Shown piece by piece: positions 1 through 64,000 of a stretch of 64,000 nt of DNA. The stretch lies in assembly GCF_003704095.1 (NCBI RefSeq), contig NW_020843606.1:124001-188000 (forward strand). Reading direction: 5' to 3'. The position numbers and the translations under genes were made by a program. Below the pieces are notes generated by a model, which saw nothing but the letters and a program-made list of their open reading frames with translations, did no database searches and had not been told where the DNA came from. Source of the stretch: Pocillopora damicornis. Taxonomy: Eukaryota. The stretch's first letter is position 1. The number at the start of each line of letters is the position of its first letter.

Positions 1-220
1 TGTGTGTGTGTGTGTGCTGATGCGTGATATGAGAATCATAAAGAAAATACGATTAATGACAAGCAATCGCTGACACATCATGTCGTATAACTCAGGTGGG
101 AGTGATAATGACGACGATGATGATCGTGATTTTTTTTTAATAGTAGTGTGATATGAAAACGTTGCGTATAACTCAAGTAAAACTGCTTTTGATCTATAGT
201 TAAGTTAGAAATTTACTTAC

Positions 221-638
221 CTGACTCGCAGCGGTTTCCATAGTAACCAAGTGCACAGAAGCAGCGGAAGGTCTGATTAGTGTTTGCGCATCGTCCGCCA
301 TTTAAGCACGGCGAAGGAGTACACTTGTCGAGTTTTTTAACTAAAGGCAAAACAAAGTAAAGAACCTAACAGCTGAGGAATGCGAAAAGGCAAACATTTT
401 TTGTTTAGTCGTTATCGATGGCAGCTATCAGCCAATAAGCCGGACATTACATTTATTTTTTGAAGTAAAACGTCTATTTTTTGTCAATATTTTAAAAACG
501 ACTTTCACTCACCTGTCTCGCATTTGTCTCCAGTAAAACCAGCTAAGCATGTACAATTAAATTTATTGGTGAAACGTTCGCATTTTCCTCCATTCTGACA
601 TGGATTGCTTAGACAAGGGTCTGTATTGTTTTGTACAA
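221..638 (-). CDS. Gene B: two EGF exons (last visible)
   Basis: 513-638, 221-340. Confidence 0.85.
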
Positions 639-3600
639 CTGGAGAGAGAGAGAGTAAACAAATTGTGGAGAAAAGTCATACTGTTCCTATAAAAAAATGA
701 TAAAAACCTGACATGCTCAAATGCAAGAAATCTCTTCTGTAAGTTCCCTTACTGGAAAAGTGTAATCCACCTAATTATCTGTTCTATAAAAAGTCAAGGA
801 GAAAAGGAGAAAAAGTTATTCTGTGCCCAACAAATAGTGATAAAAACCTGACATGCTCAGATGCAAAAAAACGCTTCTGTAAGTTCCCCTTACCGGAAAA
901 GAGTAACCTCACCCACGTATTTATTCTAAAAATCCAATTACCTTTGCAAACAGTTTCCTGTAAAGTTCCAAAAATGTTACTAAGAGAATCAAACGTTGCT
1001 TTGTAGATATTCTCATTATCAGGTTCAGACGCCATATCTGCGAGCTCACTGTACACAGCATTACCAACACCAATTGAGATGATATGAACACCTTCATCGC
1101 GTAGACTTTTCGATGGAACTGACACTTTGTCTTGCGATTTACCGTCTGTTAAAATGATGAGAATTTTGGGAATTCCCTCTCTGGCCATGCTGAAGATATC
1201 TGTTCTTATTCGAGTCAAGGCGGCGCCCATATAAGTGCCACCTGCGTCATAAGGAATGCTCTGTACAGCATTGACCAACTCTTCCGTGGCGGAATATTCA
1301 GTAAAATTGAAATGAACTCTAAAACTGTTTTGCGAGGAGAAGGTGGCAAGTCCAATTCTGGTGTCGTTCTGTCCAATAGCTACAGACTTGACAAATCCTG
1401 CGATGAAATCTTTGATTCGTTGATAGTTATTTTTGTCTCCCTGGTTAATGCTAGCAGAGCTATCCACGAGGAAAGCAACATCAGCCTTGGTTTGATTGCA
1501 ACCTTAAAATACAAGCAAAATGAAAAGAAAGACGAACATAATCTTAAGTCATGATTTCAGCCTTGAGAGCAATCACGGATCTGTTACCGCCATTTGAAAC
1601 CCTCATTTCTAGAGAGTATTTCTATTAGCACCGTAGAACCAAAATTTAAATAATCACATTGGTTATAAAAAGAAAATCAATATCACAAAGGAAATTCTTG
1701 AAATTTCAGTTTCGAAAGCCGCAATGCGTAATACAGTTCTGTTAATGGACGAGTGCCTCCAAGCTACCGTGCGCTTGAGTAATCTCTTCCCATCTAAAGA
1801 ATAACCTTAGAATGAAAACGAATACATTACATATCACTTTTGTTTACTTACGCATGGTACAGTTATAACCATATCGGCTGTCACTACAAAGACAACTTGA
1901 TCCTCCAGGATAGTTATGACAAGCTTGGTTTTCATTGCATTTTGTCGCATTGGTAGAACACTCATCGACATCTACGGAAAATGCAAAAATAAAAAAAAAA
2001 TTTTAAAGAAGGCAACCAACAAACCGCCTGAAGCCCGAGAAAAGGGTGTAATATATATTTGCTATTCTCTAAGTCATAAGTGACTGACTGGTTGAGAAGG
2101 CGATGGGAGTTTTTTCTAGCACAACCACTAAGCAATTAAAAAAAATATAGCAATGTACGAATTCTTTTCAATACTCAGTTGAAACTGCACTGCTTAAGTA
2201 GTTGCACGTAGTGTCATCAAAGACAGGTGAATCTATTTGAAGGAACCTTTTACAAGTACTGTTAAATCCTGAATAAGAAATGTGTCAGGTACAAGTGAAA
2301 GAAAAGAAGCCATAAAACGTTTTTGTCTAACTCACCAATTGAGCAATTCTTTCCTGTCCAACTTGATGAACAATTACATTGAAAACCATCCCGTAAGCTG
2401 CTACAAGTTCCGTTATTCTCACACGGATTATTTCTGCAAACGTCTACAGCTGCAGTGTAATGGAACAAAAAAATGATGAAAATGCATACATAGGGAATAA
2501 AACGCCCATCTAATGCTGCGTTTTTACGCAGCACTTTACCTTGTATTGAAAAACAAAAAAAACATATTAAAAATATAGGCAAAACGTCTTCCATCGAACA
2601 TGCCACCAGTAGCCATTCATACGTTTACTTGGCAGCGGAATGCCTTAATCGACAGCAGCCTGAGTGAAATGATATTAACGAGCAAAGGGGGCTGCGTCAG
2701 AGGGGGTAACTTGCATAATCAACTCATTTGACAAAACCAAAATATACTGAACTTATGCTAGCTTCCATATCAAAGGTTCCTTGAGACAAAGGTCTTTTAA
2801 TTCGAAATATATCTATCTGCTTACCAGAACAAATCTTTTCACGAAGAGACTCCACAATTTTTGGTAGATCTGAAAATTTAGCTTCAAAAACGTGATCTTT
2901 ATCAGGATCCGTAGCCATCTCGTTTAGCTCAGGCTTGTAAAAACAGCAGCCAACACCGACAGTAATAATTGTCACTCCCATATCTCGGAGAGCACGAGAT
3001 GGACCAACTACACTGTCTTTAGACAATCCATCAGTCAAAACAACCACAATTTTAGGAACATCTTCTCTGGCAGCTCCTAAATTTTTTAATATCTCGTTGC
3101 GGATCACGTTTAAACCTTGCCCAGTACGTGTACCACCTGATGGAAAACCCATGCCTTGAATTGCGTTCTCTACTCCAACCAATGTTTTAAAGGTATCTAA
3201 GTGATGGATGATGCGATAGTGTTGCGAATACAGAACAGTGGCAACGTTGGTTTGGTCCGGACCAATTTCAAATTCTCGTACGAGAGCAATCAAAAAGTCT
3301 TTGGAACGTTGAAAGTTTCCCTTTCCTTGGAGTTCTATGCTACCAGATCCGTCGACCAAGAAGACCAAATTGAATCGTTGACTTGAACAAGCTAAAGCAA
3401 AAGAAAAGGTGACATAAATTTAAAGATTTATTTGAATGATACACTCAGCATCTTTTCCAAATTTATAGAAAAAGGCGTGGTAGCGGAAAAAAGTGACACT
3501 TTTTCAAACATACAGTTTGCCAGATCATTCATTGGAGAGAGGACACAAGAGGACGTAAACTTTATCCTTTCTTGGTTTAAAACATTCAACCAACCGTTCA

Positions 3601-6600
3601 ATCACTCAGTCAGAAGACTGCGAGAAGGTCCTCCCACTTAATGATTGCACGATCTTTTTTTTTTTTTTTCGAAAATAGCATTGACAACGCCTGACCTCTT
3701 GCAAACTTTTTCCCTGACTTCAGCGCCTTATCTCCAACCCTCCCGCGGACAGGGAAACGCGCATCATGCATCATTCTTAATGGGGGCCTGGTTGCAAGTT
3801 AGTCAGTCAGTCCGTGAGTAATAAGGTACATAAATGAAAAACTGGAAATATTCTAAGCTATTTCCAACGCATGAGACATGCAAAAAGCACTTACCAATTT
3901 CGCACCGCTTTCCAGAAAATTCCTCTGTACAATTGCATGTAAAAGCCCCCAGGAGATTCCGGCAAGTCCCGCCGTTTTTGCAGGGTGCTGAATCACATTC
4001 GTTTACGATATCTGCAATGCATGTGTCGCAAAAATAAAATACTCAAATACATAAGAACGTCCTATTAAGTTAATGAGAAAACTTCCTAAATTATCAGTGA
4101 ACTCTAGGTGTATGCTTTCAGAGAGGTAATGTTACGTTACCTCCATTGCTGCCTGATCGCTTTTGTAAGATACTGACAAGTTATCTATAGACAACGGCAC
4201 TCCACCTCAGACCACTAAGGTTTAATGCTGATTTGCGTCCCTCTTAATTTGTTGTTTGAGTGTTTCTTTGATTCTTTCTAGCCACTCTACTTTCATATGA
4301 TTCGTTACAATTAGACTTTTATGTTGTATCGTTTTGGAAGACATGTCATTGCTCTTGACCGATAGGCTTTCTGGCTACTAAGTTGACTTGATTTTTATCT
4401 GCAAGCTGTTAATCTCGAAGGTTAAAAACCAACGTAATACAGACCTTCCGTACAGTTCACACCTCCGATCCCTGCTGGACAAGTGCAATTGTGCACGTTG
4501 TAGCCGACAATTTGACATTTTCCTCCATTCTTGCAAGGGTTAGGCTCACACACAGAGGGGGCTGAAAAAAAAAGTGTTTTTTTGTTGATTCAAGTATCAG
4601 CGGTTTCAACTCAACATGTTTTATGACTGCAAAAAAATGAAAGAACCCCGAACGACGATTGGTGTTCATAGAGTTTACCAAAACTTAAATACCCAAATAT
4701 AAGGGCCAGCGTCGTGATAGATAGAAACGCTTTTCGCGGAAATGTTGCATTTAACCAGGCTGTTCTTTCTTAAATTAAATTTAAAGAGAGTCAAAACTTT
4801 ATTTTAAAATATGGATTTTATCTTGTTTTGAGGCTTTGTGAAGCTGAGAGTGGGCTTTTAAATGAAAGGACATGAGTCACTTACAGAGTCCATTATTCTC
4901 CTTAACCTGAAGTGAATGCCATCAATAAGAAAGGATATCCATGTGGTCTTTCATCTACAAAGTTCAGGTTATCAAGCAAGTATAATATCTATATTTTTCC
5001 TTTTACTCACGCGGAATACAGCGAAACCCTCCATCTTGTCCATAATTATTTTTACATTCGTGCGTAGGCGGACAGTCTGAGCTGGTGCATGGTTTCCAAG
5101 CTGACGATAAGAAGGAGAGAGAGACTGTCTTTTCGTATAATTTTGAGAAGCCTGTCTCAGAAAAACTTCCCTGTAACATACATGATCATGTTTCAACTCT
5201 TATGATTTAGTGAACACTTTTTTGTTTGGCAAGTTTTCTTTCTTGCAGTATGATCTATGATCCTCTTTATTGATGTTTACCCGTAATTCTTTAAGTAACC
5301 AATTAAAAATTTGGTGGCCGCAATTAAACTTACAAAGCGTGCAGAAGAAAGGTGTAGGAGAACAATTTCCTAATCCTGCCATGGGAACGCATTTTTGGCG
5401 ACTGAAGGCAACAACAAGTTCTAACACAAAGCATAGGTTCACACATCCTCATTAATGCGTCTTTAAACTTCCTCAACCTTAACTTTGTTCCTCATCACGG
5501 CCAAAATAATAATTAGTTTGTCCCTAGAAATCAACGAATTTTTTTTAATATTAACTATCACTGTTCCCCTCTGTTCAAGAGTTGCCTCTTTAGCACTCTC
5601 ATTTTGCAAAATCTTATTTGAAGGTTTAATTACAATAACCACTAATTTACATGACCCCCTCCTATTCCCCTCAACAATCAAAACAAGTGAAGGATTACCC
5701 TTGCCACGTGTCATAAGTACCTTTGCAAACCGCGTCTCTTGTTCTACTAACGAAATGCTTCAAATTTGAAACGTCCGTCGCCAAAATGTGGTCCGTAGAT
5801 GGCTTTGACACCAACAAGTTCAACTCTGCTAGATTATAATTGTTATCCAAGGGTACAGCTACAACAGTAACACCTCTTTGTTTCAATTCTGCCGCATATG
5901 GCGCTTCATCATCATTTGATTTCCCCATTATCATCACAACTACGACTGCTGGTTTTGAGTGGTTATAAATTTCTTCAATCACTTGAGCTTTCTGTAATGC
6001 TACACCCAAGTTCTTCATGTAACCCATGGAATAATTCGCGCTGCGTAAAGTTTCAGAAAATTCGGTTAAGTTCGATGCTTGCCCAGGTCTGATGACAATA
6101 TCAGCATCAGTTGCATAGGAAATGACTGCAACGTCTACGATAGAAATGGAAGATGCCACCGAGATGATTAACTCGATTTGATGCTTTATGTTGTCTTGTC
6201 CTACATTTTTTCCTCTGTCCAAAAGAAACAGTACTGTGGAGCCATTGTTGCTGCAATCTGAACAGCAAAATTCAATCAGAAAGTTAATTATTCTTTAAGG
6301 TATGGTTATAGTATTTCAGTTGGTCATTGTGTACGTCTGCATATTTTAATGTGTTTCTTTTTCTGTATACGTCGTTATGTCTACTTCTTGGTCAATGAAA
6401 TTATCAGCGTCTCAGCAGACCAATAGATCATTTTTGTGTCGACTAGCTAGATTCAGAAATCTAGTCTTCTGTCCAGTTTCTATTTTTCTCATGTTTTATT
6501 TGTTTGTTTCATTTTTTAAATTTTTTTTTTTTCTGTTTGTTTGGCTGTTTACAAAATAATTCATTATGTTTTCACTCTCAGGTAGGTTGTTTCTGCAATA

Positions 6601-9600
6601 AAGATAGTCCGCGTAGACCACACAGGTGAATAGTGCTTTTCGCACGTGCTGATTGGCTGGTCAGTAAGTGATTAGGAATTACTATTCACCTACGAAGACA
6701 CAAAATCGCGCGTCATCAATTCAATTTCCGACCAATTTTTGCAGGAATAAACCAAGTTATATTTTATTGTGTGGTTTATGCTAAAGTAATTATTCTCCTA
6801 AGTGTTGGTGAAAGTGGTGGATATTTGGCCCGGTAATTCTCCACTACTATTGACCTCCTCTTAGGTGAACAATCATAATTATAAAGTTCCTTGAAATCAC
6901 TCACCTCTGGTGCAATTCTCACCGTACAGAGAACTATTAGCGCATGTACATTCAAACCCACCAAAGGTCTCAGTGCAACGTTTTCCAAAAGTGCAGTTGG
7001 AACTTACGTTTGAGCATTCTTTTACATCTGATAGCATAAAATTGAAAAAAAAGTCTCACATTCTAGTGGTGTAAAAAGAGACAATTTGGTAACGGAAACA
7101 ACAATACATTTGGATCAAAAGCCATTGTCACAACTCCTAGGGGCGTATGAAACATCTGAATTAACCGTTTGTTTTCCTAAGGGACCAAGTGCGAGATATT
7201 TTTCAATAGTGCAACGAAGTTTGATACTGTTGTTATTTGATATGCACCAGTAAAAGCAAAAGTATAATGGTATCAAACAGATCTGTGGCGTCATTTTATG
7301 GAAGCATGCTTGCACATCACTTTAATCGTCCTACCTTCAGAACATTCTGCTCCTTGGAAACCTTGCGCGCACGTACAATTCAAACCATTATTTTGGCAAA
7401 CACCACCAAACCTACAGGGATTATCCGCACATTTATCCAAATCTGCGGATGAAATAACAGAGGAAAATGGTCATAGGAAGCCCCAATAATCTCATATTAA
7501 AACAAACATTATGAAAAAGATAAATACCCTGACAGATCTTTCCTCTAAGTCTGATAAAAGTTTCCGAAAGTGAGTTAAATTCAGTTTTGAAAACCCGATT
7601 CGTGGCATTAACAGCTATCTGCTCGAGCTGGGAAACATCATAGTTTGAACCAATTCCAACAACATAAGGGACCACGTTAATGTTCTTGAGTAGCGCGGCT
7701 GGCTGAGTGACGTCATCCGTGGAAACACCATCTGTAACTACGACCAGGATTTTGGAAACATTGCTTGATCGTACCGAGTTTGGGCCAAACAAATCTTCTG
7801 CAGCCTTTGTTAAGGCTTTTCCAGTATATGTGCCGCCAGCAGGATACGTTATGTTATCAATCGCCTGTTCAACGTCTGACTGAGTTGTGTAACTGTCCAG
7901 TTTAAACACTGCTGTGGCATTTGTGGAGAAAACGATAACTCCAACACGTGTTAAACCACTTGACACATTGAATGTTCGTATAAAGGTTTTTATAGAATCT
8001 TTAATAATCTGAAAGTTGTCCTTTCCGTAGAACTGCACGCTAGCAGAGCCATCAATTAGAATCCCCAGATCAACTTTGTTGACCTTGCAATCTGAAAATC
8101 AAAGTAATACTCATTATCACAAACTAATTACTGGCGCTAGCTTCATGTTTCTATTCGTGAAAATCCTCAAACATTAGGCGACGTATGCAGGATTTTTTTT
8201 AGGTTAATGCACATAGCTTAAATAAAAATGTGTGCAATTTTTTTTTCATTTACATATTCCTAAATTATCCAACATTTTGGAAAGCGTAAGGAGCCCGAAT
8301 ATATTTACCTAAATGACAGTTCTTGCCACTGTTTCCATGGTTACAATCACATCGATAATCGCCATTTCTGTTGATACATTTCCCACCGTTCTGACAGGGA
8401 ATGTTGAAACACTCGTCTACATCTGAGAGAAAAACACACAGAATAAAATTTGTGGAAATTATGTATGTTGCGGTCTCTAATACATCGGTCTCAAAAGAAA
8501 ACATATGATCCCTAGGACACCAGATGAGCCCTTGTAAGGAAAATGGATGGACATGTGGTTATCACTTACCATCTTCACAATGATTTCCTGTATATTTCTC
8601 TGTACAAATACACTTGTATGACCATTTTATTAAGTTCTCCACGCATTTACCACCGTTTTGACAAGCCATTGGGTGACAAGGGCTGGTGGCTGCAACAACA
8701 AAACGCCATTTTAGATATCAATTCTGCTTCCAGCGAACTTATTATTATCATAATTATTATCATTATTTTATACTGCCTACATTTTTATAGCAGAAGGTTT
8801 GGGTCTTACAAATAAAGACTTTGCAGCAGAATTGATCAATCAGTTCCCGCGAACCAGACTGAAAAACAGCTCCTCACTTAACTCAGGTGATGATCTCTTC
8901 TCGTTTGCTTATATACCTATCGCTTTCACGGACAACAGTTCTTTTAAAGATTATTGGCATCGGAAGATCAGACTATACGATCGACTGTTGATCTTTTTGA
9001 GGGATAATAGGAGTCTTTATGCTAACCCTATGTAATTTCGTTGTCGATGATACACCATAAGAATAAAATTTCTTTCGAAGCCGAAATTAATAAATATTTA
9101 ACCACGCTTAGTTTTTATCTTTCTACTGACATCATTGACAACCATATGGAAAGCTATCTATCATATGGAAAAGCAAACTTTTTCAAAATATTTTTGTTAC
9201 TTCTTCAAAAAATATCCAGTAATGTTTCAAAGTTGCGAGTACCTTTGCAATTGTCCCAAAGCTTGTCTTTGTCGTAATTGTCGGTAGTTGCGCACCATGG
9301 TTGGTTGTGATTGTTTTTAATGCAAGAATATTTCATTTGGCCTTCATAGATGAAAGGAAACACACAGCATTTGCCTCTTGTCGTCTTGTGCGTGCATCCT
9401 GCATTGACAAATAAAAGTAATACCACGATCATTTTAGGTCATACTTGAGATGATTCTAGTTTATTACAGAGAACGTCAAGCATTCTGGGTCAGCTTTAGC
9501 TGTAGAAATATGTCTGTTCTGAAAACAGCACAGCACTTGCCACTCCAGTAATTTTTTGTTTCATAAAGAGATTATACCCGATTATGCCGTCGGACTCGCT

Positions 9601-12600
9601 TTGTGGATAAACAATTCTCACCAGTCATCTCTTCTAAATCAATCTTTAATAAATGAAAAATATGGCTTGACTACTTAACTTAATTTAAACTTTATTTTGT
9701 CTTGATGAAATAATGGCCGGAAGGAGAACTACCACCGAAGTAACCACTGAGGGCTTCACGCTTAGTAAGAAATATTTTTATGCTCTGGATTAAAAATTGA
9801 TTATATTTTATTATTTTCACCTTCAGTAACTTTCTCTCCATCAACTGTGGTTGTAACGCAGCCAGTCATTTCTGTCCTGACACAGTAACCATCATTCGTA
9901 CCAAATGTGGCATACTTGGGCTGCACACTGACTGACTGAACCAGTCGGGGAACTGAGAATTTCCTCGGACGTACACTGTTCCCTCTCAGGTCCTCGTTGG
10001 TTTGTTTGAACAGCTAGAAAGGAAAGATGTTTTTTTCTGTTGATGTGGTCGAAGCGAGAGAACTGATATAATATGAGATTGCAAATCACTTACGGCATGA
10101 AAAGCGAGATTGCTAATGGCCTAGTGAGCGCTTTGACGAAGGTGAGGAGGTGGGAGGGGTAGGGGAAAATACATTAAACAAGGTCATTTTCGCCCCTCCC
10201 TAGGGTCCAACTACTCACTAGACATTCTTGTTGATATTGAGTTAATTCCTTCAAATCCGATCCGTTGAGGCCGTAGCGAAGGCAAAACTTGTATGGCCAT
10301 TCGCTTGCATCTTTTGCTCCTTGCACTATGACTTTGGAAATATTGAATGGCTGCCCTGTAAGAAAAAATCACTATCAATACATTTTCGTCGACAAATTTT
10401 TAGCGACCACTACTTTTGAGTAATAAGTATTCACATGCGCATGTATTCCCTCGATTGCCAAAACGTGACACATAAACAGTGAGACTGGGTTGCCTAACGG
10501 GTATAAATGTACATAATTGCCGGAATCAAGCACAGTTAAGCACAGATTATGTTAATACATAACAAACATCGACCAAAGAGGCCGTTAAATTACAACGTTT
10601 TCGCCATCGAGTATAGATGAAGAAATTAAAATACTAACCGAGATCCATTTGAAAGAAATGATGATGAAACGGCAATGCAACGGATTGATTAGGACACCAA
10701 GCCACAGGTTCGTCGATCAATGGAGGACAAGAGAATCCTGAGCGAACATTTGAATGATTGCACATGATGAGGTTACCTGCCTCCCTTAAAACTGAAACTT
10801 TGGTTGCTGTGATACAAAGGATGAAATGAAATATTCACTTTTAGAAAAATTTTTTATACCGATTGTGTGGCAAAATGGAACATTGATAAGTCATACAGAA
10901 AATTTGGTGATCTGCTAAAATTTTTTTAAAATATTAATAGTTAGCTTGGTTTTTTATATCCTTTAACATTTTTTTAACATCGTTTCTACTTTCATATATA
11001 AAGTCAAACAAAGAAACAGTAAACCAAGAACGTAAATCAAACTCAATTCACAGATTTAAAGAATCTTGTCCACGCCAATTCATGGAATTTTTCCCGGTGC
11101 CAAAGAATTTTTTAAAGGCAAAAGGCATTTCAATTAGTTTAGAAGATCAAATATTCAGATTGTGACGTAGCTACGTACTTTTAAACATTTAACACAAAAA
11201 TCTGAGATGATATAAATTATGCCATACATGTGTTGTATTTTCGAAACACGTCTACTCTCAGGCACAACCCATCACCCTTGAATAGTCTCCAAGGACTAAA
11301 ACTCAAATATTGGGCTTCTAGTGACCCAGGACTCGGTGTGACTTCTGTTTTAGCGTTTGAACTGGCAGTGGAGAGGCTAATCTATAAAGGAAATGGTAAC
11401 ATCAATGCCAAAGCAGTATCAATTTTGCCAAAACTTGTAATTCTTAAGTTGGTCACCGAACTCGTTAGTTTGTTGTTTGTTGGCGATCAATCGATTGATA
11501 ACTAATAAATGATTAAATAACTTATAATCTGTCTAGCTAACTGATGGGTTACGTTAGATGCACTACCTTCATCATTAAATGCATTTCTTACCAGACAAAT
11601 AGATTCGTTTCGAATGATCTCTTGTTCTTGACCGCCATTAACAATGGAACCAAAGCAGTAGTTGTCAGGATAGTCCACAGAATCTTTTTTACCTTGTAAG
11701 GTCACTTTATTCAAATAAGTCTCTCGCCCTTGAAAACAATGTTTCAGCATAAGAGAAAATTAAGATCTCTAACATATACTATAACCTACGCTATTAAGAC
11801 TGTCCAAATCGTTTTAACTCGGCTATTTACAGAGGGCGTCTGTAGCCTAATTGCTTAACTCGTCTCAACCGAATCCAGTGAGCATCAATTTAGAGGACTT
11901 GAGTCAAGGACCACCGGCGTGCCTGGGAGAATGAAATCATCCGAGTCTTCCTAAGAAATCGAACTTACGGTTTTTGCATTTTCCACGGCTATACTCTACC
12001 CCAAGTCGAACTCAGTAGCGAGCTCGGTATTACCCTTAAAAATCTACATTTATTTTAAGAAACTTACCCAGATCAACCTTAAGTTTCCGGACTGGGTCGT
12101 CTTCCTTTGGACACCAAGAGTAGTCGCCATTTAAAAGAGGAACTCGCCAGGACGAGTTGTAGGATGATCCTTGGATTGTTGAGCTCGATAAATGAATAAG
12201 GTCATCTTTGAGTAGGTCACCACACTTAGCTAGCCAAAGAGAAGCAAGATCAGCGTTATTGAAATTGGCTGAAACTTATCCTTGGTAATGTTTGATCAAA
12301 GCGACAACGTTTGCGTTGCTTCAAAAGCTAGGTGGCTCTGCATCTACAGAATAGGTGAACTCTAATTTGTTAATTGTTAATCAGGAAATAGAAAGTGGAG
12401 GTCACCAAAGCTTGTTTTTAGTTGCAGGCATAGAAATCCAAATTGAACATTGTTTTAACGGCTAATGCGTTGCTTTTCCGGCATGTTAACATATTATATC
12501 AAATATTGATCATCCCTTGACAAGGAAAAATTGCCTTTTCCTCAAAACCCTATCCATCAATTACAGAATACACGTTGAAAAATATGAACACCCTTTGGAG

Positions 12601-15600
12601 CCATGTAATAAAGCAGATGAGTGATTAGGGTGAAGACCTCGAATTCAGTTTTTATGATCTCACCTCCCACGAGGTACACTTCGTCTTCATTTCCTGGATC
12701 GCAACCTTCCAAATCCGTAAAATCGATGAGGTGTGCATCTGGACCAGAGTGGCAAGCTTTTAAGTTGTGCATAACGAACAATTTATAGCTTTTCTTAGCA
12801 GTCTCTAAAGCACATTTCCTGACCGCATTTCCTCTGGTCTCAAAATCGCCATCAAGGTATGTTGCATTGTCTGACTCTAGGGATGGAATGGTCTGAGAGG
12901 CGTTCTTGAAGCAACCCAGTAGCAGATGTTCCACAGATATACCTTTGGAAAAGTAAAAAAGAAAATAGACATTAGAATTGAATATGAAAAAAAATAATAA
13001 GTTCCTTAGATAAGGCGATGAATGGTATATTTACGCAATGATGTTAGAAAAATCTCAGCATCGTTAGTGGTCCCTGACAATTTTCGGACTCCTGCTAAAT
13101 TCTACACCCAAGTGAAGCGAGGCGCTGAGAAAGTGCCCAGGCCTCCGTGTCCCCACCTTGCTTAGGAATACAACCGTAAACGCTGCGAAAAACTCTGGCT
13201 AGGGTTTGAAACGGATCTCTTAATAATCTCAAAACAGAAAGTAATGAAAAAGTCTCCTAGTTTTACTTACTCATCTCACAGGTGTCTCCTTGAAATTCTG
13301 GTGGACAAGTGCATTTGTAACCACCAGTAAAGCTAGTACAATTCCCATTGTTACTACATGGAGAGCTGACACATTTGTCGACAACTGTGGAATAAATTTA
13401 AGTACCACAGTCATCTCAAATCACACTTAAAACATGTGAGAAGGATTTTCCTTTGGTAATCTTTGATCTTACAACAGGAACTTGACAAATAATGAAACTC
13501 GGATCCGACCAATGTGTTCACACCCTTTATGAAGAAGCGGCACTATAAACAGTGTTAATTTTTTTTTTTGATAATTTAAAATTGATATCAATATTTCATA
13601 TAAATGTGACGTCATATCTAAACAGTCACGAGATTAGCACAAATAAAGACGTTTTACGATCATGTACCACTACATCTGTAATATTTTGGGGCTTACAAAA
13701 AAAGCTAAGGACAAAAATACAAATGGATAAAATGGTTCCTTAAAAAAAAAAAACTTGCCTTCACATATTCTCCTAGCCAAAGTGAGGTTAAAATTCTCTG
13801 ATAGCTCCCTCGTATTTGTAGCCTGCAACAAGTGGTGTTCTTTGGGATTTGAAGCGATCTCGCTTAATTGACCCAGAGACACCTGGCTGCCAATTGCCAC
13901 AGAAAACAAAGTTACGTTGGAGTTTTTTAAGTTAATTGTTGGAATAGCGATGTCGTCATCAGACTTCTGGGAAGTGATAACGACAACGATAGTAGCAACA
14001 TCCATTCGCGAGTAATTGCCATATAGCCAATCTTTGACTGATTCCAGTAATTTACCCAAAGACACTTGCGAACTGTTTGGAAAATGCGGCGCTGTGGCAT
14101 TTTTCAGGTCTTCTTTCGTTTTATAGACCCTCGTCTCATTTCCAGCCAGTGTGATGATCCATGTTTTATTGGTTGCCAAGTCAAAGTTGCTCGATAAATT
14201 AAAGATAAAGCTGAAGATATTTTGGAAGTTCGCCTCGCTCAGCGTGTAGGATCCTTCCACAGAAAATACGACATTCATTTCTGTGGAACAAATGGCTGAA
14301 AAAAGATAAATAAATAAATAAAAGAGGATGAGAGGAAAAGTCCCGAATGAATTGAATGCCTTATCGATTCGGGCGTACGGATTTTTAAACTAAGCAAGAA
14401 CAAGTCGTCTCCCTAACCTCCTCTCACCTCTCCCCACTCCTCCCCCCTCCAACTCTTTATTAAGTGACGAAGGGTGATATTGATGATTCAAATTGAGGAG
14501 CATGAGCAAAATGAAGAGGGGTTGCCGCGAATTAAAACGACCAGTGTCCTTCTTTTAAAATAAACCTACGACTTTAAATCTATTATAATCATGTGCTCTT
14601 CAAAGTTGAATATATCTCAATTTATGTTGGAAACCACCAGGTTGTTAAAGTGACTTCGAAAACCACAGAGTATTTACGTCACAGTTGTTATATTCAGATA
14701 GTTGTTATTCAGATATGACGGCACTCTTCCAGCTCTGCTGATTACAATCTTGTTCGAAGGGTCTGTCGATGAAGCGAGACGCTGAAAACAAGATTTTGTC
14801 GATGAAAGCGGCAGCACCTCTCTCAAATAATGGATAGGACACAGACTTTAAAACTTCTCATTAAATCACCGTGGAACGTGAGCAGGTTTTTTTTTATATA
14901 TTCCGGCCCCCTTAGTTTCCTCTGCACGTAGCTTTTACGCCACTCCCGATGAAAAGCCATTCGATAAGTTTTAGTTCTGGTTCAGTTGATTAAAGTAGTT
15001 AGTTATTCGTATTGCAATGAAAAACGCTTTACGCCCGTTTCGCTAATCGTCGAGTTCGCTATATGTTCGTTACTAACATGCCGAATTCGCCGCCTCTGTT
15101 AATTCACAGGTTTAATTTCTCTTTTAACCATAAACCACGAGCAATATCTGTAATTTATACTCCCAACTTCGTGACTGCCGTCTTTAGGAGTCAGTTAAAC
15201 TGATCATATGCAAATTACCTTCCAGTTTGCTTTTAACCGCCTCGTTGATTTTTGTGATTGTTGCGAGGTTACGTTTCACAAGTAAACATGATTGTAGGGT
15301 GGAACGTATTGATGAAGTCAACAAAATTGTAAGCTTCTTTCATAGAAATGTCCCATAGTAAAAAGATGTCATCAAGAAATCTAGATTAGAGGGACTAGCC
15401 ATTAACAGTCGTTTTTCTAGGTCTCACTCCATTGTGAGCGATGCACGTGCTCGACAAGTAGCGAAACTTAACTTTCAGTTAGTTAACCTTGAAGTTCTGT
15501 AACGTCACATTTATCCGGAAATTAGTCAAATTTTTTTGGCTGTGCGTAGTACTAATTCAAATCAAGTTTAAAGTGAAAATAACTGGGTTATTACGTGTTT

Positions 15601-16262
15601 TGATTTAAGAATAGTTTGTATTTTTGTCCACATTACATGTACTTGCCACTTACTTCTCTTGTTCTTATCGAGATTTTCAGCTGGCAAATAAACGTTTCCT
15701 TTACAATTTATGTTGTGAAAAGAGTTCAGAGAGCGAGAAGTTTTCGATGGCATGTTATTTAATCACTGAAAAGTGAATTCCGTGACATGATTCACTATCA
15801 ATTTATTCTAGTCCTATCAACATGAACAAATATCCTTGAACAATCATCTTGTATTGTACTGCCGCAGTGTTGATCCTACTAACCACTACCAAAAAAAAAA
15901 AAAAAAAAAGCATACTTGTTTATGCCTTAGAAAAAATCGTACAAAATCTTCCGGGCAATGTTCCGGTTATGAATACCTTTTCAAGTCTGTATTCTGTTAG
16001 GGGACGCTAAATTCTGTTTGTGTTTGCATACTTTACATGCAGATCAGCAGGCTCTCGTAACAAAGCAATTTAATCACACCGAAGACATCGCAAGCGAAAA
16101 CCATGAGAGTATCTAAATAATTTCACACGAAGTGCTAACCACAGAAGTCATTTTAAACAACATAAACTTACCTTCGCTACTTATTGACCTGATCCATAGG
16201 AACAATAACAAGTTAAAAGACAATAACAATAATGATATCCTTGCTTTGTTTTTGAGTGCCAT
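221..16262 (-). CDS. Gene B: paralog of gene A, 3'-partial (runs off window start); SP-VWA-EGF-WSC-like-F5/8C x2-FN2-[EGF-cbEGF-VWA]x4-EGF-EGF...
   Basis: 25 phase-consistent exons (5,521 nt) from ATG at 16260-16262; exon order, sizes and sequences match gene A exons 1-20 plus 3 extra F5/8C exons. Confidence 0.88.
671..913. repeat. Intronic tandem duplication, ~140-bp period
   Basis: TGATAAAAACCTGACATGCTCA.ATGCAA...CTTCTGTAAGTTCCC at ~698 and ~838. Confidence 0.75.
942..1502 (-). CDS. Gene B exon: VWA (MIDAS DSSAS intact)
   Basis: 561 nt phase 1-1. Confidence 0.92.
1852..2449 (-). CDS. Gene B: EGF + cbEGF exons
   Basis: 2336-2449, 1852-1971 (DVDEC). Confidence 0.85.
2825..3391 (-). CDS. 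Gene B exon: VWA (MIDAS intact, GVGCCF)
   Basis: 567 nt; DGSGS...LTDG. Confidence 0.92.
3895..4561 (-). CDS. Gene B: EGF + cbEGF exons
   Basis: 4445-4561, 3895-4011 (IVNEC). Confidence 0.85.
5721..6257 (-). CDS. Gene B exon: degenerate VWA
   Basis: 537 nt; LDRGKN, no MIDAS. Confidence 0.88.
6620..6875. repeat. Degenerate MITE-like repeat with terminal hairpin
   Basis: imperfect inverted repeat TTATTCTCCTAAG...GTGGTGGA / TCCACTAC...CTTAGGTGAACAA. Confidence 0.4.
6905..7442 (-). CDS. Gene B: EGF + cbEGF exons
   Basis: 7335-7442, 6905-7027 (DVKEC). Confidence 0.85.
7528..8091 (-). CDS. Gene B exon: VWA (MIDAS DGSAS intact)
   Basis: 564 nt phase 1-1. Confidence 0.92.
8309..8689 (-). CDS. Gene B: EGF + cbEGF exons
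   Basis: 8570-8689, 8309-8422 (DVDEC). Confidence 0.85.
9243..9398 (-). CDS. Gene B exon: fibronectin type II domain
   Basis: CVFPFIY...[18 protein letters not shown]. Confidence 0.92.
9821..10791 (-). CDS. Gene B: F5/8C-like domain 2 (3 exons)
   Basis: 10639-10791 (AWCP...FQMDLG), 10219-10355 (ISKVIVQG), 9821-10013 (VSVQP...CVRTEMTGC). Confidence 0.78.
11228..12229 (-). CDS. Gene B: F5/8C-like domain 1 (3 exons)
   Basis: 12068-12229 (SWCP...KVDLG), 11592-11728 (YLNKVTLQG), 11228-11381 (AQYLSFSP...LCLRVDVF). Confidence 0.78.
12664..12942 (-). CDS. Gene B exon: WSC-like domain
   Basis: 279 nt; LGCFKN...[15 protein letters not shown]; shorter C-terminus than in A. Confidence 0.8.
13271..13384 (-). 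CDS. Gene B exon: EGF
   Basis: 114 nt; [12 protein letters not shown]...[13 protein letters not shown]. Confidence 0.85.
   Translation of the reverse strand: MSTNVSALHVVTMGIVLALLVVTNALVHQNFKETPVR
13759..14295 (-). CDS. Gene B exon: degenerate VWA; GC donor
   Basis: 537 nt, ends ICE-G|GCAAGT. Confidence 0.85.
15271..15424 (-). mobile_element. Penelope-like retroelement RT fragment in gene B intron 1
   Basis: translates LEKRLL...[11 protein letters not shown]...[17 protein letters not shown], matching the PLE RT motif (R-Y/F-x-D-D-I-F...HP-x-I-K-F-T-x-E). Confidence 0.75.
16172..16262 (-). CDS. Gene B exon 1, signal peptide [30 protein letters not shown]
   Basis: AAAATGG start context, basic n-region, Leu core, GTAAGT phase-1 donor. 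Confidence 0.82.
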
Positions 16263-18116
16263 TTTTCTCAGGTTGGGTTAAGAGCGGCGCAAAGATTTCA
16301 CTTTGCTCTCTGGCTTGTAAGTTCTATCGCAAGTGTAAAAAAACTCACAACTATCCATAAATCTGCATATTCACGTATTTTTTATCACTCAATATATCAA
16401 TCCAAGTGTCGTCATGAAACAAACAAAAGCAAACGGAAACTGCAGGCTACAAAGACATCGATATTAGACCAGAAGGTAATGACAAATCTCGCACTTAAGA
16501 TGAATATTCTTGGGCTATGTAACTCCGTGGAAATCCTAAACTTTTATCAATTATAATTCTGATAAATTCTGAGCGATAATTACGGGAAGATCATAAAATG
16601 GTTGCCTGTGACTCACAACAAATAATTGTTTTTCCGGTTGACTGAAAGATATATTTATGATCTGTGGGTCGTTTACGGTCCGTTTGGAAAGAACAGGGGT
16701 GAAACTGCGATATGTTTTGTACTTTTTCAAGTTTGTTATTTGTAATCTTAGTAAATTTCCTCCGTCCTTAAGCTTCCTCGTTCCCTTCTGACTCACTCTT
16801 TTGTCTTTGACATTTGTCCGTCCTCGCAATTTACTATTTTAAGTTGTTCATACAACAATAACTGTCGTGACGTAGATTGGGAGAGGTTCAATGTCCTCGC
16901 TCACCAGGTCACAAGAACAGGAAAATAACCAATTCCACGAAACAAAGCAATGAAACAAAAATGGCTTCTTCAAAAACTTCCATTAATTATCAAAAATTTA
17001 ACTTAAAATGTTCTTGAACTACTACAGGTTGCGCCTTTTTATTGCTCTGTTACGTTATTTACTCCGGGCGTTGATGATTAATCCGGACTCTTATTCCCAT
17101 GCTACGCGCGGGAGAGACAAGAGAGAGATCCTTGGGACCAGGCTGTGTACTTATTGAACAGGTCCGTAGATCAAGAGATTGACATGCACGGCATGTAATG
17201 TGTCATATAATGTTGATAACATTGGATTATGAGGCGAAGGCCGAGAGTCTCTCGAGGAATTGTTTAATGATTAAACATTGACACAAGAATTTTCGTGATG
17301 TTAGTTTATTCATGATTTTTTCTTAATTTACATATATGATATAAAATTTGTTTAAAATAGAATAGGTTTAGTAATTGTATACTACCTTAAAACCAGTTTT
17401 CCAGGGTCTCGCTGTTGCGCTGTTTTCACCCAACTAACGATAACAAAATTGATTTTTACGGTCTAGAACAAACGAGACGAGATCTTAATAATCGGAGCCA
17501 AGTCGTAACAATCACAACCAAATTAGCTTAAATTTATACTTATTCAATCATACGTCTACAATGCTATCGAACAAGGACTTTGTATAACGTATCTATGATT
17601 TTAAATCAATCAAATCTTACAGAAAGATCGTTTGGTTTGATACTCTAAATTAGGCACCGCAAATAGGTATTACCCCTCTTTACGGTGGCCAATTTACCTC
17701 ATCGATTCTGTTCATAAAACCAAACTATCTTGTAATTTCCTCACTGAAGCAGCATCACAGTTTATCTACAAACATCAGTTTTCGTTACACATCTGTAAAT
17801 AATTCTGCTAGCTGTCCAAAAACAAAGACTCTCATATCAGTCTAACGTTCTGGGGCACGCCTTGCAAAAGACTCCCTTACGTGGACGATGCTATTTGGGG
17901 AAACCTCCAAAAAGAAAAAACTCCGCTTTTTAAACCACACAACAATCGTATTTCATGCCTCGGTTACAAACAGGTTTTCTGTACCAATCGAGTTATCAAT
18001 AACGTGAGCCTCAACTGTTTATAGGAATCTTAAACTATGCAACAAGAACTGCATGACAAATGCTGGGGTAGTGCAGTTTAAGACAGTCTATGGTACGATA
18101 AATAACTTGTGGAAAT

Positions 18117-18194
18117 TTAAAGGAATGGAAAAACTTGACTCTTCTTCCTCTGGATTTCTTCCAACGTTGTCGTTCGGCGATCAAAGCTAAAAAT
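18117..18194 (-). CDS. Gene A last coding exon [25 protein letters not shown]
   Basis: CAG acceptor with upstream CTAAC branch-like motif, phase 0, TAA stop. Confidence 0.6.
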   Translation of the reverse strand: MFSFDRRTTTLEEIQRKKSQVFPFL

Positions 18195-21100
18195 CTGATT
18201 CAGAAAAACATGAGTTAGAAAACGGTTTTTTTTTCAAGGAGGCAGCAATGTGGAATGTATGATCTTTATGTCGCTTTTTTTGCCTCAAAAAGATGCATAT
18301 CGCTATATGCAGCAAAAGTTTACTTGTTACCTTGTTTTCGTAAGAGAAAATTCCATCTTCGGCCGTCTGTTGCGGAGAAAATGTAAGTGTCCTCTTCTTC
18401 TGATCCTCTGATGGCTCCTCAGGGAAGAAAATATTGTCGTAAAAATCCTCATAACCTTCGTTATCGCTGCCATTGTCTTCGTTATCGTCGTAGTCATCAT
18501 CTTCTTCCTCTGACAACTCCCGATATCGCGGTAACTCAAAAATCCCTTGTTTTCTTCGTTTCTCTTCGAGTTTGCTCTCTGGGTAAACACTTTCATAAAA
18601 CGCGTTTTCACTGTGAACCTCCCCCGGTACCACTTCCTTTCCGTTCACCTCCACACTCAGCGTTTGTACTTCAAAAGCTGAAGGTAGATTCTCGTAAATA
18701 TGTTCGTATTCTTCGTCATCTAGACTCTGATAATGCCGCTCAATTCCTTCCTCTTCTTCCTCGTCTCTAACGTAAGACTCGTACGCTTCGTTCCAGATTC
18801 CAATGCTATTCAAGGCTTTGTCAGGGCCCATCTCGATTGCCACAGTCTGCACCTCATACATGGGCAGATCAGAGGGGATTGTTTGGTAGATTCCTTCTTC
18901 TTCTTCCATTGTTGAATAACCTTTCATTTGTCGTGAAGATCTCTTCCTGTAGAAAAAGAAAATTAAAAAATGAACAATCCATAGAAATGATAGCCAATTT
19001 CTTAAAAACACTCCGCGAGGAGCTACTTGGCATGAGCTTACACGAATACAAAAAACCGCATAAAACTAAAATGATAGACCAACAAGGATCTAGTCCTCGA
19101 AACATCATCTTTTCAAAATTCGGTGCCGAGGTCTACATACCTTTACTTATCTCTAACTGACATCAACCTTGTTGCGTCACTTTCCGGACGCAACACTAAA
19201 ACAACGACTCAGTGCATGACCCTTTTTTCGTGTAATATGATATACTCGAAAACGTCACGAACTTATATTTATTTTACCTATCAGCAAAATTTGCCGTCGC
19301 AAAATGAGACGCAAATCGTTTTCACTTACCGAAGATAACGTATAAGGAATAACAATGAGCCGCCCAAAAGGAGTGCACCAAAAACTGCTGGAATTACTAA
19401 AAATACAAGACAAAATAATTAATTAGAAAACGGAGAAAATAGATAAATGAAAATTGATTTCGAAGATTTAAGAAGATTTTGTGCTACTGTGCTTTTCTAC
19501 TGCGCTGGAAAGTTTGAGCCATCCTCTGAACCAATCAGATTCAGGACTAAAACCATTTGAGACTTGCATTGATCATCCTCGTTTTCACGCGCGTCAAAGA
19601 AATTAGCTTACTGAACTTTGAGTTCCCATTATTCCTAACGTTACTTGACCTTTATTCTGATTGGACGTTAAAATTAATTTGGTTTGGTTTCACGAAACTC
19701 GACACGAAACTCTCTCTAATTAACATTATTTCCGAATTCGTTGTTGCAAATAATTAAAAAAACATGTATATTTGCGCAAGAATTCATGACTTGAAAAAAG
19801 AGGAACAACTCAAAGCTTTACTTCGGAGACCAAAAACCATAACCTACCAGCTATGATTCGATCAAACCCTGCGCTTTCCTCTGGCGTTTCGTTATTCACT
19901 CTCCGAAGCAGTATACCCGAAGAGGGGAAGTCCTCTGCAATGAGAAGACATTAATACCACCTGACTAATAAGTCTCCTTCAGGGCAATTAAACATTTCAT
20001 GAAAAATGTCTTAAAAGAATTTGATAATATATCATTATAGCACGCTCGCGCTGAAAAGAAATTAATCCATTCTCATTATCTGTTTACCGCATTAGTTACC
20101 AGGTTCAACTCGGCAGCTAAGTTATTCACAATTAATACCCCAATACCTGCATGGAGAATTTCATTTTCTACTGAGGGAAAGTAAGGACTTCTCATACGTT
20201 TTTACATAGTGTAATTACCTGAGTCGCAGCCATATAAAGCGATGCGCACACAAGCAGACGAACCAGTGAAACTGACAGGATGAATTCGGATGTAATGAGC
20301 TCTCGTTCCTTCAAGACTTAGATTTTTACCTTGAATGTCATCATTTGCGTGAAACTATAATGATAGACAAGAGGAACGCGTTAGGTGTCTTCATTATGCA
20401 TTAGAGACCACTTTCATAAATACATGTGTATCAGTTATTTCAACGTCCTAAATAACGACTTGCCGTTTTAAATTATCCTGTGTGAGTGCAAATTCTGCTC
20501 TCTGTTTGACTCATGTACATACTTTGTGTTTAAGAATTCTATAAATTGGTCTGCTCGATTCCTGGACTGTCTGTTGGTGGATTGGTTTGTGGTGTTCATT
20601 TGCACACCTGAACTCACTGAACTGACCCATCTTACGGGAAATTTGATGAAAGTTCTCACTCTTAGGCGAAAATTAGCAACGAAATCTCCGCTCTTGCGAA
20701 CCATTGCCGAGTAGATCTCTAACAGAAATTTAACTTACAATTCTAGTTACTCCTTGTTCAGTGTAGTTGACGAACGATCCAGGTTGAGAATCGTTACTCA
20801 TAGACACATAATAACTTTCGACCCAAGAGTTCGTTGAATCATCGGTGACACCTTCGGTCTCAATTACGGATACGTTTGTTAGGTACCCTTAAACACAGAG
20901 AAACGGTGACAACAGTTATTCATTTGCTAAAATGACAAAGCAGAAACTACTGATGTGAAAGTAAATAGATGGTACTCGTGAGTAAAAAAACAAATAATTT
21001 AGAAGATAATAAATAACAAACAGAAGTATACCAACACGAATATACCAATGAATAAACACTTGATTCTTTGTAAAAAATAAAGGTAAGAGCGAGAAAACTG

Positions 21101-24100
21101 GCATAGGAAGTACCACTTAATTAGCACCATTGCAATAAAACAGACAGAGAAGCACATACAAAGAAAAAAAAAAAACAAACACTTTAAGTAACCCAGAAAT
21201 CGAAGACTCGTTTTCACAATGGCTGAGAAGGGAGGAGAGGAAATAAAGTGACAAGTCTAGCAACTTAATTTCCCTTACCAAAGAACACCTGTAAATAAGG
21301 TGCTGTGTCTACAACGGATGCGCACCAACCATCTTTCCATGTACCCATAGTTTCGACACCAATCCTCCCTCGGTATGCTGCTCGTCCTTCTTCTTTTTGG
21401 GAAGACGCTGTGATGTCATCATCTGGTATTCTTCGTTCATTTGGAACTTTTAGACCCAGCTCCCTGAATCCGCAACCTAAAGTAAAAAATGCGATTACAG
21501 CGTTTAAACTGGAGAAAGAAATCAGTCAATCAAGACTTGTCCAGAATATAATTCGTGTAAGGGTTCAGAAAAAACTAAACTCTCCGTACAGTGTCTAGTC
21601 CTTTACGAGCGAATTAAACATTTACGGAAAATGAAAATGACCAAAAAAACAAAATAGTGGAAACAGAGTTTTTTTTGCAGCTAAAGCAAATATTTCAATT
21701 CTAGCGAGAACAGAATGTCAATGATTGATTTCGTCCTATTAGATTAAGAGTCTCGTTCGCTAAGACCACCACGTTTCCGAGAGATCTTTGAAGGGATACA
21801 CCTTCTTATTCAATTTCACGTCTACTTTCGGGGTAACAAGTGGTTAATTCCACATACCAAACTGACATTCCTGTCCATAGTATCCACGTGAGCATTCACA
21901 GCGGTAACTTCTCCCTGTGTTAATGCAAGTTCCCTCATTGATACACGGTGAAGAGTTACAAGTGCCATGATCTTCAACTAATAAACCCAAGAAAAAATGA
22001 TTCATTTCATTTCATCTACCAAAGCAACAGTTACAAACAAATTTACAAAATTTCGTTAAGAACCACTTCCTAAATAAATTTTGACCCGGTATTGAACATG
22101 GAAACAGTTTTTTTTTCCACTCCACAAAAGGCCCCTCGTGTCCAGAAAACAAACAACTTTTAGGCAGGAAGTCCTTGGAGGTAGTTACTCGATGAAGTGG
22201 TCTTGTCAATGAGTAAATCTCTAGCTAAAATGAATTAGAAAGGAGACTTAGCTAGAAAACTTGTAGAGGATTTAGGTGAAATTATACCTCAAAAAGTTTA
22301 TGTTAATAGACATAAATTCCAATTTATCTTAGCCAATGTCAGTGATGAAATTCCTAATACATGTAGAACTTGCCAGTCAGTCAGTTAGTATATATGCCAC
22401 ATAAGATTGTTGTGATCTCTATAATAACTATACATTTAAGTCCCAGTCAGCCCTGTTAAGATACTTACGTGAACAGATTTTTCTTTTCAGCTCCGTTTTC
22501 AAATTTTCCAAACCAACAAACGTCGTTCTATAAACTAACCGTCCATCATCGCCGCTGATTTCTCGAAGTTCATCTTCATCATAGTCATCACCGACCCCGA
22601 CAGCAAATATTGTCACGTTTTTGTCACGCAATTCCTTTGCTGGAGTTCTAATCAGATCATAAGAAGACCCACTAGTTATTAACACCAGGTAATTTGAAAC
22701 GTCTCTCCGAAGTTTAGGCTCTGAGAACATCTTATGTCGCATGTAGTTCAATGCTTTCCCAATGTGTCTTCCCTGATTCGGGTAACGGACGCCATTCACT
22801 GCTCTTCCAGCTTCCGATGAGTTATGGTACTCTCCAAAATTGAACACTTGGTAAACATCAGTAGAGAAGACTGCTAAGCCAACGTGAGCTCTTTCCTCGG
22901 ACACATCAAGATAATCGATGAAACCTTTTACAAATTCAAGTGTCTTATTAAAGTTTCCACTACCAGAGAGTTCCACGCTGGCGGATCCATCAATCAGAAA
23001 ACCGACGTTAACAAATTGGCCTTCACACCCTACAAAAATTTGAACATCTTACATTTGAGTTACAGTGTTAAGACAAAATATCATGTATTAAACTCAACGA
23101 CATAGCGAGATACATGATTTTATGGCAGGAATTAGTTCGTACATCTTTATTAGAACGTACATGGGTGATTCGAATGTCTTCCAAAACTAAGTCAGTCAGT
23201 CAGTCAGTCAGTCAGTAAGAGAGATAGGCATATTTGCAGAGAACTCCAGACGGACAAGCAGAAAACGATGGATTTACTACTTAGCAACTTCCTACTTAGC
23301 ACCTACTAAAACTGCACTCAATACTTACGAGTCTGACAATGTTCCCCAGTAAATTTGACTGGACATTTACAGTAATAGCTTCCTGGGGTGTTCATACATT
23401 GTCCGCCATTGAAACAAGGATTCTTTGTGCATTCATCCAAGTCTGGAAAAAAAACTTTCATATTTATCGCATGACCGGTATTGGTACGGGCTTACATTGC
23501 AAATCATTGGTTGTAAAACAATTCCCTTATGCTGGCCGTACGCGACCGGCACGGGTGGGGTCGGGAGGAGCCATACTATCCCGCGAGATACGAGGTTCAA
23601 AAATGAAGGAGGGAAAGAAGAGCAGTGGTTATTTGGTACAATTTTTATCAACTGAGTTAGCTCGAACCAGACAGGAAAATATTTATTTCACTTTAAGTAG
23701 GCTTCTCCACTTACCCTTCTCACAGTTAGTGCCATTCCATCCAAGAACACATTGGCAATGAGGAGTGCCGTCATCTCCGATTGTACAGTTTCCATTATTA
23801 TAGCAAGGAAGTTGAGAAAGAATACAAGGTGATCCAGCTAAATATCACAAATAGACAACATTAATTCTCAACAATGAATTTTTTTACTATCTGCAAGAAA
23901 ATCTATCAATTGAAACTTAAAAAAAAAACAACGACAACAACAACATAAAGAACGAAACCGAAAAAAAAAAAACAACAACAGCACGCAAACTGTTTTTCAT
24001 AGCACATCGTTGCTTGGTTAGGGTCAAAAATTGCCACTTACCAACTTCACACTGTTTCCCAGCCCAGCCAGACTTGCAAATACAAGTGTAGTTTCCTGAA

Positions 24101-27100
24101 GGATGATTGACACAACTTCCACCATTGAAACAAGGATTGATTGAACAAGGATCCACATCTGCCAATAAAACAATGCTGAGATTAAGGAGGAGATAATCAG
24201 CTGGCATCATCGATCAATTCTATTTTAAGTAACCTGGTAATGATAACTATGTGCAAAAAAAATATTTCTGACCCCTTTTTCTCTTTTCATCTTCGGTTGC
24301 TTCAAGAAGACCACAACTGGTAGGGAATTAATTCTCTACCCTTTACCGTATCTATTTATAAGATCTCTGTATGAAACAGATTTCTTTACCTTTAACAATC
24401 GCATCTTTCAGGGAAGCCATTACGGGACCAAGTCCCTCATAATCATTCGTAGTAAACACATGTTCTGAGTTGGGTTCTGAAGCCATCTCGTTCAACTGAC
24501 CACTTTTGTACCGACCAATACCAACACTAAATATTGTAACGTTGTTTTCTTTTAGAGTGAATGAAGGGACAGCAATGTCATCGGCTGAACTTCCGTCTAC
24601 TATGACAACAACGATGTCTCGAGATTTTCTGCCAGTAACTCCATTTGACTGATTAAATAACTCCCTGCTCGTTAGTTCCAAAGCTTTTCCAATATATCTT
24701 CCTTTACCAGTTGTGTTCAAATTGTCCAATTCAGCTTCAAGCTCTGAATGCGTGGTGTTGTCCAATCGGTTCTTCAAGTATGGGGTGTCAGAGTACCCAA
24801 TAATCCCTATGCGTGATTCGTCCCCATCATCCTTAAGGGTTTTTACGATGCCTTTGACGAACCCCACTAGCTTTTTAAAGTTCCCCTTCTGATAGCTGTC
24901 GACGTCACCTCCAGTGTACACAAGGAATCCGATATTGAAAGTACCTGAATATTCTATGACGAAAAGAAAAAGATATAGTGGATATAATCGGTGCGAGGTT
25001 GGATGACATGGTTGACTCATAACAGGTTTGAAAAGTGATTAAAACATACAGGAACAAGATTGACTAGCATAGTTAAAGCTATCAGTACCTCGGTTGCAAG
25101 AGTTTTCTTTGTCGAAAAATCCTGGTCTGCAGTTACAAAATGAAGTTCCTGGGAAATTGATGCATATTTTTCTATCTCCACAGCCCATATCTGCGCACTC
25201 GTTAATATCTGGGTAATAATTCAGACATAAATCACATTTAGGGTTACAACACAGTGGAATTTCATCATTGTGTTTTTTAGTAGATCGTTCTGTACTACAC
25301 CAATCACAATAGAAAAACGAAGTTGGCGTACAGAGAAATACAAGTATTAAAGAGGAAGGAATAAATCAAAAGAAAACGAAGATGCTTGGTGTATGAGAAG
25401 ATTCAAGCGCATTACACATAAAAGAATTTGAATAAATTGATGCTATGCACAAATATAGACCCTTTAAAGGAAGTGTAAAGAACCGATAGACAAGATTTGC
25501 ACATTTTGCACTTGTGCACCTACCCATTTCACACTTGTGCACCTACCCATTTCACAATTGACTCCCGTATAACCAGATGGACAAGCGCACTCGTAACTGT
25601 CCATTAGACTTTCACATGTTCCACCGTTGTTGCAGGGATTGCTGTAGCAGTGATCCACAGCTTCACCGGAAGAAAAAAAAAATTTTTTTTTGAGGGGACA
25701 AGAGAATGGATAAAAAAGGCCAGTTAAAAAAAAAAGCATCAATATTTATGCGATGACGCTCCCTATGTTGTGGAAAAGCAGCAGATCTTACCGTTACAAA
25801 GCGTCTCCTTTATCCTGTCAGCTGTAGATGGAAGCTGATCATAGGACGGAGCCTCAAACACATTGGACGGTGTAGATGCTATCAGTTGAAGCTCTTCTGC
25901 TGCGTAGAATTCGCCGACACCCACAGCCAGAGTCACAACCTTCATTGCTCTGAGATGAGCTGATGGCAAAGAAACGTCATCATTGGACACTCCATCTGTG
26001 AGAGTCACAAGGCAGTTGTGTCTTCCAGATTGGGCCTGCGCAAAGAGATCATTCTGAACAGCCATGAGGGCTGAGCCCGTGTAAGTACCATTTGCTGGAT
26101 AGTCCATGGAGTCGATCATTTGGTTGATGTCTGGTTTAGCGTAATGCGTTTGGAAGGTAAACTTAGTTATGGTGATTGACGAATAGACCACTAAACCGAC
26201 ATTAGTGTCTTCTTTATCAACCTTGTAGAAGTCGATCACAGATTTCACCAACTGTTTGTATTGAAAAGCAGCGGATGAGTTGAGAGTTTTCATGCTGGCT
26301 GAGCCGTCAACTAAGAAAGCCAAGTTGAATTTCTGGTGTTTGCAAACTGCAATGAGAAAATATGAAGAACACTTCCTATCATTTCTTCACTTATCAATTT
26401 ATCAGACGCGCACTCGTGGAACGTTGTGTGGCATCGCAAATATCGGCTGAGAAGGAGACTAAAACTTACCTGACTGACAGTTGGTTCCCAAATATCCTGA
26501 TGGACATGCGCATTGATAACTCCCCGGCAGGTTGTTACAGTGACCATTGTTCTGGCAAGGATCCGAGTCACACTCGTTTATATCTGACAAATAAAATAAG
26601 CATAAAGAAGTCATTTCCATTTCAGTATCACGCCCTCCAGAAAGATAGACATGCCTGTGTGTAAAATCTTGCATCTTAAAATTATTAAGTCCTCCCTTTC
26701 CCCTTTTCTGCCTGAATGTTTGATTCTTTCAATGTACCACATACCGTCTTCACAGTTGTCTGATGTAAAACCAGCCACACAGTTACAGGTGTACGAGTAT
26801 CCAGATCGAATGCAATGTCCTCCGTTCTGGCAAGGATTCGGAAAACATGGGGATATTTCTGGGAAAAAGTAAAAAGAAAAAAAAAATATTCTCAAAATAC
26901 AAATATTTAAATGTTCAAGTGACACGTGCAGTCTCTTCTAAGAACTTGTTCAAGTAGAAGTAGAAATTATTGAAGGCTTGCCAGTAAGACACTTTTAATG
27001 CAATCACATAAGTCATTATATAATGGGTCATAATGTGTCAGATTTGAAAGCTCACCTTGGTCACATCTGCTTCCTGAGTATCCCTGTGGACAATTGCATC

Positions 27101-30100
27101 TGTATCCATCTTCATTTGGAACACATGTACCGTTGTTGCGACACGGTGATGACGAACAAGGATTTAATGCTGCAATATGGAAGTGTTTTTTTAATCTTAC
27201 AAAAGTATGCCACGCACAAATGTATTCATTATTTAGCAATGGTTGTTCACATTTTTGGCTTGTTGAATAATGTATGAACACAGGCAAAGCATTTTGGTTG
27301 AAGAAAACATCGCTCGGCTCGACTTGGTATGTCACGTTTTGCCGGTCACTGTTTTCGAGGTGCTCGTTTGCAGTCTCAGTATCCATCATCCTCCTTCATC
27401 TTCGCTCTTTTTATGTTTGATCCATCCATTTTGGTATTTTTCTATCCTAATAAACTTATATTGTAATCCTCTTTTTCGCGTAAGAGGTAATTTCGGGCAT
27501 AAAACAGGTAACGAACCATGATTTCGTGACGTAGCTGTAATAACAACAAACACAACTAATGCGCTTATCCTTGAACAAAGCACAAGGGAAAAAGGATTCG
27601 ACAGTTTCTTAAGAAGCACACAAGGACTTACCCATGCAGACAGAGTCCTTCATCTCTTCTGTAAACAAAGCCGTGTCTATATCCCAAGACTTAGAATACT
27701 TATAGTACATTGACATTGGTTTAGAGGCGATTTCTTTCAGTTGCCCTTTCGCCATCTTGTCTCCATTACCAACTGCAAATATTTTGACGCCGTATTTCTT
27801 GATGGCCTGTGAGATTTCGCCTATAGCGTCATCAGATCTTTTGTTTTGTAGAAGGATAATGACTTTGGGGACACCATTGCGACCATACTTAGCAAAAACC
27901 TCGTCCTTGACATACTTTAGACCTTTCCCAACGTAACGCTTCTTCTTGTTAAGCAAATAAATCTTGGAAATAACTTTATAAAGGTCTGTATAACTAAAAT
28001 GATAATTCAGATTGAGAATTATTTGAGAATCGTCGCCATAAAGCACCAAACCAACATGCGCTCCTTGTTCAGAAACGTGGAGTACTTTCGCGACATTTTT
28101 GATGAGTCGTATAATTCGCAAAAAATTTTCCATCTTGGCTCCTTCCGTCCCATCCGCAAGAAATACAAGATCCATCGTGGTATTACAAGCTGCAAGGAGG
28201 AAAAAATAACAATTACGGCTGACCTATCTAAGAGTAACAACATCAGAAGGTCATTGAATGTTCAACTTCCAAAAATGATGTCTGTAACTTCTTCTCTCAA
28301 TATCAATACCATTACACGTGCGATGGGGTGAGACAAATTCATCAGCGAGGTAGTTTTTTGGTACGGGAACAAATTTTGTAAACTGATTTTCAAGAAGTAC
28401 TAAGCAGCAAATAGAGAAAATTCCCAAACAGATCTACGGGTTTAAAACAATTTATTCAGAAACCGAGATATAAGGAGTGAAGTACCATTTTATGATTTTT
28501 TCTTTGCTTTTCTGCGTGTTTTTTTTTTCTTTACCTTTGTCGCATTTTTTCCCGTAGAATCCGTCCAGACACACACACTCATGTGATCCAACCTGGCTGA
28601 TACAAACTTGTCCTTCGCTGCAAGTGTTGTTTACGACACAATTGTCTATTACTGCAATTGAAGAAAGGATCACACTCGTAAACAAGGCATACATTAAAAA
28701 CTTGAAATATCAATTTAGCAATATAAGTAGTGAGGTTGCTAGATCTTGAGAGTTCAATAAAGAGTAATGATTACCCGTCCGTACCTTCTTCACAGTGAGT
28801 TCCCTTCACTCCTTTAGGGCATGCGCACTCGTATCCATGCAAAGAGTTGTGGCATGTTCCGTTATTCATACACGGACTGCTGAAGCAGTGGTCAACGGCT
28901 GATATTTAAACAAAAAGAAGCAATCATTTACAATGTCCACAAGAAATGTTCTTTATCGTCACTAAAGCAAAATGCAAGTCACCCTGGGAACAAAATCGAA
29001 CGGATACTGCAATACTATGAATCATCAGCATGTACATTAAAAAATTCCAATGATCTCTTGTCTTGATTACAATTTTTATTCAACTCTTCTACCCCCCTCG
29101 CCCAGCCCTCCCCTCTCACCAGGTTTCGTCCTTTCAATTTCTTGAGACGAACGTAAATAAACTAGATGTAGAGAGGCACTGTGTCTTTTCCACGAGAATA
29201 AAAAAACAACACGGTTTTGAAGATGTTTCGTTTCAATCTGCGCCCATCATCTTCATCCTTAATCCTCCTCAGTCCTTTTTAGTTTAATCTCGTCGCTATT
29301 TTTTTTTAATATAATCAAACTGATATGTTCCCGTAACACAAAAGGACTCAAAATCTCGGGAATAGGCAGTAATAAACGCAGCTACATAAAACTGCATTAC
29401 GCAAATCCAGGAACAGTGTACGAGGAGAAAAAGGGTAAAACGATTTCTTTACGGGAAAACTAGGATTCAATAACCATAAAAGGTACTCTTTCCACCAAGC
29501 ATCCGCAAACACATGCAAGTAACTCAGCCTTACCTTCACAAATCATTTCATGAATTTTCCAACTCATATGTACAAGTTGGTAGTAACTTGTGAAAACAAT
29601 AGTGTTTAAATGTGGTTGGCTTGCCACGACTTCAACTTGTTTGATATCGTACCAGTCTCCCATAGCAACAACTAGAATTGTTACGTTCATGTTATGGAGT
29701 AATTTCGATGCAACTGCGACACCATCGTTTGACGTCCCAGCAGTGAAAACAACAAGAACACGGTGAGCATTTTTTCGGCTGTTGTTGAAGAATTCTTGTC
29801 TTGTATAATTCAGCGATTTTCCAATCAGTGACCCAGGAGGAAGTGTAGGTAAGTTCTCCAATGACTGCAATGTTTGGTTTCGAGTGTAATTGTAGTAACT
29901 TTCTGTTTTCATAACCGACGAATACAGGACCACTCCAATTCTTGTGTTAGGATCATGAAGATAGCCCAGGATAAACTTAATAATGTTTATTATGTAGACA
30001 AAATATCTATTTCCTGTGTTCTGGTTGGAAGATCCATCTATCATAAAGACCATGTCAATCATGGTTTCTTTGAAGACTGTAAAAATAAAATTTATATCCA

Positions 30101-33100
30101 AATGTGAGATCTTTTGAAGGGCATATAATTAAACTAACATTCATAAACAAAGCAAAACCGGCAGATAAGAATGCGAGAACTCCTTAACATTTGTTCATCT
30201 GTTCGTTTTTTCTAATCCCAAATCCTTATCTTCCGTTAGCTATGTTTTTTTCTTGTTTGTTAGTCTCTGTCATCACACAACACCTTCAGAGTTTCTACGC
30301 TCCGCAACTGATTACAGTAAAGTCGAAAAAGGTAGAAGTATTTCAAAGCTTCAAGGAACTTAAGGAGTCTGATGTCTTGAAAAAAATTTTGGTTTCGAAA
30401 AATTAAAAGTTCGTGGGACATTAAAGTCAGTTCTGCCTAATCATGCTTTGCATGAAATTGATAGAACACCTATACGTATTCACCTTTATCACAATTTTTC
30501 CCAGCATATCCTCCTGTACAGTTGCAGTGGTAGTCACCCATTCGTTCTTCACAAGTTCCTCCATTCTGGCAAATTTTGTGCGGTAATGAACATTCTTTGA
30601 TGTCTAGTAAGACGAAGAAGAAGATAAACAGATTAAAAAGTCAAAGAGCTTTGGCTTAAAAACAGACAGATCAAAATTACGCAACTCCATTTATTTACAG
30701 ATAACTTTTAGAAAAATAAGACCTCAGTTCATTCGCCTTGGACAAATGTTGTGTCAGTAACTTGCTTACATTTATAAAGTTACCAACCTTCTTCGCAGTT
30801 GGGTCCGGTCCAGCCCGGTGAGCATGCGCAGTAATAGGAGTTGAGTGGCAAGACTTCGCACGTACCAGCATTTTTGCAAGGATCAGGATTGCATGGATCA
30901 TGAACTAAATATAAATTACAACTTTTAAGTACGTACTTAGTTTGAAAGCCAATTTTTTTCAATGCTTTGCACAGCGACAAGTGAGGGTAGGTGGAATATC
31001 AGCTAAAATTATCTTAAAAATTAAGGAAACTGACCCCGTTTAAGTACTGCATTCCCTTCCAAATGGAACGAGATAAGTGACATTTATATCAAAGGTAAAA
31101 ATCCCTATTAAGACATTTTGAGATCAAGGTATTTCGTTTCTCGGGAATGCTTGAATGTTTTGGAGAAAAACCAATTGGCGCCACTTCGCAACGTCCATTT
31201 CACTGAGAATCTCGCGCAACAAGGGTTATCAAAAAAGTAAGGCATAGGTTATTGATGTCGCATGCAAGGAAACCTCTCTTCTTTCTAAGCCTCATCTGAA
31301 ACTATCAGATATAATAAAGATCCTATTGTGCTGACCTTTATCGCATTTCATTCCTGAATATCCTGGATGGCAAATGCATACGTAGCCACTTTCTGAAGAT
31401 TCACAAGTTCCATTCATACAAGGATTTCCGGAGCATGGGTCAAGTGCTAAGATATAATGATAAAAAATTCTGTTTTGATTATGCAGTTTCAGTTTTAGCC
31501 CTCTCCGATCAATTTACGTTTCATTTGTAGTTACGTATCCCATTTCCTTAAAACAATAATCAGTCGTGATTTACTAACGTAAAGACGAAAAGAGGCCTAA
31601 GAGCCTACTATTCATAATTGATAAAACAAGATACTTACCTTCAGCCATCCTTTCTTTAAAGTGTGCAACCTCAAATCTAAGCTCTTTACCAGAATCGTAA
31701 GTGAGTATGTGGTCGCTGTCTGGATCGGAGGAGATCTCCTTAACTTGACCCAGGCTGTATTCACTCCCAACAGCAATTGTAAACACTGTCACATTGTAGT
31801 TCTTCAGTAAAAGATACGAGGGAACTGCGATTTCATCATGGCTCTTGCTAGCTGTCAATATCACTAGTACTTTTTGAACTTTTGGGCGTGAGATGCTCGC
31901 GTTATGGAGAATAGAAGTAACGTATAACATCGCGTCTCCTAAATTACTTTGGACACTTGCAGGATACATAGTTTTATCAACAGCTTTTTCAAGAGATGAC
32001 TGGTTGAAATGATCATTTAAATTCGCCACAAGAATGGAATTGTCACCATAAACGGTTACACTGGCATGTGTTTCGTCCTCAGATACATTTAGGGAAGCAG
32101 TTACGGCATTGGTGAAGGAGGTAAATGTGAGGAAGGTCTCTTTTGTTACTGACTGACTTCCATCAATCAAGAAGGCAATGTCCAATTTGGTATCAAAGGC
32201 TAAAATAAGATTTAAAAAGATGCAAAGCAAGAATATTAACATGATCAGGACTACGTAGGGGGGGGGGGGGGGGGAAATATGGTCAATGGATATCACAGAA
32301 TATTCCTAGCTTATTATCTATCATACTCCCACTTCCAAAAAACGCTTTATACATCAGTAGGCGCTTTTTTCCAAAGACTGCTGTAGTTATTGATGATCTC
32401 ACTACTGTTGTTTCCTTAAATTTATTGTTGCACAGTTTTGTTGCTGCTGCTGCTGCTACCCGCGTTGATAATATAGATTCTGGTCCCTTTCAGTGTTTAG
32501 TTTTTGTTTTTTTTTGGTCTTTTTTTTATTTTCGTTTTGTTTGTTTGCTTGTTTCTTTTACTTCTTTTTAATCGTTTTTAATTTGGTTGTCTCTTTTTGG
32601 CTAAAAGAAATTCAAGTAATTACCGGAAAAATCAGTTTCTCCCTAAGGATAACAATAATCGTCTAAGTAAAAAGACAAATTTTGGAGAAAAACTCAAAAA
32701 AGGTTGGCCAGACGTGAGACAAGTCAAGAGAGAGGTATTATCTCACTTGTCTCTACACGAAGAATACTCACCATATTGGCAATTGGCACCATACCGTCCG
32801 CCTATGCACACACATTGATAACCTCCCAAAGTATTAATACAGGACGTTCCATGAGTGCAATTTGGAGCGTCTATGAGGCATTCATTTACATCTGGTTGGA
32901 ATGAAAAAAACCAATTCTTTAGCATTACGATTTCCATTATTTGATTTGAGAACTGATAATTGGCAAACTGTGTTAGTGTTCCCCATCTTTGGGAATCCTT
33001 TTCCCGATTTGGAGTATATTGTTCACTTTGTATTTTTCTCTCGCTAGTCTTATATGTTGTGGTTTCACTCTCACTTGAGGTACTTGCAGTTTTGCAAGTG

Positions 33101-36100
33101 CATTTGTTCTATAGAAGCACAAAAAATTATTTGAAAGAGGCATTGGGATAATTTTTAGATAGGAGGAACTAAATTTGTTTCCCGTCTTAAAGAAAGTAGC
33201 GCTTTGTTTTAAAGGACACAACCCGTCAATCACCGCTCTAATTTGATATTTCTTTCCTTCCACTGAAGTGAAATCGATTACCTTCTTCACAAGTTGGTCC
33301 CTCAAAGCCCACTGGACAAGAGCAGGTGTAGTTTCGCGCAGTTCTACTGCAGTTCCCTCCAAAACGACAGGGAAAGCTAGCGCAAGGATCAACAACTGTA
33401 AAGACAAAACCATGCCATGTTACTCTTACTTAGAGTATCAAATGATAGAAGAGATATGGGGAACAAAATCAAGCTGACGTGATAATTGATGGCGTCGGAG
33501 TTCTTGTTACAACTGTCACTTTTGGCCGCGAAATCTACAGTAATATACGCAATTGATTCCTTTATTACCTTGACTTACAGCACCGCTGACACCACCTTCC
33601 AGAACATCCATGTGTGCATCGCGTATTGTAATAACGTTATCGTCTTTTGGTTCGCTCGCAACCACGTCTAATTGTTTGATATCGTAACCGTCTCCAATTC
33701 CAACGACAACGATTTTTATTCCTTTATCACGAAGGTCTTTGGAAACTTCTGTAAAATCACCAATTAGTAAGTGACCGACGAAAACAACAAGGACGTCAGG
33801 TACGTTTTCTCTGCCAGTTTCAAATATCTGCCTCCTAGCAAGGCGCAGAGCATTTTCAATGGAAGCGGTTGTCTCGTTTATGAATGGTAAATTCTCAATG
33901 GCAGCTGTTACGGTGGAATCATCGTAGTGCTCAGTGAAGTTAAATCCAATAACTGCAGTCGTCGCATAGACTGCTGCAGCCACATTGGTTTGATGTTGGG
34001 AAATGTTATAGTCAGACAAAATTGTGTTTGCAAACTGCAGTGTTTTTCGGAAAAGATGATATCCAAGGTGAGCTGACCCATCAAAAAGGAACATTAGATC
34101 AAATATGTCCGTAGCCAGTCCTGAGAAAGAAGATTGAAATAAGAATGTAAGCAAACCTGAAATGTATATAGCTTCACAGGTGGAAACTTGCATGACCTAA
34201 ATATTTCCATAGTATATGGATGGTGATGGAGGAGGATGCAGACCCTATATAAATCGGTTCACATGTGCACAATTGCACATTACAGAGAAAAAAATAGCTA
34301 TTCCGAGGAAAGAACAATCAAACAAAACAAAACAAAAAAACCAAACAAGAGAAGCAGCCAATAGAAACTCGAGAGGGGGAAAAGCGAGAGATAAAGTGAT
34401 CTTTGGGTCTGATTAGTTGGTAACTAAGAGTGGCTTTCTAAGGAATAACCATAAACGTAATAAGGCCACATCAACACTCTGTAACATATATAATAAAGAA
34501 TAACTGTACCGAGGAGGAAAATTATTCTCAACAAGTATACAGATAGAGCATTATTATTTTTCTTAAGTTGTCATAGGTAAAAATATTTCTACTGACACAC
34601 AAAAAAAAAACCCACCTATTTGACAATGGATCCCAGTAAAGTTTGGTGCACAGATACACTCGTAACTGCCAAAGGTATTTCTACAACCGTATGCTCCATT
34701 CAAGCAGGGGTTGTTGAAACACTCGTCAATATCTGTAAACGTCAAGTAATGGTAAACAAAAGTCATTAGGTGAGATGAAATAAAATTCTGTGGGTAATGA
34801 GGTTAGTAGTTTCAAAACCAGTTTATCGCGCGTGCAGGAGAAGGTTAATTCGAAATTACATACATGATGCCTCTGCATCGTAGGACTTCTATTTACCATA
34901 TGATACTTTCGATAACGAATTTAAAGTAACTGTTCACCATTCAAAAGACAAATTAAACTCAAAATGTTACCATGTAGGAGGGAAAGAGCAGGAAAGAACC
35001 CATTGGCGCGCATGGGACTGACGCTTTAATGAAGTAGATGATGACCTGCGGGTATCTTATTTGAAGATTTATCATTGCGTGAATGGTTCCCTACGTGATC
35101 ATGCACAGATTAATAGAGCAGAGACATACGAAAAGTCATAAGGAGAGTTAGCAAAGGTACAGCAATACACAATCTACTGCAAAATAAAACAAGAAAAAGT
35201 TGTCCCTAAAAAAAATTCGTTCAGGTAAAAGGGGGCAGTTGTTCCCATCATGCCTTACCTTCCTCACAATTTTTCCCCCTCAAACCAAGAGTGCAGTCGC
35301 AGTTGTAATCGCCATCAAACGAGGTACACACCCCTCCATTTTTACAGGGCAGAGAAACGCACAAATCTTCCACTAGGCAAAGAAACGAAATTGTCAATTC
35401 AAAAATGGAATTTAATCTAATCAAGTATGGTATTGTAAATGTAAAAATGTAAATTTAAGTTTGCTTACCTTCACAATTTCTTCCACTGAATCCTGCAAGA
35501 CAAGTGCAATTATAGCCATTTTCAGAGTTGAGGCATGTCCCACTGTTCAAGCATTGATTGTTGAAACAGGAATCCACCACTGAAACATAGTGACAATCAG
35601 TAATTATGTATGCAATTGTGCAAAATGGTTCGGAGTTAGCTAAGAAAATAACGGCTAGAAATTTATTCGTAGCAAACAAACCTTCACAGCTCGTTCCGGA
35701 ATAACCGGAAGCACAAGTACAATTGCGCCCTTCATCTAGATTTTGACACGTTCCATTGTTTTGGCAAGGACTGTTGTAACAATAGTTCTGAGCTAAAATT
35801 AAAAAACAAATCGAATGTCACAGTATTAAAGCTTGAAGACTCAAACTACCAGTAATACATGAAAGTGACCTTTGGTCAAATTTTTGTTATCTGATTGGCC
35901 AAGAGTTTCGCACGTCTTTGACCAATCACATAGCTAAGAAAAGCACACCAATGCAACAATCAATCAAAGATTGTGCTCCTACGGAAAACTGTAAAATAAT
36001 TCTATTTAATACTGAGTGTGAAGAACTACACACCTTCGCAGTTTTGTCCTGTAAAGTTGGCAGGACAATAGCAAATGTAATCTTCAAAATCATTAATACA

Positions 36101-39100
36101 GGTTCCATTATTGTGGCAAGGGTTTTCATGGCAGTAATCAATCTCTGAAAAAAAGGCAAAAAACCCTACCTTCAGTATTCCATTAATAAGGATTCCCCCG
36201 GCCTAAAAACTGTTTCTTGACGTCATACAACTCTAAAAGGTGACGTGCTTAGGAAATATCGGGTCCCTGTAAGCACCCCCTCTACAACTATTACAGTATA
36301 ACGCTAACCTTCGCAGTTTACCCCTGTCAATCCTAAAGGACATTCGCACTTGTAATCGTTTGGAAGATTGTGACATGTTCCATTATGTCGGCAAGGGTGG
36401 CTATGACAATAATCTCGCTCTGTAAATCAAATGAAAGGCAAGGTAAGAATACTCTGTGTCTCATTGTGTTGTGTACTTCGTTGTACTGCGTATTTTTTAA
36501 CAGCCGGCAATTCCGAGATACCAAAGCCTATGCTCTGTAATAAGGGCAACTGTGAGGACTTCACGTGGCATTTTCTTAACTCCAATACTCCAAAATATAC
36601 CAAGCACAGGAGAGAAAAGTGTGCATTTGGCTCAGTTAAGTTTTGTTGAGGTCTCTTTTTGTTCAACAAACCTGCGCAGCTCTTTCCAGTGTAACTTGGG
36701 GGACACGAACAAGTGTAGTTTTCAGGATTGCTTTGACATGTTCCATTGTTTAGACACGGGTTGCCGAAACAGTGATCTTTAACTGAAAATTGATAAATAT
36801 ATTAATGTACACGTAAGAACTTTGAGGTTGTAGAGATATATCAAATTGATGAGAGAATTCAGCTAAAGCTGATAAGGTTCTGTCACAAGGCGTACCGTTT
36901 TTTCAGGAATAGCCTTTCCTGTCTTTGAAGACGAAAGGTTTGAATAAAGCCACACTTTATTATGGCCTTTCTGGACATGGTCTTTGACATTACACAAACT
37001 AGTTACTTTTCCTATACAATTACAATTTTCAAGAGAAAAATGTTCGTGTTTATTGAAACAATCTGTAAACCGGAGAGAGAATAATCCATACGAGATGATA
37101 TTGAGCTTTTCGGGAACAGAAAATTTTTACGTCATACTTAATTACTTTCACATTTTCCCTTCGCTGAATCCCAGAAGGCAACTACACTGAAAGCTGTCTG
37201 CGGTGATGATACAGGATCCGTTGTTCGCGCATAGACTTCCATAACAGTAATCTATTTCTCCGGTAAAATATCAAATCATTTTTTCATTGACGTTCAAACC
37301 CGTTTTGATAATCGTGACCATCCTCATTCGAACAGAATTCCCTCAGCTTAACATCGGACGGGTTGCGGCATTAACAAATTGCCTGAAGTGCAGGAAAGCG
37401 CGAGTGATCAAGTCGCAACTGGTTTTAGTTTTGTATCCGATTCATTGGGCGGGTGTTACATAGTTTCTGGATCAATCATAGGGGGAAAGAAAGCAAATAA
37501 ATGAAGATTGCTCGAGGAACTAGCAAAGAAACCAACCTTCGCAGATCTGTCCATTGTATCCCTCTGGACACTCACAAGTGTAGTTATCGAATAGTCTAAC
37601 ACATGTCCCATTATTTAGACAAGGACTGTAAGAACATCGATGTAATTCNNNNNNNNNNNNNNNNNNNNNNNNNNNNNNNNNNNNNNNNNNNNNNNNNNNN
37701 NNNNNNNNNNNNNNNNNNNNNNNNNNNNNNNNNNNNNNNNNNNNNNNNTCTTTGATACTCACTCTCGCAGCTTGGTCCTGAAAACCCTGGCATACAATCA
37801 CAGGTGAAGTTGATCGGCAAATTATAGCAGGTTCCATTGTTCAAGCAGGGACTGTAGTGACAATGATCAAAGGCTATTGATAAAAAGAAATATATTTTTT
37901 TCAAAACAGTTTAAAAAAAGGTTCGGAAGTTCATCTTAATTTAGGGTTTTGAGAACACGGGAATGGTGGATCCTTCAATCCAATACTTGAAAATACAAAG
38001 TAAAAGCGGTGAGATTGATTATTTGACATAGGAAAGGTTTTGTAAAATTGGTTTTTTCAAAAAACTCCCTAAACAACAAACCTTCACAGCTTTTTCCAGT
38101 GTAATTTGGAGGACACGAACAAGTGTAGTTTTCGGAATTACTATCACATGTTCCATTATTTTGACATGGGTTGTAAAAGCAGTGATCTTTGGCTGCAAAT
38201 ACAAGACAGAGTTAACAGAGAATAAGAACAATGACGCTATCGATTGACAAAAAAGACAGGAAAGTATCTGAAATTTCCACGCTATAGTCATGTAAGCATG
38301 ATTTACACTGACAAGTTTTCTTGAAATTTATCTCCAAAAGTTCTTTGCCAAAGAGTAAGAAAGAAGATAAAATAGAAATCAAATTTAATATGAAAGAAAT
38401 TAGAAGGCCTCTTTCACATCATGTCTATCCTGGTGATACTCACTCTCACAGCTTCGTCCTGTAAACCCTGCCATACAATCGCAGGTGTACTTGTCTGGAA
38501 AATTTTGGCAAGTTCCATTATTAAAGCAGGGACTGTAGTGACAATGATCTATAGCTACAAATAAAACACAATACATGTTTCTGATTAGTAATACTCATAA
38601 ACATATAAACTCATTTTTTGTAACCAAGGTTTTGAACTTGATCCCATTTTTTAAGCTAAGGGTTTTTGGACAGAGCACAAGTTATGAGATTGTGCATTTG
38701 GCGCAAAGTAAGTTTTGTATGATACAAACCTTCACAGTTCTGTCCGGTGTAACTTGGAAGACATGAACACGTGTAGTTTTCAGAATTACTGTGACATGTT
38801 CCATTATTTTGACATGGGTAGTCGAAGCAGTGATCTTTGGCTGCAAATACAAGAGAGAGATAACGAAAAATTAGCCCAATGACATAAGCGATTGACGAAA
38901 AAGACTGGAAAGTATCGAAAATTTCCACGCTATACTAATGTAAGCAGGATTTACTCTGACAAGTTTTCGTGAAAACCAGCTTTTTCTCGAAGAAGAGTAC
39001 AAGAGAGGAATTAAAGGGAGGAGGAGAGAAAGTAGGAGGCCTCTTTCACATCATGTCTACCCTATGTGATACTCACTTTCACAGCTTGGTCCTGAAAACC

Positions 39101-42100
39101 CTGATGTACAATCACAGGTGTAGTTGTCCGGAAAATTTTGGCAGGTTCCGTTATTCAAGCAGGGACTGTAACGACAATGATCCACGGCTTCAAATAGATA
39201 AATAGAATAAAAGGAATATGATTATTCTTGCCTGATGATCGTAATGACCATAGAGTAATGCCTCGCTCTTTTCGTTTAGTTGATCAATCAAAGTACCATA
39301 CAAACCTTCGCAGTACTTCCCTGTAAATCCCATAACACAGTCACAAGTGTGGTTGTTGGCAAGATTAAGACAGGTCCCATTGTTTTGGCAAGGACTTTCA
39401 CTACAATGGTCAACCACTAAAGAAATAAAATAACGTCCTTATTGTTAATTTCTTCTCTTTCAAAGCCGACAAAGACAAATTTTTGGAGAAACGATTCAGT
39501 TAGTACAATCGTGGTTTCATCATTCTACAGAATTTTGTACTCGACCTGGTACACATTGTAAAATGGAAGAGAGGAAAGGAGTTAAAATTCAATTTACCTT
39601 CGCAATCAACGCCTTCAAATCCCCTCGGACAGTCACAAGTATAACTGTCCCCAAGGTCGTGGCAAGTTCCATCGTTTAAACAAGGAGAATCGTAACAATG
39701 TTTTCGATCTGCCAAGAAAAGAAGAATTAGTATATGTTAAATTATAATAATAGTGGTAGAGGATCGGAGCGTGTAATCCCAAGGTCTGAGGTTCGATTCC
39801 TCTTGGGGACTCAGATTTTTTTTCTATGTCCCACGCTCCTGACAAGACGAAAAACATCTTTCTCTACTAATTGTAACACTGTTTCTAGAATGAACCTTCA
39901 AAGCTGCTGTTAAATGGTGTCTCCCAGGTGATCCGTAAGTAAAGAAGGGCAAATCTACCAGTAATTAATTTTTATAATTATAAGAAAGGTATCAAAACTT
40001 GACTTGGTGATTCTTTTTTAACTAGCAACATAGTATGAAGAAGAACTGTTGGAGCAAGACTAATCTGAAAAAATCATTGATACTAACAGACCTTCACAGT
40101 TTTTCCCTTTAAACTCTGGTGGGCATCCACATGTGTAATTAGCTTCAAAGTTGTAACAAGTTCCATTATTTTTGCAAGGACTTTCATAACAGTGGTCAAC
40201 CTCTGAAAGTAGAGAAAGTTATAACATCACCCGTAACAGTAAGCAAATAAATGACTGTTGTTTGGTAAAAACATGATCATGACAACTTTGGTCGTAGGAA
40301 AACGCTACAATGTTGTATGAAACACCACCTAAAATCAAGAAAGGATGTCAACTTACTACTTTAACCCATTCACATTGGTCGATATCAAAAACAATTAAAA
40401 ACAAACCTTCACAGCTTCTGCCTTTGAAACCACCAGGGCAAGTGCAGTTGTACTCGTTCAGCAGGTTATTGCAAGTACCTTTATTTCTGCAAGGACTTCC
40501 AATGCAATGATCAACAACTGTAGAAAGAGACAAAAAGGATCGAGTTTGTGAACCACAATATTTGCGTAAACTACACTGGAAAACTAATTACAGCTACGGA
40601 ACACTTGCTGAGACGGTTTATGGGAAACGATATTTCAAGAACCCTTCTATTTAACCATGTACTATGCCAAACTCGCACGAAGTCCAAACGCGCTAACCTC
40701 TCGCTAGCAGAAATGTTCACAAAAACTAAAGAATTGTTTCTGCTTTCGCTCACCTTTGCAGACGTCCTCCAGAATAGAGCTGGCAAGACTTACAACTGAG
40801 TCAAAACTTGCCATAAACACATTCTCATCGGCGGGCTTGCTGGCAATCTCTTCGAGCTCCCGATGATCCGCGTTGCCGACACCAACAGAAATAATGTGGA
40901 CGCCTGTATCACGAAGGGCCTCGGCGTGATCGTCCACGTCATCATTTGCTCGACCATCCGTGAGAACAATAAGGATATGCGGGACTCCAGCTCGTGCTAG
41001 CGGGAAGAGACGAGTTCGTACACGATACAAAGCAATGCCAGTGTAAGTATATCCGCCATAGTATGGAATATTTTGCACAGCATCTACGATTGCCTCTTTT
41101 GTGGAATATTTTGTGAAATCAAATTGCACAAGGAAACGCGAAGCGCTCGAAAATGTTGCTACCGCGACAGTTGTGTCATCTGGGCCAATGACAAACGATT
41201 TAACGATGCCTTTAATAAAGTCTTTCATGATCTGATAATTGTGCTCGCCGGCGTTGTTAATGCTACCCGAAGTGTCCAGGAGGAAGGCTACGTCAAATTG
41301 AGTGTATTTGCATTCTAAGTTGAAAAAAGAAAGGAAGGAATTAAAAAAGTAGATAAGTCCTTTATTCCTTTCAGTGACAGAAGTTTAATATGTTAACCAA
41401 AGAATACGCACTAAGACGGCAGTAACAAATAGAGGAAAAATGCAGGTATATTTTCAGAAGAAAAGATATCGATGAATTAACACTATGGCCTTCTGATGCC
41501 CCTAATCCTGTTGGCAAACCAATTATTTGGAAAATACCAGCCGGCTTAGAATCAGATTTGAAGCCATTTTCTCCCAAACTCCTAGCATGCTCCAAAATGA
41601 AAAAAAAAGGCGAAAATGTGTTATTTTCTAAAATTTATCGCAGTTTATGAAGGGAAATGGGAACTGGGAAGTCAGTCATATTCATTATAAATAATTAAAA
41701 GGTCATATTAAGCAGGTGTAAGGAATTCTAGAAGAAATTCCTCTCTAAGCACCAATAATTTAATTATTTATTTGTTTTGTTAATCCCACTCGGCCTGTAT
41801 GACTTACGCGTGGTACAATTTGCTCCAAATCGGTTGTTTGAACACACGCATGCAGATCCTCCAGGAAAGTTCTGGCACACTTGATTTTCTGAGCAATGAG
41901 TGATACCAGTGTCACATTCATCTACGTCTGAAAATATAAAGACCATTGGTACTTCATATTTAGTATTTTGAGAACTCTGTTTATCTTCATTTTAATAGCT
42001 AGCGCTTTCGTAGGAGAAGCAAACTACAAGTGTTGTTAATAACGAAATAATTTTCTTTGGAGAACCTCCCCTACCTCCTTGGTGACCAGGCGATCTTTAT

Positions 42101-45100
42101 TCAGCCCCTTTCCCCGTTTGAATAGTGAGAATATATCCAACCAAACCCTTTTTTTTTTCGTCGAGTAACAGCCATTAGAATGCCGGGCAGTTTTGTCAGA
42201 AGCTAAAAAGCTTTTCACATTTTCCAAAAGAAACTTTTTTGTATTTCTGATAATGACAAGCAGTTACCAGTTGCACAATCCTTTCCTTGCCAACCAGATG
42301 GGCATTTACAATGATAGTCCGTTAGCTGACTGATGCAGGTTCCACCATTGAGACAGGGATCACTGTGGCAATAGTCGATGGCTAGACAACACATCAAAAA
42401 TACAAGACATTAGAGGAACTCATTAACGTTCATTTCGTCCTCCGTACAACAAGTCAAACTTCCTATGTGACAAGAAAAATGTGGAAAATCGAAGAGATAA
42501 GCTAAAAAGGAACAACGACAGCAGAGAATGGAGAAGATCGACGAGGATTGCAAAAGGCAAACTTAAACAATTACCTTGGGCGTGAGGGAAGGTATAAACT
42601 ATTAGCTTGTTAAGGTGGAAAAACAACAAAATCGCATGAATAAAAGTGAATGACGACGAGGGAAAAAGAAGGAGAAGATAGACACGGATTTCAAAATGGA
42701 AACCTCCACTGATGGAGCTTATCCTTCGCTCGAGAATTTTTTCCATTGGTGGAATTTCTTTTCATGAAAAAAAGAAAATAGGAAAGAATTACTGTGCTTG
42801 GGATGAAAAAATTGGTTCAGATTACAAACAATGGGTTTGCACCCACAGGCCGGAGATCTCTTCGTTGAGAAACGGCTATTTCTGTCATACGGGGTTTGGT
42901 TTCTGTTATGGAGAGGCAAAAAAAGAACATGGTCCTTAAGATTCTGCTTCTTATTTCACTTGCTCTACAAGTTCTGTGATAAAACCAGTCACTTTTTTCT
43001 GTTATGAAGTCTTACCGTGACAGATCTGTTCCCGCACTAGACCTTTAATCTCGCTTAAGGCCGAAAAACTGACTGCAAACACGTGCTCATCAACAGGATC
43101 AGAGGCCATCTCTCTCAGCTCCTCATTGTCATAACAACAGCCCACACCAAGACTAATAATAGTTGCACCCTCATCACGAAGTTCTTCTGCAGGTTCTTCA
43201 ACGTCATCATGCGACAAACCATCCGTCAACACCATCACAACATTCGGCACAGTTTTGCGTGACCCTTTGATGTCTTCGAAGACTTCTTTGCGAACTTTAT
43301 CCAATGCATATCCGGTGTTGGTTTTCCCTCCAGGGTAAGACATTTCTTCAATTTTATCTACGATTTTCTCGACTTCGTCGACATATTTACCTAATTTTAG
43401 CACCACTTGCGCTTTTTCTGAGTAAAGAACAACAGCCACATGCGTGTCGTCTTTGCCAATGTTGAACGACTGCACCATATCAATCACGAAGTCTTTGGAC
43501 CGCTGGAAGTTGCCTTTACCCTGACTTTCTATGCTACCTGATCCGTCCATGACAAATATCAAGTTGAACTTTTGATTGACGCAAGCTGTCAACAAATAGT
43601 GAATTTCATTATTAACACCATCCCTCTGGAAGAGAATCTTCACACTCACTATAACATTATCAGTGGAAAAGGAAACATTAACAATAAATTCCCATTTACC
43701 AACACGATTTTATTGATTTTGTACTATTTTCATAACCATTCATGTTTTTTCTTATTCCAATTTCAATCACAGCTACAACTTACCTAATTCACACTGTGGT
43801 CCAGCATAGTCTTTTCCGCATTCGCATTCAAAATGTCCCAGGTGATTAATACACGTTCCTCCATGTATGCATGGCGCTGAATCACACTCATTGATAATAT
43901 CTATGTATGATATAAAAAGCAAATTTTAATAAGCAGCGGAGAAGAAGAAGAAGAAGAAGAAGAAGAAGAAGAAGAAGAAGAAGAAAAGAACTCATAAAAC
44001 GCAAATTGCACAAATGGGATCGACTTGAATAACATCTGGGGCTTATTGTCTAGCATGAAGCGAATAATGATATCATTACTCCATCTGGATAGGATATTAG
44101 TGTAGCCCTTGCATGTTGCCTCCGAATATTTTGTAAGGCTCGGCGATTTTTTAGGCGTTGGTAAAGTTCAATTGGGCATACATGTTTAGAAAATAGAACA
44201 TAACTGCTACCTAACGTGCTCTATGATTGAACCCACGAGATAAGATGAGTCAAAGTCATTCCCTGAACAGGTAGAGAAGGTGCATGGACGACCAAGCGAG
44301 CAAAGGAGACTGAACCTGGAGGCAGGTAAGACGATAGCCCAATACTGAGCCAGATGGTGGGAAGTCTCCAAGAAACTATGCTCTAAAAGGATGGGAAAAA
44401 ATTCAGCCAAGTTTCTCGACAGTTCATAATCCGTAAACGAAACAGGCAAGATGAGAGTAAAAGTGACACAATGACCCCGGCTGAGGTTTTATCGCTGACC
44501 GTTCGACCTAGAATCCAACGCCTTCTTCTGCAAAAAGGCCACTTACATCCTGGAAAAGTTCTTAGTGATGGTTTCTCTAGACTTACCTTCTGTGCAGTTT
44601 TGCCCTCCAATTCCATGCGGACATGCGCAAGTGTAGCTTCCAGAAGAATCGGAGGAGCAGTTTCCGCCATTTTGGCACGGGTTGAGAGAGCATGAATCTA
44701 TGAACATGACAAAACAACAATTCTGGTATCAGGTGTCTCATTTATCTAAATTAGACTAACATGTTACGCCAGCACTACACAATTAAATTCCCTGCTACCA
44801 CTCACACCCGGCTACTTTTTAGCTTCCATGACGAATCTAACCTGTTACGCAACTAAATCCTCCAGTTTCGCCATAGTTGTTCACGCAAATCTCAGCAGAT
44901 GAGCAGTCAGAACTGGAACATGGATTTGAAGCTACGATAGACAGAGACATTGCCGTTAGGAACACAAAAAATTAGTTCATATACTGTTTAGAAGATGGCC
45001 CGCGTTCCCTTATATTCAACCTTCCTTTTCTGCCTTAGTTCGTTCTTTCGAAATACCTGCGGCAAGTTTATTCGCTTCTTTCTTAAAATTACAAACCTCT

Positions 45101-48100
45101 GCAAATTTTGTTTCTTGTAGTGCTGATAAAATGCGTCAGATCAGCAAATTCTGCCTTCAACAAGTGTTCCTCACTCGGCTTGGTAACCAACATGTTTAGT
45201 TGGGACATGCTGTAATGTGAACCCAACGGCAAACCGATGATGGTGACACCTCTTTGACGAAGCAGGGAAGCAGGTACTGCATAATCATCCTCGGCCTTCC
45301 CAGCGACCATTGCGACAACAACTGACGCCGTAGTTTCATCAAACAACTTTGTTTCCTCTAGTGCCCTCGTTAATGCTTTTCCCAGGTTTTTGTATTTACC
45401 CATGGAATAATTAGCGTTTCGTAAAATATTTGCGAACTCGGAGAAACTGGATGAGTTTCCTGGGCTGATTAAATATTGGGTGTCTGTGGCATATGCTATA
45501 ACACCGATGCTACTGTGACTGAGCGTTGATGCCGTCGTGATAATAAACTCCACTTGACGTGTTATATTGTCCTCTCCCACGTTATAGGAGCTATCCAGCA
45601 AGAACAGAATAGTGAACGCCTTGGAGCAATCTGTAACAAACGAAAATAGTTAAGTGACGTGGAACAGAAATGCCCGAGTATCCATAACAAGCCAACGAAA
45701 TAACATCGCGGAAGTGACCTGCATGGGAGATGCAGGCTCATATCTCGATTCTCTACGGATTCTTATGCTGACCTTTATCACAATTGTCGCCATAGTTCGA
45801 GGAGTCACTACAGGTGCAATCAAAACCACCCAAACCCTCGGTGCACTTCTTTCCAGATTCACAGCTCACTCCGTGTTCTGAGCATTCCTTTACATCTGTG
45901 TAATATGAAAAAAAGAAAATGTCCAGGTCAGAATTTTCCACCTTTGTGTGGCCACAATCAACTGAGTTACTTTGATTTTCAAGTGAGGGATACATTGATT
46001 TGCTTTTGCATACAAACGCAACGTGAGTGATTTAGCAAACTGGCACCACCGAGTCAAACAGTCCGTGAAAAAATAAAGCCAATTGCTACTTACACACTTC
46101 CTTTTTCCCACGTTTTTGCTTGCTTGTGTGTTTTTCTTTGGGTTTTCAAAAGCTCCACGTGAGATATTCCTTTAATTGGCTGTTTTGAGTGCCTTGGTTT
46201 TGTTTAATGAGACTGAACCGAAGGGCCTTCTAAATCTACGGAGCCACATGTGATCATCATTATTCAGTAAGTTTGTTCTTTTAGGAGCAGTTTTCACCCA
46301 CATTACAAACCTTCAGTACACAAGTCACCCTGGAATCCCTGTGCACACGCGCATTTCAAGCCGGCATCTGTACAAACTCCATTGAAGTGACACGGATTGT
46401 CTGAGCAGCCGTCCACTTCTGTAAAGTAAAACCGGTGAAGTACAGAATTACAAAGAAGAAAATAATTTGCATCTTAGTGACTATGGTACTCATTCATTTG
46501 AACTGCAAATAAAAAAAAAAGAGAGAAAGTAATAAAATACACGAAAAAACAAAACATTTTAACCAATGGAGCGACTGTCAGTACTCCTGTTAGTACTTAG
46601 CTCATGCTTCTGTCATTGTTGTTGATTTGAGTTGTTTTTTTAAAATGTTTGTTCGTTTAATTTTGTTTTGTTTTTCTTTTATTCAAAGGCGTTTTAAACT
46701 TCGAAGGCAACATAGCGATATTTCGTGCCACTTCAAGTTTTGTGACAAGTAAAAACTAGCTTCAGCTCATAGGAAGTAAGAAAATACCAGTTTAGAAAGA
46801 TAGAACGGTATGAAAGAAGTGGTAAGAAACCAGAAAGATTAACACGGATAAAAAATCAAGCTACCTCTGCATATGGCTCCTCTGGTGTTATTCATTACAA
46901 ATCCAAGTGACGAAAATTCCGATTTGAAGACGTGTTCTGATTGACCGTAAGCAATCTGGGTGAGCTGGGAATAATTAATATTCTCACCAATTCCCACCAC
47001 AAAAACAATCACATCCTTATTATTCAATAGCGTCGCAGGTTGTATGACGTCGTCGGTGGAAACCCCGTCCGTGAGAAGCACTAATACCTTTGGAACATTG
47101 TCCCGAACTACAGCATCATCAAAGAGTTTATTTGCCGTCTGGTACAAGGCCTTTCCGCTGTACGTTCCACCACTTGGATAAACGATATTATCAATCGCCT
47201 CCTCTACTCTTTCAGGGCTTGCGTACTGATTCAGTGTGAACACAACAGTAGAATTTGTTGAGTAAACTACCACTCCCACACGCGTGCCGGAACTTGAGAC
47301 ACTGAATGAACGAGTGAGGTTCTTCATGAAATCTTTCATCATATGGAAGTTATTTTCGCCATAGTATTCAATACTAGAAGAGCCATCTACCACGAAAACT
47401 AATTCAATCTTGTTGTAACTGCAATCTGGAGATATAATGCAAATATTACAAAACTTGTGAAGTTACTAAAAATAGTAAGAGATTAAAGGAATTTAGTTTG
47501 AAAGAATACTCGGTTACTGTATACAAATAGAGACTGATTCGCGGCACAATATCAGAACAGGAATCGTAAAGAACTGAACTTGGCATTGTTCTCAAACTAT
47601 ATGATCCTAGTGCGTCACTTTTATGAAAACTAGTATTTCCTTTGTCAGATTTCCCCTAGCTGTCATTTAAACTTAACTTTCTAATAAACAGTAAATTATA
47701 TTTTTAGGTGAAAGCATGTCCGCTCACAACAATACGTTACAAAACATGGAGGTTTCTCACTTACTTAAATGACAATTTTTGCCGCTGTATCCATGATTAC
47801 ACTCACACCTGTAACTTCCAAAGGTGTTTACACATGTTCCTTCATTCTGACAAGGGCTGTTAAAGCATTCATCATAATCTACACAGTAGCATTTAAAAAA
47901 ACGACGACAACAAAACTTTGAATGAGGTGAGCATCTGGAGAGTTGAAAAATTGCAGTTGATTTTTTATTACTTTATTGTTATTATCATTATAACAAATTC
48001 ATGTAAGTTTTTACCCATGCATACATGTTAACATGTTTGATCATTAAAGCAATATTTTATCGATGAATCCAACAAAAAAATTAATACTCACCATCCTGGC

Positions 48101-51100
48101 AATTGCCATCTGACAACCCATCATCACAAATACAATTATAAGTCCAATCCTCCAAGTTTTCAACACAAGTACCACCATTGTGACATGGCGTTGTGTCACA
48201 GGGGCTTGAAATTCCTATAATTTTAAAAGGCATGTTGGCAACAGGCCGGACAAATGAACTATTGTAGATATGCATTAAGGCTAGCTCCATATATCACCAC
48301 AACGTTTAAAGGCGCTAGATTCTTGTCTATCATATCATATCATTTTTGAGATTGTCGGAAAACGAAATGGCATCCAAACCGGCCTTAGCTTTAGGGGAAG
48401 ATAGAGAATCTCTCATAATACGTAGTTTTATATCCCTCTATGGAATAAATAAAATAAATAAACAATAAAGACATCATAGAGGTTGATGTTCGAGCAAATA
48501 TATTTTTGGGAACTTTAATAGAAAAATAACAATCCGATAAAAAATTAATTAAGATAGAGCCAATTGTTATGATAAATGTACCTTGGCAATTGTCCCAGAG
48601 TTGGTCTCTGTCATAATTATCAGTAGTTGCACACCATGGTTGGTTGTGATTGTCCTTAATACACGAGTATCGTTGATGTCCCATGTACCAGAATGGGAAA
48701 ACGCAACATTTGTTCCTCTGTGTTGGGTAGCAACCTTCGACAAATAACAAATTAAAAGTTAAATAAATAGGGAAATAGAAGATCATATTAATTAAGCAGA
48801 ACCCCATTCAGTCAAATTTTCAAAAGAAAAGAAGAATACGGAGCTTAAGGTCAATGACTGAAAAAAATCAACGGTAAGGGTCGATTACTTATACACATAG
48901 CAACTAAGCACAACGCTGCTTCTAGCGCTACCTTTCGTCACTTCTTCTCCCTCTGTCACGGTCGTCACACAGCCTTCAAGATCTGTTCTCAAGCACCTGC
49001 CATCATGACTATTGGAAGAAGGCGCCAGGCGCACTGAGTCGATGAGGAAAGGTGGTGACACCCCATGGTCATAGCCGTAGTCTCCACTTTGACCTGACAT
49101 ATACTTTTCAAAAAGCTGAAATAAAATTTATTCCATGAATACAATCATATTATCGCTAGACTGAGTGATAAAAATGATTCATTTTGGTCCTAATATTGCT
49201 GTATGCTTCAAGTCCTTCTTGTCTGTAACAAGCCGCGATTTAAACCCTTTCTGACCGTTTCATCACTTAGTAATAATAAAATGTAAAACATTTTTTCCGC
49301 TCTTTTGACTTTTTTTTGGTAAGAAAAAGAAACCTTTTGCTGCTACTGATCTGCAACTATTTAACAAATAGATTTTACATTGCCATGCGCCTTTAAGAGC
49401 TAATCAAAGTGCGCGTAGAATTCGGCTGATCATATAATAACGATCAAACGTTTGGTCGATTAATAGAAATTTAACTCGACGCGTAAGCTAGGGTCGACAG
49501 TTTATTGGAGATATTCTTGCACTTGAAAGCGTCGTCTCAACAATGAAACGTAATTCTGAATAGAATCATGTTAAAAGATGCCTGGTAAATAGCAATTTGT
49601 TAATAGTTAATGATAAAAAATAATTAGAGCGTCGACCGTCCACCGTGTTGTAGTTGTAGTCCTTGTCTTTTGTTTTGTTCTTGTTTTTTTCTAACAACTG
49701 CTGCTTATGACGCATCTAGTCACATGACCGTGCTAAACTTGTATAACTGCGAATAGCTGAGATTCGGAAATTGTTAAAACTTGCTTCTTTTGACGTTTCG
49801 TATGCATCGATCAAAAGCTACTTTAGGGAAAATTTAATAGGTCTATCCTTCCTTGTAACTTACGGAATCTTGACTACTAGTTGAAAGGATGCGATACGGA
49901 ACAGGAAATAAGGGGGAATAAGGAATCTTAACTCACAGTACAAGGCAAATCCCCATCGGGAGTTTCACTATCCGAAGTATAATTCACACAGATTTTCTCC
50001 ATTGAGTTCGCTGCGCCCAGCTTTCCTTGCACAAAGAGTTTAGACAAGTATACTTCTCTCGCTGTAGAGAGATAACCAGGAAAAAAATTAACTGGTTAAA
50101 AAGTGTAATCATTTAAAGTGGGGTACAAACCTTATCAAAGATTAAGAGAGATTTGCAATAGAAAGTTGTAAAACCAAAGCTAAAGATATCACAACGGCCA
50201 ATCAAAACAAAGGTGAAAGTCGCAGTGTGCCAATGAAATCGTAAGTTCGAGCAATTACCCTCCCTGAAGCTCGGGAAAACACGCGAGACCAGGTTGTGAT
50301 TGGCCAAAGTTTCGTGCCTGTTCAGGTGAAAAGGTGTTGCAACTTGTCCAGACTAATCCCAGAACTTAGAGAAGTATAATCCGTGCAATTCCGCAATTTC
50401 TTCGACACTCATAAGATTTTCAATCTTCCCGCATCTCTAAGTTCTCGTTTACGACTCACACTTTCATTGCGAGTTAATATTATCAAAATTTTTCATACGT
50501 CCACTAAAAACGGCAATGTTAAAATGCAAGACTTACCTAGATCAATTTCAAAATATGGGCGGGAGTCACCATCAGTTGGACACCAAGAGTAACTTCCATT
50601 TAGAACTGGAACGTTCCAGGATCCTTTGTAAGACGAACCTCGAACCGTTGATTTCGAGACGTGAATCAGGCCATTCCGTAACATCTTTCCACACTTGGCT
50701 TTTATTTCATAAAAATAGAGTTAGGGAAAGCAGAATGATTAGCTGAAACGAAAATACGGTAGTGCTAACTTTGAGCGACGACTTTTTTTGTTTGTTTCTT
50801 TTTTTTTTTTTTTTGTTATCTTGAAGGACATCTAACTTTATATTAACAGAAAACATTAACCAACCTCCAAGAAGATAAACCTCATTGATGAGGGGACCGC
50901 CTTTTCCTCCATCAGGACAATGTGCGTCACCATACATAGCGTACCTGCTAAGAGCTGCGGAACCGGAGAAGCACTCGCCGCCATTTTGAAGAGCAAACAC
51001 CTTGTAGTCGTTTTTAGCAGCCTCTAAAGCGCATTTCATGACTGCCTTGTCTCTTGTTCGATATGGTACATCTAAAAATGTTGCATTTCCATTTTCCATC

Positions 51101-54100
51101 GAAATAAGAGCGTGTGCGTTCGCATCATCTACGAAACATCCGAGAGACAGATATTCCAGGGAACGACCTGTGCGAAGAAACGACATTTCGAGAACATTTC
51201 CTGAATCTTCACGAAACACTTTGCCAATAATGAACACTTAAAAGTGCTCCCCTAAAAAAAATTCTATAATGACCTTAGGGTTAAAAATATACTTGATATA
51301 TTCGTCGCAAGTATTGAGAAAGAAAAGGAATAATTCCCATTGCTGTTGAAGATTCTAACCTATTCTTATCACCGAGCTGCAAAGTAACTTGCTTTACTTG
51401 TGACAAACTTGGCATCATCTTTTCACCCAATGTATGTGAAGTGATGTCACCATCTTGGAAGAACCTGACAAACCCCAGGGTGTAGTAAAACACTAAAGTG
51501 TGATAAATATCTTGGAAGATCTTCCTTACGTTCCTGGATACTAGTTATATCTGGTACACTTATTTCACATTGACACTGAGTTGCGTTTAGAAGCGCAGCT
51601 TGTGGCAAAAATACTTATAAGTGAGGGAAATGCGAGCTAGTCTCGTAGATGTCACGAATGTAAAATTGAATCTTAGACTACTCATCAATCTATTCGTTTA
51701 TTATTTATATATCCATTAATTTGTTATCGACATTAATAGAGTTCCTCACTTTTCTCACACTGGTCGCCGTAGAATCCCACAGAGCATGTGCAGTTGTAGC
51801 TACCCTTGAAACTATTGCATTTACCATCGTTTTGGCAGGGAGAACTCGCACAACTGTCCTCAACTATTCCAATGGAAAAAAAGAAAAGCAAATTATCTTG
51901 GAGTAGGTGTCAGCTCACTCCTCTTAAATGGAATTGGCAATCACAACTTACAATATGAATATGGACAAAAGCAAAGACAAAACCCCTAGAAAGGACTTTG
52001 GTGAAAAAGTATCTGACATTTCTCTGGGAAATGAACAAACCCATGAAGGACTCATTATTTCCCAAAGACCCTAAACTTTTGTATATTTTGCAGAATTTTT
52101 GGGATAATACTCAATATCTACCTTGGCAGATTTTCCTTGCTAATTTCTTTGCCAAATACTCATCCAATCCATTCCAGCTGCTCAAGGCAATGAAGTAATC
52201 ACTGTCAGGGTCCGAAGCTACTTCTTTCAATTGACCCCCCGAGTAATCACTTCCAACCCCAAGTGCAAAAACAGTTGCATTTTGCTTCTTTAACATGACT
52301 GCAGGGTGACCTATATCGTCCATGGATATTTGACTTGCGATCAAAATCGCAATGTCGACAGCATCTCTTTGATGACCCTCGTCCAAAAACTGTTCTGCCA
52401 TGTTTGTCAGCGTAGCTCCCACGAGAGTTTCTGTTGCGTTGGGGAACTGTTCATACTCAGGCATTAAGGAATGAAGGTCTGATCTTGTTTTAAACACTCG
52501 TTTTTGATTCCCGTATGCTAGAAAAATCCACGTGTCGGCTGCATCCACGTTTACGTACTTAGACACATTTACTGCGAATTTCAACGTTGATACAAAGTTC
52601 TCCTCTCCCGTCTTGCTTGATGCATCCAATGCAAAGCCCACGTTCATTTTAGCTGAGCAGATAACTGTAAGAGAAATAATGGTAAATTTTAAGCCTGGTT
52701 ATCTAAGGGAATTGTGATGTCATTTAGTGATTGACACGGGCATACTTGGAGAAAAAGAACCTCGAATGCTCGTAGTGGGACTGGAACCTACGACCCTCCA
52801 ATTAGTACTGCGGATGCTCTACTAATGAGCTATAGGAGACTTGTGGCAGCCGAAGCCGTTTAAGTAGGTCCGTGATGACAAACTTCCTGCATACATACTA
52901 CTAGCGTAGTAATGTCGAATGTGTTACCTTCGCTCATCATCTTTCATAGTTAAATAGTCACCATAAAGTTAACATGAAGACCAGGGTAAGTGTTTCAGTC
53001 TTAAGCATTTAATTACATCTAATGTTAGATAGAGATGAGCGGTTTTTCAAGCATCATTAACCCACAATGCATAGACAACATATTGTTTATATTACAAAGG
53101 CTGTTTAACTGACTCATTCGTCATAACCTTTCTTTTTCCCTTAATGTGGAGTGCATATCCCTCCAAACTAGCCCAACCCAAGAGTCAATCAAATAAAGTT
53201 TATTTCAATCACATAGAGGGGCAACCCTTGTTTATTTAAAATCGTCAATGATTTGCCGGGAAGTTTGCACGGATTAAGTAAAATGGCTCTTGGACAAAGG
53301 AAACAAAGAAAACATTTTATGTAGTGTACTAAAGTGCAAATCGTATGTATTCATAAGTTCATGAATAGGATTTCTCTCACTGGTCGCGCATTCTTACTTA
53401 AGAAGAGAGATTTTAGGCTGACAAGGTTCACCTACATTTTAACACTTCAGCTCGGCTATATGCAATGTTCGCTAGCAGAGCGGAAAGCGACTAAACTGGC
53501 GTGACTCGACAAAATAAACAATGGATCACACTCACTTTAAGTGCTCGACACTTATCTTTGTAGATTGGCGCCACTGTATATTAGTGGTTAAATTAGTGTT
53601 AGGCCGATCTTAGATCTAATAGCACCTTGTTACTGGAGCCGCCTAAAGAGAAAATGCTTTTTACACTTGGTACTAGATCCTTTCATGCTGCACCATGTTT
53701 GTGGAATAGTTCGCCCCCTGGATTGCGTTCCATCCCATCATTGACAATTTTTAAACGCAATCTTGAGACCTGCCTTTTTGGTCAGGTTTTTCTTTACCGT
53801 TTTAGACCAGAATTTTTATTTTACTTAAGTTTTTATAAATATATTTAACCTGATTTGTTTTATTTTATTGTAAGTCTCATTTAAATTTTACGTGGTATAC
53901 TAAGAGTAGTTTTATAGGTGAATCACTGTAAAGTCTATAGCGCCATGGAAATTCTCGAGTTATCATTATTATCACTAGATCGATCATCAATGCAAAACCC
54001 AAGAAATATTTTCAAACCTCTCTTAAAACACATAGACTTGAATACGAAATTGCATTGTTTTTCAAAACTTCTTTATTCATTTATTTATCAATTCTAAAAG

Positions 54101-56558
54101 TGTCGGAAATGGATTTGAAACTGCAGCTGTAATTTTACCAGAGCTCACTATTGGGAACATCTCTCCTCGGTCATTGTAGGTACCAATTGCTTACCCCCTT
54201 TCATTTTTTCGTGGACCATTATAGCTAAGGACTATGACATCCCACAAAGCTTATATATTGCTTTGACGTCAATCACACGGCTACAATATCGAAAGATTAC
54301 CTTTATCGTGTACACTGATATCCCACACGCGATTGGCTCACGAGTAATACTTGTCATGAACTGTTGCTAAAAAAGAGTTTGCGGTTTGTTATCTACGTGA
54401 ATACCGGACTTCTTATGAATTATTTTCGTTTGCTTTACGCAGTCACTTCCGTTGAGGTTGCGACATTTCGACTGCATAATGCAAGTCTTCTTTAGACGAC
54501 TTGGTGGCGACTTGTCAAGCGACGACATATTATGGAAGTCATATTAATAATCCATGATGCTCTTAAGAGTAGCGTGCAACTAACGTGTGTTGATATTAGG
54601 ATTAAATACCTCGTGAAACAAACGATAACACTTAAAGTTTTATTATGATATTTAAGGAATATCTAGTGGTTGTCCACGCGTTTAAGGTAATTTGTAGAAA
54701 AGCGACTCAAATTATGTGTTAGTTTTTCTACCGGCTATTAATTACTGTCTATGGTTTTTCAACAACTTTTCATCGACTCAATTTTGAAAATGTTAGGGAA
54801 GCTTTAGCTGTCAGTTAATCCTTAATGGTTATAAAAAGCCCCCACATATCGTTTCTTTTCTTTGCTCTCGTCGCGTGTGACTCGGTCGACTCGGTTTTAG
54901 TAACACGAGCGGCTAATGATGCGAGAAGTAACTGATATCGATGAACTCATACACAGCAATGTCACGATTTCAAGCGATGAAATAGTTTGCCCTGTGGCAA
55001 TAATTTGATGTCCACATACTTAGATTCTTAATTCTAGACGTAAAAAGTTGACTTTTCCTATTTTGTTTTGTTTTTTTTTTTGCTTTTTAAGTTGAGTGTT
55101 TGCTGTTTCTCGTATTTGCTCGGAAATTGGAGTAAAATAGTTTGTTTATACTCAGTAGAGGGTCCTTATAAACGATATTTCATTGTTCTACATGACTCGC
55201 ATTCAATTTCTACTCGATTCACTACAAAAAGTAAAGATTATGTCGAGTTGTTTTGAATTCAAATGATTTCAACCATACAAGGAGCTTTTCAATTTTTCAC
55301 TAAACAAAAAAGGCATACATGGATTCTACAAGTATTTCGGAAGAACACTTACTAAATTATTATTATTTGATATATAAACTTTTCAAAAATTTTAAATGGC
55401 GCAGAAAATGTTACAATATCCCTTACAATAAATATAAGGTCGAAGGTCGCGAAACATTAAGCGATTTTTTCCAAGTCTCAATTAAAACTGTTGCACAATC
55501 ACCCATCGTTTCAGAATTTCAATTAAGGCAAAAGGTCTCATTTTTTTTCTAAATGCATAAAACAGTAAATCTCACTAGGCCTAATATGTTTTATAAAAGA
55601 GTAAGCTTTTGAACTATTATGCCATGCAATTAAAGGTCTTATCTTTTAACAGTGGGACAGCAGATAGAAGCTACTTTGACACTAAAACTGCTGAGTCAAG
55701 TCTAACAAGCAGTTTTAGAGTCTAGTTCTTCTTTCTTCCTTTTTCTTTTTTCTCGAATAAGAAAATTTCAGGCTAATAAAAGGTATAATTGGGCTTCATC
55801 GTGAAAAACACTGCTTTTAGACTTTGAGTGCGTGTTTTGAGTGATAACTGATACAATCTTATTGCCAATCTTTAATCCGAACTATTACATTTTAACCGAA
55901 ATAATGCTTTGAAGAGAAGTTGTCAAGCTTTGAGTGGGGAAACCAGTATTTATTTTATTTCTCCATTTTTATAACGAAAATAATTTTACATCATCTATCC
56001 ATCCTTTATTTTGTATCTTTCAAATTGGACGACGTGAAATTTCGGAACCTTGACTATTGCAATTGAAAAATTGTGGTAAGAGTTTCTGATTTACTATCAC
56101 CAATAACTCATCTTAAATGACTGATAGTTCTAAACAAAATATCAGCACTGCAAATCTCACCAGAAGACTTCAGTTTTCCCACTAATTTCTCTCACGAGAA
56201 TTGACATTTGCGCAAAGACGATTCAAGCTCTTTTCTCAGTTTGGACAAATCAGTACTTTTCTTTGATGAGGATAGATAAGAGACGACGATACAATGCAAG
56301 ATAAGTAATCATGGAAATACAGTTATAGCTAACGGGCTATTAATACTTTCTTCGCTCTAACTAATTCTTGATACTACTTGTTAGGAGAAAAAAAGATTTG
56401 TTAAAGGAATTTTATGATGATTTTATCATCTTAACATTACCAAATTAGCCTTACTTTATATTTAAGAACATACCTTCTCCGTTTGCCGAGACAACAAAAA
56501 GCAATCCAAACAATGTAAAAACTTTCGCAGAAAGCGAAATTTTCTGTAAGGAATACAT
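18117..56558 (-). CDS. Gene A: giant multi-exon type I membrane protein (SP-VWA-EGF-WSC-like-F5/8C-FN2-[EGF/cbEGF-VWA]x11-EGF-F5/8C-TM-Tyr-rich tail), ~4,602 aa
   Basis: 67 exons with GT-AG boundaries and consistent phases from ATG (56556-56558) to TAA (18117-18119); summed CDS 13,809 nt, divisible by 3; 12 VWA, 42 EGF; the N gap at 37649-37748 could hide further exons. Confidence 0.88.
18331..18946 (-). CDS. Gene A exon: acidic Tyr-rich cytoplasmic tail
   Basis: 616 nt, phase 2-0, joins the TM exon in frame; 15 Tyr, ITAM consensus. Confidence 0.82.
19330..19934 (-). CDS. Gene A: juxtamembrane and transmembrane exons
   Basis: 19848-19934 and 19330-19396 give ...[29 protein letters not shown], followed by KRSSR from the next exon (positive-inside). 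Confidence 0.82.
20219..21476 (-). CDS. Gene A: membrane-proximal F5/8 type C domain in 3 exons
   Basis: 21279-21476 ([10 protein letters not shown]...GWCA...YLQVFFG), 20739-20887 (VIETEG...[10 protein letters not shown]), 20219-20354 (AHYIRIHP...CVRIALYGC). Confidence 0.88.
21858..21977 (-). CDS. Gene A exon: EGF
   Basis: 120 nt; [12 protein letters not shown]...[14 protein letters not shown]. Confidence 0.85.
22469..23029 (-). CDS. Gene A exon: last VWA
   Basis: 561 nt; DGSAS but ITSG lacks Asp. Confidence 0.92.
23190..23216. repeat. (AGTC)n microsatellite
   Basis: direct reading. Confidence 0.85.
23329..24158 (-). CDS. Gene A: EGF, EGF, cbEGF exons
   Basis: 24042-24158, 23715-23837, 23329-23442 (DLDEC). 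Confidence 0.85.
24390..24953 (-). CDS. Gene A exon: VWA (degenerate, YTGGD)
   Basis: 564 nt phase 1-1. Confidence 0.9.
25089..25660 (-). CDS. Gene A: EGF + cbEGF exons
   Basis: 25547-25660, 25089-25208 (DINEC). Confidence 0.82.
25792..26346 (-). CDS. Gene A exon: VWA (MIDAS DGSAS intact)
   Basis: 555 nt; DGSAS...GT...LTDG. Confidence 0.92.
26470..27169 (-). CDS. Gene A: EGF, EGF, cbEGF exons
   Basis: 27056-27169, 26745-26858, 26470-26583 (DINEC). Confidence 0.85.
27632..28189 (-). CDS. Gene A exon: VWA (degenerate, Lys-rich)
   Basis: 558 nt; DGTEG. Confidence 0.9.
28535..28898 (-). CDS. Gene A: two EGF exons
   Basis: 28785-28898, 28535-28651. Confidence 0.85.
29534..30076 (-). CDS. Gene A exon: VWA (degenerate)
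   Basis: 543 nt; DGSSN, VFTAG. Confidence 0.9.
30484..31446 (-). CDS. Gene A: EGF, EGF, cbEGF exons
   Basis: 31336-31446, 30788-30904, 30484-30603 (DIKEC). Confidence 0.85.
31639..32199 (-). CDS. Gene A exon: VWA
   Basis: 561 nt; DGSQS but ILTAS lacks the third MIDAS Asp. Confidence 0.9.
32772..33395 (-). CDS. Gene A: EGF + cbEGF exons
   Basis: 33282-33395, 32772-32891 (DVNEC). Confidence 0.85.
33569..34120 (-). CDS. Gene A exon: VWA (MIDAS degenerate, DGSAH)
   Basis: 552 nt phase 1-1. Confidence 0.9.
34616..40517 (-). CDS. Gene A: array of 17 single-exon EGF repeats (plus one dead exon)
   Basis: 111-nt exons 40407-40517, 40092-40202, 39598-39708, 39306-39416, 39077-39187, 38730-38840, 38444-38554, 38082-38192, 37763-37873, 37537-37647, 36672-36782, 36309-36419, 36034-36144, 35682-35792, 35469-35579; then 35259-35372 and cbEGF 34616-34732; all phase 1-1. 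Confidence 0.87.
37146..37257 (-). pseudogene. Frameshifted EGF pseudo-exon within the EGF array
   Basis: 112 nt instead of 111; reads [15 protein letters not shown]...[12 protein letters not shown]; weak GAG acceptor. Confidence 0.7.
37649..37748. other. Assembly gap (100 N)
   Basis: run of N inside the EGF exon array. Confidence 1.
39751..39865 (+). mobile_element. tRNA-derived SINE
   Basis: A-box-like TAGTGGTAGAG, B-box GGTTCGATTCC, non-tRNA tail. Confidence 0.7.
40754..41314 (-). CDS. Gene A exon: VWA (MIDAS DTSGS intact)
   Basis: 561 nt phase 1-1. Confidence 0.92.
41808..42381 (-). CDS. Gene A: EGF + cbEGF exons
   Basis: 42268-42381, 41808-41927 (DVDEC). Confidence 0.85.
43016..43585 (-). 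CDS. Gene A exon: VWA (MIDAS intact, GVGCCY)
   Basis: 570 nt; DGSGS...GGKT...LTDG. Confidence 0.92.
43784..44697 (-). CDS. Gene A: EGF + cbEGF exons
   Basis: 44587-44697, 43784-43900 (IINEC). Confidence 0.85.
43940..43985. repeat. (GAA)n microsatellite
   Basis: direct reading. Confidence 0.9.
45097..45630 (-). CDS. Gene A exon: degenerate VWA
   Basis: 534 nt; LDSSYN, MIDAS lost; counterpart of 5721-6257. Confidence 0.88.
45773..46418 (-). CDS. Gene A: EGF + cbEGF exons
   Basis: 46311-46418, 45773-45895 (DVKEC). Confidence 0.85.
46865..47425 (-). CDS. Gene A exon: VWA (MIDAS DGSSS intact)
   Basis: 561 nt phase 1-1; DGSSS...GGT...LTDG. Confidence 0.92.
47765..48214 (-). CDS. Gene A: EGF + cbEGF exons
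   Basis: 48092-48214, 47765-47878 (DYDEC). Confidence 0.85.
48582..48734 (-). CDS. Gene A exon: fibronectin type II domain
   Basis: CVFPFWY...YSC...[18 protein letters not shown]. Confidence 0.92.
48932..50698 (-). CDS. Gene A: N-terminal F5/8 type C (discoidin)-like domain in 3 exons
   Basis: exons 50537-50698 (SWCP...YFEIDLG), 49937-50061 ([10 protein letters not shown]), 48932-49115 (VRLAP...CLRTDLEGC); phases 1-1, 1-0, 0-1. Confidence 0.8.
50150..50412 (+). repeat. Dispersed noncoding repeat family; other diverged copies near 2020-2190, 19500-19720 (opposite strand) and 37380-37500
   Basis: shared GCCTGAAGC..GGAAAA..CG and CCAATCA/ATTGG blocks seen by eye. Confidence 0.4.
50865..51167 (-). 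CDS. Gene A exon: WSC-like Cys-rich domain
   Basis: 303 nt; LGCFVD...KCALEA...[10 protein letters not shown]...[13 protein letters not shown]. Confidence 0.82.
51750..51863 (-). CDS. Gene A exon: EGF
   Basis: 114 nt; [15 protein letters not shown]...[13 protein letters not shown]. Confidence 0.85.
52122..52664 (-). CDS. Gene A exon: degenerate VWA domain (no MIDAS)
   Basis: 543 nt phase 1-1; FALDASSK...VFALGVG...QLKEVASDP. Confidence 0.88.
52751..52895 (-). mobile_element. tRNA-derived SINE
   Basis: minus strand TAGCTCATTAGTAGAGC ... GGTTCCAGTCC followed by a T-run. Confidence 0.6.
53605..53975 (+). mobile_element. 5'-truncated L2/CR1-type LINE 3' end in gene A intron 1
   Basis: LRS...[32 protein letters not shown] is the typical ORF2 C-terminus; AT-rich tail ending in (ATT/ATC)n. 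Confidence 0.75.
56474..56558 (-). CDS. Gene A exon 1, signal peptide [28 protein letters not shown]
   Basis: ATG, hydrophobic core, small residues at the likely cleavage site, phase-1 GTATGT donor; equivalent to gene B exon 1. Confidence 0.75.
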
Positions 56559-58271
56559 CGTTACCTCCAGAGGACAGTGGAAAGCTCTGTCATTGCAAGG
56601 ATTGTTACCCCAATTATAAATATGTCATTAATTAATGTAAATCCAGGGCAATCAACCCATTGATTGTCTACAGAAGCATGCAACATTGCTGGACTAAAAT
56701 ATATGGAGGTTGTGAGAGATTGTCTATTGGCACGAAAAGCTAGAATACTTGTCAAAGATGTCATTATTTTCAGAAAAATTGAATCTCTCACTAGGTAAAA
56801 TTTGGGTTTTTGTGCAAAATTTTTGTGCATGTGGTCTAGATGAAAGCGTTTAATGGACTAATATTTGGTGTTGCCTTGGATAACAATCAACAAAGCCATT
56901 TTGATATTGATGGCTCATGTTTTGAAAGCAAAAAACGCGAAGGTGATCAGGGCATTTTTATTGGTTGATTTGATTTACATTCAATCATTTTTTCAGGCCC
57001 ATGGCCCTCCTTGACGTCTGAGGTTTACCGCCCAAGAGCCTTCCTTAGATAACAAGGGTAAATGTAAGAAAGAAATGCAACTGGAATTTTATTGCTGTAC
57101 ATCGTCATATTTGTCTTCAATGAAAATTAAGAATTCAATAGTTACTAATATTTTTTAAATCACAATCTGTTAAGCGCAAAGGATTAGCATTATCATCTTA
57201 CGAATAGTTGGGAGCCATCCGATATTTCATTCATAGCCTATCGAGCAGGGAGCAGCACAGCTAACCATTGTCAAAAACAATAAAGCAAATAAATCACTTA
57301 TAATTGATACGATAGTAAAACGAGTATAATGACTAAGACACGCAAAACATTCCTGTTCATCAAATAAGTTCTCAAAATTTTGATGCAACAAAAAAAGTTT
57401 TTCGACTCCTCAAAATACAAAGTTTAAAGTACAGGTGTAGAAATATTCTCAATGTAAAACGTTAACGCTTGGAATAACTTAAAGCTATAGCTATTTACTT
57501 TGAACTGCTCATGCTTGCTGAAAGATCGGAGAATCTTTAAAACAATTTCATTAGTAGTCACCTAATGCGTAACGTGTGTTGCATAATTGACCAAACTCCG
57601 GGTCTCTGTGGCCTCAGTCAGGCAGTAGACCATTGCCCTATGATCATTTGTGATAATTAGCCTCGTTCAAGTTTTTACATGAAAGCTAAATTTCATGCAT
57701 ACTACCTAATTTTTTCGTTATAACTTATCATGAACTAAGTCTCACCGCGATAACGAGATTTACTACAAGTCCCGCGAGGGTTGTTTGCATTCCGGCCAGC
57801 TAGCCTATTCTTAAGATATCATTTATATCCCTAATATAGTGTTCCGTAACAAAGCTCGCTGCCGTAAACTGTAGGCGCTGAAGCCTCATCACTAGCCATC
57901 CTAATGGGGACTTGTGTCACACAGTAACATGTGGTGGAGACATAATGCATGCCTAGAAAGGGGACCCAAGACAGTACCATGCAAGCATTTTGGTCATGTT
58001 TCTTAACATGGGTAATTTCTCATTATTAGTTATCACTACCTTCTTCTTACGGGGTGGCGAGCAATCCATGGCCAACGTATATTAATGCCACTACTCGAGG
58101 ATGGGCTGACACCTCAAAGTTGTCGTAATATTTACTAGATTCCGAAAAAAGCCTTGCTCAAATGTATTGTATTGTATTCAATCTTATAACTCTTATATTA
58201 TAACTATTATATTATATTATATATTATAACTCTTATATATTATAACTCTTACAAGAGTATTGGAAATGCCT

Positions 58272-58371
58272 AATTGCTTAATAAACGAGCGCGAGGGTCT
58301 TACTGGGGAATATTGGCCCGAGGTCGTGGCAGTGCGGACCGAGCGCAGAGAGGTCCGTACTGCCACGACCG
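58272..58371. repeat. Palindromic MITE-like repeat truncated by the assembly gap
   Basis: GGTCGTGGCAGTGCGGACC ... GGTCCGTACTGCCACGACC hairpin. Confidence 0.55.
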
Positions 58372-58471
58372 NNNNNNNNNNNNNNNNNNNNNNNNNNNNN
58401 NNNNNNNNNNNNNNNNNNNNNNNNNNNNNNNNNNNNNNNNNNNNNNNNNNNNNNNNNNNNNNNNNNNNNNN
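58372..58471. other. Assembly gap (100 N)
   Basis: run of N. Confidence 1.
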
Positions 58472-59439
58472 CACAAAGTTCAAAGTTATTACTTTACATA
58501 ACTTACTAAAGTAGAAACTGAACATCCTAGCAAGAACAAGCCATCTTAGAGTTCTGTAAAATGTAACCAGCAATTCCATTCACTACAGTGAGCTTTGCAA
58601 AATAATCAAAGAATGAGTGGTGAACATTATGGAAACAGGAAGTCGACCAGCTCACAAGATACAGTGCAATTTCTCTTCAGACCTATGGGACAAGGTACAA
58701 TGGGGGTATTTTTGATGGAAATTTTCATTTAACAAAATCTCTGCATTTCCCATTTTTGGCCATGCATATTCAAAATACTTTAATTTTTATTAGTAATAAC
58801 AATTTGACCCGAAGAGCATTTGCAAATGCAAATTCTACACTGTTTTACACTGATTGTCAGCCAATGCCTCCTGAAGACTTTTATGTGAAAACTTTTATAA
58901 ACGTGTAAGGTAACTACTTTTAAATAAAAGGCAGTAGAATACTGCATGTGGATGCTGGCAGTGACTGTAATGGTACAAAGATTGATAGCATAGAAAGAAT
59001 TGATTTGAAAACCTTAGAACAAAGACACCATCCTGGGAACCAAGACCACTTAGTGCCTCACATGGTAAGGTGGCTAATTACTAACAGTTTTTAGGATTTT
59101 CTGCATGAAGCCAAAATTGCTCACGCTGACAAAAATTGTGCAAGCAACTCTTAAAAAGAATTGAAAACTAGTTTCACCACCTCAATCATGATAAACTAAC
59201 TTGCTATACCAAAGAAAATTTCCAAGTAACTTTGGAAATAATGATTTTAGATATATGAAATTCATGTATTTGCACTGCGGCAAAGAAACAAATTTAATAG
59301 ATCCTCACAGCTAAGAACACTACTGAACTAGTAGTTGCAAATAGGACCTGAAAAAAATCCAGGCCCGTAAGGACAAAAAAGAAATATAAACAACTGACAG
59401 AGAAGTTCCAGTTTTGTCTTTCTTCAAACATGGCTTAAC

Positions 59440-59670
59440 AAAAAGAAACCTGAAAAAATTTAAAGCTTGAACGGGGATCAAACCCATGACCATCTCACAA
59501 TGTGATCAGTTCCCAGTTGGCTTGATAGCCCATTTGGTTGAGCACTGCATTGTTATTGCAGAGGTAATGGGTTCAATCTCCATTCATGCCCAAAATTGTC
59601 TCAGTTTTCTTTTCTCAACTACTTAAGTTGAGTATATATTGGTCACTGCGATGATCTTTCATTACTTAAA
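59440..59670. mobile_element. Back-to-back tRNA-derived repeat (inverted SINE heads)
   Basis: GCTTGAACGGGGATCAAACCCATGACC is the imperfect reverse complement of GGTAATGGGTTCAATCTCCATTCATGC; A-box-like TAGCCCATTTGGTTGAGC between them. Confidence 0.55.
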
Positions 59671-59873
59671 AATAATTGTAAGAGGCCATTTTGAGTTATA
59701 AGGGCTCATTCCAAATAAGGGTATTTTTCCACTCATCTCTGAGTTGAGGTTCATGATGCACCAATTTTTTTTCTTTTTTTTGTTCTTGCTATTTTCATTA
59801 CTTTACTGCATACATATGTGACTATTTTTAACTTGAGTGGCTAGGAAGCTGTAAGTTCAAAACACTATTACTA

Positions 59874-60103
59874 AGACAGTAAATGACTAATTGATGGATA
59901 ATCAACAGATAATCAAAGATATCAATAAGTAATCAATGGATCAATGAGTAATCAATGCTCCACAAAATTTTTGGCACTTGATTACTCATTTACTTAATGA
60001 GAACTGGCAATACCCCATGAGTAATAAGTTATTTACTCATTGATTATCCATTGATTACCCATTGATTACCCATTATCATTGATCATCGATTAGTTATGTC
60101 TGG
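59874..60103. mobile_element. Foldback/MITE-like element with inverted 11-bp subrepeats
   Basis: TAATCAAT-like units on the left arm, CCATTGATTA units on the right arm. Confidence 0.55.
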
Positions 60104-60431
60104 AATAGATAATTATGTCAAAACAATCAATTTTTTGCATGACATGCATGTAATAAGATGGTTGCCTTGGAATCATCAATCATTGTGGACACTCATTGGA
60201 CATATCAAAAACAGTCTGCGATGGATGAATGAACAGGTACAGAAAGTTTCAGCATCATAGCAAAAGTCCCTTTTCAAAATCTCCTTTGGGAGGAGGGGTG
60301 GCAATTTGTACTTCTCGCTTTGTACTCCTGAGGGTTACTATTATCAAGTTGATAACCAGCTACGTGTAAAAGTACATTTTTATTTTTCAGATTGACTCAT
60401 TTATGTTAAACAAATGACCAGTATTACTTAC

Positions 60432-62876
60432 CCATACAAAGGCCCTCCAGACCACAAGTAGATGGAGTCTGTATCACCTTACAACTCTAGCATGAGGATG
60501 TCTGACAGCTTCTCTTGATATTAGAAATTTCCCCTTTGTGGAAATCATTTAAAATGCACTCTCCAGTAAGAGGTCCAAGAAAGTTGTGTGCAAAAGTAAC
60601 ATTCAACTTGAATTAATTTGTTGCCTGCATTCCTGTAACCTCTTCTAATTTCACAACTAGATTATTTTTAAGTACAGAAATAAGACACATCGCAGCTTTC
60701 TCCTCATCATCTGTAAGTTCCATGTCTGGGTAGTAATCAAGAAACTTTTTCTCTAGAACAGTCCTCCCTCTTTGAAATATTGTCCAGAAAGGATATCTTT
60801 GGCTACCTGTTCAAATAATAAAGGATATTAATACAAGGTTTAAAATGAAATGCTGGTTTTTAAGAGGTGCATTTATCGTGTATTTTATTTTATCATTTCA
60901 CCACAAGTACATTTGTTGAATAAATATAATCATACTCAGTAATGTAAAAACTGAGAAGAGTGGAACAAGAACAAGCAATTTGGAAAGACACTTTTAAAGT
61001 GCCACTATGATCAAATTTGCAACTATCCAATCTAAACCATTTAAGCTACGTGATGATGTCATACACTCAACCAAATAAATAAATGCAAAATAGCTCAACC
61101 AGTTTGCATCAGAAATGTTTGATTCTTGGAAATAAGACTCTATTTGGTGGGTTCCACAAGATAAGATTGTAAATTGTGCTACAATGGCAACATGCTGGGT
61201 TCCACACCTCTCCAATGTTGAAGGCTTTTCTAGCATTTTTTAGCATTTTTGGTGGTTTTTTCTTGATCTCGCAAGCATGTAAAACAATGTGTTGGGTAGA
61301 GTATTTTGCCTGGTTAAAATTTAACTCCCAGAAGTGATTAACAAGTAACTTCTCCCTACAATATCCATGCACTATCTAGCAAACAAGTAATGAGAATACT
61401 CAGATTTGATCTAACACCAAATTCTTGAAACTTATTCATAAGGAAATTTGTTGCAGCCAGAGGGGAGAATTAACAATCAGATCTTGGGAGTTAAAGGGTT
61501 AATTTTTCCAAGCTTAAAGCCACTGAAATATTGAAAACAGGTCTGAGGAGACAAAGCAAAACAGAACAAAATTATTAAAAAGTTGAGAGGTATCATGATG
61601 AAAATAACATGGTGACACACTGAATCTAAATAAATAATTACACAAATAATGGAGTAAGAATTTGAAGCAAAGGGTTTCTGTTTTTCCACATTTTTTTCTG
61701 TTTGAAAATCCAAAAAGGTCACAAGTTCCAATTGACAAAATTCCACAGAAAAACTACAACAAAAGAACCAAACAAGATTCTTTCATAATATACAAGCACT
61801 CCTCCTCAATTTCAAGGAACTTTATTTGCAACTCCAAATGTCAATTATGTCAATCAATCCCCAGGCCACACTGATAACTTAAAAAAATTAAATTTCCTGT
61901 CCATTCTCACAAACAACTTTTTTCAACTAAATAGGGAAGAGAAAATTATATTGAACAATTTTCCCCTCCTTGGTTTAAAATCCTTTGAAAACCCAACACT
62001 AACTCAATCAATCTCTGAAACAAAATAACAAAAATTGTTCAAATGTTCCTGTTAGTCTTCATGGTACAAATCTGACTCCAACAATCTCTGTGATAAAACA
62101 ACAAACACATTTTTTTTAATTTCACTGCAAGTGTTTCTGGTACAAATCTCTTATGAACATAACTGGCTAGTGCCAATGTTCACTCTACCCACCACCTAGT
62201 GCGCATTGGGGGCGCTGTGCAATGTGGTGAAGCCGCACAGGGGAGTCCTGGGGGATTATTTTTGGTGCGAATATATGCGTAATTGGCAAACAAGCCATTA
62301 CTGCGCTGTTATCGTTATTTAATACAGTCAGAGACAATAACGGAAATTTCATCATTGATTCGTCACCCAGTATATGACACAATCCCCACACAACGATGAA
62401 ATCAGCTGGATTATTCTAAAGCCACAAGTGGACAACAATAAAGACAAAAGGTTCCTTTTAAAAACCAGTTTCTCGAATCTTACATCTGTAAATATCTCGA
62501 GCTGGAGCTCCCAATGAATGGTCTGCCACGCTTTGTTGATGTAAAATGCATAGCCAGTAATGAGATTCTAATAAATATGTTGCCTCGCTTTCCGCTTTAC
62601 AAGTATGCTGCAAAAGTTCTTAAAAGCGTTCCGACACATGTAACCGACGTGGAGGAATAGAACAAAATTAGCTTCTACTTTGAGTTACGAGTTCACAAGA
62701 GCTTAATGATGAAGAGCGCATTACCTTCGTGTCCAAGAGTTCGTCCCATATTCCTTCGACTTCTAAAATACCGTATCGCTTGCTAAAACTTATCCGGCTC
62801 AGGCTTATTGGTTCTGTAAGCTCCAATACCCCAGATATGGTGTGCCTTCAAACAACTTTTTGATGGCACCCTCCAT
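60432..62876 (-). pseudogene. Spliced pseudogene of an unidentified protein (4 visible exons)
   Basis: exons 62725-62876, 62484-62567, 62196-62415, 60432-60806 with GT-AG ends and matching phases; exon 1 is 1 nt short (G-run near 62829-62832); in-frame TAA (60613-60615) and TAG (60487-60489). Confidence 0.6.
61312..61502. mobile_element. MITE with TTAA-ended terminal inverted repeats (piggyBac-like)
   Basis: left TTAAAATTTAACTCCCA, right TGGGAGTTAAAGGGTTAA; noncoding interior. Confidence 0.55.
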
Positions 62877-63598
62877 TATTTACTGACCAATGTCGTACCC
62901 AGATCTCACTCTGTCTTACGTCAAAAAGCTGCAAGATGATCCTCCTCAAGTGGCACCCCAGATTTAACTGATTTTATTAAGAGTAAAACCCTGAAAGGCT
63001 TATATTGTGTTTTAGTTTGAAGTGTTTCTTTTATGTTTCTTATTTTGCAGTAAGTTGGCTTGTAATGGCTACTTTTCTCTCAAACATTTTTTTTCAGCCC
63101 AGTCAAAATATTTTTGAGGAGGCAAGCTGGCATAAGAAGTAGAGGCCGAACCTCGTTCAGACTAGACCGAGTTTAACAAGTGTGAAGTAAGCAGCAGATA
63201 TTTTGTTGCAGGCGGCCAAATCCCCAGCTGCCGGCACATTTTGACTGTGCTATTTGTTTTTCAGCTACTAAGTAATTTTATTAAAAGTTACTGCATTCCT
63301 TTCTAATAATTTGCTGCTAATTGATCTGGCAACTTGAGTGTATGCTGTGATTTGTGTGATTTTCATACGTAAACTAGAAATACCTGACGATGGTGATGAT
63401 GTACTAGATGATGTACTTGATGCCAAGCAATTTTGGTATAAAGTGTACGCCTTGCCCGTAGGTGATTTTAACTTGCTAGTAAGACTTGTAATTCACATAA
63501 TACACATTAGCTGAAATAGGAATAACAAAAGAAAATAGTTATATTTAACTATACCAAGCTTTGGTTTTATATCCAAATTAAGCACTTTATCGAAGATC

Positions 63599-63644
63599 AC
63601 AGCACTGATCAGGCCGAGAAGGCCGAAACAGCACTGTATGCTGT
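63599..63644 (+). ncRNA. Minimal type I hammerhead ribozyme motif (Penelope-type) with G8->C core change
   Basis: stem I ACAGCA/UGCUGU, core CUGAUCA, stem II GGCC-GAGAA-GGCC, GAA, stem III ACAG/CUGU, GUA cleavage triplet. Confidence 0.65.
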
Positions 63645-64000
63645 TAGTTTAATTTCTGTCATTTATATTTATCTATTTGAATTATCAATGTTTCATTGAG
63701 TTACAATTCATTGATCTCTTGCGATAGAGCAGGTCCACATATGTAATCTAATCCCACATGTATGTATGTGTGTATGTATGTATCTGCCCAGTCAAATTTT
63801 TTTGAGCGGAAGGCAAGCTGGCAATAGTAATAGGCAGCAGAGGCTGAACCTCGTCTTGAATAGACACATTTTTACTGAGCTGATTGTATGTATTATGTAT
63901 GTCCACTTCTTTTTGGGTGTTAAACTGATCAAAGTACTAAAAAGAGCTCTGTGATAACTTGGTAATCCAAGATGTAAAAATTTTTAATAATAAGATAAAG

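Follow-up and report, generated by a model that had tools for sequence, protein, structure and literature searches.

Does the tyrosine-rich tail encoded by gene A carry a genuine ITAM, or is the match one state of a tail that works by another route? Within the window, by which we mean the whole 64,000-nucleotide stretch of Pocillopora damicornis DNA analysed here, the original prediction had singled out a full ITAM consensus in the cytoplasmic tail of a VWA/EGF receptor-like protein and proposed immune, phagocytic or allorecognition signalling. Literature searches turned up no publication that deals with this coral gene or with coral ITAMs. Herein, transcript joints, alignments of relatives, shuffling tests and searches for partner kinases are combined. 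The reading that we find somewhat probable is that the tail would serve as a multi-site phosphotyrosine docking platform, in which ITAM-grade spacing is lineage-specific.

Gene architecture and membrane topology

The product of gene A is a very large type I membrane protein with a 231-aa cytoplasmic tail and an ectodomain of VWA, EGF, FN2, WSC-like and discoidin parts, encoded on the minus strand. The ectodomain exons were located between 21844 and 52647 from the list of open reading frames and by Pfam, and comprise about 12 VWA exons (E=4e-35), several EGF exons (1e-10), one FN2 exon (48391-48807; fn2, 9e-17) and one WSC-like exon (50707-51237), the last with a match of E=1.9e-5 that lies under the curated cut-off. 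These exons presumably all belong to a single gene A transcript; a 13.4-kb RNA contig has its end in the transmembrane exon. Two further exons (20354-20219 and 19934-19848), defined by RNA joints and translation, supply the C-terminal discoidin (F5/8 type C)-like part and the pre-membrane stalk. Their translations resemble a discoidin domain, the name being taken from a reading of the protein sequence. The exons at 19848-20354 are conserved in loci L007, L010 and L012, and the C-terminal exon set of gene A recurs at three other loci.

The transmembrane exon (19396-19330, minus strand; 67 nt, 21 residues) was recognized by a hydropathy scan, AG/GT borders and RNA joints. The main cytoplasmic-tail exon (18946-18331, minus; 616 nt) runs from the basic stop-transfer sequence RKRSSRQ to ...GIFSYENK, its borders being fixed by RNA joints 18945/19329 (cut +1) and 18194/18331 in contigs X3, X6 and X12 and by a frame check. 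The last exon (18194-17290, minus), placed by an RNA joint, a loose poly-T end at 17290 and translation, codes for 25 residues (18194-18120), followed by the stop codon (18119-18117) and a 3'UTR that extends to a poly(A) site near 17290; this exon is also conserved in locus L012 and in the Oculina sequence P0016. Since RNA contigs X3, X6 and X12, from three studies, splice the tail exon in frame behind the transmembrane exon (GT..AG, reading ...RYL-RKRSSRQ...), the flagged stretch is cytoplasmic. RNA splicing, reading frame and Pfam thus all agree with the original placement of the motif in the tail of a VWA/EGF receptor-like protein.

The ITAM match and its probability by chance

Verified ITAMs show a spacing of x6-8 between half-sites, mostly x7. 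The flagged stretch (18765-18685, minus; 27 residues, tail residues 62-88) contains tyrosines 73, 81 and 85. Its half-sites are YQSL (18732-18721, Tyr73) and YENL (18696-18685, Tyr85), and a third Yxx[I] motif, YEHI (18708-18697, Tyr81), lies between them. Translation and pattern searches bear out the claim of a full consensus: the stretch fits both D/E-x7-D/E-x2-YxxL-x8-YxxL and the ELM-style [DE]..Y..[LI].{6,12}Y..[LI], so that acidic residues precede two Yxx[L/I] half-sites standing x8 apart, inside the range of 6-8 and the loosest range of 6-12. No sequence variants were seen within 18685-18765 in four RNA runs.

The tail contains 15 Tyr and 25% Asp+Glu, and chance matches were assessed with 100,000 shuffles of the same composition. 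Yxx[LI]x6-8Yxx[LI] arose in 2.4% of shuffled tails, YxxLx6-8YxxL in 0.54% and the full acidic ITAM form in 0.18%. With such rates a chance match is improbable for one tail, yet it would not be rare proteome-wide among Tyr-rich tails.

Conservation of the half-sites and of their spacing

Half-sites were counted in an alignment of up to 17 stony-coral relatives, which are mostly metagenome or assembly ORFs and may be orthologs or paralogs, only Oculina P0016 being named to lineage. Tyr is found at position 73 in 16/16 relatives and at position 85 in 17/17, with Phe at neither, and the +3 Leu of YQSL and of YENL is kept in at least 90% of them; both tyrosines together with both leucines are retained in 16 of 17. 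The spacing behaves differently, being x8 in only four of the 17 (the window, P0001, P0010 and P0005) and x5 in the other 13, among them Oculina P0016. The x8 form has three additional residues, EH[IV], between the half-sites, and the window's lineage has a further Tyr there. As aligned, x5 falls below every ITAM consensus range in use, namely x6-8, x6-9 (PMC9546547) and x6-12 (ELM).

In the tree, the YxxL-bearing sequences form one group with support 100/100, and the x8 spacing fits one single change, the tree being a polytomy at the level that separates x5 from x8. Distant family members have YHNA-I-YDxx at the aligned site and lack YxxL. The check proposed with the original prediction, conservation of both tyrosines and of their spacing, therefore has a divided outcome: the residues are kept, whereas the spacing is not, and conserved spacing in orthologs was the prediction's own criterion. 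Because x8 is confined to the window's lineage plus a single further sequence while most relatives have x5, the full ITAM consensus is more likely a lineage-specific state of a conserved di-tyrosine module than a conserved ITAM.

Reach of the tail family and the paralog gene B

The tail family is limited to a few lineages, with one named member, the stony coral Oculina (P0016). A profile search with the tail recovered only 11 clusters among 1.84 billion representatives, and the tail is about 55% identical among stony-coral-type relatives. The Pfam scan of the tail ORF matched no family, the tail profile retrieved no PDB sequence at E<=1, and the ESM Atlas search with the tail gave no usable match. 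In the coral's own genome, the tail search found only gene A itself and a copy on contig C2790, in which a run of N crosses the middle of the tail exon.

Gene B, a tandem paralog of gene A located outside the window, is too diverged in its tail to surface in that search; local tblastn revealed a 67-aa tail exon. A comparison with this tail had also been suggested, and it went against the motif: the 67-aa exon has no counterpart of the ITAM-like region. The only tail element common to both genes is YEVQT(V/L)x(I/V)E(M/V)G, which is present twice in the tail of gene A.

Other tyrosines, motifs and predicted structure of the tail

The conserved tyrosines fall into two classes. Positions 21, 56, 59, 73, 85 and 170 are strictly Tyr, with no Phe in 13-17 relatives, whereas at positions 31, 92, 137, 142, 166 and 203 Tyr and Phe interchange freely. 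The window itself has Phe at two otherwise conserved Tyr sites, 92 and 137, so that not every site can act via phosphate. Across the alignment, such a split between classes would be expected if the strict tyrosines owe their conservation to the hydroxyl group and thus to phosphorylation.

Two further pairs lie upstream of the flagged stretch. The original prediction had noted YQTI-x6-YEVQ as an imperfect second pair; it is indeed present (18844-18888, minus; 15 residues), but its secondary rank does not stand. As judged from the alignments, it marks the start of the family's most conserved block, which opens with [DE]3, and its x6 spacing is unchanged in all homologs. The juxtamembrane pair YSTM-x6-YQTI (18877-18918, minus; 14 residues), found by alignment and regex, matches a relaxed ITAM-like pattern, Yxx[LIVMF]-x6-10-Yxx[IV]. 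It is present in all members with a visible N-terminal tail, the sole exception being P0005, where Phe replaces the first Tyr, and it is retained more widely across the family than the YQSL/YENL pair.

Further SH2-type motifs in the tail comprise three YxN, one YDxI and one YxxQ. No match to the ITIM ([ILVS]xYxx[ILV]) or ITSM (TxYxx[VI]) patterns occurs in the 231 residues, nor is NPxY or a dileucine motif present there. A Draper/CED-1-type engulfment tail, which combines NPxY with a YxxL/ITAM-like pair, was rejected for want of NPxY. The AF2 model, built from an 18-sequence alignment, reaches a mean pLDDT of 49 and leaves residues 1-180 devoid of secondary structure, and the tail is accordingly predicted to be intrinsically disordered.

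Candidate partner kinases

The partner kinases named in the original prediction were both located in the genome. A Syk-like locus on contig C1902 encodes SH2-SH2-Tyr kinase, and both of its SH2 domains have the phosphotyrosine-binding Arg (YLLRES and FLIRER). A Shark-like locus on contig C247 encodes SH2-ankyrin-SH2-Tyr kinase. A tandem-SH2 kinase is thus available in the organism. As a separate observation, the x8 form agrees with ITAMs in every sequence feature considered and both partner kinases are encoded in the genome, which weighs against a general docking role and leaves a functional ITAM in this lineage conceivable.

A proposed phosphotyrosine docking platform and its alternatives

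Src-family kinases favour acidic-x-[IV]-Y substrates, and Grb2-type SH2 domains favour pYxN. For a docking platform, the following course of events may be envisaged. Clustering of the adhesive ectodomain would lead Src-type kinases to phosphorylate the strictly conserved tyrosines, the targets being those in acidic contexts with Ile or Val at -1 (GIYQTI, HIYENL/PVYENL and DIYDNV). The phosphorylated tyrosines would then recruit SH2 proteins, and YQSL with YENL would constitute one conserved di-tyrosine module within the platform. Phosphorylation of the tail, the identity of the SH2 proteins bound and the downstream role are what we infer here.

Yxx-hydrophobic motifs and acidic clusters double as sorting signals, an observation that tells against docking and leads to an alternative we regard as unlikely. 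The tail has nine Yxx[LIVMF] motifs and a long acidic cluster. Yxx-hydrophobic motifs would bind the mu subunits of clathrin adaptors and the acidic cluster with Ser would bind sorting connectors, so that delivery of a huge matrix or adhesion protein to the cell surface, or its retrieval, would involve no phosphotyrosine signalling. Such motifs in an accessible, unstructured tail are what sorting calls for, although this is a weak sequence criterion and the disorder is predicted, and independent sorting motifs would tolerate the variable half-site spacing. Controlled delivery is plausible, since skeletal-matrix proteins of corals are in many cases membrane proteins that release their ectodomains (PMC4890752); that the gene A product is a skeletal-matrix component is, however, supposition. 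Six strict tyrosines spread across 150 residues are seldom needed for sorting, Ile/Val at -1 and the acidic upstream context suit kinase substrates better, and the absence of both dileucine and NPxY motifs also speaks against trafficking.

A bona fide ITAM, in which phosphorylated Tyr73 and Tyr85 of YQSL-x8-YENL bind Syk-like or Shark-like tandem SH2 domains and trigger immune, phagocytic or allorecognition signalling, seems improbable too. It would account for the full consensus with its acidic residues and the low shuffle rates, for the conservation of both tyrosines, never Phe, and of both +3 leucines, and for a predicted disordered context like that of known ITAM tails; the Syk-like and Shark-like loci would provide the readers. 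In Hydractinia, Alr proteins with x6-9 ITAMs have been reported together with Syk and Shark homologs (PMC9546547). Against this stand the x5 spacing of 13 of the 17 relatives, the YHNA-I-YDxx sequence of distant members and the missing region in gene B. Furthermore, conservation within the tail peaks in other blocks, and the immune or allorecognition context finds no support in the sequence data here.

Least probable is a non-phosphorylated interface, whose chances we consider poor: the conserved blocks, tyrosines included, would fold on binding a cytoskeletal or scaffold partner, for example through beta-strand addition by the repeated YEVQT-hydrophobic-x-hydrophobic-E element, and the ITAM match would be incidental; the Tyr/Phe interchange at the aromatic residue of that twice-present element, its strand-typical alternating hydrophobics and its sharing with gene B are in favour, but the AF2 tail is unstructured (binding-induced folding being invisible in a monomer) and the absence of Phe at Tyr73, Tyr85, Tyr21 and Tyr170 is left unexplained.

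Implications for coral receptor biology

Corals fuse with or reject their neighbours, take up symbionts by engulfment and lay down a skeleton on a matrix template, and almost no surface receptor has been tied to an intracellular pathway. A more ambitious reading, quite unlikely at present, is that stony corals possess a family of giant VWA/EGF/discoidin receptors whose tail would be a Syk/Shark-coupled module, acting via the juxtamembrane cassette and a pocilloporid-type ITAM-grade pair. On this reading, the long-tailed gene A would be the signalling one; it adjoins its short-tailed, motif-less tandem paralog B, and the two might form an activating/non-signalling pair for contact, matrix or non-self sensing. 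The natural x5 and x8 variants and the tail-less paralog B offer controls for the question of whether non-vertebrate tandem-SH2 recruitment needs ITAM spacing. If the tyrosines were sorting signals only, the finding would be an ordinary one.

Comparison with known systems

Canonical ITAMs (CD3 zeta/epsilon, FcR gamma, Ig-alpha/beta, DAP12) share with the coral tail two Yxx[L/I] half-sites, upstream acidic residues and a disordered type I tail; the coral x8 lies inside their consensus, and a Syk-family kinase is encoded in the coral genome. In contrast, the coral carrier is a giant multidomain adhesion-type protein and not a short signalling adaptor chain, most coral relatives have x5, and a third Yxx[I] sits between the coral half-sites. 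In addition, the coral motif is one among many conserved tyrosines in a 231-aa tail.

The Alr proteins of Hydractinia are likewise cnidarian single-pass membrane proteins with ITAMs predicted from sequence (PMC9546547). Their ectodomain, however, is of the Ig superfamily (V-set-like), whereas that of gene A is VWA/EGF/FN2/WSC/discoidin, and Alr tails are highly divergent, unlike the well-conserved tail of the coral family. Draper, MEGF10 and CED-1 resemble the coral protein in an EGF-containing adhesive ectodomain, a single transmembrane segment and a multi-tyrosine tail. For instance, in the account given in PMC9546547, the tail of Drosophila Draper contains a non-canonically spaced ITAM-like pair which, once phosphorylated by Src, brings in Shark (Ziegenfuss et al. 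2008). The coral protein differs in having no NPxY in its tail, no EMI domain or nimrod-type EGF array and an ectodomain dominated by VWA domains, and no similarity between the tail sequences was detected.

A coral TSP-1/VWA/discoidin membrane protein, compared by its description, differs in its TSP-1 repeats, its two discoidin domains and its VWA domains, of which it has only three, and its tail is not described as Tyr-rich. Nevertheless, it is similarly coral-restricted and likewise combines VWA and F5/8 type C (discoidin) domains with a single transmembrane segment.

Gene structure, topology and expression

The window is about 38% GC, eukaryotic, and carries two 100-N gaps (37649-37748 and 58372-58471), the first of which lies inside an EGF-exon region of the VWA/EGF receptor-like gene, gene A. 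On the basis of the ORF list and Pfam matches, a long run of VWA, EGF, FN2 and WSC-like exons was found on the minus strand, and a hydropathy scan gave a single strong transmembrane (TM) candidate exon, with AG/GT borders, upstream of the tail exon. RNA contigs from four runs, each from a different study, were compared with window 14400-20399, and splice joints were recovered in three of the four. These joints define the gene A 3' exons at 20354-20219, 19934-19848, 19396-19330, 18946-18331 and 18194-17290 (minus strand, all introns GT..AG). A poly(A) tract ends one contig at 17290, and the 3'UTR (~830 nt) occupies 17290-18116 on the same strand. When joined, the exons share one reading frame leading from a discoidin-like C-terminus through a stalk, the TM segment, RKRSSRQ, the flagged motif and GIFSYENK to the last exon and stop; given this order, the product is a type I protein with a very large adhesion-type ectodomain. 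From exon order and a 13.4-kb RNA contig ending in the TM exon, we infer that a single gene A transcript takes in all exons between 52.6 kb and 21.8 kb. The ectodomain resembles, without being identical to, the Acropora skeletal 'TSP-1 and VWA' membrane protein (PMC4890752). In the 3'UTR, 17 differing positions and a 7-nt deletion at 17591 set RNA run X3 apart from the assembly, which suggests another population or a sister species as its source.

The ITAM-like motif and its conservation

The gene A tail has 231 residues, 15 of them Tyr, and is 25% Asp+Glu. The original prediction placed an ITAM in it, and minus-strand translation of 18765-18685 confirmed YQSL-x8-YENL (Tyr73 and Tyr85, numbered from the tail start; x8 is the residue count between the half-sites), while the RNA splice joints established it as cytoplasmic and expressed. 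The imperfect pair described upstream was likewise found, at 18888-18844 on the minus strand. A motif scan of the tail gave no match to ITIM, ITSM or NPxY. The caveat that an acidic, Tyr-rich tail favours such a match was fair, but it is not enough to dismiss the match in this one tail: among 100,000 shuffles of the tail, Yxx[LI]-x6-8-Yxx[LI] arose in 2.4%, the Leu-only form in 0.54% and the full acidic form in 0.18%. Proteome-wide, chance matches to the pattern are still expected.

A word-indexed protein search returned 17 relatives of the tail exon (one 98% identical, one 78%, most 50-55%), the sole named one being from the stony coral Oculina patagonica. The tail family is narrow, since a profile run against 1.84 billion cluster representatives retrieved only 11 clusters; the tail had no match in Pfam, PDB sequences or Atlas. 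Conservation of both tyrosines and of their spacing had been proposed as a check, and aligning the relatives' tails bore out the residues but not the distance. Tyr73 is Tyr in 16/16 and Tyr85 in 17/17 close relatives, and each +3 leucine is kept in 90% or more of these 17; the spacing, however, is x8 in four sequences (the window, P0001, P0010 and P0005) and x5 (HYQSLKEEPVYENL and variants) in thirteen, including Oculina. A spacing of x5 is outside every ITAM consensus in use, namely x6-8, the x6-9 taken in PMC9546547 and the ELM-style x6-12. The sequence and location expected of an ITAM are present in this species, but the spacing is not conserved among the relatives. E-H-[IV] before the second Tyr is common to the x8 sequences, and the window's lineage additionally carries a Glu to Tyr change that creates a third site, YEHI. 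In a tree of tails, the sequences that bear YxxL cluster together (100/100 support); a single change, in either direction, would be compatible with the x8 state, the tree being a polytomy at that level. Five more distant clusters carry Q-K-YHNA-I-YDxxD at the motif site, and one reads YISQEEHHYETV; in the wider alignment none of the more distant clusters shows a YxxL context there. Across that alignment, 90% conservation or more is reached by the second motif Tyr alone.

A putative phosphotyrosine docking tail

The best-conserved tail block is the [DE]3-led one holding the imperfect pair, whose x6 spacing is invariant. YE(V/T)QTLT(V/L)EV forms a second conserved element, and further hallmarks are GIYE(LP), (Y/F)EDIYDNVFFPE, GIFS(Y/F)ENK at the exon end, and the last exon. 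The last exon is conserved, along with the discoidin, stalk and TM exons, in L012, the locus of an x5-type relative; in L010, the most distant relative, the discoidin, TM and tail exons were matched. The last-exon consensus reads IF(S/G)..., then (I/T)QRKKS..(F/Y)PF(L/I)-stop; the PF[LI] conserved at its C-terminal end could serve as another putative binding motif. In addition, a juxtamembrane pair, YSTM-x6-YQTI, lies at 18877-18918 (minus strand), with counterparts in x5-type relatives (YS/TTV-x7/8-YQTI), P0018 (YSGL-x6-YQTI), P0019 (YSEL-x8-YQTI), P0023 (YSTI-x10-YQTI) and L010 (YSAF-x7-YDTI). It was found, with 6-10 spacing and a hydrophobic +3 residue, in every member with a visible N-terminal tail, the most distant included, except P0005, in which Phe replaces the first Tyr. 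If a relaxed pattern is allowed, the juxtamembrane pair is conserved more widely than the flagged motif as an ITAM-like element; in most stony-coral-type relatives, and in the window too, its first half-site ends in Met or Val, not Leu/Ile.

Tyr and Phe swap freely at six aromatic positions (31, 92, 137, 142, 166 and 203), whereas Phe was never seen at 21, 56, 59, 73, 85 and 170, which include both flagged-motif tyrosines. Such a split would be expected if the hydroxyl matters at the six strict positions. The strict tyrosines have acidic surroundings, and Ile or Val occupies their -1 position. In classic peptide-library work, this combination is the preference of Src-family kinases. Contexts at +1 to +3 resembling known SH2 preferences comprise three YxN, one YDxI and one YxxQ. 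Positions 92 and 137 (codons at approximately 18673-18675 and 18538-18540, minus strand) hold Phe in the window but Tyr in nearly all relatives (SAFEVQ versus SAYEVQ in the 98%-identical P0001; GIFELP versus GIYELP), so two otherwise conserved tyrosines have been lost in the window's lineage or allele.

An AF2 model from an 18-sequence alignment had a mean pLDDT of 49 and no secondary structure before tail-exon residue 181; the tail is thus best treated as a predicted disordered segment carrying short linear motifs. The most economical account, and a reasonably probable one, would be a multi-site phosphotyrosine docking tail, in which YQSL/YENL would be one conserved di-tyrosine module and its ITAM-grade spacing a lineage-specific state. 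That the tail motifs are trafficking signals seems rather unlikely. A working ITAM in the window's lineage is also unlikely: sequence, cytoplasmic location and partner kinases speak for the original interpretation and the variable spacing against it, which leaves it supported in part. A non-phospho scaffold interface, set beside the Tyr-strict positions, appears improbable.

The Syk/Shark kinases proposed as partners are available, since intersected genome-wide Pfam SH2 and Tyr-kinase searches gave two loci with two SH2 domains before a kinase. The first (L008, G000:C1902:14501-24500) is Syk-like, SH2-SH2-Tyr kinase; each SH2 is a single complete exon that keeps the Arg needed to bind phosphotyrosine (YLLRES, FLIRER), and the stretch between the two showed no ankyrin repeats. 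The second (L009, G000:C247:185501-195500) is Shark-like, with SH2-ankyrin repeats-SH2-Tyr kinase. Single-SH2 kinase loci also occur on contigs C2220 and C1284. The presence of Syk/Shark kinases is in line with what is reported from Hydra and Hydractinia (PMC9546547). The working mode of the proposed docking tail would be most like that of ITAM-bearing or multi-pTyr adhesion receptors such as Draper/MEGF10, Hydractinia Alr and vertebrate immunoreceptor chains.

Paralogous copies

The tail family deserves most attention, together with the way a long-tailed paralog is paired with a short-tailed one. Exons of the first half of gene B, the tandem paralog, occupy window 14278-784 (minus strand), and its C-terminus lies ~1.3-2.7 kb beyond the window start (L007 7285-8700; G000:C241:121285-122700), with exon borders set by homology and splice consensus, not RNA. 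Compared with gene A, the discoidin, TM and tail exons keep the same order and phases, and the C-terminal half is far shorter. The tail exon has 67 codons only (TPSPSGPSVRENIIRFEQEPPQHGAIPLVPTYEVQSLSMELGEEPILQVEGVNTASNDAIFSYDNK) with two tyrosines and retains only PTYEVQ and IFSYDNK; the motif conservation sought in gene B was not borne out, this exon having no counterpart of the flagged motif. Gene A may thus have in gene B a natural partner that is 'signalling-less'. In the 234.35 Mb (4,393 contigs) of the coral's own genome searched, a third tail copy was located on contig C2790 (L002/L003, G000:C2790:2167-6111), where ~0.7 kb of N masks the middle of the tail exon and the motif site. RNA run X15 contigs at 14508-14752 and 15179-15346 may represent candidate 5' exons of gene B.
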